DNA of 63,999 nt, counting the filler, from Olpidium bornovanus S191 (lineage: Eukaryota > Fungi > Olpidiomycota): NCBI GenBank assembly GCA_017911155.1. It is 32 parts of 32 records of this genome, joined end to end, with 100 filler letters (N's around TTAATTAATTAA, not from the genome) between each part and the next. Parts side by side here need not be neighbours in the genome. Positions count along the whole stretch, not along the records: positions 32,807 to 39,624 come from JAEFCI010009064.1; 31 more parts are not named here. The stretch is one strand, 5' to 3'. The number at the start of each line of letters is the position of its first letter. Within the stretch, counting starts at the first letter, position 1. The notes beneath the pieces were generated by a model. That model was not told the origin of the DNA and ran no database searches. It saw only the letters and a program-made list of their open reading frames with translations. The position numbers were made by a program, and so were the translations under genes. Shown one piece after another: positions 1-63,999 of this stretch.

Positions 1-330
1 CATTTTTTTGTTCACGAGAAGGTTCAGCACGACAACCTTGTCATTCTCCCCGTTTCCACCTCCGCGAATACTGCTGATTTATTCGCCAAACCTCTCCCTA
101 AGCCGCGTTTTACCGCATGCGTTAACGAACTTGGACTCGTCATCCTTTAATCTCCAATGTTTTTCTTCCTTATTCACCCATCCGTACATTGAGGGGGGGG
201 TAATTCGCATTTATTCCTTCCATCCTTCCTTTTCTTTTTCCTCTCGTTTGGATCCCTGGCGGTTAGTCAGAACCCTTTAGTCTTTCTACTACTACTGTTT
301 ACGCGTTCTGTGAATAAACCGCGCCCCTCA
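1..330 (+). mobile_element. Ty1/copia retrotransposon 3' end: RNase H C-terminus, polypurine tract, probable short 3' LTR
   Basis: Frame 1 reads HFFVHEKVQHDNLVILPVSTSANTADLFAKPLPKPRFTACVNELGLVIL* (stop 148-150), matching the copia ending HF(V/I)RE..ADx[21 protein letters not shown] at 191-200, AATAAA at 313-318, segment ends CA at 329-330. Confidence 0.8.
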
Positions 331-838
331 CGTGGCGAAAACCAAAAAGTCCTACACCTATGGTGATTTTCCGACCAAACACACCCCCTGGAAACTAAAG
401 CCGTTACCGATATCGCAGGCGCATTACGACAAGCTCCTGGACTTACTCCGAGCCCGACTTCGACGGAAAGTCCTCGAGCCGGCGCAAGGACCATATTCGA
501 ACCGTTGGTCTACGGTTCCAAAAAAAGACGGGAGCTTACGGTTCATTCAGGACCTGCGGGCTGTCAACGCTGTGACAGTTCGAAATGCGGGGGCCGCCCC
601 AATATTGGACAATTACGTCGAGCTCTTTGCTGCGCGCGCGATCTATTCTATGGCCGACCTGTTTTCAGGATACGACCAGTTTCAGTTGGAAATCGCGTCG
701 AGGGAACTGACGGCCATGCAGACCCCGTTGGGGTTGCTCCGACTGAGCATCATTGGGATGGGCGGGACCAGCTCCGTTGGGCATGTTCAGGCTGGGCTAA
801 GCAAGGTATTCCGCGACTTCATTCCGCTTCACATCGTG
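331..838 (+). mobile_element. Ty3/gypsy pol fragment (reverse transcriptase N-half), truncated before YxDD
   Basis: HTPWKLKPLP..GPYSNRWSTVPKKDGSLRFIQDLRAVN..DLFSGYDQ..TAMQTPLGLLRL..MG. Similarity is lost after FRDFIP (about 835). Confidence 0.9.
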
Positions 839-1342
839 CTCGGAAATGACCCCATCTCGGCGTGTCCAGACAGCGCGCGTTTGGAAGGTTCGGCCGCCGC
901 CTCGGTGCAGACTCGTTTCTCGTCCCCACGCGCGTCCATGTGCGCGCAGGTGACCTGACATCCGGCGATGCACGCAGTGCTTGTGGGCGTCCAGGCCGAG
1001 GCGTCCCAGGCTTCAGACCGCGACTCTGCAAGCCACCAATCACGCACATTTGAAGACGAGCTCGAAGAACCTCTTGAAGAGTTGCTCAGGCCATTCTCCG
1101 GTAATTGATCGCCGAGCCAATCATGGTGGGCCCGCATCGCGAATCCGGGGACAGCGGGGGGGTTCGTCAACCCCGAGCCCCGGGGCCCTAGGGGCGCGTA
1201 GCCTTGCTCCTCCCGCACTGTCTCCCAGATCCCTCCTCACCCNNNNNNNNNNNNNNNNNNNNNNNNNNNNNNNNNNNNNNNNNNNNTTAATTAATTAANN
1301 NNNNNNNNNNNNNNNNNNNNNNNNNNNNNNNNNNNNNNNNNN

Positions 1343-2701
1343 CATGGCAGATGAGATTTACGAACAATGCCAGGGCCGACTTGACGCCGTTTTTGTCGGC
1401 GTGGAGAGCGGCAGCGCCGCGGCCGGCCTGAACAAATATTTGAAATCGCGCATCGCGAACGTCAAGGTGAGCCTTCTGTTTTGTCGAATCTGGCTTCGCA
1501 AACGCTTATTATACCCGACGCTCACGCCGACCCCAGATAATAGCTGTAGAGTCATCGAACTCGTCGCTTTCGGGCAAGACACCTTCGAAGACGAAAATCA
1601 CAAAGACTTGGCGGGTAGAGGATCTTGGTAATACGTTCGCGTCCGATGTCTTAAAAGGGACAACTTTTGATGGCTGGGTAAAAGTGGACGACCGCGACGC
1701 GTACAGCTACGCCCGCCGGTTGTGTAGAGAAAATGGTCTCCTCTGCGGTAAGAGTTTGAAAAGGTGGGAACAGTTGTCGAGGTCGGCCCGTCAAGTGTTC
1801 ACTCATTTTGGCCATCTCAACATGTGAACTAGGCCCGTCGTCTGGCGCCACCCTTTGCGCTGCGGTGCGATATGCTGCTCAGGAAGGTCTGCCTGACGGA
1901 GCGCGCATTGTGGTCGTGCTGAACGACAGCGCGCGGAACTACCAGTCCCCCCTCCTTTCCGACGAGTGGCTCGTGGAGAATGACCTGGCGGACGAATCCA
2001 CCACCCAGCAGCTCCTGTATCGCGCGATTGATAAATACCGAGGAGTGAGTTTAGCACTACTGCGCTATCTTGCGAGGTACCGAACCACTAAAATATCTGC
2101 TAGGCCTCCATCGAAGATCTCCAGTTGCCGGCAGCCGTTTGTGTGACCAGGCAGACGTCCATATCGTCCTCCCTGGACATCATGGAAACCAACGGCTTCT
2201 CTCAAGTGCCCGTCGTGAACGATGCTCGAGGATTTGTCGGGTTTCTGTCTTTGGAGAACGTCCAATTACGGCTCGAGTCTGGGCAGGCGTCGTTTGAGGA
2301 TCCGGTGGAAAAGTGGATGTACACCTTCTCGCGGAGCGGTTCGGGGAACGGCCACAAGAATTACAAAGTCATAACCCCGGACACGTCCCTTGCTGAGCTT
2401 GACGAGTTCTTTGAACTTTTCCCTGCGGTTAGCACGTCGTCCAACGCCTAGTGGGTGCGGACGGGTACATGCAACTAATCAATGCCCTTCGGCTGTCAGG
2501 CATTCGTGACGGACGAGCAACGCAAGTTCTGCCTCGGGGTGGTGACGAAGTATGATCTCGTCAGCTTCTTGTCCAGGAGCCCCTCGTCGGCGTTCCAGGA
2601 GCCGCTGCAGTTCCAACAAACGGCACCGCAGGAATCCGAGAAGCTTCCAGTCGCCGGTTCAATTCAGGCAGAGGCGCCGCCGCCGCTTTTTTCGCTTGAG
2701 G
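1343..2701 (+). CDS. Cystathionine beta-synthase-like protein, C-terminal half with CBS domains (partial at both ends, 5 exons)
   Basis: Exons 1343-1466, 1537-1747, 1833-2044, 2104-2427, 2500->2701 splice in frame at GT-AG sites: ARRLCRENGLLCGPSSGA..RIVVVLNDSARNY..KYRGASIEDLQLP..GFSQVPVV..GVVTKYDLVSFL. Confidence 0.85.
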
Positions 2702-3005
2702 NNNNNNNNNNNNNNNNNNNNNNNNNNNNNNNNNNNNNNNNNNNNTTAATTAATTAANNNNNNNNNNNNNNNNNNNNNNNNNNNNNNNNNNNNNNNNNNN
2801 NGTACGAGGGGAAGGCGGCAGGCGACACGGAGGCGTGGTCGGTGAGCACAGCTAGTATAAACCTCGCGTCGTCCACGGACCCGAATCGGAGATGCGGTGC
2901 GATGTTGCTGAGGATGAACATGTTTGCAGGTGTGGAAAACACCTTTCCATCCCCTCACCGCTCCCGCGTTTGGGGACGAGACGGCCGCGTTGTCGTCCTT
3001 TTTTT

Positions 3006-3048
<43 letters not shown>

Positions 3049-4227
3049 TTCCCCCTGTGGCGCAAACAAGCCCCGAGAACGAAGAGAGGCAGACGAAGAC
3101 GGATAGAGATTGACTGCGGAGTTGGAACGGGCGCCCGCCGATGCCGATGCTTTTGCGGGATGAACTCGGGCGGCCCGCATCCGCCAGATTTCCGCCTCGC
3201 GGCTGATTTGAGAGGGACCTGGTGGTGGGAAAACTGACGGCAAGTCGATGGAGGAGCACCGCCAGCTCGAGGAGATCGTGATGAGAGCGGCGCACCACTT
3301 CCCAGCGGAGCACCAGGTTTCCCCCCGCCCCGCACCATTTTGATTCCTTGCCCCCCCCTCCCACGCGCTCCCTGTATTCCAGGCCAGGAGAAATATCCCC
3401 AGCGGGCAACGACGTGGCCGCTGCGCGCTCGCGGAGGGGAAAACTCGGGATGTTTTGCGAGCAAGGCCGCCTTGAGCTGCTCTCATTTCTGCTTTAACAC
3501 TTCCCGGATCGAGCACGTCGTTTGTCCATCTGGTCGTCCGGCGCATCCCTGGGATTGGAGCACCGCAAGAAACTTTCGCGTTCTTTTCTCTTATATTGTG
3601 TGAATTTTGTGGGAGTTACGGGAAAAAATAGGAAGAGGGAAGGAGGAATATATCTGTGGTCACGTGACTGATTTATCCTCCCTCTTGCAGGGACTATGTA
3701 ACTTATATGGGAACTGGATTGGGAATAAATAGTGCCGGCAAATCAAAGGATAAATTGAGACTCAGGGTGTGACGTTAATGACTCCATGTAACAGAAGTAG
3801 GTAAAACGAGGTAGGTCAGAGAAAAGAAGAAAATGAGATAAGGAAAGGGTCTCATAAATCTTATCAAACAGGTTTATTCACCGGCGACTCGAGGCCGCGC
3901 GGACANNNNNNNNNNNNNNNNNNNNNNNNNNNNNNNNNNNNNNNNNNNNTTAATTAATTAANNNNNNNNNNNNNNNNNNNNNNNNNNNNNNNNNNNNNNN
4001 NNNNNCATCAGGTCCTTTTTATACTGCAGGGTAATAGTAAACTTACAGGGGTGAACAAGGGGCAGATGCGCACGGTGTAGCTGCGCCTCCCCCTTTATTC
4101 TATTCTACCCCTTTATTCCTTACACCGCCCGCCCTGCCCCGCCCCGCCCCCACTCCGCCGGCCGCCCCTCGCCTCCCTTTCCGCGAAGCTAGCTTACGCG
4201 GTAGACGGGGGAAGAAAAGAAAGCGAC

Positions 4228-4474
4228 ATGGCGGTCAGCGAATCCTTCGTGTCGGGGGCGAACCCGCTGCGCGACCCGCTCGCCCTGTTCCTCGTCCAGG
4301 TGCTGCTCATCGTGGTCGTTTCTCGCGCGCTCGCCGTCGGGCTCGGCTACCTCAAGCAGCCGAGGGTCATCGCGGAGGTTATCGGCGGCATCCTCCTGGG
4401 CCCCTCGGCGCTCTCCAGGTGGCAGCCTTTCAAGGACAACATGTTCCCGAACGTGCGTCCTCCGCGACCCTCCC

Positions 4475-4514
<40 letters not shown>

Positions 4515-5647
4515 CCCCCCCCCCCCCCCCCCCCGCGCACCCCCATTGCCCCCGCCGTTCGCCGCGGACGTCCGTGCCGGCCTTCCCCCGTTAAAGCCCG
4601 GGACTGCCCCTGCAAAACCGTCTTGGCATGTCCGCAGGAATCGCTTGGAAGGTTCAGCCTTATCGCCAACTTTGCTCTTATTTTCTTTCTCTACCTTGTC
4701 GGCCTGGAGCTCCACCCGTCAAGTCTCAAGGAGAAAGCGAGGGCTTCGGCGCTCGTTTCTCTCGTCGGCATTGTGGTCCCTTTCGGGGCCGGCGCCGGCG
4801 TCATGAAGATAATCTATGAGAACTTCGGCGACCCGCAGGTCCCCTTTTACGCTTTCTTTGTGTTCGGGGGAGTTGCCATGTGCATCACCGGTGCGAATCT
4901 CCTTCGGCCTTCTCGTTCAGGGGTACCACGGATTCTTTGAAACGCCTTACCGTTGGTGGACGCCCGCCCTCCCCCGGAACAGCGTTCCCGGTTCTGGCTC
5001 GGATCCTCACCGAGCGCAGGCTCATTTCGGTGCCTGTGGGACAGACAACCCTCGCGGCGGCGGCAGTGGACGACGCAGTAGCCTGGACCCTACTTGTGCT
5101 GGTCGTGGCGCTCATCAACAACGCCCTACCGTCGTCTTCCGCGGCGGTGCCCCACACGTCCAACCCGGTGGAAGCCGTTTATGTTTTCTTGCTCGTACTC
5201 GCCTGGGCGCTCCTGTTGTGGTTCGCCGTCCGCCCTCTTCTCGCCAAGTTTGTGCTGAAGACGTCATCAGAGCAGGCGGCGTCGGAGATGTCCGTGACAG
5301 TGATCTTTCTTTTGATCTGCGTCAGCGCGTTCTACACCCAAGCCGTCGGGGTGCACGCCATCTTCGGCGGCTTCCTCGTCGGCCTGATCACGCCTCACGA
5401 ACGCGGCTTCGCCATCAAGCTGACGGAGAAGATCGAGGACCTGGTCGGCGTCCTGCTGCTACCCCTGGTATGCCGGGCGATGGAAAAAAAAAAGAATAGA
5501 AAAGTTGTTCCGGGTCGCGGCACGGTAGCATGCCGCGAATTGTCGTCGAACGTACCCGACATATACTAAAAAAAACTTTTCTTAAAAAACGCCGCAGTAC
5601 TTTGCGTACTCCGGCTTGAACACAAACATCGGCGCGTTGACAGATGC
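4228..5647 (+). CDS. KHA1: K+/H+ antiporter (CPA2/CHX family), N-terminal part
   Basis: LKQPRVIAEVIGGILLGPSAL, FLYLVGLEL, AFPVLARILTE, AAAVDDAVAW, GVHAIFGGFLVG, EKIEDLV..LLLPL|YFAYSGLNTNIG; GT-AG introns. Confidence 0.92.
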
Positions 5648-5747
5648 NNNNNNNNNNNNNNNNNNNNNNNNNNNNNNNNNNNNNNNNNNNNTTAATTAAT
5701 TAANNNNNNNNNNNNNNNNNNNNNNNNNNNNNNNNNNNNNNNNNNNN

Positions 5748-6465
5748 CATGAACTTCGAGAGCCCTTGCTGCCTCGTTCATCTGTTCCGGGGTACCCCAC
5801 ATAAACACCGCAGGAGCTGTTGCGATGTCAGTTTAGACATTAAAGGGCTGAGACATTACAAACAGGACATATCCAGTTTCCCCGCGTACGGTGTATGTTG
5901 GCCTTTAGGTATGTGTTCGTTTGCGTCTCGATAGAGTTTATTATACTCTGGTCTTTCCCAAAAAGCTTTTCCGGTGGAACTCCAAGCGGGATCTGAGGAT
6001 GACCGCGCGAGCAAAGCATTAGACCCGCCAAATCGCTCCGGCAGCCGGCGTTCTTCGCTCGTATCCCAGCATAGCGGCTTACGAGCCATTCACGCGACGG
6101 TTGGTCTTGGGACGCGGCAGACCGGGGAGGACGCGCCTTCGAAGCGGCGCCTAATTGCCGGGACATGGCGTGGTTTTGTTGTTGTCGCCGCTGCTGCTGC
6201 TCGAGAACGGCCGAACTGGGCAGGTCAGGATGGTCCTGCCCGAGCTGCCCCGGGGCCGCGCGCGTCCGTGCCGGTTCGTCCGCTTCGTTTGTAGCACCCG
6301 CGCCTTCGTCAGTCCCGTGCAGGTCCATCATCCAGTCGGCGGTCTGGGCCTCATCGACGTCGCTCTCGTCCGACACGTCGAGCCGGTTATTCCTGCCATG
6401 TCCAGTTCTGCGAACCCCCAACATTGCCTGCAAAGCGCAGTGGCCGGCTCGTTCGTTTCTGGAGT
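5748..6465 (-). CDS. KH-domain-like protein fragment preceded by an acidic/polyQ low-complexity region
   Basis: Manual splicing (GTAAGC..CAG, GTACGC..CAG) gives EWL|IPLGVPPEKLFGKDQSIINSIETQTNTYLKANIHP|PAVFMWGTPEQMNEAARAL, which follows the KH pattern with a non-canonical GxxG loop. Confidence 0.5.
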
Positions 6466-6484
6466 TTTTAGCAAGCTTTTTTTT

Positions 6485-6515
<31 letters not shown>

Positions 6516-6658
6516 CCTTCTTGCCGACCGGGAGAGGAGCTCAGAACCACCCTCTTTGAGAGAGGTTTTCGCCGTTCGACGTCCGGCGTTGTGTTTTCCT
6601 TCTTTTCTTGTATTTTTTTTCCGGGACTCAGGGGGAGGGGGAATGGACGGAGAGCGCG

Positions 6659-6696
<38 letters not shown>

Positions 6697-6974
6697 CTTG
6701 GGCGGCCGGAAGAGCGGCACAACCAGGAAGACTCGGTAACTCGAATTTGAGAAAGCCGGAGTGTGGCAAACCAAAACCCGGATAAAGTCGACGCCTGCAG
6801 AGCGGGATGGGAGTGGGCGCAGTCCATGCCCTCTCGCTGCCCTCTGGCGACCGCCATCGTGCTTTGTATTTTTCAAGCATATGTTCCGCACACATAGTGC
6901 CCTTATCACCGTCTTGTACTGAAGGTCTTCTCACACTGACTGCCACCTTTGCCGCTTAACCTTGCCGCAGTACA

Positions 6975-7365
6975 TCCGACAACTCGTTCGACTTCGAAGT
7001 CGTCTCCCGCTGCGTCGATAGGGTCGGGTCGGGAGACGGCTCGTGGGACCGGGATCTCGGCGGGGTTACGGTAGGGCCGGAGGACGCTGGTGTGGAAGAC
7101 GCGGTGCAACCGCACTCCCGTCGGCAGGTCTAACCGGTAGTTGTCGTTCGCCAGTACCTCCTCGACCCGGTAAGGGCCGAGGTAGCGGGCCCGGTACTTG
7201 GCGGCCAGTGTCATATTCCAGAGATCGATCCCGCTGCGGTCGACCATCACGGAGTCCCCGCGTCAAAAGGCCTGCTCTCGACGCGGTCGGTTGTATTGCT
7301 TGGCCTGGGCGTCCTGCGCGGCCAAGATGTTGTTACGTGCCTGGGCGACGAGCGTCTTCATTCGG
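6975..7365 (-). mobile_element. Ty3/gypsy (chromovirus-type) integrase C-terminus and start of chromodomain, degenerate
   Basis: ARNNILAAQDAQAKQYN..F*RGDSVMV..KYRARYLGPYRV..YRLDLP..LHRVFHTSVLRPY..DFEVERVV. In-frame TGA at 7263-7265; chromodomain is cut off. Confidence 0.9.
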
Positions 7366-7466
7366 NNNNNNNNNNNNNNNNNNNNNNNNNNNNNNNNNNN
7401 NNNNNNNNNTTAATTAATTAANNNNNNNNNNNNNNNNNNNNNNNNNNNNNNNNNNNNNNNNNNNNG

Positions 7467-7560
<94 letters not shown>

Positions 7561-7691
7561 AAGAAAGAAAAAAAAAAAGCGGAAGCGAGCGGTGAGGGGG
7601 TGAGGGGAAGATTGGCGCGCTCCGCGGTACGGCTCGTCTACCAAAGCCCCGGGGCCGAGAACAGAGCGATCCTAAACCGAGGTCGCCGGAC

Positions 7692-9393
7692 TTGAAACGG
7701 ACGCAGCGCTGCTCTCATGCCTTTACCTTTGGACTCCGTTCGCAAAGCGCCCTGCAAAACGACGACAAATTGCGGCGGGCGGCCCTCCCGATCCTGCGGA
7801 GATTGCTGCCGTCGTGGGCGGACGTCACCGGACCGGAACTAAAGTGCAAGCGTGTTAGCGGCGCGCTCACAAACTGCATCTTCGTTGTCGAAGGGCCTCC
7901 GTCGCGGACAGCGTCCTGTTCCGAGGAAGAGCACGCGGCAGGCTGTGACGCCGTACGCGAGCCCAGTGACGAGCGGCATCAACAACCGCTGGCGACCTCT
8001 GTCAATTCGCCGCCGCCGGGCGGAACTGCCAGCGCCGCTTCGCGCAAAGTCATGATGCGGGTGTACGGCGTGGGGTCAGATTCGCTGCTGGTTCGCGAAA
8101 AAGAAATCACCTGGTTGCGGCGGCTGTCGCGTTTGGGCATCGGCGCCCGGCTGCTCGGGACGTTCGGCAACGGACGTTTGGAGCAGTATCTCCCGTCGAC
8201 GACTCTTACTAAGGCCGATCTTCGCGCCCCGGAGCCCTCGGCCGCCATAGCCGCGCGCATGGCCGAGATGCACTCCATCGTCGCCGTCTTTCCCGCCCGC
8301 CGCGAGAGTGCCACCGCAGATACCTCCCTCTCGGACGACAGCTTGGCGGAGTACGACCTCCCCGGCGACCTCGAACTCTGGGCCAACGTCCGGAAGTGGG
8401 TTCCGCTTGCGCTCGAGGCCGCCAAGGAACTTGCGCGCATTGAACCCGAGAAGTGGGCGACATACGAGGACCGGATTGGTTTGTTCACGCTCCACGAAGA
8501 CATCGCCGCCCTGAAGGAGCGAATCGATCGGTGCCAATCATTGATCGTTTTTGCGCATAACGATGTAAGCCATCTCATGCATCTCTGCGGTCGTTCTTGG
8601 TGTGTTACCGATATCCCCTCACTGTTGGCATACCGCGCAAAAAATGCGACGTCGCCTTACTTTATGTACCCCAGGTAATTGCGTCTGGCGTCAATCCCTG
8701 ACTCGATCGTGTTCCCCTCGGACATTTCTAGACCCAGTACGGAAATATTCTCCGACTTGATTGCAACAAGATGCTCGTCTTGGTCGACTTCGAGTATGCC
8801 GGATATAACTATCGCGGCTTCGACATCGGTACGTCGGTGTGTTGCACGCTAGAGTCACCGATTACGTTTTGGACTGACGATGCCGCCAAATTCAAAATAA
8901 AAACCACGTCAATCTATCAGCCAACCACTTCTGCGAATGGATGGCAGACTACCACTCCTCGGAGCCGCACAAGCTGTGGCTGCATCGTTACCCGAGTACG
9001 ACGGAGCAAATTCGGTTCATCGAGTCATACGTGGACGCCGCCGCGGAAGCGCCCCCGCCGCTTCCGATTTTCTCCCCGCAGGTTGCGTCGGACGCATGGG
9101 CACCGTCGGCTTCCCTTCCCAGCCAGTCTGGTTTATGCCTATCTCCGGTCACGTCCGATGCGAAGCCGCCCGGGCCCACCCGGTCTGAGACGGTGCACGC
9201 TCTCCTAGGGGAGGTGCGTCTGTTCGTCCCGGCGTCCCACCTCTGGTGGGCCCTCTGGGGTTTGGTGCAGGCAACGCAGAGCGAGATCGATTTCGACTAC
9301 TTAGAGTACGCGGCCCAACGGTTCGAACTGTTCAGGGACGGCATTCGTACCAAACCTGCAGACGGCGGACTGGCCGACATGGACGCGGAATGA
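7692..9393 (+). CDS. Choline/ethanolamine kinase (CKI1/EKI1 family); 5' end uncertain
   Basis: RVSGALTNCIF, KVMMRVYG, LLGTFGNGRLEQYL, FAHND|TQYGNIL (Brenner motif), VDFEYAGYNYRGFDIG|NHFCEW, HLWWALWGLVQA..IDFDYLEYA; stop at 9391-9393. Confidence 0.93.
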
Positions 9394-10373
9394 TGACGAC
9401 GGGAATTCCCGGTCCCCGTCCTGACTGTGTTCCGACCAACCTATTTTTTTTTCTTTTCCGTTGTTTGTCCTTTTTCTCTCCGCTGTGGTATATCGCACCC
9501 TGCGTTTTTTTCCCCTCCGCTCTCTACATTTCTTTCTCTCATTCCCCCCCCCCCCCCCCCCCCCCCCCCCCTTCTTTCTTTCGTTTCTTGGGGGCTGCTT
9601 TTGAGACCCACTCTGTCGTGTCCGTAAATAAAAAATGGTTTATTCGCGCTCCTAAAGATAATGGAGGCAACAGCGTGCAAAATCAAGGTGGAGTTGGTGG
9701 GAGGGGCATGGGGAAACATTAAAGGCGGAGAGCCTCGGTGCTTCTAGAATTCCCTATCCCCTCATCACACTGACTTCCCTACTTCCCGTGATTTCTGTGC
9801 TATTCTTCATCAACAGGTCACTCTCANNNNNNNNNNNNNNNNNNNNNNNNNNNNNNNNNNNNNNNNNNNNTTAATTAATTAANNNNNNNNNNNNNNNNNN
9901 NNNNNNNNNNNNNNNNNNNNNNNNNNAAGGCGGGGACCGAAAGGTATATGTCATACGGAGATGGAAGCTGTATGCAAGAATTTAGCGGATGGGAGAGAGG
10001 CGGAATTTGGACGGGAAGTGGGGGGAGAGGTGGGTCGCCATACATGAGAATATGATGAAACAATAACCTTCCCGTTAGGTAAAGATACCGACAGGGTCCT
10101 CGTTAATGCGCACAGGGGCGAGATATGCGCTAGCGGAAACTCCTTCCTCCGCAGCCGTCCTTCCTCGCACGGCGTCTCGCAACGCGATCGTAAACCAGCG
10201 CCGTACTAACAGCACGGCCCGGAGCGTTTGCGCCGGCGGCGTGGCCTTGTGGGGGGAGTCCTCGCTCCAGTCGGCGCACGGCCACGACGAGGGGGGGAAG
10301 GGGAGGCCGGGGGGGGGGGGGCAAAGAGTTCTCAGGTTGGACAACCCGCGGCGCTCCGAACAGGAGAGTTCCT

Positions 10374-11366
10374 TTAATCCTTGCGCCCCTTCTTCGGGTA
10401 CGGCTCGCTTCCAAACACGAACGACTGAGCGTTGGGCGGCGGGATACCGCCCAAATTGACAGTCCTTCCAAGGAGCGTGATGGCTTCCGGGACGGCGAAC
10501 CCGGTGTTTACGTAGCGACGCTTGCGGGTCTCCCCAAGCGGTCCCAAAGAGATGCCGCCTCCTTCGAAGCTGCTGGGAAGGGCCAGCTGGTCGTCGAGGG
10601 AGAGGCCATTAAAGGCAAGCTCCTGTTGCTGCATTTGGTGCGGCTGCGGTCGCAGCGCGTGCCCAGACACGTTGAGATTTTCGACAACGGCCGGCGCTGC
10701 CGGCGAAGGAGAAGCAGGCGCGAAAGTGAACTGAGCGGGGTCCTGCATCTCCGCCTGCTGGTGGTGACGGCGATGGTGTTCGGGCTGTTGCTGCTGCTGC
10801 TGCGGCTGCTGATGCTGGGAAGGCGTAAGCTCGTGGGAAGTCGTCTCGCCCGAAGGGTGTTGTTCGGGAACAATGGCCACGACGGAGCCGTCATCGGGCG
10901 GGTTAGCCAGGGAGACCGATCTGCCGGAGGCGGGCGCGGCCGCGTCGTCGTCGACGGTGGCCTGGGCGTACCGTTCGCTCGTAAAACGGTAGAGGTCCGA
11001 AAGCGGAACAGCCAGGCCGCTCCGCTCGTCGCCCCGCTCGCGCAGGAGCGTCACGAGGTCCTGCAGCGCCAGCACGTAGCCCTCCTGGTACGCCCGGCGG
11101 GTGAGCTTCAGCGAATCCTTGTACAGCTGGGTCACCGACATGGCCGCGTTCCGGAATGCGGACGACAACAGCTGCTCCGGTGTTGCCGCGGCCGGGCCCA
11201 TCGACTGCTGCTGCTGCTGCTGCTGCTCCGCGAGCGAGTTGCCGCCGCCTTGCTGCTGCTGCTGCTGCTGCGGCAGACCCTGCCGCTGGTCCTGGCGCCG
11301 CTGCTGCTGCTGCTGCAGGTGCGGCGCGGCGGCCACCCGCTGGCCGGTGTCTGCTGCGTCGTCCAT
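10374..11366 (-). CDS. HAPSTR1/C16orf72 (TAPR1-like)-family protein with polyQ tracts, apparently intronless, about 330 aa
   Basis: SAFRNAAMSVTQLYKDSLKLTRRAYQEGY resembles the human C16orf72 core (F..AA..VT.LYK.S), recalled from memory. ATG at 11366; CAG-encoded polyQ. Confidence 0.7.
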   Translation of the reverse strand: MDDAADTGQRVAAAPHLQQQQQRRQDQRQGLPQQQQQQQGGGNSLAEQQQQQQQSMGPAAATPEQLLSSAFRNAAMSVTQLYKDSLKLTRRAYQEGYVLALQDLVTLLRERGDERSGLAVPLSDLYRFTSERYAQATVDDDAAAPASGRSVSLANPPDDGSVVAIVPEQHPSGETTSHELTPSQHQQPQQQQQQPEHHRRHHQQAEMQDPAQFTFAPASPSPAAPAVVENLNVSGHALRPQPHQMQQQELAFNGLSLDDQLALPSSFEGGGISLGPLGETRKRRYVNTGFAVPEAITLLGRTVNLGGIPPPNAQSFVFGSEPYPKKGRKD

Positions 11367-11899
11367 GGGGCGTGGCCGGGGCGGGGAAAACGCGCGGGGG
11401 CAAACCGGGGGAGGGAAGCGCCCCGGGGCAGTCGGCGGGCGCTCCCGTGTGCGTTCTTTCCGGAACGAACACCGTGGCGGCGGTCGGTCCGTGGAGGAGG
11501 CGGAGGAGGGGAGGGAAGAAGGGAGGGGGGACGGGGACGACGGGCGCATGTTTAAACTTCAATTATTTATTTATTTATGCAGAATGGCCCGCGCGGACAG
11601 AACGGAACCCATTGTGAGATGACCCTCAAGCATAACCCCTGGGCAAAGCAGAACGGCCGAGCACATCACCCAGATGATATCAGATCACGCTCAGGCCATA
11701 ATGGCTGCATATCCCACCCAAACTATGGGACGAGGTCTGGACCACCTTTACAGCCGACCACTGCACAAATACCTAGATGGAAGTTTGCCGCTTCTCATGN
11801 NNNNNNNNNNNNNNNNNNNNNNNNNNNNNNNNNNNNNNNNNNNTTAATTAATTAANNNNNNNNNNNNNNNNNNNNNNNNNNNNNNNNNNNNNNNNNNNN

Positions 11900-13620
11900 A
11901 ACATGTACACATTTATCTTCGTCAAATTGGCCGACTTTTTCGTCGCGTGACACTGACAACGTCTTAATTGGAGGACACCTAACCGCTTGCAGAATCGGAG
12001 CCACTACTCGATCGCGCGACGGCGCCTCGCTCATCTTCGAACAAAGCTCGTTGTCTTCCGGCAATGGTCCGTCCTCAGCTACGGACGCTTGCGCCGGCAC
12101 CGTGGAAGAAAAGATAGGTTCTTCGCGAACCATATCTGCGGGCAATTCAGCCGGTTCTGTTTGGATCCTCGCGTTATGACCGAAGGACTGGGCCGAAGGT
12201 TTGTCCGTCTGCATCCTTGGACTTTGAGGAAGCGACCCGACAGCCTCTGCCACGGGCTGAGTTTATAAGGCAGCAGAAAATGTGGTTGTGTTCAAAACTT
12301 CCGTGTTCAAAACGTCCGCACCTTTCCAGGCAACCAATCCCGTCCAATTGTTCGGCGCCAAAAACGAAATCGTTTACCTACCGTCTGCCCCTCGGGTCTG
12401 TATGCAGCTGGATCTGTTTGCACCCCAGCGTCACGCCAGGACGACCGAGCTGAACATCGGTCAATGTGAATATCCAAATTCTGAACTGGCCGGACGGCAT
12501 CTCGTTCTTGTTCAGTCTGAAAGGCAAAGGGAACAAGAGCCGGAAACATCGATCTCAGTCAACTCCAGACTATCGAAGCACAAACTGAAACCAATCCGCC
12601 TAGACATCAGCGCCTTGAGACAAACGTCTGCACCTACGGTTTGCACCTCGGCAGCGTGAACGGGGGAACGGACAGTTTGCAGCTCGGCACTGTAAACAGA
12701 CATGCGGGATGTCTGAACCTCGGCGGCGCAAACCGGCGATCGTATGATCTGCATACTTGAATTGTCAACTGGCGAAGTCTCCGTCTGGACCCTGGCGTTA
12801 CGGCCCGCCGCCAACAGCCGCGCTTCGAGGTCCTGCTCGGTCTGAAGTTTAGCACTAAGGATCGGCGACTTTACTGTCTGCCCTGCGGTGATCTGCGTCG
12901 TTGATTGCGTCGTAGACGGATCCGTTTGTACGCAGGCGTTGCAGCCCGGTTCAGGCGGAAGACAGTGTTCCACCGCCGCTGTCTGGGTGCCCTCGCTTGT
13001 CAGATGAGGTTTCCTAACCTTCGCGAAAGGCGCAGACGGCTCGCAGGTAATGCTTGCATCGTCCATTTGCGTAAAATTCTCGTGAACCAGAGATCGCCCG
13101 TGCTCCAGGCACGGTTCTCGAGAGGCGGAAGCGTGTCGTTCAGTTGGCAAACGGCCCGAATTTCTCACTGGCGACGAATCCCGCGAGCGATCGCGCAGGG
13201 ACGGTGTTGATTTAATCTTGCTGACCCGACCAGAGATCTTCCCGGGAGACGACGATCTGGACGCGCTTCGGGATCTGGATCTATGTCGCACACATGCAAA
13301 CCAAATGTGCACGCCGCGTCAGGTTCAAGAAAATTTTCCATGTCGCCGAGATTTAGTCGAACGCTCTCTATGTCGAACGCTGTCCCTTTATCACAGCGCG
13401 TGTTCCTCACGCTCACGTACGGTGGGGACCAACCCGCGTACATGTTTTCCAGGGCGTGGGGACGGATAGTTGTCCGCCGCAGGAAGACGGGCTCCTGTGC
13501 AACCCTGACGTTGTAAAAGTGGTTGGGCGTCCGGCAGGGCGATGGGGTGCGACTGCGTTTCGGAGGAACAGCCCGGTTCGCGGCAGCCGCACTGCGTCGC
13601 CGACCGCGGACATGCACTTC
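11900..13620 (-). CDS. Low-complexity protein with about 12 (V/I/L/M/T)QT(D/E) motifs; spliced and partial
   Basis: Three ORF segments joined by GT-AG introns (about 13420-13282, 12635-12515, 12380-12260). Motifs include NACVQTD, NARVQTE, DAGVQTD, NARIQTE, AAEVQT x2. Confidence 0.6.
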
Positions 13621-13831
13621 AGCGTTCCGACCGGTCTCGGGCTTGGCGCGGGAAGCGGCGGCGGCTACACGAGTCTTAGTCTGGCCCCTGACGGTTGCAC
13701 TTCGAGGTTGATTGAAGCTAAAGATGTTGCGNNNNNNNNNNNNNNNNNNNNNNNNNNNNNNNNNNNNNNNNNNNNTTAATTAATTAANNNNNNNNNNNNN
13801 NNNNNNNNNNNNNNNNNNNNNNNNNNNNNNN

Positions 13832-15213
13832 TCATGAAGCCGGTAGGAAGACTCCCCCGGATTTGCCGAAGCTGATACGTTTTCCGAACCGCACCATAAC
13901 GAAGCCCACCAATCGGTCCGCAGAATATACGTCAGCCTCAAGCCATTTGCATATCGCCAAAAACCCGTCAGTAAATCGTATTTCCACTCACTTCTTGGAC
14001 AGAGCGAACGCACGCGCTGAGTTCCTTCCAAGCGCTCCAATTGTACTGATCCTCTTGCACCGCGCAAATTAGCGAACTCGTCGCTTCGTCAATCTGCTTC
14101 TTATGACGGTGTACCACGCCGATTCTTTGGTCGAAATCGCACGCTTAGCATCACATCAAGCCTAACATTTATGCTTTTGAGCAATGCTTCTCTATTATGA
14201 ACTGATACTGGAAGCAACGTACAAGTAATAAATAAAGGTATCTGCCATCCCAGATTCCAGATATCTCTTAAGATCAATCAAGATTTCGTCGAATTCCTTG
14301 TTGAACGCGCGATGGTTCTCGGATCGACCTGCAAAACAGGCAACCAAGGGGAACGGTGGGTGAGAAATGTACGGACAAAATTCCGGCGAATTCGCGCTCC
14401 GTGCTCACCTAGTACTTCCCTCATAGCCTCCTCTTTTCTCTGCTCGCCCACCTGAGTGAGACACGTTTCATTATCAGCAATTTGAAAACGAGCGGGAGAG
14501 CACGCCGCAGCCCTGATCACAGGTCGGCCGCCGCTCGAATTTAGTAAAGCCTCACCAAGTACTTTGAGTAGTATCTCAGGAATACTGCCTTCGGGCCTGA
14601 GCATCCCTCGAGTTCGGCGGCAGCTCTGCTGAACTCGCGCAGGTCGAAGGAACACTTCGCAGCATGGTACACGTCATCCTCGCGCTCATCCTCCACTTCG
14701 TCGCGCAATTGCACGGGCTCCCTGGATCGCTTCGCAGCCGACAAGGAGACCAGGGCGTTCACCGCATCTGCTGTCCTGTAACGGAGCCAGCATTTGCGAG
14801 AAAACGCGCGGAACGGCGTCAAGTTCGCTCCCGCGTCCAACCTTAAACACCCGCAACGCGACAGCGCTTGAGTTCGCTGAAATCTCCGGTAGAGCTGCGG
14901 ACGATGTATCCCGCGCGTGTCTCCGGCACGTCCCTGTCACCCATTGAGGTGGGGTTACGTCGAGTCTGGCCTATTGTCGGATAGGTCCGGGGTTTGCTCG
15001 CGACGGCCGCACCTGCTTGGCAACGGTCACCGTCGAGACGGACACCTACCACTTGGCACCGTGATACAGTCCACGATCCCTGGATCGTATCACGGCCCTC
15101 CTCAGCTGCTCGCGTATCAGGCCAGGGTCCGCGTCCGGGTATGCGACGGCGAGAAAGGCCTCCTCAACAGGACGTGCGCCGGGACCACCGGGGGCGCCGG
15201 TGAGCAGCGACAT
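13832..15213 (-). CDS. CDC23: Anaphase-promoting complex subunit 8 (Cdc23), N-terminal part
   Basis: Exon 1 IREQLRRAVIRSRDRGLYHGAKW| joins TADAVNAL, then YHAAKCSFDLREFSRAA..FLRYYSKYL|VGEQRKEE, then YNWSAWKEL. Confidence 0.9.
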
Positions 15214-16842
15214 AAGTTCCGAACGGGCTGGTTTTCCAAAGGGCAGCGCAGGCGCGCGCGCAGTCCTCGGGAGGTCTCCGTCAGTGCGCAGTCCGAAGCT
15301 TCTTCCAACCCGGGCGCGTTTTTGCGCCAGGCCTCGGGCGCGGCGGAGTTTTCTCCGTTGTCGTCGGCAAGGCGCAGCCGGACCAAACCGCCAAAAAAAA
15401 AAAAAAAAAGGCCGGAAAAGCGATTGGGCACGAGAGGGAAGGAAGGGCGGGACACCCCCGACAATCCAAAAAAGCGCTCTCGTGGAAGAGAGAGGAAAGT
15501 GCCGACGGGTGCGAGCGGACGCTGCTCGATACCAATGTGCCGTACACGCGCACAGCTGCCAGCATTTTCCCAGCTGGAACTCTGTGTCCATGCAGACCGG
15601 CCGTGGGTGCCCGGGGGATTCACCACAGACAGGGTGCAGCCTTTGGCGACCACGGGAACGGTGGGGACATGGCAGCCACTGTGACGGCTGGCTGCAGGCA
15701 TCCGGCCGAGCGCTGCATCCGAGGCACATTAGTGCTCCGACTGCAGCGAGGCATGGAATTTCCGCACTCATGGGTTCCTCCTCCTCCTCGCAAGGGCGGA
15801 AAATGTCCATGGAGGTGATGGTCAAATGCACGTGCATCAAGTCGAGCGAGGGTCAGCCTTTGTCATGTAAAACGAGCTTGGCTGCTATAGGTGAACTGAT
15901 AGTCCGATAGATAATGTCATCCCTAGCCTGAGTCAGCAAGCGCAGCACTCAAAACGAAAGTTTTGAACCACTCGCAATGCTGTTTTGCTGTGGTGTTAAA
16001 CGGATAAATCAATTGCATTTCGCTTATAAACACTGCTGGATTTCTCTACGGCTTTGTTGAAGAGCTCATCGAAAGTTTGGGATGCGCAGAATGCGCGCGC
16101 ACCCACGCGGAGTTGGAGGCGTTGGAGTCCCTGCCGCCAGCAAACGAGTCTGACGTCGATGCAGTGATCCTGGGCCGCTATGCACAAACTACCAATTCAC
16201 TCCTGTACGTCGCAATGCACGCTCGGGTCGGCCATATCATTCGTGGTGGCGTTTTACCTCTCACGATTCACGCATGTACCAACGGCAGAACATTGGGTGG
16301 GCGTAAAGCGAACTGATCGGTATTTGAACGGGATACATAATAAGTGTAATTATATGATGTACGGATCCTTTATAAATAGGCAAAGGTTCAAANNNNNNNN
16401 NNNNNNNNNNNNNNNNNNNNNNNNNNNNNNNNNNNNTTAATTAATTAANNNNNNNNNNNNNNNNNNNNNNNNNNNNNNNNNNNNNNNNNNNNCCTGTTTA
16501 GCCCCCCACCCCGCGCGGGCGCGCGGGGGGCCTTTGCCCGCCCATGGGAGTTTCGCGCTCCCCTTCCAAGGGTTTCGGCTGGGGAAGCCTTAAGGGCCCC
16601 CCCCTCCCCCCCCCCCCCCCTTTGTTCTTTAGAACTGGTCTGTGTTCCCGATCCATCGTGGAAATTATCCCCCTTCTTTCCTTCTCTCTCGCTCCCTTCC
16701 CCGCCTCTTTCTCCCAGCTTCCCCCCCCCCCCCCCCCCCCCCCCCCCCCTTTCCCCCCCCCCCCCCCCCCCCCCCCCGCAAATCTGTATAACGCCGATGA
16801 TGCTGTCAATACGCCGTTCTTGTGTCCTTGTCACTGTAGAGA

Positions 16843-17125
16843 TCCTTACAACACCGAACGCATGCATCATCTTTCGTCTGCGTAATGTCGATGAAACTCA
16901 TTACCCCTTCCACGCGGAGGACTCAAACTGGTGGGCTCTTCCCCACTTTTGCCGTTCCGAAGTGTCGATCTTTATTGGCCTGTATGTCGTCGGTGACTTC
17001 GTCAACCGTTTGGTGGAGGTATGTCTTTGACCCCAGGAATGTATTGCCGAAGCGGCCCTCTCCGGCCAGCAAAGTCAAATCACAAGATGCCCCGTGACTT
17101 TATTCCGCTTGGTATGTACGCCCGC
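16843..17125 (+). CDS. Unidentified spliced coding fragment
   Basis: Open exon-like stretch ..HYPFHAEDSNWWALPHF..GDFVNRLVE ends at a GTATGT donor; next micro-exon MPRDFIPL also ends at GTATGT. No family recognised. Confidence 0.3.
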
Positions 17126-18250
17126 AATCGGGTTGGCCGCACCGTCACTGCTCTCGCTTTATGGTGACGAATGACGACGTCAGAAATACCGGGACATATT
17201 AACTAGTCCAGCCACTCGTTGAATCACGTGATGGCACAATGGATAAGCTCGGATGATCCGCAACGAGGTTGGCGCAGCGGTGATGTCGCGGCGGCTCAAC
17301 GGCCGTGATGGCGACGGCGACGGCGCAAGGGGAGGGGAGGGGCGGGGGCTGCGGAGAACGCGACCGCAGGGGGAGAAGAAGGACGGGATGGGGGGGGGGG
17401 GGGGGGGGGGGGGGGGAGGGGGGGGGGGGTGGGAATTGTTGGAGAAAGGGGAAGACCCGAGCGCAGCTCCCGCGGGAATCATCCCCCCCCCCTTTCTTTC
17501 TCCTGTAAACCCGGCACGCAAACGCCACACAAAACAAACCGAAAACCNNNNNNNNNNNNNNNNNNNNNNNNNNNNNNNNNNNNNNNNNNNNTTAATTAAT
17601 TAANNNNNNNNNNNNNNNNNNNNNNNNNNNNNNNNNNNNNNNNNNNNCTTTATGAAAGCCGCCCTCGTGGCGGAGCGTCGGCGTAGGCCCTCCCCTCGGT
17701 AGGCCTTCGCCCGTTCCTCTTCTTCCTTCCGGTCACGCCCTCGCCGGAAAAAGGCAGGGGGGGGGGGGGGGGGGGGCGGGCGGAGGGGGGGGGGGGGGGG
17801 GGGGGGGGTGCGGGGATTGTGTGTGTGCGTGGGGGGAGGAGGAATGGGTGAGTGCCGCCGTCGGAGCTTTTTGGGAGGAGAGGGCCGGCCTGGATAAGCC
17901 GTGCCGGGCTTTCGTTTTTTTTTTCTTTCTTTTTTGTTCCACGCGTTCACGGCTGTTCCCCCCGCGCCCTCGCGTTTTTCTTCCCGCCTACCTTCCCCCC
18001 CCCCACCCTCCCCACTTCTTCCCCTTCGCCCCACCCGCGCAAGGTTCAAGTCTGTTTTTTTGAGAGTATTCCCCGCAGAGTTCGTCCCTGCCTCCCCCCC
18101 TCGTCTTCTTCCCTCTCGTCGATGCAGTCTCGGCGTCATCGCCGTACGCTTCCCCCACTCCTTCCCCGTTGCCATGAGATTTCGCGCGTCTTTCGATTGC
18201 GGCGCCAAAACGGAGGCAAAAAGGCTGCGGACCCTGTCCCTCTCTTTTCG

Positions 18251-18500
18251 GAAAAAAAGAGAGCGGCAAAAGAGCGAGAGGGGAAGAGAGAGAGAAAGAG
18301 AGCGGCAGAAGAGCGAGAGAGGAAGAGAGAGAGAAGAGAGCGAGAAAGAGAGAGAGAAACAGAGAGAGAAAGAGAGAAAGAAAGAGAGAGAGAAAGAGAA
18401 AGAGGAAGAGAGAGAAAGAGAGAAAGAAAGAGAGAGAGGAAGAGAGAGAGAGAGAGGGAAGGAAGGAGAGAGAGAGAGAGAGAGAGACGGAAACAGAGAG
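18251..18500 (+). repeat. (GA)n-rich microsatellite / purine tract
   Basis: Directly visible AG/GAAA reiteration. Confidence 0.9.
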
Positions 18501-18646
18501 AGCGCGCCTCGTTCTCTTCATTTCAACCTTGGTTTTTTTTTCCTCCCTTACGCGAGGAGAGGATAAACAAACTCACGCGCGGCCCCGCAGCAGTTGAAAA
18601 TGGGGGGGGGGGGGGGGGGGGGCGGCGCCGGGCCTTTTGGACCCAC

Positions 18647-18716
<70 letters not shown>

Positions 18717-18816
18717 NNNNNNNNNNNNNNNNNNNNNNNNNNNNNNNNNNNNNNNNNNNNTTAATTAATTAANNNNNNNNNNNNNNNNNNNNNNNNNNNN
18801 NNNNNNNNNNNNNNNN

Positions 18817-19697
18817 CATGTACTGGATCTTGGAAACTTCAAATTTCAGAAACCTTGGAGAAGAAACGACACAAAGCCGACGGGTGTCAACGCGGAATCT
18901 CCACTTCGCTCGGACAAAACACGCCTTTCTGCCCGACCTACCCGAAGTCGTGCACAGGATCACTGATGCAAAAATAAAAACGGAAACAAACACGGTCAGG
19001 ACGAGGACACGGGAAGTTTCAGTGCGACAGCAAACCAAGCTGAGCAGAGCCAAGACTGCGGTATGACGACTGACCGGTATATCGGGAACACGTCGACTTC
19101 CTCGTGGTCATGCGCGACCATCTCCCCAACAAACGGACCCGCGCACGCGACGTGACGGTTTGTCAGAACGATGCCGCGTTTGCAGTCGACAATGAAGCCG
19201 CTCGCCTCCGAAGTCTCGGGCCCCTCCGTGTCGAAGGCGGCGACCTGCGAGAAGCGGATTGACACGATGGCCTTAACGGCCTCCGGGATAGTCTTCTGCC
19301 ACTGGCTGGAGTTGCTGGCGGGCTCGGCCGAGAGGCCGCCGTTGACCGACGAGGGTCCCATGGGCGAGAACACCCCGCTACCGCCGTCGCCGGCAGACTC
19401 GGAAGCGTCGAGCATGTCCGCGTCCGACGGCGGCGACCCAGGGGCGGGGACTGCGACGGGGGGTTCGTGCGGCTGACGCGGGCTGCTGCTGCTAATCTGC
19501 TGGTTCTCGTTGAAACACGGCCTCCTCCTCTTAAGCGGGCGGGACTGCGCGGCGTCGCCTCCGGAGCGCTGGGTCTGGCCGGGGCTCGTCGGCACGGCGG
19601 CGGCAAGCCGGCGGAAGTCCCTTCTGACGTGCCCGCTGTCGACCTCCTCTGGCGCCTTGATTCCCTCCTCGCCGGCAGAGTCGTGGCTGTCACCCAT
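18817..19697 (-). CDS. NMA111: HtrA-family nuclear serine protease Nma111, N-terminal part
   Basis: WQKTIPEAVKAIVSIRF..FDTEG..SEASGFIVD..GIVLTNRHV..GPF..HEEVDVFPIYR|DPVHDFG|FLKF; ATG at 19697. Confidence 0.93.
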
Positions 19698-20321
19698 TTC
19701 GTCTCGGGAGCCGAGGGGGTTGGGGGTGGGGGGCGGAGCTTCTTCGGAGCTATGCGGCGTTCGTCCCGGTACCGCGCGCGCGCGTGTGTCGTCACCGCCG
19801 CCCGCCGCCGCCGTCGTTCCTCGGCCGTTAAAAAAAAAAAGGGTGATTTCCCAGTGGAGGAAAATCCCCCGGTTCCTTTTTTCCTTTTTTCTTTTTTTTT
19901 CCGCGTGGGTCGGGTCGGGGGGGAAGGGGATGGGGGAAAGGCGAAGGGGAGGAGGGGAATTGGAAGGTAAAAAAAAAAAAATCATTCCCGCCCGCCAATG
20001 CGCACGCACGCAGGGGCACACGTCACCGCGCCGAAAACGCAACCTTCCGCCCACTGGTTTTTGTCGAGTCCGAAACGGTCCACCCGCCGCCCGACCTTCC
20101 CCCCCCGCCTTCCCCTCTCCTCTCCGCTTCCCCGCGGCAGAAAAGTCATCACGCCGCGTGCCCACCCTCTAAGTCAAAACGCTTCAAAGCAGTTGTTTTG
20201 AGTCGCATGCCATAACTTGTTAACGATCGAGTCTTCGATCGCGTCGCCAACCGACCCCCACCGACCGTGCCGTCAACGTTTCCATCGACGTCCGACCCCT
20301 GCCGCGCCATCAGCTTTGCCG

Positions 20322-20519
20322 CACGCTTGGTGCCTCGTCGCCGTCTCGCGCCGCAGGCCAACATTACCATCAGTACCAGTATTAACATTTTTGATGGTGT
20401 ACACGGTTTGCAATCTTGCCGCAACACGCTTGGTGCCTCGCCGTCTTGCGCCGCAGACCAACATTACGGTCAATTCCAATATTAACATCGTTGATGGTGT
20501 ACACGGTTTGCAATCTTGC
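20322..20519 (+). repeat. Two-copy tandem duplication, 100-bp period
   Basis: CCGCAG(G/A)CCAACATTAC at 20351 and 20451; TTGATGGTGTACACGGTTTGCAATCTTGC is identical in both copies. Confidence 0.9.
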
Positions 20520-20695
20520 ACGGAGGCACACGTGCGCAATAGGCCGGAACTTTAACGTGGACTCTGCATAGGGCGCATGCNNNNNNNNNNNNNNNNNNNN
20601 NNNNNNNNNNNNNNNNNNNNNNNNTTAATTAATTAANNNNNNNNNNNNNNNNNNNNNNNNNNNNNNNNNNNNNNNNNNNNCCCGCCGCCTCTCTT

Positions 20696-23314
20696 TCATT
20701 TCGACATCTGCTTGGAGAAAAGGAACGCGACCACGGCGACGCCGATGCCGACCGCGCACGGCAGGAGTAGGCCCTCCAAGCCCGCCGCAAGGCTACCGAC
20801 GGGCTTCCCGTCTCCTCGGCGAGCCTCGCTGCCGCGGCGCCGCCTGACCTCGCTTTCGACGGTCTTCTCGTCGTTTTGTCCCAGCGACTCCCACTCGCCC
20901 GCCGCCGTCCTGGCGCTGACAAAAAGCGGCAAGACCGGCCAGCCGCACATCCTCGCCACCTGCACGGCGTCCTGCAGGTCCTCGTCCTTCGCGACCACGA
21001 CCTGGTCGTTCTCGTCGTCGAGGTAGCTGATTTTGATGGCATGCCTCGCGCGTCCGGCTGGGCTCGGGACGACGCCTCCCTCGGTGGCGGGACGGGCGGA
21101 AAGAACTTCCGGTCCCGAAAAGTCGTCGCCGACGTCTGGCCCGTGCAAGTGCACCCTCTCCCGGATGCTGCACAGGAGTTCAGCCAGCGTCGTCCTGCTC
21201 GTCACCGTAAACCGGTGAACCGCCCCCGACCTTTCGCGGAACTTGAACACGAACCCGTCGCGGGCTTCTGCGGCGGCGCCGTCGTCGGCGGCTGCCGACG
21301 ACGCCGCGGGCCGGGCTCCTGCGCCAGCCTGCAGCGGCAGCGATAATGACGACACCGACCGCGATTTCGCCATAGGTTCGAGGCCGATTGCGGAAGCCTC
21401 GTCTCGCTGCGGCAGGTGCCCAGGCAAACCCTGGTATGCGCCCTGAGCTGTGTCTGACAGCACCGACTCCGTGACCTCGCCGCCGGCTTCCGCCAAAAAA
21501 TCGCGTGCGGCAAATTCGGATACGGACGCGGAGTGGACGGAGGCGACCTCTTCCGCCATAAACGTAGACTGCCAGAACTTATTCCACATCGGCCCGTCGG
21601 ACTCGGCCGCAGACATGTTCTTGATCTGGATTCGAAGCCCCAAAGCTTACTGAGCACCGTAATCTTGGGTAAAACGGTAACGTGCGCCCCACCCCGTGAC
21701 CGAACCGGCTTCACCTGTTCCAACATGGCGTAGGTCAGCTGCAAAACGTCCGTCATGCCGATGAGCCCGTTCGCTTCGTTCACGACGGGCAGGTGCAAGT
21801 ATCGACTGGCTGTGGCAAAATGCAACACGGCCGAACAGTGAAAACGCCTTTCGCGGAGGCGTTCAGACGGCACTAAGAACGATATCGACGTACCGTGCAT
21901 CCTGTGCAAAGCTTGAAGGATGGTCATCTCGGTGCTCGCTGTGTCCGGATGGGGAGTCATGACTCGCACCAGAGACGTGTTGCTGGGATCCAAACCGGCC
22001 GCGACTCCCCTGCAACGAGAGGGGGAAAAATACAGACCGAGCGGCATTATCAGTCGCGCCCTCGAAAAAAAGCGCAGTTACGCGGGCGATCGCCTACCGC
22101 ACGACGCAGTCTTTCGTCGTAAAAATTCCAGCCAGGCGTCCGTTCTCTGTGGCAAGCACCGCAGTCTGGTGGAACGCCTTCATGATCCTGACGGCCTCCC
22201 TGACCGACTCCCTCACGTTCAGGTCGTTAGGGCGGGTCTCCGGCCGGACGACGGAGGCCAGCGTCGGGCAGGCCATCTTTTCGCGCATGTGGTTGACGAA
22301 CTCCGTCACCGCCTGCGGCGCGGTGCCGGCGAAGCTGTCCATGATGGCCACGGCGTCGACGAGGCGCTGGCTGTCGCCGTGGGCGCGCTCGAGCTTTTCC
22401 AGCGCTTCGTACAGGCACCTGGTGATGTCGAGGACGCCGACGACGTCCCCGCCCTCGTCTTGCACGGGAAGATGCCGGTAGTTCCCGCTGGCCATCTGGG
22501 CGAGTGCGTCGGTCGCCATGGCCGTGTCCGTGCAGCAGTCCGGGTTCGGAGTCATCCCCTGCGCGATCGAAGTCCCGCGCGGGTCCAAGCCCTCGGCGAC
22601 GACTCTGTAAGCCAGGTCTTTGTCCGTGAAAATGCCCGAGAGCGCTCCCTCGAAGTTTGTGACCAGGACGCAGTCGCTTGATGGCAATAAAGAGACGACC
22701 AGGTGAGAGGCCGACACAGAAACACCGCCTGTTCCCCGGGTCCCGGCGCGCGCGCTGATCGCGCCTTCCACTTAAGCCAGACTCACCAGCGTTTGGCAGC
22801 CATGAGCTGAGCGGCGTCCACCACGGACGAAGTCTCCTCGACGGTGATTGCAGCCGACGGACGGAGTGCCGAGACGGTCCCCTGCGGTCTCCCCAAGGTG
22901 CCGGCTCTGCTGCGGCTCCGGTCGGCAGCCAGGTTTTTCTGATGCCTTTTCTTCCTCGCCAGCTCGACTTCCAGCTTTTTCCTGATGGCATCGTCTTTCT
23001 TCGCTTGGCTGGAAGAACATTCAAAAAAAAAAAAAAAGTTCAGCCCTGCGCAAGAAGCCGGCGCAACCCAGCGGGTGAAGAAGGCTTCTGTACGCGGGAA
23101 CGGCGCCAGAGCCCCCCATTTCTTCCCCCCCCCCCCCCCCCCCTCCCTAACAAAAACGGAAAGCCGCCGGGCCCCCTGCTGCTGCTCACCGCCGCCTGGC
23201 CGACGCGCCGCCGGCGCCGCTATCCGGCGTCGCGGGGGATGAGCCGGCCGCGTCGACGGCGCCTGAGAAAGCCGGCGCCAGGGCCCCGGACGCGCCGCGC
23301 TCCGCCCGCAGCAT
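20696..23314 (-). CDS. CBS(x4)-PB1 domain protein with C-terminal TM anchor (Mug70-like), probably complete
   Basis: RQAKKDDAIRKKLE..; GIFTDKDLAYRVVA..MTPNP..YRHLPV; GIFTTKD..VMTPHPD..YLHLPVV; PB1 FVFKF..HRF..ISYLDDEND.V..D.DL..AV; hydrophobic tail; ATG at 23314, stop at 20696. Confidence 0.9.
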
Positions 23315-23402
23315 GGCGGGAAACCCTCGGACAGCCGAGTCACCGATATCTCCTGCGGCGTCGGGAGGAGGAAAAGCGCGCTCTTCGGTGCGTGCGTTTT
23401 AC

Positions 23403-23434
<32 letters not shown>

Positions 23435-23713
23435 TTTTCTTTTTGCTCGCGCTGTGGCCGCGGGTGTTCACCTCGGCGTTCGTTACTATGATGCATGTCG
23501 GGTGCGTTTGTTCCCCCAACACCCCCCCCACCACCTCCGCGTGCATTCCGCGCGTCACGTGACTCGAGGTCCCGGCGTGATCTCTCCGTCCAATGCGGAG
23601 GAGGAGGAGGGAANNNNNNNNNNNNNNNNNNNNNNNNNNNNNNNNNNNNNNNNNNNNTTAATTAATTAANNNNNNNNNNNNNNNNNNNNNNNNNNNNNNN
23701 NNNNNNNNNNNNN

Positions 23714-26494
23714 CATGCAACGGCCGAGCACAACATCGATAATTCGGCGTTTTCTACCAAAAAAATGAAATCGGAAGGCAATGGCCGTTGGTAACCACCA
23801 TTTTCGAACGCGCCGAATAATGAAGACGGAATATGTACCAATCTCAGTCCACTTTCTTTCCAACGCGTCGCTCTTCCTTTCCCTCTCCTTCTCCGATATG
23901 TCTTGGTCCCGTTGACTTATGTTGGCCTCTTGTTGGCCTTCTGCGACGGCCTGCCGCACTCGGTCGAGCTCTACTTTCGCCTGCAGTTGTCTGACTTTCA
24001 TTTCCTCCGCCTGCTGAAAGTCCCCGGCTGGAACGGCGGGATCGCACCGAATGCGTACGGTTCCATCGGCATCCGCACCATCTCGTCAAAATAGAGGGCA
24101 AATCCAAACAAGGGGTGGAATTACACAATGACGTGCAGCGCTCCCCGCGGTGTATGCGGAGATGTGAGGCGTACCTTTTATGGCCAAAGCTTTTGCCTCT
24201 TCGACACCAGAAAGCTCTGCCTCAAGCAGCGTGATAAGCTTGCGGCGCTCCGCGAGCTCGCGGCGAATCGTGGCCAGGGCGGCGGAATACTCCCGCGCTG
24301 TCCTGCCCTCTCGCTCATAATCTGCTTCCAGGCTTTTATTCCAACAAAAATTACGCGCCAAACATTCCCTCCCTCGAGTCAGCGAAAAAAGCGGAAAAAC
24401 GTGCGTAACGTGTTCAATTGGCAACCCGGAAGTATAAAAATTAAGAAAATAAGAAAATTCCTTACCTCTGATATGCTTTTTCGATTTTTTCAATCTCCTT
24501 CGAATCATTCATCCTCCTAATCCAAAACTGTTCGAAGGCTGAACCATTTTCGTTCGTGATCCCGTTTTCACCTGGCCTCACCGGCCCCGTCGTTGCCGCG
24601 ATATCCCGCCGGATCTGCTCTATCTTTGTGTCTCGTTCTGCCGACACCTCGTCCAAAGACTTTCGCGACAACTCTAGCCGATGACGCTGCGCTTCGTGTA
24701 TCTGGGACACCGAAATCAGGCCTTGCTGAAAGTCGAAGGGTTCGTTACCTCGCATTTCGCGGAGTCACTCTGCTGCTGGCCAAGAGGGAGCACCCGAACG
24801 AGAGGATTACCTCGATTTGGGATAGCTTCTTCTCGTTCCGAGCTTTCTTAGATTTTGCAGCAGCAACCTCTTTCCTCTCGTCCGCGTAGCTGGCTTCGAT
24901 ATCTATGATCTTCCGGTCAATACGGGACAGGGTATTAATTTCTTCGGCTTCTTCCCGCTGAAGAGACTCTAGCCGTCGAAGCGTCTCCTCGATTTCCTCC
25001 TTGACGGCCCGGCAAAATCCAATCACAAAAATGTCAGACGTTATTGCCAGAGCGAGTTACCCGCAGACTATGTGCCGCAGCGCCTTTACCTTCAAATGCA
25101 GGCATCGACCAACGACGGCTCTGCGTTCGTCAATAATATCTTTGTTCTCGGCTTCAAATTTCGTCAGGGCCTGTCGTTCTACCGCTTCGTAAAGCCGATT
25201 TTCGTTCTCCAGCGCGCTTAAGGGAAGGGATTTGATTGGCCAGAGATTCGTCACGGCGGCACCCGGACATTCTTTTCCGAGGTCCATCAAGATCGCAACC
25301 AACGACACGCTTGCGCTAGTACCGATGCCTACATCTTCCGGTCTTCCAGCTGTCGCTTCTGTTCCTCATATCGCTTTTCCTCTCTTTTAAGGACGCCCTC
25401 CTCCCTCTCTACCGCCTGCCTCTGGTGAAGTACTCGAATTTCGAACCCGTCGGCCATTTCGGCTTCGGCATTTCTTGCCCATGTGCCGATCTCCTTCCAG
25501 GTCCAAAGCTCGTTATCCGCGAGGCTGGGGAACGCCCTCTCCAAGTCCTTCACGACTCGCCCCCTGAGGTCGCGGGCGCCGGCGTTCTCGCGGGCTATTG
25601 CAGCGTCGAGACGCTCCGCCGCAGCGAAATCCTCGCGGGAGAGCGCCTCGGCCTGGGCGGCGGCAAGCCTCTCGGCCTCCTCGCCGTGGGACCGAATGAG
25701 GCTGAGGACAGATCCGCGCTGGTCGAGCAGCGCGGACTGGCGGTCGTGGATCTTCGCCAAGCGTTCCCTCAGCCGTGCGTACCTCGCCACAGCGGATGGG
25801 GCGTGAAGGAGGGCGGACGGCGGCGGCGGCGAAGATCCACTGTGCTCACGCCGGGCGCCGGAACACTCCCGCGCCGACGCGGTAGCTAGCGGCGTGCCGG
25901 TGTGGCTGGCCTCGCGCCCTGGTCCGGTGCGACCTTTTGAGATCAACCGCCGATCCTTCGGCACGCAACGCCCGCGAACTGCGGGTCTCGCACCCACTCA
26001 CGGCGGTTGACGAACGCGAAAGCACTCGGTCTCACGCCGCCGTTCTTCTCCGCTTCCCGATGCGCCGTCTGCTCCCCCTGTCGCAGTCCACTCGGGCCTC
26101 CCGTTTCCGACCAACTCGAGCCATATATTCCGTCAGGTTCGGCCCAAGGACGCAAGAAAGCTGCTGTTTGCCGCGGCGGCAGCAGGGAAAACAGGATTCA
26201 GCAAGGCCAGCCCCGCAACTCGCGGTTTTTTGCCTTCTTCGAAAAAAGGAAAAGGGTGCTGACGGTAGAACAGTTCGCCGAGCTCGATCTTGCCTTGACC
26301 CCGACGGCGCGCGGCTTACATTGACCTTGCTCGCCCGGTATTCCCGAAGGCAGCTCGGACCACACGCTCCTACCACCGTCCCCCCAGCCATCGAACGGCG
26401 ACAACTCGTCGTCGAAAGCGCCGCCTCGAATGCCCAGCGTTTCAGGCGCGGAACTGGACGGAAAGTTCGTCCCGCTTCTCCCACCGCCATACAT
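23714..26494 (-). CDS. Long multi-exon coiled-coil protein with a UVR-like helical hairpin motif (3' partial)
   Basis: Successive E/K/R-rich heptad exons bounded by GT-AG; LAAAQAEALSREDFAAAERLDAAI near 25600-25680. Start codon uncertain. Confidence 0.6.
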
Positions 26495-27229
26495 CGGTAT
26501 GGAAAGATGCGCCTTCCAAGAGGTGTGCTTCCTCTGGCTGCAAGCCGCTTTGAGATTGGTTGAGTGAACGCACCGGGGTAACAAGCGGCTGGCCGCCTCT
26601 CCGACCGTCAAACCAAGCCACGCGTGTCACGTGATCCCGAAAAATCCAGCCGGTGATTCCCGTATAGTCACCAAGGCAGAGGCGACGACGGGATGTACGC
26701 ATCCGCGTGAACCATGTTTCCCTTCGCGTCAGGCCCCATCCGGCGGTTATCCGCCGTGGGCCAATGATTCGCAGTTTTCCCGTGAGACTCGCCGCCGTCG
26801 ACTACGCGTCAGCTTCTAGTCGAATAACGTATACAAAACGCGCACACCCTGCAGGTGTTTTCCGCGTATACTAAGTCCGCATGTTACATACAACGAGCAG
26901 GACAGGCGTCGGAGCAGGCGTACGGCGAACGAGCGGAAAAGTGTCCTGTGGAGTTCGGAAGGATGGCTTGCAGAAAGGGAAGCCGCGAGGGGCGGGCGAA
27001 TTCCGCTTTGCCGCTGAGGACGCCGCCGGTTGTGCGTACCTCGTGTGATCCTCACGGACTACAAAGCCCCGTTTAGTCCGTCGCCGTTTCCCGCGCTGTG
27101 AGTTCCGATTCACATCGCTGCACTGCATGNNNNNNNNNNNNNNNNNNNNNNNNNNNNNNNNNNNNNNNNNNNNTTAATTAATTAANNNNNNNNNNNNNNN
27201 NNNNNNNNNNNNNNNNNNNNNNNNNNNNN

Positions 27230-28314
27230 ACGGAATTGAGCATGTTGAAACCGGGCGGCCATTCCGGCGGGTAGAGGCCTTGGTGGGACGTACCGTATCC
27301 GGTCGACAAGCCGGTTCGACTGCCTTCCAAGGTGTCTGTTTCCTTCACCTTTCCCTCGCCCTGCATTCCGATCTTGCCGTAGTACTCCGAGTCCAGGACG
27401 CTCGTGGAGCTCACGAAGCACACGCCCCTTCCTCCGGCTCTCTTCGCTAGCTCCAGGGCCGTCATGGTCCCGTTCACGTTCGGGCCCTTCAGTTTTTGGT
27501 AAGTGTATACCCAATGAACCATGGCGCCGTTGTGGACGACGAAGTCCAAGCCTGCCGCGAGCTCTGAGAACCGCCGCTCTTCGAGCCCGAACAGCGGTTC
27601 CTGAAGGTCGCCGGGCACCGCTTCCAACCTTGACGTGTCGACCGCGAGGGAATGCGCCTCGAGATTTTTTACCAACCTCTCCCTCGCGCACGCCTCGTCT
27701 TCGGCGCGCACGAGGCAGTAAACCCGCGCTTCGGGGTGCATGACGAGCAGCTTCGCGACAAGAAAGGCGCCGAGGAAACCCGTGGCCCCGGTCAGGAATA
27801 TCTTCCTTATAGCTGTCCCTGGCTGGTTATATCCGGGCTCGTACTTTTCCGGGAGCTGCCGGACCAGCTCCGCAAGCTCGCCGGCATAATCAAATGCTTC
27901 TTTCTCCTCTCTCTGCTTCACCTCCCTGTTTGCCACCGGCTCCGCTTCGTCTGCGAGGATGTTCTTCGCGTTGTCCAAAGCGGCAGCCATCCGCCGTATA
28001 GTCTGCTCCTGAAAAACAAGCCCCAGCGGGACGTCCACGCTGAACGTTCTTCGGATTTCGAAGACCAGTCGGGTGGCCAACACGGAGTGTCCGCCGACGT
28101 CGAAGAACGCCTCGTCAAGCGGAAGCGGGCCGTTTTCGCCTAATACGTTGCACCACAGCTCGTGGACTTGGCGCTCTGTCTGCGTCAATACTTGGTGCTG
28201 CTGCTGCTGCTTTTGCCGCGACAACAGTGCCGTGTCTGGAAAGGGTAGCGCCGGCTTGTCGATTTTTCCATTGGGTGTCAGCGGCATCCGCGTCAGCCGG
28301 ACGATGCCTGCATG
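27230..28314 (-). CDS. LYS2: L-2-aminoadipate reductase (A-T-R), internal fragment
   Basis: MPLTPNGKIDKPALPFPDT, carrier-domain FFDVGGHS, reductase FLTGATGFLG, HNGAMVHWVY, FVSSTSVLD, TGYG. Confidence 0.95.
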
Positions 28315-28427
28315 NNNNNNNNNNNNNNNNNNNNNNNNNNNNNNNNNNNNNNNNNNNNTTAATTAATTAANNNNNNNNNNNNNNNNNNNNNNNNNNNNNN
28401 NNNNNNNNNNNNNNCATGTTTGCGTAG

Positions 28428-28800
28428 AATCGCTTTCGTGCAGTACCCGGACGAGGACACGGCCGAGATTGTCTTAAAGAAAATGCAGGGCACTCTGTTT
28501 GGCGAAAGGGCCATCCGTGTCGATTATGAGCCCGAATCCTCGGACCCCAGCCGCAGCGGCGGTCACCGCGGCGCCAGGGGCGGAGGTTACGGCGGCGGCC
28601 GAGGTAACGGCCGAGGCGGTGTGCACAGCGGCGGCAGAGGGGCCGGACCACACCGCGGCGGCAGAGGGGGCGGACCACACCGCGGCGGCAGAGGGGGCGG
28701 GCCACACCGCGGCGGCCGAGGTGGGCGAGGTCGCGGCCGCGGCGATCAACACGGTGGCCGCGGTAATGGCCAGCGGGGCGCGAAGCGGAATTTCCGGTAG
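28428..28800 (+). CDS. RRM plus RGG/GAR-tail protein (nucleolin/Nsr1-like), last exon
   Basis: IAFVQYPDEDTAE..MQGTLFGERAIRVDY followed by an RGG-rich tail and stop. Confidence 0.75.
28618..28722 (+). repeat. 27-bp coding tandem repeat (GPHRGGRG[A/G]) x about 4
   Basis: GGACCACACCGCGGCGGCAGAGGGGGC reiterated. Confidence 0.9.
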
Positions 28801-29691
28801 GCATTCTGCTCGGGCTCGCGCACTTCTCTTTCCAAAGTTTTGCATATAGAGGGCGGCTGGAGAACGGGCGGCTCCCGCGAACACACACACACCTACACAA
28901 AGAAAATAATGCAACGTACAGGAATACCTGACGACGGGTGCGCCTTCGAGTTGGGTTTTGGAATTTTCTGGTATCGATGCCGGTTTGCCGCGATGCCTTC
29001 GATGCAATCGAGGTGCAACGCCGTAGGGCACACCTGATTCAGGGATTACCCTCCTGCATCGCCGACCTCCGTAGTACTGGCCCTCGAGGCTGGCCGCCGC
29101 ACGCGGCAGTGCTGGTAAGCCTTCTGGAATGGTCGTTTGTCGGCGGTAAAATTAACCTTCCGTCGGCGGCTCGGCGTCGACAGTGTGTCTGAGCCACGGC
29201 GCAATTCTGGTAGCTTGCGTAACGGAAACTGCACTACCGAGTGCCACGGAGATTGAGATCTGCAGCCGCATCACTAAAAGAAACTATTGAGAGCTATATC
29301 TAAATCAAGCCGCGAAGTTGCGCAGTCGCCTGCACACGACTACGTGGTCGATGAATGGGCGACAGGGTGGAAGCGCTTGACGAAATACTGCGCCCGAAGA
29401 GACCCGCCCCGTCCTGCACGTCGAGGACAAACGGCTAAACGCTTTCTTGGTGATAGGCCCACTGCCAATGAATCTAGAACGTCGGCGACCCGGCCGGTCC
29501 AGACGGCGACGCAGCTGACGTGGAAGTGAGCAGAACGCAGCCTCGTCAGCGGCCATGCTTACCACAGGGGCAATTGCCCTATCCTGCGAGTGCCCGGTTG
29601 CAGGGCGGCGGCTTCGCCGCTCTGGGTGGAGAAGAGGTAACGGCGGGGCCGACGGAAGCGCCCGGGCGCCCGGCAGCGCTCCCCTCCAGCT

Positions 29692-29860
29692 GCCAAAACG
29701 GTAAAGCCGGGCGCGGCGAGAGGGGGGGAGGGCAGTGGCCAAATTTTCGAAGCTTCCGCGCAGCCGAGGACACATTTTCCGCGGTGTGATAACGGAGAAG
29801 GCCTTTTGTCAAACTTTACCTGCCAAAACGGTAAAATCGGCGCGGCGAGAGAGGGGGGAG
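29692..29860 (+). repeat. About 40-bp direct repeat, two copies 129 bp apart
   Basis: TGCCAAAACGGTAAA..GGCGCGGCGAGAG..GGGGGAG at 29692 and 29821. Confidence 0.75.
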
Positions 29861-29877
29861 GAACAGTGCCGAATCCA

Positions 29878-29919
<42 letters not shown>

Positions 29920-30377
29920 CCCCCCCCCCCCCCCCCGCGCGNNNNNNNNNNNNNNNNNNNNNNNNNNNNNNNNNNNNNNNNNNNNTTAATTAATTAANNN
30001 NNNNNNNNNNNNNNNNNNNNNNNNNNNNNNNNNNNNNNNNNCATGGGCTTGCCCAAGCCCGCGGAGATGACCGGCTCTTCGCTGATCGCCCATTGAGATT
30101 ACGGGATCGGAAGCGCGGAAGCGCGCACAACCTTCAATCTTGCTGTCCCTTAGATATTTTGGATTTGGCGCTGCAGACCAAAACTGTGTTTGTATATAGA
30201 CACGTCGACCATAAACGCAAAATTGGAGCCGTCCTGTTGGAACTGATGGGGGCGAGGCGCGATGCCCGTCCCTAAACTGGGCTTGCGCAGCTCCGAGGGT
30301 TCCACAGTTCGCCCACGGGCGGCCCCGGCAAGGCACGTGACGGGGCGTGTCTAACCGGCCCGAAGAGGAGGAGGGCA

Positions 30378-30416
<39 letters not shown>

Positions 30417-30668
30417 CGACCGCGGGCGGCCGGCGCTCCCTCTCCGCGCGTACGCACGCACGCCCGCACGCACGCCACAGGCGCACGCAACCCCGCTCTC
30501 GCCGCCGCCGCGCGACCCGGCGCGTCCCTCGCAAGCGACCGCGCGCGCGCGCGCCCCCCGCCCCTCCTGCCTCTCCCCGTCCCCGCCGCGTCCCAACCGC
30601 CAAAGCTTTCGACCGCCGCCGGAAGGGATCCCTCCTCCCTCCCCGCCCGGCAGGAGGACGAATTGAAC

Positions 30669-32668
30669 ATGTCCCTCAACATCGCGTACGTCGACCCCCC
30701 TCCCCCCCCTCACTTTCTTTTGGACTCGAAGCGACCGACGCAGTGTTTGTGCTTCAGGACGGTCCGCAGCGGAGGGGAAAAGGCAAAAAAAAGTCGTCAA
30801 GAACCCCACCTCTTCCCTCCAGAGTTTGATCTTTAAAATCGCCGTCGCCTTCCCCCCCCACACCCGATCTGGCCTCCAAACTCCCCATTAACCGGGTTCC
30901 TCGCGTGCTCCCGGCGGGGGGGGGGGGGGGGGGGGGGGGGGGTCTCTCTCTATCTGCAGGATGGTCTCGGACTTCTTCTACCCGAACCACGGAGGAGTGG
31001 AATCGCACCTGTACCAGCTGTCGCAGCGGCTCATCGAACGCGAACACAAGGTAACCCAGGAGAACGCCGTCATTCACGACGAAACTTTGCCGGCTGCGTG
31101 CTGCGGTCTCCGTTTCCCTTGTCGCTCCGCCGCGCAGGTCCTTCCCCCTCCCCCCCCCCTCTAGGTGTCGACCACGGTACTTGTTCTCCTTTCCGCCGCG
31201 GTTTTTTTTGTTTATTATTTTTTTTTTTTCACGGAACACGCTAGGTCATAATCATCACGCACGCGTACCAGGGCAGGACCGGAATCCGGCACGTGACGAA
31301 CGGGCTGAAGATCTACTACGTCCCGCACGTCGTCGTGTACAATCAGGCGACGCTGCCGACGATGTACGGCTTCTTCCCGCTTTTCCGGTGCATCATGCTC
31401 CGCGAGCGCATCGACGTCGTGCACGGCCACCAGGCCTTCTCGCCGCTCTGCCACGAGGCGATATTCCACGCCCGCACCATGGGCCTCAAGGCCTGCTTCA
31501 CCGACCACTCGCTGTTCGGCTTCGCGGATGCCAGCAGCATCGTCACGAACAAGTACCTCAAGTTTACGCTCTCCGACGTCGACCACGTGATCTGCGTGTC
31601 GCACACGAGGTGGGTCCCTGTTTTTGTCTTTGTTTTTTTTGACGTAACCCTAACCCTCCACCGTGCGGGACGCGGGAACGGTTTTGAGATTAGGGGGAAA
31701 AAACGCGACGGAGCGTCTCTGAGTCCCCCCCCCCCTTGTTGGCCAACCTTCTTAGCAAGGAAAACACTGTTCTGCGGGCGTACCTGAACCCGCAGAACGT
31801 TTCAGTCATTCCGAACGCTGTCGTACCGTCGCAATTTACGCCGGACCCGTCGGCCGCGGACCCGAATTTCGGTGGGGATTTACTCAGACGCCCCGTCGGA
31901 AGGACTTGGGAAATCCGAAACCATGGCGACGAACAACTTACGTCGAGCATCTTTGTTGTCTCGCTTCAGTAACAATTGTCGTCGTCAGCAGATTAGTTTA
32001 TCGGAAAGGAATGGATCTCCTGGCGGCCGTAATACCAAGAATATGCGCTGCGCACCCGACTGTACGCTTCCTTATCGGTACGCGTGTTATCGCAGTGTTT
32101 GCGGAACTTGCTTGGGGTTGGAGGCGGAAAGGTACGCCGACACTTTTTTTTTTGGCCCCGGTAGCGGGCGATGGACCTAAACGAATAGATCTAGAACAGA
32201 TGCGGGAAACGCATCTCCTGCAAGACCGGGTTGAGCTTATCGGGGCAATCAAGCATTCGGAAGTTAGAAACGCACGTATCGAGCGCCCGCCGAGGCGAGC
32301 TCGTGGAACCGCGAATTTGCCCGTGCTGCAGATTGGCACCGCACGGTTCGCGAGGGGAAATTGCCGTCTGACCCGCCGCATGTACGCTCCGCCTACTAGG
32401 TTCTCGTGCAAGGACAGATATTCCTCAACACAAGCTTGACAGAGGCGTTCTGCATTGCTATTGTGGAAGCCGCGTGCTGCGGGTGAGCAGTAAGACTCGG
32501 AACATAACGCCGTTTGCTTCCATCCACCGTTTTGCATTGACGTCTTTTTTTTGCCGCTTGCAAACCACCCGCTTTGTGGTAGGCTCATGATCGTGAGCAC
32601 GAAAGTAGGAGGCGTCCCCGAAGTGCTGCCGGAGAACAGGATAATTTTTGCGCAGGCGGAAGAGAACG
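30669..32668 (+). CDS. GPI3: GPI-GlcNAc transferase catalytic subunit (PIG-A/Spt14), 3' partial
   Basis: MSLNIA|[33 protein letters not shown]|[45 protein letters not shown]. Confidence 0.97.
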
Positions 32669-32808
32669 GTAGGGCGCATCTCGACGCCGGTTCTGTGCCC
32701 CGCGGGNNNNNNNNNNNNNNNNNNNNNNNNNNNNNNNNNNNNNNNNNNNNTTAATTAATTAANNNNNNNNNNNNNNNNNNNNNNNNNNNNNNNNNNNNNN
32801 NNNNNNCT

Positions 32809-34178
32809 TCATGGCAATTCCAATGTGAAATCAACACTTTCGATGTCGGCGCCACGCAGCAGCACCGCAGGATAGACGCCTAGCGGCGTGGACAAATCGT
32901 TGACTTGAAAATGTGTAGCCGAAGGGTCGGTTACGTTCCAGACTCCAGACACGACCGTGCTAGTGGCCGAAAATCAAGCGACGAGCGACCGGAACGAGTA
33001 TTAAACAGGACGCCGCTGGCCCAGGCGGTTGCAATGTACGGACGAAAACTTCGTTTTCCACGTACGGAAGTGAAAACGGATTGCGGAAACCCGCGGAAGT
33101 CATACGCGCAAGAAAAAAAAAAAACTCACCTCTCGTGGAGACGGAACGTCGCGGGGGGTTTTTGGACCGCGACCTCGGCCATAATGTCCAGCGACCGCCC
33201 CCGAAGCTCCGCACGCTTTGCCTGCAACAGTCGTTCCCGGACCCTCGGTTTCGGACGACCCCGGGTCTCGCGGACGAACTGCACCAGACGTCTTCGAAAC
33301 TCGTCCGTGTGCAATATGCCAAAGTGGTCTCCTTTTAGCCCGAGCTCCAGGCAGGCCGCTGCCCCGCCGCTATTCAGATGCTCTTGGAACGCTTGAGACG
33401 GCGGTATTTCCAGCAGTTCGTCCTCAGCGCTGTGGATGACTAGGTAGTGCGGGAAGTTCGGGCAGTCTGTCGGAACGTCGTGGTACTGAGGTGACGCATC
33501 GCGGAGCACAGCTAGCGCGCGCTCGGAATTGTCCTGAGGGCCAAAGGCCGTTTGAACGAAGTCAATGTACGACGGGTGCGCGTCAAGCATGCGCTTGATA
33601 TCAAAGATTCCTTCTACGGCCACAACGCCCTGCACGCAGTCCCTGAGTGTCCGCGACCCGGGGGGGCACAATTCCCCCAGGTACTTATCGACGAGGACCA
33701 GCAGGCCCGTGATCTGCGCGCCCGCGCTGTGGCCGCATAGGTAGATTTGTCCGGCATCGTAACCTTCCTCGGCAGCCTTGTCCCGCACGAGAGCCAGCGC
33801 TCGCGCCGTGTCCACCACGGGGCCCGGGTGCAGGAAAGGCTGCTCCGAGCTAGACAGCCGGTACCCGACGACGGCGACAAGGAACGAGCCCTCCGAGGCA
33901 AGCCGGTTTGCCAGTTCCCTGTACGCCTTCCTGTCCCCGGTCCGCCACGCCCCGCCGTGGACGTACACGACGACCGGCGGCGGAGAACCCCCTGCGCCGG
34001 CAGGATCCTCCGGAAAGTAGAAGTCGACAGCTTGCTTGTTCGCGGCGCCGCAGCTTCCGCCGTCGTCCCCGTACGGCACGTCCAGCACTTCTCTGACGCC
34101 AACGCGTGCGGTCTCACGGTTTCCGGCCGCATCGGCGGGGCTCCAGGCGGAGACACTCGGCTGGGCGGAGGTTCCCAT
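32809..34178 (-). CDS. Alpha/beta hydrolase (kynurenine formamidase/AFMID-like) fused to a C-terminal Gemin7 domain; 2 exons, 399 aa if the ATG at 34178 is the start
   Basis: Exon 1 34178-33130 has HGGAW, GHSAG, candidate Asp (SAEDELL) and His (GDHFG). A 170-nt GTGAGT..TAG intron leads to exon 2 32959-32809. The tail RAELRGRSL..TFRLHE|STVV..TD..FQV..LSTPLGV..LLRGADI matches Gemin7. Confidence 0.85.
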
Positions 34179-34368
34179 CTGCGTAGACCAGGGTAGACCC
34201 ACGGAGGTTGCTTCTGACGTAGGCGGTTTTGCCGCGAACCGGAGAAACTCGACTGCCGGCGGCGGCGCCGATCGTCGCGGGCAAAAAGGCGAAAGTGAAA
34301 CCGCCCGCAGTCAGGAAGGAAATAAGAAAAAGGAAAAAAAAACCCCTCCCGTTCCAGGGTCTTTGGAG
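34179..34368. promoter_or_regulatory. Short (about 190 bp) head-to-head intergenic region, likely bidirectional promoter
   Basis: Divergent ATGs at 34178 (-) and 34369 (+) on the same contig. Confidence 0.5.
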
Positions 34369-35151
34369 ATGGCGCGACGAAAGGCGCCGGCAGTTGCGCG
34401 AGGATCACGAGCACGAAGCGCGGAACTGAACGGCAGGCGACGGCGGGAAGCCGCTGTGGCGCAAACTGGGAAAACCCGCGCCGGTCCGCGCCTGAAGCCC
34501 GCGCGCACCCTTTCGTCGCGCGCGTGCGCGGCCCCCGCCGCGGAAGCCGCCTGCGATCCGGAAACTGCGGCACGGCGAGGCGTGGACTTTATCAACCGGC
34601 AGACCGGGCGCGCTGTTACTCAGTTCCAGTGGCGGGTGTACTCGCTCTGCAAGCAGATCCCGAAAGGTAAGGAACCCTGGCCGGGCTGCAGCTTCTGCCG
34701 CGGCCGAGGTAGTTCACGAACAAATGTGGGAGCCCCACGGCTGACTGAGGGAATGTGCGCGGTTCCCGTGTTCGTCATACCCAAGGTCAAGTGTCGACGT
34801 ACAAACTTATATCCGACGCGCTGAACTCGTCCCCGAGGGCAGGTAGGATCTCCGTTTAAATTTTCCGGCGGAACCCCGTGCTAATCATAAGCGGCGAACC
34901 GCACTCAAAGGAAGTGCCTCTTCCTAGTCGGCAATGCGCTCCGTGCGAACCCGTTCGCGCCCGACGTTCCCTGCCACCGCGTGCTATCAAGCACCTTTTT
35001 CATCGGAGGCTTCAGCGGCCAATGGGGCGCCGGGGATATGGTGGAGAAGAAGAAGAAGCTGCTGGAACAGGAGGGAATGTGCTTCGAGGGGTACCACCTA
35101 ACGTCGGATGCTAGGACAACGGCCGTTTTTAGAGATTTCAGCACAGCGTGA
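34369..35151 (+). CDS. MGT1: O6-methylguanine-DNA methyltransferase (C-terminal domain only), 3 exons
   Basis: TQFQWRVYSLCKQIPKG|QVSTYKLISDAL..PRAV|GNALRANPFAPDVPCHRV (PCHR active site)..GGFSG..KKKLLEQEG; stop at 35149-35151. Confidence 0.93.
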
Positions 35152-36802
35152 CCAGTGTCTTTCGCAACAATCGTAGGACAATTCGCGGTACTGCGCCGCC
35201 TCCCGTCTCCCGTCGGGAATCGCCTGGCAACGGCGGACATCCCTGTCTCCGCCGAAGCTCTCCGAGATCAATTCAAACAAACGCAGCCGTTACCCTCTCC
35301 CGCCAAGGGTAACCATCGCCTTCGTTTGCCGTCGCGCGCATCCGTTATTTCTTTCCTACTGCGCATCTTTTGCGCGGCACCTTTCATCCTAGTTTTCCAG
35401 AGGAGTGCGCGGAACGGCGAATATCACCCATCAATGTATTCCTAAATGGGTTCCTTCACCGAATATATGATCGGTGAGATAACGTGCTGGTCCGCACAAC
35501 TTCTCTACCGGTTGCCAACTGCAAAGTCGCGGCCTTGCTGTCAAATATCTTCCCGTAAGGGCTGATCTTCAGCCGGCGCTAAGAAACTTCGTTGCCGCCA
35601 ATTCCAACTCCCATTGCATGGAGAGCGGCGTTAGTAGAATTGACTTATTGCCGACGACTTCTTGAGCCTTGGTTGTAGACATGCCCATGCCCCATTCGTC
35701 CATACCAGCTTCCGCGGGGAGCCTTGTTGCCACGCAGGCTTAACGTGTTCGTTGCCTCCGGCTTGTAGGTTGGAGCAAACGCTGGCCGGTCGCTCAGGAA
35801 AGTTCCGGTGTCCCAACTCCTGTGGCTGCCATCTGTGTTCCAAGTCCCCCGTCCCAAGGCCCGCCCGCCCGCTCTCGACAGCCTGCTTGAGGAGCTGCTC
35901 GTGGTTTGCTGGAGGAGGCACTGAGGGCCGTCTTGCCGGACCGGGCCTTCGGAGCGCCTAACTGCCTCCGAGCGGAATGTTTTCGGCCAGTGCTCTCGCG
36001 CAGCCGACCGGGCATGTCAGTTACAATCTGATACTTGATCTTCAGGAGATACATTTTTTTTTGGTAATAACACAACCATTTTCCATTCTGTAATCATTTG
36101 TTATTAAAAACTTGTTCCGCCGGGCCGTTCCCCGGTCCAATCCGCAAAAAAAAAAAAAAAAAAAAAAAAAACAAAAAAAACAAAGCGCTCCGGAAACTCC
36201 CCCTCCCCACTCCGGCCCCCCTTTCCACCCCGCTGGAGGACAGAGAACCGGAAATCTCACTGACCGAAAACGACCCCACCCCGCCCCCGCTGCCGAAACG
36301 CGCGATGGTCACCATGCAGAAACAGGCTGACTCGTGGGTAAGCTGTTGGGGAGGAAAAAAAAAAGGGGGGGGGGGGGGGTTGGGGGGCCGGTCTGACGAG
36401 ATGGCTCGAAAATCGCGAGGGGCCACCCCGGGAGCAAGCGTCGTGCGGGAAGGGATGAGAGAACTCGAAGAAAGCCGCCTGCGTGGAAACGTTTCGGCGG
36501 GGAGAGGCGGCGCGCACGCTGGGGTGGTCGCGGAGGAAGGCCGTGACCGCGGAACCTGCTGTCCTGTTGTCGCTGCGGGAGGCCCTTCTTGTTCTGCTTA
36601 GAGGACGGGTTTGGAGGCGGGGAAGAAAGAAAACGAAAAAAAACTTGCGCCTTAGAAGGTTGCAAGATCTCGGCTTGCTTCCGCGCCGGCGCGGTGTAGT
36701 TCATCTCGCCCGTCGTTGCCGTACTTGTTGGTGCCGTGCCACGCGTGGAGTTGCCACGCGACTTGACCAAGGCCCCGCAGGTGCTCGCCCGCCGAGTTAA
36801 AA

Positions 36803-38811
36803 ATGCGGTTGACGCGGCATCCCTTGCTCATCAAAACCATCAAACAACGCTCGCCGCCGCAGAACGCGGCCCTAAATGCGCCGCTTATGCAGGAGGACCC
36901 GGAGGTCTACGCTATGATCCAGCAGGAGATGTTCCGCCAGTACTCCGGGCTGGAACTCATCGCCTCGGAGGTATGGGGAGCGGACCGCAGTGCAGTTTGC
37001 CGCGTTTTCCGATGTGGCGCCAACGTCGGGATCCGCGGTGTCGTTAGAACTTTACTTCGGCATCTGTAATGGAAGCCAACGGAACCGCTCTTACGAACAA
37101 GTACTCTGAGGGTGAGCGGCGCACCCGGTTTTGAGACGCGCAAGTCATCGTGGAAACAATTTCGGTTTACACATTTCCGCGAAGGTTTGCCTGGTGCTAG
37201 GTACTACGGTGGAAACGAGGTCATCGACCAGGTGGAGGAGCTCTGCCGCCAACGCGCTTTAAAAGCGTTCCATCTCAATCCTGAGGAATGGGGGGTCAAT
37301 GTCCAGCCTTACTCTGGTAATCCATGGCGCAAGGGTCATGTTTATCTTTGTGATTAGAACTATTATGGACTTTGCCTTCCTGATGCTCAGGATCGACCGC
37401 GAACTTTGCGGCGTTTACGGCGATCATCAACCCTCATGATCGGCTGATGGGGCTCGACCTGCCTTCCGGCGGACAGTGAGTCATGGATGTGGTTGACTTT
37501 TCCGCAGCATAGTCGACGGCAGCTTATCCGAATAATTATTTCCTGTGGGAAGCCTCACCCACGGATACCAGACATCGAAGAAGAAGATCTCTTCGTCTTC
37601 CATTTACTTTGAGTCCATGCCTTACCAGGTTGATCCGAAAACCGGTTACATAGACTACGACCGCCTTGAGGAGAATGCGATGCTCTTCCGCCCAAAACTT
37701 TTGATTTGCGGCGCAAGCGCGTACCCCAGAGAGTGGGACTACGCGAGAATGCGAAAGGTATGACATCCCACAGTTTCCGCCGCGGGCCTGCATTTAGTGC
37801 GGTTAAAACTCGTCGGGGCCGACAAACTGAAATTTCGTTTGCTGCTTAAGATCGCAGACCAACATGGGGCGCGTCTTCTGTGCGACATGGCGCACATCAG
37901 CGGGCTCGTCGCCGGCCGTGAGGCCGCCAGCCCGTTCGATTTTTGCGATGTCGTCACCACGACCACGCACAAGGTACGAATGCGTATCCCGGCTTTGCAA
38001 AATGGCGAGCTGTCTGCTTACTTCCGCCGCGTGCACGTGTAGACCCTTCGCGGTCCTCGCGCCGGTCTTATTTTCTTCCGCAAGCGCAGAGCGGACGGCT
38101 CCGACACGGACTTGGAGAGCCGGGTGAACCAGGCAGTGTTTCCGTCGTGCCAGGGTGGCCCGCACAACAACACCATTGCCGCCGTCGCCGTGGCCCTGAA
38201 GCAGGCCGCCGCTCCGGAGTTTAAAGAATATTGTGTCCAAATCAAGAAGAACTCGCAGCGGCTTGCCGAAGTGCTCACCAGTTATGGGTACAAGATGGTC
38301 ACCGGTGGCAGCGATAACCACCTGATTCTTTGGGACCTGAGGCCGCAGAAGCTCACCGGCAGCAAGATGGAGACGATCTGCGACATGGCTCAGTATGTCG
38401 AAGTTTTCTATCCGTTCGCCTCTGTAATCCACCTCCGGGTCCTCTAGGGCTCAGCCGTTTTTCTCGCCTTCTTTTTTCTGTTTGCGCAGCATCACGGTTA
38501 ACAAGAACGCCGTTCACGGCGACGTCTCCGCCCTCTCGCCTGGCGGCGTGCGCATCGGCACCTCCGCACTCACCTCGCGCTCTTTCAAGGAAAAGGACTT
38601 CGAGGTGGTGGGCGAGTTGCTCCATCGCGCCGTTCAGATTGCCCTCAAGGTACAGGAGAGCTGCGGGAGCAAAATGCTCAAAGCGTTCACCGAAGCACTG
38701 GAGAACAACGAGGAGGTCAAAGTTCTCAGGGAGGACGTCAAGACGTTCTCCATGGCCTTTCCCATGCCCGGGTTTGACCCCAATTCCATTCCTGAGAAGT
38801 TCAGGAAGTGA
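36803..38811 (+). CDS. SHM2: Serine hydroxymethyltransferase, complete and multi-exon
   Basis: LELIASE|NF..NKYSEG|[14 protein letters not shown]|[19 protein letters not shown]|TLRGPR..QGGPHN..ITVNKN..GVRIGT. Compartment (SHM1 vs SHM2) is not established. Confidence 0.97.
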
Positions 38812-39548
38812 GCTCTCGATCGTTCAGGTCCGTCCTGGTGCGCACCGACGCACGTAAAAGTCCTGTATTGGCGGCAAATTTCCGCTCTTGTTTGTCTTGT
38901 TACGTCGCCGGAGGCCGGATGCTGTTTTTTTTTATAAAAAAAAAAATAAATCGCGACGGCCGGCGAACCGCGCGCCAGAATTACGCGGGTACACTTATCG
39001 TAACTGATGTCGAGGTGTATTTGGGGATGAGCTTCCGTTGTCGGACTGTGTGCACGGATCAAAGCCTCCGGGTCGTTTTTGCTTCTCGGCGGTGCCATCC
39101 GCCGCTTTGGCCGGCGGAACAGAGATCATCTCTGTCCTGTAGAAAACGAGGAGGCTGGGCCGAGGCTCGAGCGGCGCCCCCCCCCCCCCCCCCTCCCACA
39201 CACACACACACACACGACTCGCTCGGTTCCCCTTTCACCATCATCACCAACAGCGTTTGCGCCGACCAGCGACTCACAAGTAAAAACCGGCGTCTGACGA
39301 CGCATCGGGACTGCAGACCCTTCCGCAAAACACAGTCAACTTGCACCACCGGACGCATTTAGTCTCTCCTCGAAAGTCAAAACCTTGTCAACTGCCAATC
39401 CCGCTCGCCAGAATCGTGACAATCGAACGTTTCAATTCTCGCGACGTCCGTCCACCTCGTAAAGTTTACATTCGCGTGCTTGTGTGCTGCCCCGCCCTCC
39501 CCATGTAGTTCGATTTCTTCGGACCGGGTGGGCGGGGCAGGACGAAAA

Positions 39549-39592
<44 letters not shown>

Positions 39593-40979
39593 GAAAGGGG
39601 GGGGGGAAAAAAAAAAAAATAAAANNNNNNNNNNNNNNNNNNNNNNNNNNNNNNNNNNNNNNNNNNNNTTAATTAATTAANNNNNNNNNNNNNNNNNNNN
39701 NNNNNNNNNNNNNNNNNNNNNNNNGGCCGCGCGCAAAAATTCCTTCAGAAGTAGCCAACGGAATAAGCAGGCTTACGCGCGAATCCCCCTGGGGGACGAC
39801 AAGAGCTTACGAGTTGTGACCAAAGGCAAAAAAAAAAAAAAAAAAAGCAACAAAGAACCGTTTTGAGAGCCATGCGGCGAGTCGGTAACGCACACGAACC
39901 GACGTGCCAGAGAGGATCTTCTGGTCACCTGACCCCACACCCGCCGGTAGCACCTCCATCCTTGCCAAGTGAAACATATACACACGTGAACCGCGCGGCA
40001 AAGGTTCTTGATTATTTGTTTTTTCTTCGTTTCTTGTCTCCGGAGCGCCGTCCGCGTTCTCGTCTGAAGTCCTTTCTTCGTTCGGCCAGTTTGATTGCTT
40101 GATTTCGCGGGCAGTAGGAGATTCTGTTTACCTGCGCGGCCTCAGGGACCCTCCAGTTAGATAAGTGTGCCTTGGATTTGTTTGCGTTATTACCAATGGT
40201 GGAATTTGACATTTTGGCGGTCAGAACTTTTGAGAGGGCGAGGCAGTGCCGGGCTACGTGCTTATTCAACTTTACTCAAAACTAACAAATAAGCACGTAA
40301 ATAAACAAACAAAGCGTTCTGGGCTATGAGCCCGCGCTGCAACTTTGGAGGGCAATTTTTTTTTTTTTGATCGCGTCGATTTGATACAATGAGGAACTGC
40401 TCAATTGTTTCGTGCTAGACTGCGCGCGCACGTCGCGGGCTTTTTGCCTTTGGATCTTTGCAGCTCCGTTTTGCTTCTTTGTTTACCTTGCGCATTGCCG
40501 CCGGCCCCCCCCTCGTCTTCCCCCCCCCCCTGCCTTTAGTTTTGATCTGGCCTCCAGGGTTTTTTTATTTTTTATTTTTTTTTATTTTTTTTTTATTTTT
40601 TTTTTATTTTCTGTTTTTCCCCCTCAGACGGTTCTTCCGGTCGGGCGAGCGAGTCGATGGCGCGGGGAAGACAGGAGGGAAAGGGGAAGGGGGAAGCGAG
40701 GAACGGGAAGGGGAAGGTCACGTGGCAAGTGACGTTGGTCGACGAAAACTCGGGAGAGACACAAACAAAAAAAAGAAAAACAAAAAAAAAGAAAAAAAAA
40801 AAGGAAAAAANNNNNNNNNNNNNNNNNNNNNNNNNNNNNNNNNNNNNNNNNNNNTTAATTAATTAANNNNNNNNNNNNNNNNNNNNNNNNNNNNNNNNNN
40901 NNNNNNNNNNCATGCCGCGCGTTCAAGGATCTGCGCCGAACGAGTCGCCAGGCGGGTGGGAAACGTTTGCACACCAAGT

Positions 40980-41778
40980 CCATACCTCGTCCGGGTTCTC
41001 CGTCATGCTGCGCAGCAGCTCAACAAAGTTGAAGAGCAGGGACCGATTTAAATTCTTCAGCTCGCGGACGCAATCTACGTTTCTTGACGCGCTCGAACGT
41101 CGAGACGGCGCATCAGTTAGACAAAAGGCAAAACGACCGAAAAAAATACGAGACCCTTAAAGTAACATCGCCCGTACATACCGCAACCGTCCGGGTACAG
41201 TTGCGTTTCGCCGACATCCTGCAGACTCGGGTGCTGCTCGAGAACCTGGGCGAAGCAAACAAACAAAACACTCAATTTGAGCGCTGTCGAAAAAATTCTC
41301 GATCGATACTGCGGCAGTTTTCCCCAGCAACGAGGAACCGGCGTTTACTGACCGGCCAGCTTTTGCCGAACATCAAATAACTCCCCGTGGTCAGCGGCGG
41401 CGGGGGGTCAAGATAGAGGAGCTCCCCGTCATCGTCCGTTTCGTCGCCGGCAGCGCTATCCCCTCCGTCATCTGCTCGAGCTTCGGCCGGTTCCCCCGAC
41501 TCTTCCACGTTCTCCATCGCGACGGCCGTCGGTTCCGGCTCCGCGTAACCGCCGGCGCGATCACTGCTCCCGCGGGCCTCAGGCAGCGGCGACCGCGGCG
41601 CCGACTCCGCCTTCCCGTTCACCGGGCGGGCCTGCGCCCGCCGCATCCGCTCTGCGTCGCCGCTATGCTTCTGCTCAAGTGCTGGCGGTGCCCCTGCCGC
41701 CGACCTGGTTGCTCTGTGGCGCGCGACATTCTCCCGGGTGAAGCGCTTATAGAAATCCGGCGGCGCGGGGAAGGCCAT
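40980..41778 (-). CDS. MED7: Mediator subunit 7, 3' partial
   Basis: AFPAPPDFYKRFT..LDPPPP..YLMFG..W|..PSLQDVG..QLYP|..ELKNLNRSLLFNFVELL..NP. Confidence 0.9.
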
Positions 41779-42149
41779 GTCTCGCTTCGCCCGCGGCGCG
41801 GACGAACCAGCAGGGCGGCGGCGCGGCCCGCGCGCGTCCTTGCTGTCCCGGAAGCTGCGGTGATGTGCGGACGTTGTCCGCGGGCGACAGGGCGGTCCGG
41901 GCGAGATTCAGAAAGCAGCGCACACAGAGAGAGAGAGAGAGGAAGAAAAAAAAATGGGTTTCAGGACGGGAAATTGTGTTTCCGGTGGGCCGGTTTGAAG
42001 TGGGTCCCCCGCATAAGGCCGGGCGCCGTCTTTGCACGACCGACTGTCACTAATTTCCTCTCAAAAACGCCACAAAGAGATGAAGGAATCTGAACTACAG
42101 TCGACGAATATGGCAGATGTGTGGGTTTATCCGCACCATCCCAAGACCG

Positions 42150-42308
42150 GTCACCGGCAGCGCCCTCGCCGCGATGGCCAATCGCGGCATGTCCCCCAAG
42201 AGTTGGTACGTGCCAGGCACGATGCACGTCAGAATCAGATATTCCAGCCAAAAAGACCAAACCGGTCTCATTATGTTTACGGACTCCGACTGGGCCGGCT
42301 GTCGCGGA
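42150..42308 (+). mobile_element. Ty1/copia RT-RNase H junction relic
   Basis: ..YVPGTMHVRIRYS..LIMFTDSDWAGC (copia DxDWAG motif). Confidence 0.75.
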
Positions 42309-42474
42309 NNNNNNNNNNNNNNNNNNNNNNNNNNNNNNNNNNNNNNNNNNNNTTAATTAATTAANNNNNNNNNNNNNNNNNNNNNNNNNNNNNNNNNNNN
42401 NNNNNNNNCGCAAAATTGCCTATTGCGGTCCTCTCCCCTTCCCCTCAGCCCCGCCGCCCCATACCCATATCACA

Positions 42475-42690
42475 AAGCCCCATATCGTGGAGATCTTCGC
42501 GCCAGAAGTGCGTAGCAACGTCCTCCTGCGAAGCCGAGTTCGTCTCGGGGTCCGCGGCGGCGCAAGTAACCAAATGGTTGAGCGCTGTGGGCCGGGCAGA
42601 TCGACGAAAATATGGTCGACAAGGCGAGCGGCCCTTCTCTGGATAGACAACGCGGGCGCCGCGCGGTTAGCCTCCAATGTCAACCAAAAC
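42475..42690 (+). mobile_element. Ty1/copia RNase H relic, frameshifted
   Basis: PISWRSSRQKCVATSSCEAEF..AQ..KWL and, in another frame, LWIDNAGAARLASN. Confidence 0.85.
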
Positions 42691-43631
42691 CTCTGGAAAA
42701 GGTGAAATTCGTCAAGTTCCGAGGGATGATCGGAGTAAGACCCGCCAACGCTATGGGCGAGCGGAGTCAAACGTGAAACCGCCAAGGGGCAGCAGAGCCG
42801 AAGGAAAGGGCCATAGATTTCTTAGTTTTTCAGGCGGACATGGGCAATGGCGCGCCCGGTGAGGAGGGGTGTAGAATAAAGGGGCACCGAGCGCACCAGC
42901 ATGCGTTACCCCTGCGTAGAGCCTTTAGTCACCACCATATAAAATAGTGCCAGAGGAAACTAGTAAACAAACGCCCCCGTACACAGAATACAGTTCTCCT
43001 TCCTTTCCGCCGTTCTTTCGGACTCGCGGCGCATCTTCGCCTTCTTCTTCGGCTCGGCTCCAACCCCTTCCCCCCTCCCACCCCCCACCGAACTCCCCAA
43101 CCCTTCCCACCGCCGGAGCGTGCCGCTTCCAAAAAGAAAAAAACCCCTAACCCCCCTTGACCTTCCCAATTTTTTCCAGTGACCCCTGGGCCAATGAAAT
43201 CAAGGATAAAACGCGGAGAGGGGAGGACATTTCACAAAAAAAAGGAGTCCGGAAAAAAAGCGGTTTCAGGGCCAAAAGAAAAGGACCCCCCCTCTCTCCC
43301 TCCCCCCAAACAAGTCGGATTCCCGAAATCTCTCCTGCCCCCACTTTCTAACGCTGTTCAGGGACCGAGTTTCCGGTGTTGATTCTTTTTTCGCGCGCGC
43401 GCCCTTGCAAAAACCAAAAGGGCGCGCGAAGTAGCGTTGTTTTTTTTTTTTTCGCTGCACGGGACCTCCCACCCCCCCCCCCCCCCCCCCCCCCCCAAGG
43501 GGGGGGGGGGGGGGGGGGGGGGGGATAAAAANNNNNNNNNNNNNNNNNNNNNNNNNNNNNNNNNNNNNNNNNNNNTTAATTAATTAANNNNNNNNNNNNN
43601 NNNNNNNNNNNNNNNNNNNNNNNNNNNNNNN

Positions 43632-44549
43632 CATGATGAAGATCGAAGCATTTTTTGCTCAGTCGGATGTGCTCGGTTTGCAGCCTGGCATATCTCTTTC
43701 GTTCCGCCTCCAACAAATCCGCCGTCGAGTTCAACGTGCCTCTTGCTCTGGACAAGATCGTTTGCTAAGCAGCGTTGACCCTCGCCGCCACGGCATACTC
43801 CACGGGCGCCGTCACCCACTCGCACAGGCTTCTGGCCGCGACGGAAACTGCACCCAACCTCACTGGTTCGAACGTCGGTCCCTCCGGTAGCCTTGTTAGG
43901 CGGTCGAGCTTTCTCGGGGTGTCTAAAAGCTCCTGAGGTTCATATCTATCATCCTGCGGATAAAACTATGGCTGGAAAGCAGTCTCCTGCCGTCTTCCCA
44001 AGAGGGCCGGACATCGAACAAAATGCAGATTGCTTCGACGAGGACGACGACCGGCTCGGGGGGCGAGGTGAAGAATTTGATTTCTTCGATTGACGTTTTG
44101 GGGAGCTGCTCCAACTTCGCTTTCGCCGCTTCGAGCTTCGCGGTGACTTCATTCATCGAAGCCGCCGCTTCCGCCTGCGCAACGTTCGCGGCCAGTTTAT
44201 CGTATTCCAGCTCGCAGGATTTCACCGACTCTGCCACCGCTCTCAGCTCGTCGGCCTTCTCCGCGACGTCGGCGTCTGCCACCGAGATTTCTGCGTCGAA
44301 GGCGGCGGTTCTGGAGGGAATCTTCGAAAGGTCCGACCTGAACACGTCCTTCTTTAATTCGATAAACGCCCCGGCTTCGCTGAGCCGAGGTATCGCCTGG
44401 GCGACGAGGTTTTCCCGCCGTTCGATGACGGGCAGTCGACATGATCTTTCCGAAAATGCGAGCCATGCACTGAACGGCAGCTTCGCCGACGTGCTCGGAT
44501 ATCCCGTTTTTTTGACCGACGATGCGAGCGACGAGTACATCCGGACCAC
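43632..44549 (-). pseudogene. Divergent dynein heavy-chain stalk (CC1-MTBD-CC2) with a frameshift and an in-frame stop
   Basis: LEQLPKTSIEEIKFFTSPPEPVVVLVEAICILFDVRPSWEDGRRLL..; frame change near 43935 to TFEPVRLGAVSVAARSLCEWV..EY; TAG at 43765-43767, then coiled coil continues. Confidence 0.75.
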
Positions 44550-44929
44550 AACGTTAGAATAAACAAACAGTTCGAGCCCACCCGCCTTCGGCTGCCTTGT
44601 GACCGCGGCGCCTACGAACGGCGTCGGCGCGCTCCCTGGAACGAGGCGGAGGCAGCTAAGAGAGGAGAAGTAGGGGAAGAGTCGGAAGAGCCGATCGCCG
44701 TGCCCCTCTTTGAAGGGTCCACCGAAGGGAGTTGGTCGGCACAGACGCTGGAGGGCGTGGTAGAGCGTTCCGGGGGGGAGAGAGGTACGTCCTGCACACC
44801 GTCGTCGCTAGCATCCCCCGCAGCAAGGGCCCCAGCCATCCCGCCTTCCTGCAACCCCTCGAGGGAGGGTTATATTCCCCGACAACTGGCGCTCCCGGGC
44901 AGGACCGGTGGGGCGGGCGAAGCGAGCGC

Positions 44930-45128
44930 GTTGAAGCAGGACGTGCAGATCGGGATGGAGGAAGTATACCTACTTGCCGTGCAGATTCGCGCGGCTGAAG
45001 TGCGGGCGGCCGTGGTCCTGTTCACAAAGGAGAACGGGCTGTTTAAGGAGGAGGACGTCTCGGCGTATCTGCGGCTGTTCGAAACAACGGTCCGCCAATG
45101 GGAGTTGACTGATGCGGAATTAATGAGG
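44930..45128 (+). mobile_element. Possible Ty3/gypsy gag N-terminus
   Basis: FKEEDVSAYLRLFETTVRQWELTDAELMR resembles the gag F.G.dV..FL..FE......D.E pattern. Confidence 0.4.
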
Positions 45129-45228
45129 NNNNNNNNNNNNNNNNNNNNNNNNNNNNNNNNNNNNNNNNNNNNTTAATTAATTAANNNNNNNNNNNNNNNN
45201 NNNNNNNNNNNNNNNNNNNNNNNNNNNN

Positions 45229-46037
45229 CATGAAATCTTGGCTTTTCGGTACCCTAGAGGAATTGAGAGAAATGTGTGCCTTGACTCTCCAAATTGCTTA
45301 TAACAATCAACATCGTAACATACTGGTTGCAGACGTGGTCCGCGCGATTTGTTCATAAATCTCTCGCTTTGCCCGTCCGAAATCCTGGAACACGTGTTTC
45401 CGTCCTCAAACACCGGCATCTCTTTCCCGGAGGCACTAAGATCTAGGTCATCCTTGCTCTTGCGCACTTGCATTTCACCTGGCGTGTCCGCGGATCCTTC
45501 AAAGCAGCCGCCGTCATTTGGTAGCACCTCATTTTCCCCCGGGCCATTTACAACGGTGCAGTGCGGACGGCGAGCAGGACTTGTGAGGATCACCAACGGA
45601 TCCTCGCCTTCTTTCGGGCGCGAAGACAAAACAGCTACTGGGGCCACGGCCGCAACTTGCGGACCAGCACCCGCTTCGTCCGCGTCGGAAAGCTGTTGTT
45701 TGAGCAAAGCTTCGGCGGCTTGCCCTTCCGCCTGGCTGTCAATCGTCCTTGCGAAGAGAAGCAGCGTCGCATTTTGACTTGGTCCACATGTGCCAGCGTG
45801 AAGTGGCGCCCCTTGCGGCAAACCTTGGGGCGTGTTGTTGGGACAGCCAGCAAACGCCCCATTATCGTGTTCCGCAAATTCACTGAGCGCAAGCGAACGT
45901 TCTGCATTCGTTTGGACGCGCCGCGTTGGTTGCTTCTCGCGCGTTCCCTCCGACACAACAACCGGGTTTTCAGCACCACAAGTCGCCAGCGCTTCTGTGC
46001 TAGTCTTATGCGCGCCGACGTCCAGTTCAGCGGTCAC
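45229..46037 (-). CDS. Hypothetical low-complexity protein exon
   Basis: About 270-codon stop-free frame rich in A/E/P/S running into the gap; no family recognised. Confidence 0.35.
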
Positions 46038-46984
46038 AGCACTCTCGGCGGTGACAACCTTTCTTTGGGGCGCGCGTATGACGAAACCGTGAAATCCATC
46101 CGTCCTTGTCCTGGGAGGATTATAAGGACCTGATCAGAAGGAGTTGATCAGGCCGCAACGCCGGTCGGCAGCCGCGACCCACATCCTTTGGCGCTCTTTC
46201 TTTCAACGGCGAATGGCGAGAAACCGTACTCACGGTGACCCGCGAAGCTTGCCTGCAAGTTTCCGCCGATACCGTTCGGCAATATCTGGAGGAATGGGCG
46301 TTGGCGCAGAGCTGCTGAGCTAAGGAATCTCTGCCGGGAAACTGGACATCGCCGGGTCGGTTTGGGAGTACCGCCCAAAGTGTGTTTCCCTTCCGCCACG
46401 TCGTGCCCGCAGCGACAGGTTTTCCCGGCATGAAACATATGGCGGTGCACGCTACCTTCAACGGAACGGCCGGCGACGCACGACATGGCAAACTCGGTCG
46501 ACGCGGTGGCGCTTCGGCTGGGTCCCAGGAGTGCTGAAAGCCTCGAGCGGGGCTTTTCTCGCCCGGCGCAACGCAGTCGGCGAGCCCGGTGCCGCGCGCA
46601 AAACGGGCCCGCCTCGCAAGGTGCGGGGGGCGACGAGAGATGTGGAGGCTCACCACCGACCCAGAAAAATGCGCACGTGGGCCCCGCACTTCCCCCCGCA
46701 TTTATCGCGGGCCTCTTACGAAGTTCGCCCTTAGCATCATCGCTGGCGGCGAATCTTTTCTACCTCGAGAAGGAATCTACGGAAAACACGCGCAACGGCC
46801 ATCATTGTGGTAGATTCCCCTCCGTCTCAGCCAGGGAAGGTTTGGTGCCCGAGCAACACCAGCCGGAGGCGATTAGGGGTTGGAGAGACAACAAGCGGCC
46901 GGGCGTGGCAATGGGCAGGGTGTGCCCGATGGGCGGCTGCCAGCCAGAAGCGAAGGCACCGTGGCAGCATTTTCGGAAGGGGGG

Positions 46985-47316
46985 GGATATCGAACCAGCT
47001 GCTGCCGCTTGCAGACGAGGTGGATCGCAACATCGTGGGCTGCGCCCGAACACAGAAAGAGTTCGTGATCAAGATCGAGCGCGCCTAATGGCAGGTGAGC
47101 TCCTTGCGAAACGATGCTGCCAGTGATCCCGAGGTCACTGACAGACTTGAAACCTGCCGGGCAATGCTGCAAGTTTTCCACGAGACGACGCCTGCCCTTC
47201 CGTCTCCCAGACCGGCGGCGCCTAAGCTGGCCAACGCCGAAAGCCGCCTCGCCGCAGCCAGCCAGCTCAACAATAAAGTTATTCAGGACCGCGTTGTGAC
47301 ATTACACGCCCGCTAG
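46985..47316 (+). pseudogene. Snapin/Pallidin-like (BLOC-1 subunit) coding remnant with frame disruption
   Basis: LLPLADEVDRNIVGCARTQKEFVIKIER.. and PKLANAESRL..VIQDRVVTL resemble Snapin (AVQQLD..VRESQVEL..I / KKLLNARRRV..QERL). TAA at 47086-47088 precedes a GTGAGC donor. Confidence 0.45.
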
Positions 47317-47679
47317 CGAGGGACATCATGACACTACTTTGCAAATGTTACTGGGATGCGCCCAGAACTTGGCGACACCCGACCGCGTGGGGAAAAAAAC
47401 GCCTGTGGTTTCCATAATAAAAATAAAATTGGCGGCAGTCGAAAAAAAAGGAAGAAAATAAATCGTACGCTTGCGGCCGGCGGCCGGGGGCCATAATCCA
47501 AAAAAAAAAAAAAAAAAAAAAANNNNNNNNNNNNNNNNNNNNNNNNNNNNNNNNNNNNNNNNNNNNTTAATTAATTAANNNNNNNNNNNNNNNNNNNNNN
47601 NNNNNNNNNNNNNNNNNNNNNNGTCATCACGTGCTTTGCGAGTTCCGCCTTCAACCGCGCAGATTGCTGCCAATTGTAA

Positions 47680-47722
47680 GTCACGTGACCAGAGTATTCG
47701 TGCGCGCACGAAAACTTTTTGT
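47680..47722. repeat. Palindromic element copy 1 (in AEP intron 3)
   Basis: GTCACGTGAC at 47680-47689 and TTCGTGCGCGCACGAA at 47697-47712. Confidence 0.95.
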
Positions 47723-47752
47723 AACGGTACGGAATGGTGCATGAACCGTTAC

Positions 47753-48588
47753 CTGCATGAACGCTCTTGGGTCGTGGGGCCTCGCGTCTCGCATTGCGCT
47801 GCGGAGGAGGGTATCCTGGACGAAAAACTCCGGCGGGATCGCCGGAAACTTCTCCCGGTATCTGAAAAGGTACCCGACGAAGAGGAAGGCGACTGCAAAC
47901 CCGTGCACTTTAAGAGTCGCCACACAGAGATCAAAAACTTTAACGTGGTAGGATGCCTTGATCGCATCGGGATCAAGGCTTTCCTCGACGCAGACGCGGT
48001 CTCGGGTGATCCGTGCTGCCGGATAACTGGAAAACGGGTGCGTAAGCGCAGAGGACAGGACCCTGCGAAGCGGGTTTGAAGCACGTACTCGTCCCATTCT
48101 ATCATCTCATCCAGGAACTAGACGAAGGCGTCAACAAGGGCCGAAATGGCCCTTGACGTGCGCTCAGCGTGGGCGCGTCTTGCGGTACTGTCGGTGCGGC
48201 AAGTGTCATGGGCATGGCGCGTCACGTGACAAAAAATTTTCGTGCGCGCACGAAAACTTTTTTGTGTCATGGGCATGGCACGATGCGTCCGCGTACCGTG
48301 ACGTCCTTACCTTTCCGTGTAGTACCATTCCAGGTCCATGACGAACGGCACCACGTGGGTATCAGTTCCCCGATCTGGTTCCACCAATTGCGCAAGTACT
48401 GCGCGACTTGCGCCGGTGTGCCGACAAGGAAGGAGCGAAATTCCCGACTGCCCCCTTCGTCCTCCTTCCGTGAAACCCTCTGCCAGACGTAAACGTCGCG
48501 TTCCGCCTCGCCCGTGACAGGTTCACGTTCGCGCCTCTGAGCCGCGTGGGCCTCACGCCAGTGCAAGTCGTCCGAACTCCTCTGCCAT
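47753..48588 (-). pseudogene. PrimPol-like archaeo-eukaryotic primase (AEP) gene, N-terminal 3 exons, disrupted
   Basis: Exon 1 to 48311 (DVYVW..RSFLVGT..; PFVMDLEWY = motif I DxE at 48328-48336). Exon 2 48187-48089 (ISALVDAFV*FLDEM). Exon 3 48026-47753 (KASYHV = motif II SxH at 47945-47953). Splice phases are consistent; exon 1 has frameshifts; TAG at 48118-48120. Confidence 0.75.
48221..48282. repeat. Palindromic element copy 2 (in AEP intron 1)
   Basis: GTCACGTGAC at 48221-48230; perfect 20-bp TTTTCGTGCGCGCACGAAAA at 48237-48256; flanked by a direct repeat of GTCATGGGCATGGC. Confidence 0.95.
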
Positions 48589-48649
48589 GTCTGAGCTGTC
48601 CTTGTTCTTCAAACCCGCAACACCCGGGCCGGGGCGGGCCGCGCCAGTG

Positions 48650-48657
48650 CTTTTATA
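48650..48657 (-). promoter_or_regulatory. TATA box (TATAAAAG) of the AEP gene
   Basis: Consensus TATAAAAG about 62 nt upstream of the ATG at 48588. Confidence 0.6.
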
Positions 48658-48671
48658 CCCCGGGGCGCGTT

Positions 48672-48722
48672 ATCCTGACAAAAGGTTTTCGTGCGCGCAC
48701 GAAAACTTTTTGTGAGGATTGC
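48672..48722. repeat. Palindromic element copy 3 (upstream of the AEP TATA box)
   Basis: Perfect 22-bp GTTTTCGTGCGCGCACGAAAAC at 48685-48706 inside a 48-bp inverted repeat with 22 of 24 pairs matching. Confidence 0.95.
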
Positions 48723-49189
48723 ATGGCACGGCGAGGTCTCATGGGAGTCCTAGAGACGTACAAGCGGAGGCAGTGTGATCGACATGTCCGTACCTTTGTC
48801 TATCCCGCGCGTCTTTTAAAAGTATTAGCATGACCTGGCTAGCGACTCAGGTATTTAAAAATGAAAACCTTATACGCGTCCATGCTCCGACATGGTGCAA
48901 CGCCATTCACGCGAGACCTACTCTGAGGCCAGGATGGCAGTAGGCGTAGAAGCTGCGGCTGTGCTTTTCTCCTTGACGTTATTATTTGCCTTGATTTTTT
49001 GTGTTAACTTANNNNNNNNNNNNNNNNNNNNNNNNNNNNNNNNNNNNNNNNNNNNTTAATTAATTAANNNNNNNNNNNNNNNNNNNNNNNNNNNNNNNNN
49101 NNNNNNNNNNNACATGCGGATCTATGCAAAGGGGGTACCGCGCTGTCGGTACGTGCTCGGTTCAACCACGTTTGCTAATCTATGGCTGC

Positions 49190-50311
49190 GTGTGGTGGGG
49201 CCCGAAGTCGAGCGAGCTTTGGAAGAGCTGTATGCTCTTGAGGCGATCGAGAGAAATGGCGGACTGTCGGCTCTCGGCCGAGTGATGGCCGAATTTCCCA
49301 TTGACCCGACATTCGGGAAAACCCTCATCAAGTCCCAGGTACGTGATGTTTGCTCGCCTCTTCTCGAGCGCCCTTGGTCACTGCTGCGGCTTTGCGCAAA
49401 TGCAGGCTGGGCAGCATGCGAGATATCCGCATTCACCGCGATCGGTTCCCATTAGGAACTCGGCTGTACCTCAGAGGTCATCGACGTGATCGCACTTCTC
49501 TCGGTCGATTCTGTGTTCTACATGCCGAACGATCGGCGCGACGAGGCGGCGGAAGCGCGCCGGAAGTTCGTGGACGCCGCCGGCGATCACCTTACCGTGC
49601 TCTCGGTCCTTCGGGCCTACCAGCAGGTCCGAGGGGAGGGGCGGTGGTGCTGCGACAACTTTGTCAACATCCGGAACATGAAGCACGCCCTGGTAGGTAA
49701 CATCCCAAAAGCGGTTTTTCGAAGCGTCGGCGAGTTTGCACGCGTTCTTTAGATATCTTGCCATGACAGTTGTTTCTGTCGCCTCCGGATTTTATAGGAT
49801 ATCCGCAAACAGCTCGCACAGCTGTGCGTCCGGCGGAAGATCGACCCGACCAGCAGCTGCGGGCATGATTCGGATCTGGTTCTCAAGGCTTTCCTCGCCG
49901 GCTTCTTCCAGCACACCGCCCTCCTACAACCAGATTCTACCTACCGTAGTGTGGTCGGCGGGCGCACGGGGAGCGTGCACCCGACGAGCGTGCTGTTCGG
50001 GAAGAAGGTGGCCGCCATCATGTATACCGAGATCGTGAGTGTCATACCGACGAGCGTTTTTCTTCTTTGCATCGCAGAGTTCCGGACCTCGGTGGAAAGG
50101 CAGAAACCGGGATGTTTTTCTGGTGGAGATATCAGTGTTGCGATATCTGTCCTGACCTCGAATTGCCCGCCCGCTTGTCCTTATCATTTTCAAAAAAAAA
50201 AAACCAACCGCGGAACAGGTGCTCACTACGAAGCAATACGTTCGAGGGGTGAGCGCGATCCAGAGCTCATGGCTGCCGGCGGCGGCGCCGAACTATTTTG
50301 GAAACGTTTGA
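49190..50311 (+). CDS. DEAH-box RNA helicase C-terminus (HA2 + OB fold; DHX33/Dhr2-like)
   Basis: ALEELYAL..LGRVMAEFPIDP..GKTLI..GDHLTVL..DIRKQL..AFLAGFF..VHPTSVLF..YTEI|VLTTKQYVRGVSAI..W; stop at 50309-50311. Confidence 0.9.
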
Positions 50312-51880
50312 TGAGGGGCGGGGACGCGCCCCGCCCGCCGGGTCCGACAGTCCGCCAGAACCCGGCTTATGTCCCTCGTCCTGGGGCAATCTGGTGGTTT
50401 TGGGGGATCTATGTGTTCGGTGCGAACACTGACGAGGCCCACACCGTGCCCGCAGCACCAGTCTCAGATATACCGCGGCCGGGTTCGCGGTGCAAGTCAG
50501 GGCCGATATAGTGCCCATGAGCAGTCGTGAAAAAAAAAAAAAAAAAAAAAGCCGGCTGGTCGAACCGCAGTCGAATACGTCCACCCCTTCCCTCCCCAAA
50601 TGAAGGGGAGTTCAGCGGATTAAAATATTTGGGATCCCCTCCCGCACACATCCACACACGCGCACGCACGCTCCTTTTACAAGTTACCGGAAGTCACAAA
50701 ATACCAATTTTGAAAATTGCAAAAGATAATCGTACCTTACGGTCGTAACGAGAGGGGGAAAGGGGGGGAAGTCCAAGGTCCGAGCGGCACACCGTCGTCT
50801 GCGGGAAGCGGTATCGTGGCGGCGACGGCAACGGCAGCGGTGGCAGGAATGGTAGTCGACGCCTCTACCTCCATCGAAGTGGCGGCCGAAACGGGAGCGG
50901 TCGAAGCAGTCGACGCCGGCTCTGCGGTAGACGTACCGCGGTTGGGCGCAGGTGTCCGGGAACCGCGGCGACGGCGGCGACGGGGCGAGAGCATTTTTTT
51001 TTTGAACGCGGCCAAGCTTGGAGATCGGTAGGAAGGACGCGATCGACAGCCTGGAGGATGGGACAAGCGTCGGGGATGGAAGCGGGAGATCTACGACGAC
51101 GAAGACAACGAGAGAGCTTGTCCTCGGATTCCCCACGTTGTTTGAGCCCGGGAGTCGACGGGGAATCGACGGCGAATGCTTTCCTGTTTCCGGACGCCGC
51201 CCGCAATTCGCTCGACAGCCTTTTTCATCGGTCTTCCCACTTCCGCTGCTCTTAAGCCCAGTGCCTGCCGGTACAACGGTGGTGCCGACGGGCGCCCTCC
51301 GTATGACCGCCAGCCCGCTGGGGATCAGGGCCGTTCGAGAAAAAGGGTCGTCGGCTGGGTTTGACCCCACAGCACTCTTCGGCGATCGTCCCCCTGACAG
51401 CCGCGCCGCGGGAACGCCGGCGTTTGACGCCGCGCCCGTGACGCAACCCGTCGCGTTCTCTTTCCGTCGCACCACGTCCGGGGAACAGATCATCGATCGT
51501 GTTTTTGTTCCACCGTTTGGGCCTCGGTTTGATCGCCGCCGCCCTTACTAACTTGCCCGTTTGCCGAGTTGGCCCCGTCGCGAGCGCCCACCGTTACTCT
51601 GAAAAAATTCCGCCGCAAGCAGAACAAAAAAACCCCCCCCCCTTCCCCCCCACCCTTGCTGGCCGGTGAAATTTCGCCGGCCAAAATCCGGCCGGCCCGG
51701 ACCCGGCGGCAGGGTTCTCTTTTTCGCGCGCGTCCGCGGTTTTCCCCTGCCCGTCTCACCTCGCGCGCTTGCCNNNNNNNNNNNNNNNNNNNNNNNNNNN
51801 NNNNNNNNNNNNNNNNNTTAATTAATTAANNNNNNNNNNNNNNNNNNNNNNNNNNNNNNNNNNNNNNNNNNNNGAAAAAC

Positions 51881-51890
51881 CCGGCGACCC

Positions 51891-51921
<31 letters not shown>

Positions 51922-52057
51922 AAACTCGGTGTCGCCGTTAACTTCCGTCTCCGGACTCAGATTTTTTCTGACGTCCCCCCGGCGACGCAAAGAAAAAGTC
52001 TCGGTGTCGCCGATAACTGTCGTCTCCGGACTCTGACTTTTCTCTGACTGTCCCCCC
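51881..52057 (+). repeat. Two-copy tandem repeat, about 75-bp period
   Basis: CTCGGTGTCGCCG(T/A)TAACT..CGTCTCCGGACTC..CTGAC..TCCCCCC at 51925 and 52000, each preceded by CCGGCGAC. Confidence 0.85.
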
Positions 52058-53569
52058 AAAACGGCAGCCCCCTTGAAACACAGGCATTCCCCGAAGTGCG
52101 CACATAAGTTGTTTTTGCAAACGGCGGTCAAAGTTTGCGGTGTCGGCTTCAAAACGTTCGGTCCCTCAGCCTGGACGAGTTCCGTTCGCCAGCCGCTTTC
52201 CGCAGCGGGCCGTCGTGTTTCCTCAAGACAAAAAAAAGCGGGCTGGAGATCGGTGAAAGTCGACCCCGCTGCGCGGGTTTTCAGCGCCTGCCGTTCGGAG
52301 CTTGCCGCTCACCTCTCGCGCGTCCTGCGGTCGCCGAAGCCGGCACGCTTGCGCGGGCGCCTCGCTGTGCCGGAAAAGGCCGTGTGTTTTCCCGGCCACC
52401 TTCTCCACAACCGGCGCGCCCGCGCGGAGGCCGCGGCCCTTCGCTGCGCGCTCTCCCTCTCCTCCACTCCGTTGGCGGGCTCGCGCCGAGTGCCCCGGGG
52501 GCGACGGAAGCAGGCGGCAACCGCAGAAGCGCGCCCCCCGGACCCCGGCAGAAGAAAGCGCAGGCGGAGGAACGAAGCGAAGGGCGCCAGCAGCGTCGGT
52601 CCTTCTGCGGCCCCGTAACTCGGTCCGAAGCGGGGGTGAGGAGGAGGGGCACACGTGCGGGACAGGGAAAAGGGGAAACGAAAGCGGGGGCCCGCGGCGG
52701 CCGGAGGGCTCAAGGGCGCCGCAGGCGACAAGCGGTAGTGCCCCGAGCTGCTTCCGCAGCTCCCGGCGCGGGCCGTGCGTCGCCCAAGTTGTTTCTGCGT
52801 GCGGGTGTGAGGTTTTCTGCGTGCGTGCGTGTGCGCGGGGTCGCTCCGGGCGGAACGGGCGCTGCGCCGGAAATGCGCGGCCGGCACCGCACCACCCGAG
52901 CCCCCGCGCCCGGCTCCTCCGCACGCGGGCGCTGCTCGGCTCAGAGGAGAGCGGCCAGCACGGTTGTTCCCCGCGCCGCAGAGCACGCGCCCAGCGCCCG
53001 ACTGTACCCCGCTCCGCCGCCGCCGGAAGTGGAAAAAGCCATGCCGTTTCGTGCAATGTCGTGCTTCAAAATCATCACGGACGAAGCAGGCGCCATGGAT
53101 GCCGCTGGTGTAATAACAACTCACAAAAAAAGACGCCTTGGTCAGATAACCCGCAGGCAGCGCAAATTCCGTCCCTTCCCAGCCGAACACAGTCCCGCCG
53201 ACCTTCGCTCGGCGTTAAAAGAAAGCAGCCAGTCGCTTCCTCCGAAGATTTCAACCGGTATCAGGCCAAACCGATATGGTCCAATTCCAGCCTTCGCGCG
53301 ACGGAGAAATTTGACGATAGATCGATTTGAACGAGATGCTGCTTACTGCAATTCGCACGTTGCGCNNNNNNNNNNNNNNNNNNNNNNNNNNNNNNNNNNN
53401 NNNNNNNNNTTAATTAATTAANNNNNNNNNNNNNNNNNNNNNNNNNNNNNNNNNNNNNNNNNNNNAAAAGGGGGGGGGGGGGGGGGGGGGTGATCCCGAA
53501 GTTGGTCGAAAATGCAGCAAGGCGTCCAACTCGGCGCGTCGGGCAAAAGGAAAAGTACACCCCTCACCA

Positions 53570-54464
53570 GGAAATTCAGGTACAGGAATTTCGTTTGGTC
53601 GTCTGGGTACGCGCCAGAGTTTACGAGAGGGTCAGGCAAACAGCTTCCGCAGAACAAAAAGCGGCAAAGTAAAAACGGACCCCCGCTCGGGGAACCCGGA
53701 TTTTAACTTGCTCGCGCACCTTTCGGAAAGTATGCGTTGATCCCGCGCGCGAGCTTGTGAGCGTCGAGCCGCTGACGGATTCTGGGAGTCGCGCGCAGCG
53801 CTCTCACGGAGAAACGAGGTTCGAAATTGAGCACGGCCTTGTCAAAGAGCAGTAGATTCTGGCGAAGGTCTTGGAAAAATAGGTAAGGGAAGAAAGTGCG
53901 AAAGAGGAAAGTCAGCCGAAGGCTCCCCATGCCGGGACGAACCGCTACCTTTGCAGAAATCTTGCCCGCCGGCGGGGAGGAATGGGGGGGAAGTGGGGAA
54001 AGAAGGAAAAGGCGGAAAGGCGGGAGTTCGTTCAAGAAAAACTGAATCTGTCCAGGGGCAGCGCCAGGCGTCGCGGCGATCAAGCCGGGCGAAGCCATCG
54101 GCGCTTTCCGAGTCTCGAGTAAACTCAATTAGTCGCGGCCACCGCGGCATCTCTCTCTCTCTCTCTCTCTGCCTCTCTCTCCTTCCTCCCTTCCCCCTTT
54201 CCCTGCTCCCACCTTCCCTCGCCCACCCCTCCCGCCGCCGCCTGCCTCCGTGTTCTCACCCGCGAGGAACAGGGCTTCCTCCTCCGGCAGGCCCTCCTCT
54301 TCGAGGGTGAGGTCAGCCGTCCTGGACACGACGGACGCGTCGAACATCTCCTGGTCGCCGTCGTAGCCGGCCTCGTCCTTCGCATCAGGGTTCTTCTTCT
54401 TCGGAAGCGACACCCTGCGCTGGAACGGGCGGGGCTCGTCCACGGGTTTCTTGTCCGCCGGCAT
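53570..54464 (-). CDS. RPN3: 26S proteasome lid subunit Rpn3/PSMD3, N-terminal part
   Basis: Exon 1 MPADKK..ALFLAD| joins LRQNLLLFDKAVLNFEPRFSVRALRATPRIRQRL, matching PSMD3 ([20 protein letters not shown]). Confidence 0.8.
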
Positions 54465-54468
54465 TTTT

Positions 54469-54508
<40 letters not shown>

Positions 54509-54694
54509 CCCGCCCGGGGGGGGGGGGGGGGGGGCCCCCTTTTTTTTTTTTTTTTCCCCCCCCCCCGCCCCCCCCCGGGCCCCCCCCCCCCTCCNNNNNN
54601 NNNNNNNNNNNNNNNNNNNNNNNNNNNNNNNNNNNNNNTTAATTAATTAANNNNNNNNNNNNNNNNNNNNNNNNNNNNNNNNNNNNNNNNNNNN

Positions 54695-55000
54695 CATGGG
54701 GTTGGACTGCAGATGCCGGAGCGCTCTTTTGGACGCTGTCAGGCGCGCATTCGTGGAATTGGCGCTGAGCTGCGCGAGACGAATGACGGCGAAGCTGACA
54801 TCAGGCCCGGTACAGCCGGCGATGTATTGTCAGGTGCCGATAAGTTCCTGATATGTCAAAGGGCCGCCCTCTCCGTCCGTCGCCGGGTCTCGGTTTCGGA
54901 ACTGTGCGCCTGGATCCATCGGCGTATGGACGGGGTTTAAGTTGCCAAAACGGTTGATTGCCGAATTGATGTGATGTTGTTCGCCGGTTGTGATACAGCG
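54695..55000 (-). mobile_element. Ty1/copia reverse transcriptase relic
   Basis: HHINSAINRFG..VHTPMDP..YQELIGT*QYIAGCTGPDVSFAV..L..SKRALRHL; in-frame TGA at 54830-54832. Confidence 0.88.
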
Positions 55001-57801
55001 TTCCGTGCGCCGGACCCGGTTGCGGAAGTAGAAAGGGCTGAACGTGTGACCAGACAACGCCTTTGAATTTATCTGGGTGCGCCTCCCTCTGCCCTTTGAC
55101 GGCTTTGGGATCGGAACTGGTGATTTTTACGCCATGGCACACTCGATAGATGAGAACGATATAGCTCTTTTAGAGTAGTTCGACTCGGTCGCTCCCCGGC
55201 AGCCGACCGCGTTTTAAATTTCGAATCGGGCACCAAATTTGAGTCTCGACGCTAGGTTCTAGGGACCACGCACTTACATCTGGTCACAATTATCGTCATG
55301 GTTCGTGGCGCAAAAACGCCGTTCAGGACATGGGTGTAGGTCCCCCATCCAAATGGTCTCTGCTGCTTCTGCGAAGACTTTCGAGATTTCCTACGCCATT
55401 TATTTTTGTCAAAATGACAGTTCTCCGATTGATCTCTGCGCCGTTCGAGCGTGTCACGCTATTTAAGCCGCGGATCTGTTATGCAGCACAGCTTCGAATC
55501 TTTACCCCCGACGCCGGGCATTTCTCACAATACGCGAAAAAGCAAAAGAGCGTCCGGAGTTGGGAGGCAAGATCGGCAGATCCCAGCCGCTCGCGGCGGA
55601 ATCTCGTCGGAATTGACAGGTCGCAGGGGACGCGTTTCAGACCAGGGGAATCAATAAAACGGCGTGGTGCTCTTTCCTCAGGAAATTCCACTGCGCAAAC
55701 GACAGACAATGCCGGCGTATGCCCCGGCACAGCAACTCCACCACCACCACCACTCCCTACCCCCCCCCCAACCGAGCGTTGAGTCCGCCCCCCCCCCCCC
55801 CCCCCTCTTTTCACCGGTTTTGCCTGGACAACACAGGGTGAAATTCTATTTTCTTGGACAAAGGAAGAAGAAACCGCAAAACGAAATCCCATAAGGGATT
55901 CCGGAGTAAACTACGACCGTTTCTTCCCTCCCCACGCGCAGAGTTTTGAGGCGCGATCGTCCTGATCGCACCTGGCTTGCTTTTCACAAAACGCTTTCGG
56001 CAGAGCCAAACCACGCGCCGCCCGTTAGAAGCGCGCGGTATCGGCAGACGTATACGCGCCGCAGAGTTGACAAAGGGTTTTTTTATAGTTCTTGCCAGCG
56101 TTCCTTGGTCTCGCGCAATTGCACAATTTGACCCCTTGGCGGTTTTGTTTTCCATTTTTCACCCCCGGCAACAGAGCAACCGCCGGGCAGGTGCTCCCGG
56201 AATGGTGCCGGGACAAGTGCCGGTGTAATGCCGGCAGTGAGGACAAGCGCGTTTGCACCATTGGCAATAAAGCCCCGCTTAACACAAGCTTCAAAGCAAA
56301 AAGCCTAGAGACCTTCGGTTTGCTACAGGCAAACGCGAGGTCATCTGCAAAGCACGTCTGGACCGAAAAATTTCGGGCGGAGAAAAGCAGGTCTTCTTTT
56401 CCGGGCAGTGACCGATCCCGCGAAGACTTCTCAGCCGTGGAAAGGTTGGTTTTTTATGGTTTTCAAGTGGGTGCTGTGGTTTCCTTCTTTTTTTTTTCTT
56501 GCTGCGGTCCGCGCCGCGCCTTTTCCGAAGAAGCCCGAAGACTGCTGTTCCGGAAAAAATCTGCCTGTGTCTCGGCGTTTTGCTGGCGGGGGAAAGCTGC
56601 GGAAGGTGGTGCGGAGAGGGGTGTTGCGTCGAACGTGAGCCATTTCTTCTCTGATTTTTTCCTCTTATCAGTTTTTTTAACATTTTTTGGTTTGCGGTTT
56701 CTATTTATATTTAGTCATTTGGGAGCGTTTTCCTCCGCGGCGTCTTTTTTGGCTGCTCTCCTCCACCTTCGTTTTTTTTTTGTTTTCGCGTGACGTCATC
56801 TACGGAGAACCTTGGTTTCCCCGCCCGCACGTCGTTCCGGGGCCGGGCAAGCGGGCGCGGGGAGGGGGCCAGAGAGGGCCGCGGCCGGGCAGCAAGCGGT
56901 CTTTCGCCGGCTTTCTCGGGCCCTCATTATCCCGCGACCGGCCCGCCCGCTGCGGACCTGACCGAAGGGCAGTTTTCCCTTGAGGCGGGGGGAGAGAGAG
57001 AGAAGGAGGCGGGACAGTGAGAGGGAGAGATGGGGGGAAGAGCAGAGAGAGCCAAAAAGAAAAAAAAAAAGAAAAAAGCGCCACGCGGGTGCAGGGGGAG
57101 AAAGGCGGGCGGGCGGGCGGGCGGGGGTGACTTTGCCGGCGGGGAAGCCCAGCTGGGGAAGAAGACAGCTGCTCTTCNNNNNNNNNNNNNNNNNNNNNNN
57201 NNNNNNNNNNNNNNNNNNNNNTTAATTAATTAANNNNNNNNNNNNNNNNNNNNNNNNNNNNNNNNNNNNNNNNNNNNCATGGGCGTTTCATTGCAAAAGA
57301 TGAATATACTGTTGGAAGTGCTCAAAAAACGTCAATATGCTTCTAAGAATTGGATCAGCCGTTTCCGGGTGCCGGAAACACAAATGACATATGGACAAAA
57401 CCGTTGCTCCCCATTTCACACCTGTTGCTTGTCATATATGACATTGTATCGGTACATAACAAATTGCATTGAACCACTTCCAGATATCTGGTTTGGTAAA
57501 GAATTCGGACAAATCAATTAGATCACCAGATGAAACGGAGTTATCACGATTGAGTCGTCAAATCGCCGCTGTTTCGTTCGTGGGCGGCAGACGGGCAGGA
57601 GTTCTTGTAGTGTTTCCGGACGGGCCGCAGGAATCGACTGTGACGCCGCTCGCGGGCGCGGTTGAGGCGTGCGGTCCTCCTGGCTTGTGGACTCGCGGGA
57701 GAGGGGGGGCGGTGCGTTTCGGGCTAACGGCGCGGCCCGAGCATTTTTCTCCGAGGCCTCGCCTCTTCGCCTCTCGCGCGAGCAGGGCGGAACGCGGCGA
57801 C

Positions 57802-58702
57802 ATGTTTGCGACGAACCACCTCGTGCGCGTGCGCCCGCTCTTCGCGCCACAGGAGCACGGGGACGACGATGACGAGGGCTCCGGGGAGAAAGTGGGAGAA
57901 ACGGAGGCCCCAGAGAAGGAATTTCCCGGCGGCGGCAGACGGGGCCAGTTTGCAGGAGACCGCGATGACCGAACCAGGCGGGCCAGATCACAAACGCGGC
58001 CGGTCCCATACCAGCTCGCCGTGTCCAGCTTCGTGCCAAGACAGCGGCGGCCGCAGCGAGCGGGGTCGTCAACTCTCGGCGTCGCCAACTGTTCTTCGGC
58101 GGCGTCTGACGTTGGCGGGGCGAAACTGAACAAGACGGTCGCCATCGTCGGTACCACTGCGCCACCGCTCTCACATATCATCGGTAAATTCCAGGAGTTG
58201 AAAGTGAGTTATGCCCGCCGGCTTGCTCGAGACACGCGGACGACGCACTGGCGAATGTGATCGCGTGCTGCGCGCTGCAGTAACGGCGCGTCAAAACGCG
58301 GTCCCCCGCGTGATTACCTCCTTAACACTCGTTTGTACTTGGCCATCGATGCTCGGCTTCCGTGTTAGGGATTGAGCCACCCCAACATCTGCGAGTACGT
58401 TGAGATCGTGAAAGGAAAGCATGGTAAGCATGTTCGCTTCGTGGAACTAATCAATATGCTTCGTTGCAGCCGCTGAAGGCGGCCGGGTGCACCTCGATGA
58501 ACGCCTCCTAGATCGGGTAATCCTAATTGCCGAGCACTACAAAACGTCCCTGTTGGACGTTATGCAGAAGCGTGGCAGTGCGGTGGGCCCCGAAAGGTCC
58601 GTCGATACGTCGAATGCTTTTGCGTATACCGGAAACTTTATTGCTGCTCGTCAACTCACGTTACGCGATGACCGTTCAGACTGTGCGATATCAGAAAACA
58701 TG
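57802..58702 (+). CDS. TBCK: TBC-domain-containing kinase-like protein, N-terminal pseudokinase part
   Basis: HIIGKFQELK|GLSHPNICEYVEIVKGKH|DRVILIAEHYKTSL aligns with human TBCK [42 protein letters not shown] (recalled from memory). Confidence 0.85.
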
Positions 58703-58802
58703 NNNNNNNNNNNNNNNNNNNNNNNNNNNNNNNNNNNNNNNNNNNNTTAATTAATTAANNNNNNNNNNNNNNNNNNNNNNNNNNNNNNNNNNNNNNNNNN
58801 NN

Positions 58803-60150
58803 CATGGAAATTCTGAAGCATCACGTGCGGGATGTGCGCATTGCTGACGGTTGGTTGGCTGATTGACGGGGGAGGCGCACATCATACCGGAGCTAGCGAA
58901 GCCGAGCTGATATTGGCGTTCGGACGGCGATGTTGCAACCAGACGTTGAGCTCGGCAAGATTGCGCGGGGAACCCCTGGCTTCTCGGGTAATATTTTCCT
59001 GCCTTTTTGGCTTGCCCTGGTGGCACGCAGCTTGCACTGAAATGTTAATCTCTACGTTTGTTCTTGCTTATTGATAGGAGCCGATTTGGCAAATCTAGTG
59101 AACATGGCGGCCACCCAGGCTTCACGACTAGGTCATTCGGTCGTGACGACGAAACACATGGACCACGCCAAAGACCGCATACTCATGGGTACCTCGTGCG
59201 GCGTGACACCCTGCAATCGGTATTCATGTGGAATTCGAGCCGATTCGACGTATTCTCACTCAATCTCACGTCGTGCGCTCCGGCAGGGGCTGAGTTGCGA
59301 TCCAAGTTTATCACCGAGGAGACCAAAAAGCTCACCGCATACCACGAGGGCGGACATGCGCTTGTAGCGTTCTACACGCCTGGCGCGATGCCTTTGCACA
59401 AGGCAACCGTCATGCCTAGAGGAAATGCGTTAGGCATGGTACGGGAGCTTTTGAATTTTTTTGCCGCTCGCATGGGCGTTGGATTCCCGCCTGTTTTACG
59501 CCCGGCTTGCGGTGCACATCAGGTCACTTGGACGGTTTTGATCAGCTGACGTGCAGATGCGTGTTTGATTTCACGGCCCTCCACAGGTCGTCCAGCTGCC
59601 GGAAATGGACAAGGAGAACTTCACGCGCAAAGAATACCTCGCGCAGCTAGACGTCGCCATGGGCGGGCGTGTGGCGGAAGAGCTCATTTTTGGAAAAGAG
59701 AACGTCACCTCGGGGGCAATGTCCGACTTCGCGAATGCCACTGGCGTGGCCCGGCGCATGGTCACCCTGTTCGGGATGAGCGACAAGATTGGTCCCGTCT
59801 ACCATCACGAAGACGACATCATCAGCGCCGGCATGAAGGCCACCATTGAGGCAGAGATTAAGGATTTGCTCGAGGTGCGTGTGTTGTACAGCTGGGTCCA
59901 GGGACTTCCCCTCGACGCTCTCTGGCACGACCTGTTGGTAGCAAACATATGGTAGGGTCTGATCGAATTGTCTTATTATTCTTTTCTTTCCTGAACGCCG
60001 CTCTTACAGAACGCAAGGGACCGAGCAGCCAAAATTCTCACCGACCACATGACGGAGTTGCACCGGCTGGCCCTTGCACTGATAGAATTTGAGACCCTTG
60101 CACAGGACGAGATCGAGTCCGTCCTCCAGGGCAGGACTATTGCCCGGTAG
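58803..60150 (+). CDS. YME1: Mitochondrial i-AAA protease, C-terminal part
   Basis: ARGTPGFSG|[16 protein letters not shown]|..[12 protein letters not shown] (HExxH)..[32 protein letters not shown]; stop at 60148-60150. Confidence 0.95.
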
Positions 60151-61360
60151 CCTCCGCCCAGGAATATCCCCTTTCCCCTCCTTCCCTCCCTCCCTGCTCC
60201 GTGCATGTGGAAGTTGCCGTTTTGTAGTTACGAATGACGGCGACATATTCCCACCCGTCTTTGCCTTTTTGCGCTCGTTTTTTTTTCCCCCTTTCACCCC
60301 TTTGCCAGCAACATGCCCCGCCAACATTTGAGTTGATTGAGGTGTATTAATAACCGTTAGTTCCGTAAACTGCAATTTCCCCCCTCCCCCTGCCTCCTTC
60401 CCCCCATTTTTTCCCACTGTACGAAATATTTTTTTTTTTTGGTCATGACCGCGCGTTTGTGAAGTTGCCAAGGTTTGAATATTAAGACGAGCGATCAACT
60501 TTGGCGACGCCAATTTTCATTTATCTTGTTTTGTTTTCACGGTAAGACCGTCCACGACCGTGCNNNNNNNNNNNNNNNNNNNNNNNNNNNNNNNNNNNNN
60601 NNNNNNNTTAATTAATTAANNNNNNNNNNNNNNNNNNNNNNNNNNNNNNNNNNNNNNNNNNNNATCTGATATTCTGACAGTGCTCTGTGTGTCCGATTCG
60701 ATGGTTTGCTAAAACACCAGCAAGGCAGTGTTGGAAGTGAAACCGATGTCCAACAGTGTCGCTCGTGTTTTCCCCCCCTTCATGTATTACTTCATGACAG
60801 TCTTTTTACACTTGCAACTGCACAAGGCAACAGTGGTAGTGGCAGTCGTGGAGAGGGCAGTCTGACAATCCCTGACCTAGTGCAGCCTGGTCAGTGTCGC
60901 CCGGTTCAGCGCAGCCAGGTCAGTGTTGCCTGGTTCAGCGTCACCCGAGACGTTGTGTATTGGAAATGAAAAGCGTATCTCTCCCTCTCTCGCGCAACCC
61001 CACCGCGCTCCGGATATCCTTATTTCCATTTGAAGGTGCACTATTAAAACAAGCAAAAGCTTTCTTTCGGCGAGGGAGAGTGTGACCGCCGGAAGGATAC
61101 CTTGTGGCAAAATCTGGATGGCCATGGACGGTGAGTCAAAAGTATACGGAATGGACGGGGAATCAAAGTATGGCAATATCTGGAATGGATAGCCATAGAC
61201 AGGGAAACAGTTATTTGGATGGGGGGAAACGGCGACTAGCCCTATGGACGGGGACCGGGGAAGTTACAACAGAGGTAGGTTCACCCGCGCGCCCGCCCGC
61301 CCCAGATTGCGACCCGCCCGCCCGTCCACTTTCCGTCTCCCTCTCCCCGCCCACCCCTTC

Positions 61361-61762
61361 TTCGCGACGTTGTACGCCAGAACAAAGACTTACGATCGAG
61401 TTAAAATAAAAGCTTTCGCTGGCTCTTTCTTTGTGAAAAGCAAAGAAAAGGAGATGAAAAAAAAGATAAAAATTGTTTGCGTTTCTGCGCCGTGGGGTCC
61501 GCGACGCTGCCCGCCAGAATTTTGGACTGACGATCAACTTTAAAAAAAATCATTCGTTGGTCCTTCATTGTGAAAAACAAAGGAAAGGAGAAGAGAAAAA
61601 GATAAGAAAGTTTGCTTTTCTGCGCCGCGGGACCCCCTTCGCGACGTTGCACGCCAGAATTTTGGACTTACGATCGCGTTAAGAAATATCCCTCGTTGGC
61701 GCTTCATTTTGGGAAAGAAGGAAAAAGTATAAAATATGTCTGCTTTTCTGCGCCGTGGGAGG
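61361..61762 (+). repeat. Three diverged tandem units of about 125-140 bp
   Basis: Each unit: GCGACG(T/C)TG..CGCCAGAA..GACT(T/G)ACGATC..TTCG(C/T)TGG..A-rich..TTTCTGCGCCG; unit starts near 61361, 61499 and 61638. Confidence 0.9.
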
Positions 61763-61874
61763 ACGGAGCCGGGCTGCGCCGGCTCCTCCCCCCCAGGAGA
61801 AGCACTTTGCTGTGATCGGGACCCGTAAAGCCGCATCGAACGGTTCAGAACGCCATGTGGAGTCGGCGCTCCGA

Positions 61875-62645
61875 ATTTTTTTGTTTTTTTTTGTTTTTTT
61901 GATTTTTTATTTTTTTGTATTTTTTTGTATTTTTTTGTTTTTTTTTGTTTTTTTTGTTTTTTTTTTTTTTTTTTTTTCTTGTTTTCTTTTTTTTGTTTTT
62001 TTCTTTTTTCCTTTTTTTGTTTTTTTTTTGTTTTTGTTTATTTTTTTTGTTTTTTTTGTTTTTTGTTTTTTTTGTTTTTTGTTTTTTGTTTTTTTTTTGT
62101 TTTTTGTTTTTTGTTTTTTGTTTTTTGTTTTTTTTTTTGGTTTTTTTGTTTTTTTTTCGGTTTTTTTGTTTTTTTTTGGTTTTTTTGGTTTTTTAATTTT
62201 TAAAGTTTTTTTGAAAATTTTTTTGGCTTTTTTGGCTTTTTTGGCTTTTTTGGTTTTTTTTATTTTTTTGTTTTTTTGGTTTTTGGTTTTTGGTTTTTTG
62301 GTTTTTTTTGGTTTTTTTTGGTTTTTTTTGGTTTTTTTTGGTTTTTTTTGGTTTTTTGTTTTTTGGGAACGGGAGACGGGCGGGGGAGCGGGGCGGGGGC
62401 GAAGGGGAAGGGGAAGGGGAAGTAAGGGCGGGGGCGAAAGGGAAGGACGGGGAGAGGGAGGTTGGGGGGACGTGGGAGGGGGGAGGTGGAGGGGCGGGGA
62501 GAGCGGGAAGGAAAAGAGAGGGAGACGGGGATTCGATTTTTTTGTTTGCTTTTTGATTTTTTTTTTTGTTTTTTGGTTTTTTTTTGTTTTTTGATTTTTT
62601 TTTTGTTTTTTGATTTTTGATTTTTTTTTTTGTTTTTTGATTTTT
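61875..62645 (+). repeat. T-rich low-complexity tract
   Basis: (T)nG/(T)nGG reiteration ending in poly-G at the contig end; probably poorly assembled. Confidence 0.85.
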
Positions 62646-62663
62646 GATTTTTTTTTGTGGTGG

Positions 62664-62739
<76 letters not shown>

Positions 62740-63849
62740 GGGGGGGGGGGGGGGGGGGGGGGGNNNNNNNNNNNNNNNNNNNNNNNNNNNNNNNNNNNNN
62801 NNNNNNNTTAATTAATTAANNNNNNNNNNNNNNNNNNNNNNNNNNNNNNNNNNNNNNNNNNNNAAAATCGTAATTGGGGCAGCCTGGCAGGTTGATGACC
62901 CCCCACCCCACCCCCCCCCCCCCCCCCACCGCCGCCGCGGAGGTTTTCAAGAGAACCTGCCGCACCCGTGCTGCGTACTCCTCATAAGAGGTCCCGGGCA
63001 AGAATTACATGTGAGTTCATGAGCTCAATGCCTGTCTAAAATTCTTCCTCATGAGTGGAGGAAAAAGCCCTTTCCTCCACCCTCAATCGGGCAAGTTTAG
63101 CCGTCTCTCAAAAGTGCTTACCGGTGGCATAGGCCGATGATCACCTTCACCATCTTGCTCGGAAAATGCCTGACATTGCGCTGGTTGAGGGCCCCAGTCT
63201 TCATGTCCTCAGTTTCCCGCAGGCATCCTGAGGACAATTCTTGATTACCCGTTCCATCTGCCATTTTTGATTGTTCTTTGCACTCGGGGCGGGCGGGAAG
63301 GATCCCACAGCAAAAGGAAAATGATTGGCTTGGTGGCAATTTTTCCCGATAAAAGAAGCGTGCGGACTTTTGCCGTCAGCGATCTTGTTGCTCCGCATCG
63401 CCCCCATCTGTTCTCCCGGCGGACTCGCTCTCTCCTCCTCGCCTTCCTCTCCTGCTCGTTCGCGTTTGCGCGCAGAAAGGGGCTTCTTGCCAGAATCCTA
63501 ACCCATCGGGATAAAAAGCGCCACCGAGCAAACGGGTTGTCAGTCTTACACAGCCTTCTGCTCATAAGGTTACTACGATTACTGATGTTAACGTTGTCAG
63601 AAGCGCCGGGAGCCCGAACCTGCGTTCAATAAAATACGTAGGTTCTTCAATTATTGCAAAGCAAGGATGATGCATGTTGTTTATTAAGTGTCACAAGCGC
63701 TCAAAGTTGCTTCATGGTAAGCTAGCGTGGTCCCTTTCCTAGAGTGGAACGAGGCAGTACGACGGAATCAATGCAGAGGTATGTTGTCTCCACGTTTCAC
63801 TGGTGTAGAATCACTCCGAATTTTCAGGCCCTTCCCTTCCCCCCCCCCC

Positions 63850-63898
<49 letters not shown>

Positions 63899-63999
63899 AC
63901 CCCCCCCCCCCCCCCCTCCTCCCCCCGCACACACACACACACATATACAAACAGAAGAAAACAAGCACCACGCCCAAACTCAACGGGTCACTCATTGCT

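Follow-up and report, generated by a model that had tools for sequence, protein, structure and literature searches.

Human Gemin7 has an Sm-like fold with an N-terminal helix, and its N-terminus is a disordered tail of roughly 45 residues, not an enzyme domain. The Gemin6/Gemin7 heterodimer is brought to SMN by Gemin8, in S. pombe as in humans, and SpGemin6-8 are indispensable to fission yeast (PMC8287938); the exact role of Gemin6-8 in snRNP assembly is still poorly defined. The stand-alone fungal Gemin7 proteins include the SMN complex subunit of S. pombe and two Basidiobolus proteins of 82 aa, which are used here for comparison. The Basidiobolus proteins have the family (PF11095), a single intron and the C-terminal end in common with the Olpidium sequence described below. 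They have their own start about 8 residues before the LRxR motif, whereas the Olpidium domain has no start and lies directly after a 305-residue hydrolase.

This hydrolase shares its fold, core size, HGGAW and GHSAG motifs and catalytic Asp and His with Bna7 (S. cerevisiae Q04066; PDB 1vkh) and with chytrid proteins named as formamidases. Bna7 and its chytrid relatives are single-domain proteins, whereas the Olpidium protein adds the Gemin7 domain and an N-terminal extension of ~25 residues. The arrangement is reminiscent of the "Rosetta stone" fusions of compact eukaryotic genomes, in which two independent conserved genes are likewise brought into one frame with a minimal linker, and the Olpidium locus is itself compact, with a divergent intergenic region of 190 nt and introns of 85-170 nt.

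Olpidium, a lineage sister to the terrestrial fungi, is represented here by Olpidium bornovanus S191, a root endoparasite whose genome (assembly GCA_017911155.1) was obtained by assembly and binning of sequence from zoospores that had been washed off cucumber roots and were not axenic. The assembly is a MEGAHIT metagenome of short contigs, reduced to a conservative and incomplete bin of 29 Mb. All positions are those of the window, the whole stretch of 63,999 nt that was analysed, of which positions 32807-39624 are the whole 6818-bp contig JAEFCI010009064.1. An in-frame fusion of the two genes is supported at the gene and mRNA level (Table 1). We consider it probable that this two-exon gene is expressed as a single 399-aa protein, in which a Bna7-type hydrolase is followed by a 7-residue Pro-rich linker and a complete Gemin7 Sm-like domain (residues 313-399), and that the protein takes its place in the SMN complex via Gemin7.

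Gene structure and transcripts

The open reading frame at 33126..34202 on the minus strand has its first ATG at 34178-34176 and ends in ..RLHER, followed by a TGA at 33128-33126. In the sequence, this TGA overlaps a splice donor, AG/GTGAGT, so that retention of the intron leads to an immediate stop. The gene call on record is the unspliced ORF of 350 aa, which ends in the intron and contains hydrolase domains only; as this model stops in an unspliced intron, the Gemin7 part is effectively unannotated. The gene model is corrected here, and domain surveys would otherwise score Olpidium as having no Gemin7. When translated by script, the spliced coding sequence of 1200 nt yields 399 aa ending in ..STVVSGVW...FTLELP; its stop codon is the TGA at 32811-32809, and the contig ends 2 nt further on. 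The GC content of the intron is 0.51, compared to a GC3 of 0.66-0.75 in the exons. The frame runs from the hydrolase into the Gemin7 domain without a stop or a usable Met: in-frame Met codons are found at residues 1, 197 and 333 only, with none between the last two.

Table 1. Features of contig JAEFCI010009064.1, in window coordinates.
Feature	Position	Strand	Details and evidence
Exon 1, coding part	33130..34178	-	Residues 1-349 and first two bases of codon 350; ORF list, sequence, translation, RNA contigs colinear over 33130-34668
Alpha/beta-hydrolase domain, residues ~26-305	33264..34103	-	Pfam, chytrid alignment, AF2, fold matches
Linker, residues 306-312, within ..RETRGRPKPRV..	33243..33263	-	AF2 secondary structure; homologue ends
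Gemin7 N-terminal half (helix and first strand), residues 313-349	33130..33242	-	In frame with the hydrolase; Basidiobolus alignment, shuffles
Intron, 170 nt, GTGAGT...CACTAG, phase 2	32960..33129	-	Joint in X1 and X3 RNA contigs
Exon 2, coding part	32809..32959	-	Last base of codon 350 and residues 351-399 (Gemin7 C-terminal half); Pfam Gemin7, human and Basidiobolus Gemin7, RNA contigs
Region between divergent start codons, 190 nt (hydrolase-Gemin7 left, MGMT right)	34179..34368	.	RNA contigs cross
O6-methylguanine-DNA methyltransferase (MGMT), three exons	34369-35151	+	ATG at 34369, 190 nt from the hydrolase ATG
Serine hydroxymethyltransferase (SHMT), multi-exon	~36880-38811	+	Pfam SHMT, E 8.6e-32, one exon

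Logan contigs of two RNA runs, X1 (from a 2022 study) and X3 (from a 2025 study), match positions 34668-33130 and 32959-32807 with zero indels and skip exactly 32960-33129 (170 nt; CT..AC on the plus strand, that is GT..AG on the gene strand). They extend 169-573 nt past the end of the genome contig. Compared to the window they carry 5 SNPs, which marks them as derived from another strain and as evidence obtained independently of the genome assembly. Of the sampled words of 32807-34300, six RNA runs contain 0.82, a share which, by our own arithmetic, corresponds to the exon words without the intron and flanking words. The absence of the intron words means that splicing is efficient and that DNA does not make up the bulk of these libraries; spliced transcript occurs in at least six RNA runs. 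The four RNA runs with a lower share yielded short fragments only, which are uninformative on the domain boundary, and two raw-read runs under the same species label (X21 and X24), with 0 reads at the locus, are probably samples without the fungus.

Taken together, these data uphold the gene structure put forward in the sequence-only reading, which had the stop of ..RLHER overlapping a GTGAGT donor, a splice from 33130 to 32959, a frame free of stops between the hydrolase and the Gemin7 helix, and a linker devoid of any Met from which a free Gemin7 could start. The exon ends proved to be exact, and the frame is continuous.

In a MEGAHIT metagenome of short contigs, and with a contig that ends 2 nt past the stop codon of interest, such a frame could in principle be an artefact, in which a chimeric assembly or a sequencing error masks a stop or frameshift between two separate genes. 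We hold this to be exceedingly improbable, as the RNA assemblies of two other studies, from a strain that differs by 5 SNPs, give the same junction with no indel, and with only 7 residues between hydrolase end and Gemin7 start, an intergenic region could not have been lost there. A chimeric join near 33240-33300, the place at which the sequence-only reading advised to look for one, left no sign: the genome and the RNA contigs of both studies are colinear and free of indels there.

The agreement of three independent assemblies likewise speaks against a chimeric assembly. A hidden small intron in the linker, which would separate two genes, was set aside on the colinearity of the RNA contigs in that region.

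The positions at which genome and RNA differ are 32925, 34329, 34341, 34343 and 35170. The first is a G>A change that replaces Pro362, in a Gemin7-domain loop, by Ser, and the other four lie in the intergenic/5' region or downstream of MGMT. At 33842, one 3x contig of run X20 has A in place of G, a change that would put a stop at Gln113 of the hydrolase. Its distance to the contig end is exactly 31 nt and G is found in three other runs, so that it is probably an assembly tip or a sequencing error. Between 5 and 8% of the words of 32807-34300 were also found in runs X9-X18 (five other organism labels and root metatranscriptomes), which may reflect low-level Olpidium in plant roots or one short shared segment.

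The hydrolase and Gemin7 domains

Residues 63-268 match Pfam BD-FAE (E 1.2e-20), and there is a match to Abhydrolase_3 as well (E 4.1e-15). The catalytic set comprises H74 G75 G76 A77 W78, G149 H150 S151 A152 G153, D253 and H285, with the codon of the nucleophile Ser151 at 33728-33726; HGGAW, GHSAG, Asp253 and His285 are invariant in an alignment with five chytrid homologues. The closest proteins among 5.8 billion are chytrid, 262-305 aa in length and 31-41% identical. Two of the five chytrid relatives are called "kynurenine formamidase" by their source, presumably by automatic annotation, and the rest are listed as hypothetical, as alpha/beta-hydrolase or without a name.

The AF2 model (pTM 0.79) was matched by Foldseek with a probability of 1.00 to many members of the alpha/beta-hydrolase fold, among them fungal and animal kynurenine formamidases including yeast Bna7. 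In the ESM Atlas a 271-aa fungal cluster is matched with a TM of 0.90 by the hit, and the structural alignments there stop at residues 305-310. The alpha/beta-hydrolase fold and its catalytic equipment are thus present. As to its substrate, formamidase is a best guess. The Swiss-Prot fold matches are mixed, with kynurenine formamidases (A5DNX8, Q04066, Q8K4H1) standing beside ICME and Lip esterases at similar E-values; the sequence match to PDB 1vkh reaches only E 1e-5 and ranks behind family-IV esterases, and isoprenylcysteine methylesterases and family-IV esterases fit the Olpidium model about as well as Bna7 does.

The point at which the hydrolase ends can be read from its relatives. The stand-alone chytrid homologues end at FVRE plus 0-8 residues, equivalent to Olpidium residues ~303-311, which is the fusion point. 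In the predicted secondary structure the hydrolase finishes with a helix (292-305), after which residues 306-312 form a coil and a further helix spans 313-338.

Pfam searches and structure predictions were run on separate pieces of the protein, and the alignment that spans the exon junction was made by script. Against Pfam Gemin7, whose gathering cut-off is 25 bits, exon 2 alone (49 aa) reaches 35.1 bits (E 1.3e-8) and covers positions 35-76 of the 76 in the profile. It also matches human Gemin7 in PDB entries 1y96_B, where the human protein is paired with Gemin6, and 7bbl_D; the Olpidium C-terminal half aligns with the human protein over 39 residues (..TD..F.V..L.TP.GV...LLR..DI), a similarity which is weak (20 bits), and the N-terminal half is undetectable there by sequence alone. 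In an exhaustive phmmer search over 1.84 billion representative proteins, exon 2 gave a single match at E <= 0.001, the 82-aa Gemin7 of Basidiobolus ranarum (K7432_012033; E 1.3e-4, 44% identity). A word-index search added only its sister protein in B. meristosporus (K493DRAFT_404393), which is 75% identical to that of B. ranarum.

Across the exon junction, Olpidium residues 323-394 align without a gap to residues 9-80 of the Basidiobolus Gemin7, with 27 of 72 residues identical (38%); the Basidiobolus protein itself covers positions 8-76 of the Pfam profile. The score of the exon-1 half of this alignment (27 residues; Basidiobolus 9-35) was reached by none of 20000 shuffles, and on its own this half had no Pfam Gemin7 match at E <= 10 and no match to Gemin7 in the PDB. 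Both Basidiobolus genes contain a single phase-2 intron after ..HLFE, at the same codon and in the same phase as the Olpidium intron after ..RLHE. This shared position and phase argues strongly for orthology of the Olpidium tail with fungal Gemin7 genes and against a chance resemblance. Judging from the alignment and the predicted structure, the whole Gemin7 domain is present, N-terminal helix and strands included. Since 8 residues precede the aligned block in the Basidiobolus protein, the Olpidium Gemin7 would start at about residue 313-315, and the domain begins seven residues after the hydrolase ends. A small stand-alone protein with its own start codon, as is usual for the family, is not what is found at this locus.

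On the domains, too, the sequence-only reading held. The hydrolase it described as intact (HGG, GHSAG, Asp, His) has all these elements invariant among the chytrid homologues; the tail that was to score against the Gemin7 profile does so above the cut-off through exon 2; and its claim that the last ~85 aa span the whole of Gemin7 is borne out by the gapless 72-residue alignment to Basidiobolus, the human match covering the C-terminal half. Its overall interpretation, an in-frame hydrolase-Gemin7 fusion completed by splicing, is accordingly supported by the frame, the exact splice and both domains.

One locus could nevertheless give two products, a free Gemin7 being made besides or instead of the fusion through an internal promoter or start (Met333 or a non-AUG codon) or through proteolysis in the linker, in which case the SMN complex would receive an ordinary small Gemin7. 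All other Gemin7 proteins found are stand-alone, with 82-92 aa; the linker (RGRPKPRV), basic and rich in Pro, has no predicted structure; and Met333 (33182-33180) lies in a good initiation context, with A at -3 and G at +4. Transcript ends are invisible in the contigs, and since the same RNA contigs run on into the divergent MGMT gene, their continuity is no proof of a single transcript. Initiation at Met333, however, would give a truncated Gemin7 of 67 aa which lacks nearly all of the N-terminal helix (313-338) alignable to Basidiobolus Gemin7, the stretch from residue 197 to 333 offers no other in-frame ATG, and in the well-covered runs no RNA contig starts in that region. We therefore regard a second product as rather unlikely, and retain the single fused protein as the preferred reading.

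Distribution, origin and possible consequences of the fusion

The fusion was absent among the hydrolase homologues, all of which are unfused and at most 41% identical, and among the Gemin7 homologues; no chytrid hydrolase homologue with a Gemin7 domain was found in the search of 5.8 billion proteins. A scan of JGI metagenomes returned 80 distant loci, probably mostly bacterial from their low identity, with no Gemin7-like sequence by tblastn. The ESM Atlas neighbours of either half included no cluster combining both families, and a literature search returned no paper naming both Gemin7 and formamidase. What is new at this locus is the combination of two known families in one reading frame, a domain architecture seen to date in a single species.

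The usual route to a Rosetta stone fusion is read-through between neighbours, but the relatives examined have no such adjacency. In Polychytrium the hydrolase and Gemin7 genes are not adjacent, an IF2 gene lying downstream of the hydrolase; in Basidiobolus Gemin7 is not beside the hydrolase, a SNAP-family gene of opposite orientation being its upstream neighbour. An ancestral synteny as the origin of the fusion was rejected on these grounds. The fused frame probably arose by a deletion in which the hydrolase lost its stop codon, Gemin7 lost its start codon and the DNA between the two genes disappeared.

Protein database searches returned no second Olpidium homologue of either half. This absence is weak evidence, as small intron-containing genes are easily missed by annotation, and with a metagenome bin that is incomplete, a Gemin7 or Bna7 gene apart from the fusion may lie at another locus. 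One scenario that builds on this is that the fusion is a redundant or decaying copy, a recent accident that is transcribed but dispensable, while a functional stand-alone Gemin7 and a kynurenine formamidase reside in the unassembled part of the genome. The conservative 29-Mb bin from a non-axenic culture would leave space for such genes, and the low-depth X20 contig, with 33842 G>A and its stop at Gln113, could be read as a sign of decay. At a depth of 3 and exactly 31 nt from the end of its contig, however, that variant looks like a typical assembly tip, and three other runs have G there. Both domains, moreover, retain all family-invariant residues in a frame that is intact in two strains; GC3 is 0.75 and 0.66 in the two parts, against a GC of 0.51 in the intron; the spliced transcript is found in at least six RNA runs; and the searches yielded no other Olpidium homologue that could take over. 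A decaying copy is thus, in our estimate, very unlikely.

If the single fused protein is made, as we consider probable, it would enter the SMN complex via its Gemin7 domain, by analogy with S. pombe and humans pairing with Gemin6 and being recruited by Gemin8. The hydrolase would then hang from the N-terminal helix of Gemin7 by the short Pro-rich linker, as an N-terminal appendage, and may well keep its own enzymatic role. An unspliced mRNA would give a 350-aa hydrolase with only the first helix and strand of Gemin7. Functional coupling of the two activities need not be assumed, and there is no indication that the hydrolase acts on snRNP components; the fusion may be neutral, with two independent functions, tolerated in a compact genome, and we take this as the default reading. 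A far more elaborate scenario is that the fusion is the sole Olpidium Gemin7 and places an active serine hydrolase permanently in the SMN complex, where it would act on a substrate of snRNP assembly or link NAD/tryptophan metabolism to snRNP production, with intron retention serving as a switch between hydrolase-only and SMN-bound forms. We give this scenario only a slim chance.

Two unrelated housekeeping genes are fused here unusually closely, which remains a one-species curiosity as long as no functional link is demonstrated. Should Olpidium prove to have no second Gemin7, the fusion would nevertheless mean that the Gemin7 N-terminus tolerates a 33-kDa folded enzyme in vivo, which would be useful for tagging and structural work.

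Neighbouring genes on the contig

The region between the two divergent start codons is transcribed and probably serves as a promoter in both directions, with 5' ends that overlap. The runs that cross 34179..34368 lack intron words, which argues against DNA carry-over as the source of the crossing contigs. Both MGMT introns (34667-34785 and 34843-34927) are confirmed by RNA contigs. The encoded protein contains the PCHRV active-site motif, and its last exon matches Pfam DNA_binding_1 (E 6.3e-11); the gene call on record (151 aa) runs into the first intron.

Between MGMT and SHMT, about 1.3 kb (~35450-36800) hold no convincing ORF on either strand. ORF translations near 36100-36250 give long poly-Lys and poly-Phe stretches, which points to homopolymer A/T runs. 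The SHMT call on record is a partial model of 266 aa, overlapped by a 405-aa model on the opposite strand which has no Pfam match and looks spurious. A similarly Lys-rich stretch occurs at ~39520-39600, and a short CA repeat is the likely source of His-Thr/Cys-Val repeats near 39180.

Follow-up and report, generated by a model that had tools for sequence, protein, structure and literature searches.

Among the closest described systems is that of herpes simplex, whose helicase UL9 recognises a hairpin origin as well as inverted boxes (PMC12543377); the hr units of baculoviruses are 64-bp repeats with a 24-bp palindrome, to which both origin and enhancer roles are ascribed (PMC4535591) and which bind IE-1 (PMC6669502). 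Giant viruses integrate in the genomes of zoosporic fungi, where isolated viral genes can reach host-like GC content and intron density (PMC13533422). The DNA analysed here (the window, 63,999 nucleotides from Olpidium bornovanus S191, assembly GCA_017911155.1) consists of 32 short, unrelated contigs with N-padded six-frame-stop spacers between them, many of the contigs ending in homopolymer runs, so that neighbours are unlinked and no synteny can be read over the spacers. A single contig of 1,389 bp (47623-49011), with a GC content of 55.7 %, close to that of the other contigs, carries all three copies of a palindrome. This candidate cis-element is real, non-random and clustered locally in a broken primase-helicase gene of virus-like type, and it is known from this one short contig. 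The unusual feature is that the candidate lies within introns predicted to have been gained.

Other contigs carry intron-bearing eukaryotic genes (pieces of CBS-domain, Na/H exchanger, choline kinase and M41 peptidase genes, the last nearest to YME1) and retrotransposon pieces, a gene set that suggests a fungal host; of eight pieces scanned, six gave Pfam matches. The retrotransposon pieces, at 314-955 and 6909-7262, comprise a reverse transcriptase (RVT_1) and a Tf2-like SH3/integrase C-terminus. At 49112-50250, inspection by eye suggested a DEAH-box RNA helicase gene represented by its C-terminal portion; its three introns, each some 100-190 nt long, are free of the palindrome.

Three copies of a palindromic unit

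Copy 1 is a perfect palindrome of 16 bp (47697-47712) in a wider unit at about 47680-47730, copy 2 is one of 20 bp (48237-48256, unit at about 48216-48282), and copy 3 is one of 22 bp (48685-48706, unit at about 48664-48730) set in a 48-bp hairpin (48672-48719). The original prediction had described perfect palindromes of these lengths at a spacing of roughly 450-540 bp, which was confirmed by measured spacings of 542 and 449 bp; its hairpin of up to 48 bp is real (91.7 %), and the roughly 70 bp that copies 2 and 3 were said to share were recovered as 68 aligned bp (82 %). The statement that the palindrome occurs nowhere else also held, in that the 24-bp core (47697-47720 in copy 1), which is identical in all three copies, has no match at up to six mismatches elsewhere in the window, a scope of 61 kb of unrelated contig pieces only. 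The window contains 27 perfect palindromes of at least 12 bp and four of at least 16 bp, three of the latter being copies 1 to 3 and the fourth a poly-T/poly-A run. Chance is excluded as their source because an exact 24-mer pair has an expectation of 3e-5 and three points placed at random share a span of 1,010 bp with p=8e-4; the test on the bare 12-mer is weaker (three matches at up to one mismatch against a shuffle mean of 0.37, with three reached in 2 of 100 shuffles). Single-strand folding gave z-scores of -0.84, -2.48 and -5.21 for copies 1, 2 and 3, so that unusually good folding is confined to copies 2 and 3, and copy 1 forms no unusual hairpin.

Scans for the palindrome returned no match in viral contigs and none in prokaryote genomes. 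Twelve metagenome matches were rejected as chance: each is a lone 19-mer in unrelated surroundings, several represent one locus, and the family gene described below was absent from their loci. Rfam yielded four weak matches only, each far under its gathering score.

The three units are copies of one dyad-symmetric sequence of 50-70 bp. Read from the centre outward, the six half-arms share their first 8 bases, continue with an A tract and then a T tract, and end in an outer arm that is degenerate; the polarity of the three copies relative to the gene is identical (a chance of 1 in 4). In each of copies 1 and 2, one of the two outer arms is made by the same 10-bp palindrome of E-box type (47680-47689, overlapping the likely branch region of intron 3, and 48221-48230). 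This 10-mer is also found at 3659-3668 and 23554-23563, there without the palindrome, and may thus be a common host promoter motif. Copy 2 is surrounded by 19-bp direct repeats (48203-48221 and 48264-48282, one mismatch, 61-bp period); no tandem array of the unit was found, apart from this 19-bp partial second unit at copy 2.

Between copies 2 and 3, none of the 24 core columns differs against 11 of 45 outside (p=0.006, counted after one gap was shifted to the end of the T run), and between copies 1 and 2 the core is unchanged against 7 differing columns of 30 outside (p=0.013); both tests are post hoc, since the core was defined through its conservation. The outer arms of copy 3 have five complementary bases in common that are absent from the other four half-arms, which suggests that they changed in concert, that is, that arm-to-arm conversion occurs. 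A core left unchanged in spite of such conversion fits a constraint on sequence and not on structure alone. An invariant core amid flanks in which about one quarter of the columns differ is likely to be a sequence-specific protein-binding site.

A broken gene of a probable AEP and UL9-like helicase family

The gene lies on the minus strand and is truncated by the left end of the contig. A profile made from the eight relatives that cover the region orders four window pieces along this strand, with a strong match for exon 3 (E=4e-16) and E=0.004, 0.03 and 0.94 for the other three. Exon 1 (48311-48590) gave weak HMM matches that are colinear with the family and ends in the motif A region (DLE), its end aligning with the family's motif A (DxE) column at a weak score; it carries a frame change near 48355 and a further lesion near its start. 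Exon 2 (48089-48187) has an in-frame TAG at 48120-48118. Exon 3 (47753-48026) contains AEP motif B (SxH, here SYH), and the start of a predicted exon 4 (47623-47666, compared by eye with the alignment) is cut by the contig end before motif C, the position of which, where relatives carry a conserved D, falls past that end. The same family profile found no further pieces of the gene in the window, the helicase half included, and Pfam gave no match to the four pieces.

The pieces are separated by three predicted GT-AG introns on the same strand. Intron 1 (48188-48310, 123 nt) holds copy 2, whose centre is 2.5 nt off the intron midpoint; intron 2 (48027-48088, 62 nt) bridges a frame change and has no palindrome; and intron 3 (47667-47752, 86 nt) holds copy 1, centred 5 nt off the midpoint, with a 3' junction that rests on splice signals and a short by-eye protein match only. 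A 152-bp contig of public run X1, which may not be an independent run, spans intron 1 and both of its junctions with one difference; the one other match in the run, 34 bp long and situated on a 6.8-kb host contig, was put down to chance. In intron 3, the 5' end, donor included, can form an 8-bp hairpin (47721-47764), and the last part of exon 3 contributes nine bases that recur immediately after the donor boundary.

The introns look gained because the relatives are continuous ORFs, from which the intron-free state of those relatives is itself deduced; the comparison supports the prediction that three introns were gained, two of them holding the palindrome. By eye, each of the three junctions in 47667-48310 leaves about 2-5 residues more than the relatives have, a surplus that would fit intron gain by insertion. 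The original prediction had placed all copies in non-coding sequence, and for copies 1 and 2 this is now backed by protein colinearity around the predicted introns.

For copy 3, its placement just upstream of a TATA box is borne out by a consensus site (TATAWAWR) at 48650-48657 on the minus strand, one of 8 such sites in 61 kb, but the copy may instead lie in a fourth intron (48650-48761, minus strand), with a donor GTACGT at 48761, the same hexamer as the intron 2 donor, and an acceptor at 48675 or 48650. Either arrangement requires one lesion, and the 43-64 residues that relatives have ahead of the first conserved motif fit both alike. The promoter is the somewhat more probable setting, because of the TATA box and a candidate ATG at 48588. 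Upstream of copy 3, the minus strand of 48745-48835 has a donor (48793), an acceptor (48750) and a branch-like motif near 48828, splice-like signals that suggest an upstream or untranslated exon; the likeness of the donor at 48793 to that of intron 1 was uninformative (p=0.61).

An exhaustive protein search with exon 3 gave one match, P0001 (E=6e-7, 43 % identity over 69 aa), which led to nine further proteins and a total of 10 relatives; with exon 3 alone, a word-indexed protein search retained none of 42 candidates, and the ESM Atlas returned nothing. Four relatives from metagenomes (P0007-P0010) are continuous ORFs of 1,419-1,453 aa, each a singleton cluster, that combine a predicted AEP domain, a Cys/His cluster and a predicted UL9-like helicase. 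P0009 has an additional Cys-rich insertion in the helicase, and P0007 sits on a 32-kb contig. Herpes_ori_bp (Pfam) was matched by two of these four and by the fragment P0006, although the match is limited to positions 51-197 of the 820 in the profile. RVKNL, the motif through which UL9 recognises DNA, occurs in none of the four, whether as an exact or a relaxed pattern. No Pfam AEP match was obtained among the 10 proteins, and a PDB sequence search with the family alignment gave nothing significant. Residues 40-350 of P0001 resemble AEP_C962R clusters, which are mostly viral proteins (ESM features, score 0.97), and a low-confidence predicted model of P0001 (pLDDT 45) retrieved human PrimPol first from the PDB (E=1e-3) and viral primases and origin-binding proteins first from BFVD (viral primase, E=1.5e-4). 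The loci of the relatives were sought in viral contigs, prokaryote genomes and plasmids, and none was confirmed there.

By homology the gene appears to belong to a family fusing a PrimPol/NCLDV-type AEP primase with a UL9-like SF2 helicase. Since the helicase half is absent from the contig, the fusion in this copy is deduced from the relatives. The AEP call of the original prediction holds, and is extended by intact relatives that join the primase to a probable UL9-like origin-binding helicase. No report on an AEP-UL9-like fusion family in fungi, and none on origin-like palindromes in introns, was found in the literature covered, which consisted largely of the main texts of open-access papers.

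The palindromes had further been described as better kept than the reading frame. This is suggestive only: one nonsense codon in about 215 codons implies about 4 % decay; at that rate, the chance that all 72 core bases stay unchanged is p~0.06, and counting two stops gives p=0.003. The divergence of the flanks is far above 4 %, so that the copies probably arose, and were probably constrained, while the gene still worked.

Proposed origin or operator sites and competing explanations

The reading favoured here, at a probability of about 0.40, is that the units are candidate origin or auto-operator sites of the element's own primase-helicase, an element-specific cis signal as the original prediction had suggested, and the element would then be an apparently undescribed virus-like or plasmid-like integrated replicon. 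It is favoured because copied, non-coding dyad units resemble an hr and because the relatives appear to carry a helicase of the OriS-binding type. The course of events proposed starts from the unit as it is found, repeated, with an invariant core and with every copy outside the predicted coding pieces, and from the assignment of the gene by homology to the AEP and UL9-like SF2 helicase fusions. The family would have been ancestrally intron-free, with the three introns gained by the copy in this genome, and the unit would have been copied at least twice, surviving only where splicing removes it from the mRNA. A protein dimer may have occupied the two inverted half-sites, with the flanking A/T tracts easing melting or nucleosome loss, and would thereby have placed the primase at an origin or repressed its own gene, the present copy of which is now broken by a nonsense codon and a frame change. 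Against this reading stand the GC-rich dyad centre, unlike the AT-rich spacer of OriS, the helicase half missing from the contig, the short Herpes_ori_bp match and the lack of RVKNL in the four full-length relatives. A likeness to OriS Box 2 at one mismatch was uninformative, as the window has 73 such sites.

A bolder and quite improbable extension is that the origin palindrome is itself mobile, invading its own replication gene while splice signals turn the insertions into introns, in undescribed fungal-nuclear replicons with a primase and an origin-binding helicase. Under this extension, the SCB-like half-sites may preserve the DNA target of a viral lineage ancestral to the fungal SBF.

The same features have been set against three other explanations. 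The unit may be a copied enhancer cassette for the host G1/S factors SBF/MBF or E2F, joined by a bHLH protein on the E-box, or alternatively for a KilA-N relative of SBF encoded by a virus. Sites in the promoter and introns would then tie expression of the element's replication gene to S phase; this is possible but doubtful. The centre of the palindrome contains the CGCG core of MCB, all five CACGAAAA sites of the window fall in the three copies, the E-box-type 10-mer adjoins copies 1 and 2, and copy 3 is directly upstream of the consensus TATA box. Each half-site agrees in 7 of 8 bases with the SBF site of CLN2, and in as many with the E2F site (PMC4862756), yet the exact CLN2 site is absent from the window, the E2F 8-mer occurs six times elsewhere in it and never at the palindromes, and an identity extending over 24-68 bp exceeds what factors of the SBF/E2F type need. 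Enhancer and origin are compatible functions, because hrs perform both. That the unit is what remains of a symmetric introner-like element or a tiny hairpin transposon, inserted into the gene so as either to make introns 1 and 3 (and possibly the fourth) or to land in them, was part of the original prediction and is now unlikely, having failed locally for want of a consistent target-site duplication (scattered 3-5-bp coincidences occur at differing offsets), of shared splice-site ends and of a unit in intron 2. Its appeal lies in introns that look gained in a family of continuous ORFs, in integrated viral elements that are populated by introners (PMC12166617), and in the match of introns 1 and 3 (blastn E=8e-12 over 42 nt, under E<1e-5), which passes the screen applied to mirusvirus introners in PMC12768974. 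Both palindromes also lie near intron midpoints, as in the symmetric sister introns of Hypoxylon, likewise without target duplications (PMC8469720), although an intron of only 86 nt leaves a unit of this size little room to lie off-centre. A weak likeness joins the 5' flanks of introns 1 and 3 (p=0.044 in one of nine tests), but the similarity ends before the splice sites (p=0.09-0.99 for the 3' flanks, p=0.35 and 0.95 for outer symmetry), conservation is highest at the centre and not at the ends, and the other 31 contigs, several with intron-bearing genes, contain no copy. The donor end of intron 1 also resembles the intron 3 branch region read in reverse complement, a likeness that was uninformative (p=0.19).

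The gene being broken, the copies could also be local duplicates, without function, of a palindrome that arose by chance, their symmetry and likeness being maintained through hairpin repair and gene conversion. Local duplication is indeed active, as the 19-bp direct repeat at copy 2 and the 9-bp duplication at the junction of exon 3 and intron 3 indicate; copy 3 has the signs of arm-to-arm conversion noted above, and with one nonsense codon counted neutral decay leaves p~0.06 for the unchanged core. Conversion should, however, fix new symmetric core variants as often as it erases them, whereas the core is identical in three of three copies and about one quarter of the flank columns differ. This explanation is the most improbable of those considered.

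If the core is a docking site of the primase-helicase as favoured above, it would provide a defined substrate for AEP-UL9-like fusions of about 1,400 aa that lack the RVKNL motif, and would point to a virus-like replicon residing in fungal nuclei. With palindromes of origin or enhancer type placed in introns of recent gain, intron gain would be tied to the replicon's own cis signals, and a mobile origin would make replication origins a source of new introns. Binding by SBF-type factors instead would show a viral replication gene wired into the fungal G1/S programme, and would bear on the viral origin of SBF proposed in PMC4862756.

Comparison with known systems

The baculovirus hrs are alike in having repeated units of 60-70 bp with a central palindrome of 24-30 bp, non-coding and belonging to a DNA replicon, but they form arrays of 3-8 units, whereas single units in predicted spliceosomal introns are found here and no baculovirus genes were seen; because there are no arrays, the units are not an hr. 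Herpes simplex OriS and UL9 share inverted boxes able to form a hairpin (perfect dyads here), and the relatives have a probable helicase of Herpes_ori_bp type; they differ in an AT-rich spacer, where the present units have a GC-rich centre with the A/T tracts outside, and in a helicase that is here predicted to be fused to a primase. With that GC-rich centre, and with RVKNL absent from four of four relatives, the units are not OriS. The SBF (SCB), MBF (MCB) and E2F elements differ from a long perfect dyad that has been copied as a block, with two of its copies intronic. The Hypoxylon sister introns and fungal introner-like elements, as described in PMC8469720, resemble the locus in their short introns and in a near-central palindrome common to the introns, but in those cases the splice sites are taken in by the symmetry and similarity, and the introns occupy unrelated genes, whereas here only the central 40-50 bp are alike and the known copies lie in one gene. 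Among AEP primases (AEP_C962R, the 'replication origin-binding protein' of Mimiviridae and human PrimPol), the likeness is in motifs A and B and in the feature similarity and tentative fold similarity of P0001, and in comparison with the NCLDV/herpes-clade AEP primases the relatives form a separate small family, of which the copy described here is broken and has three predicted introns.
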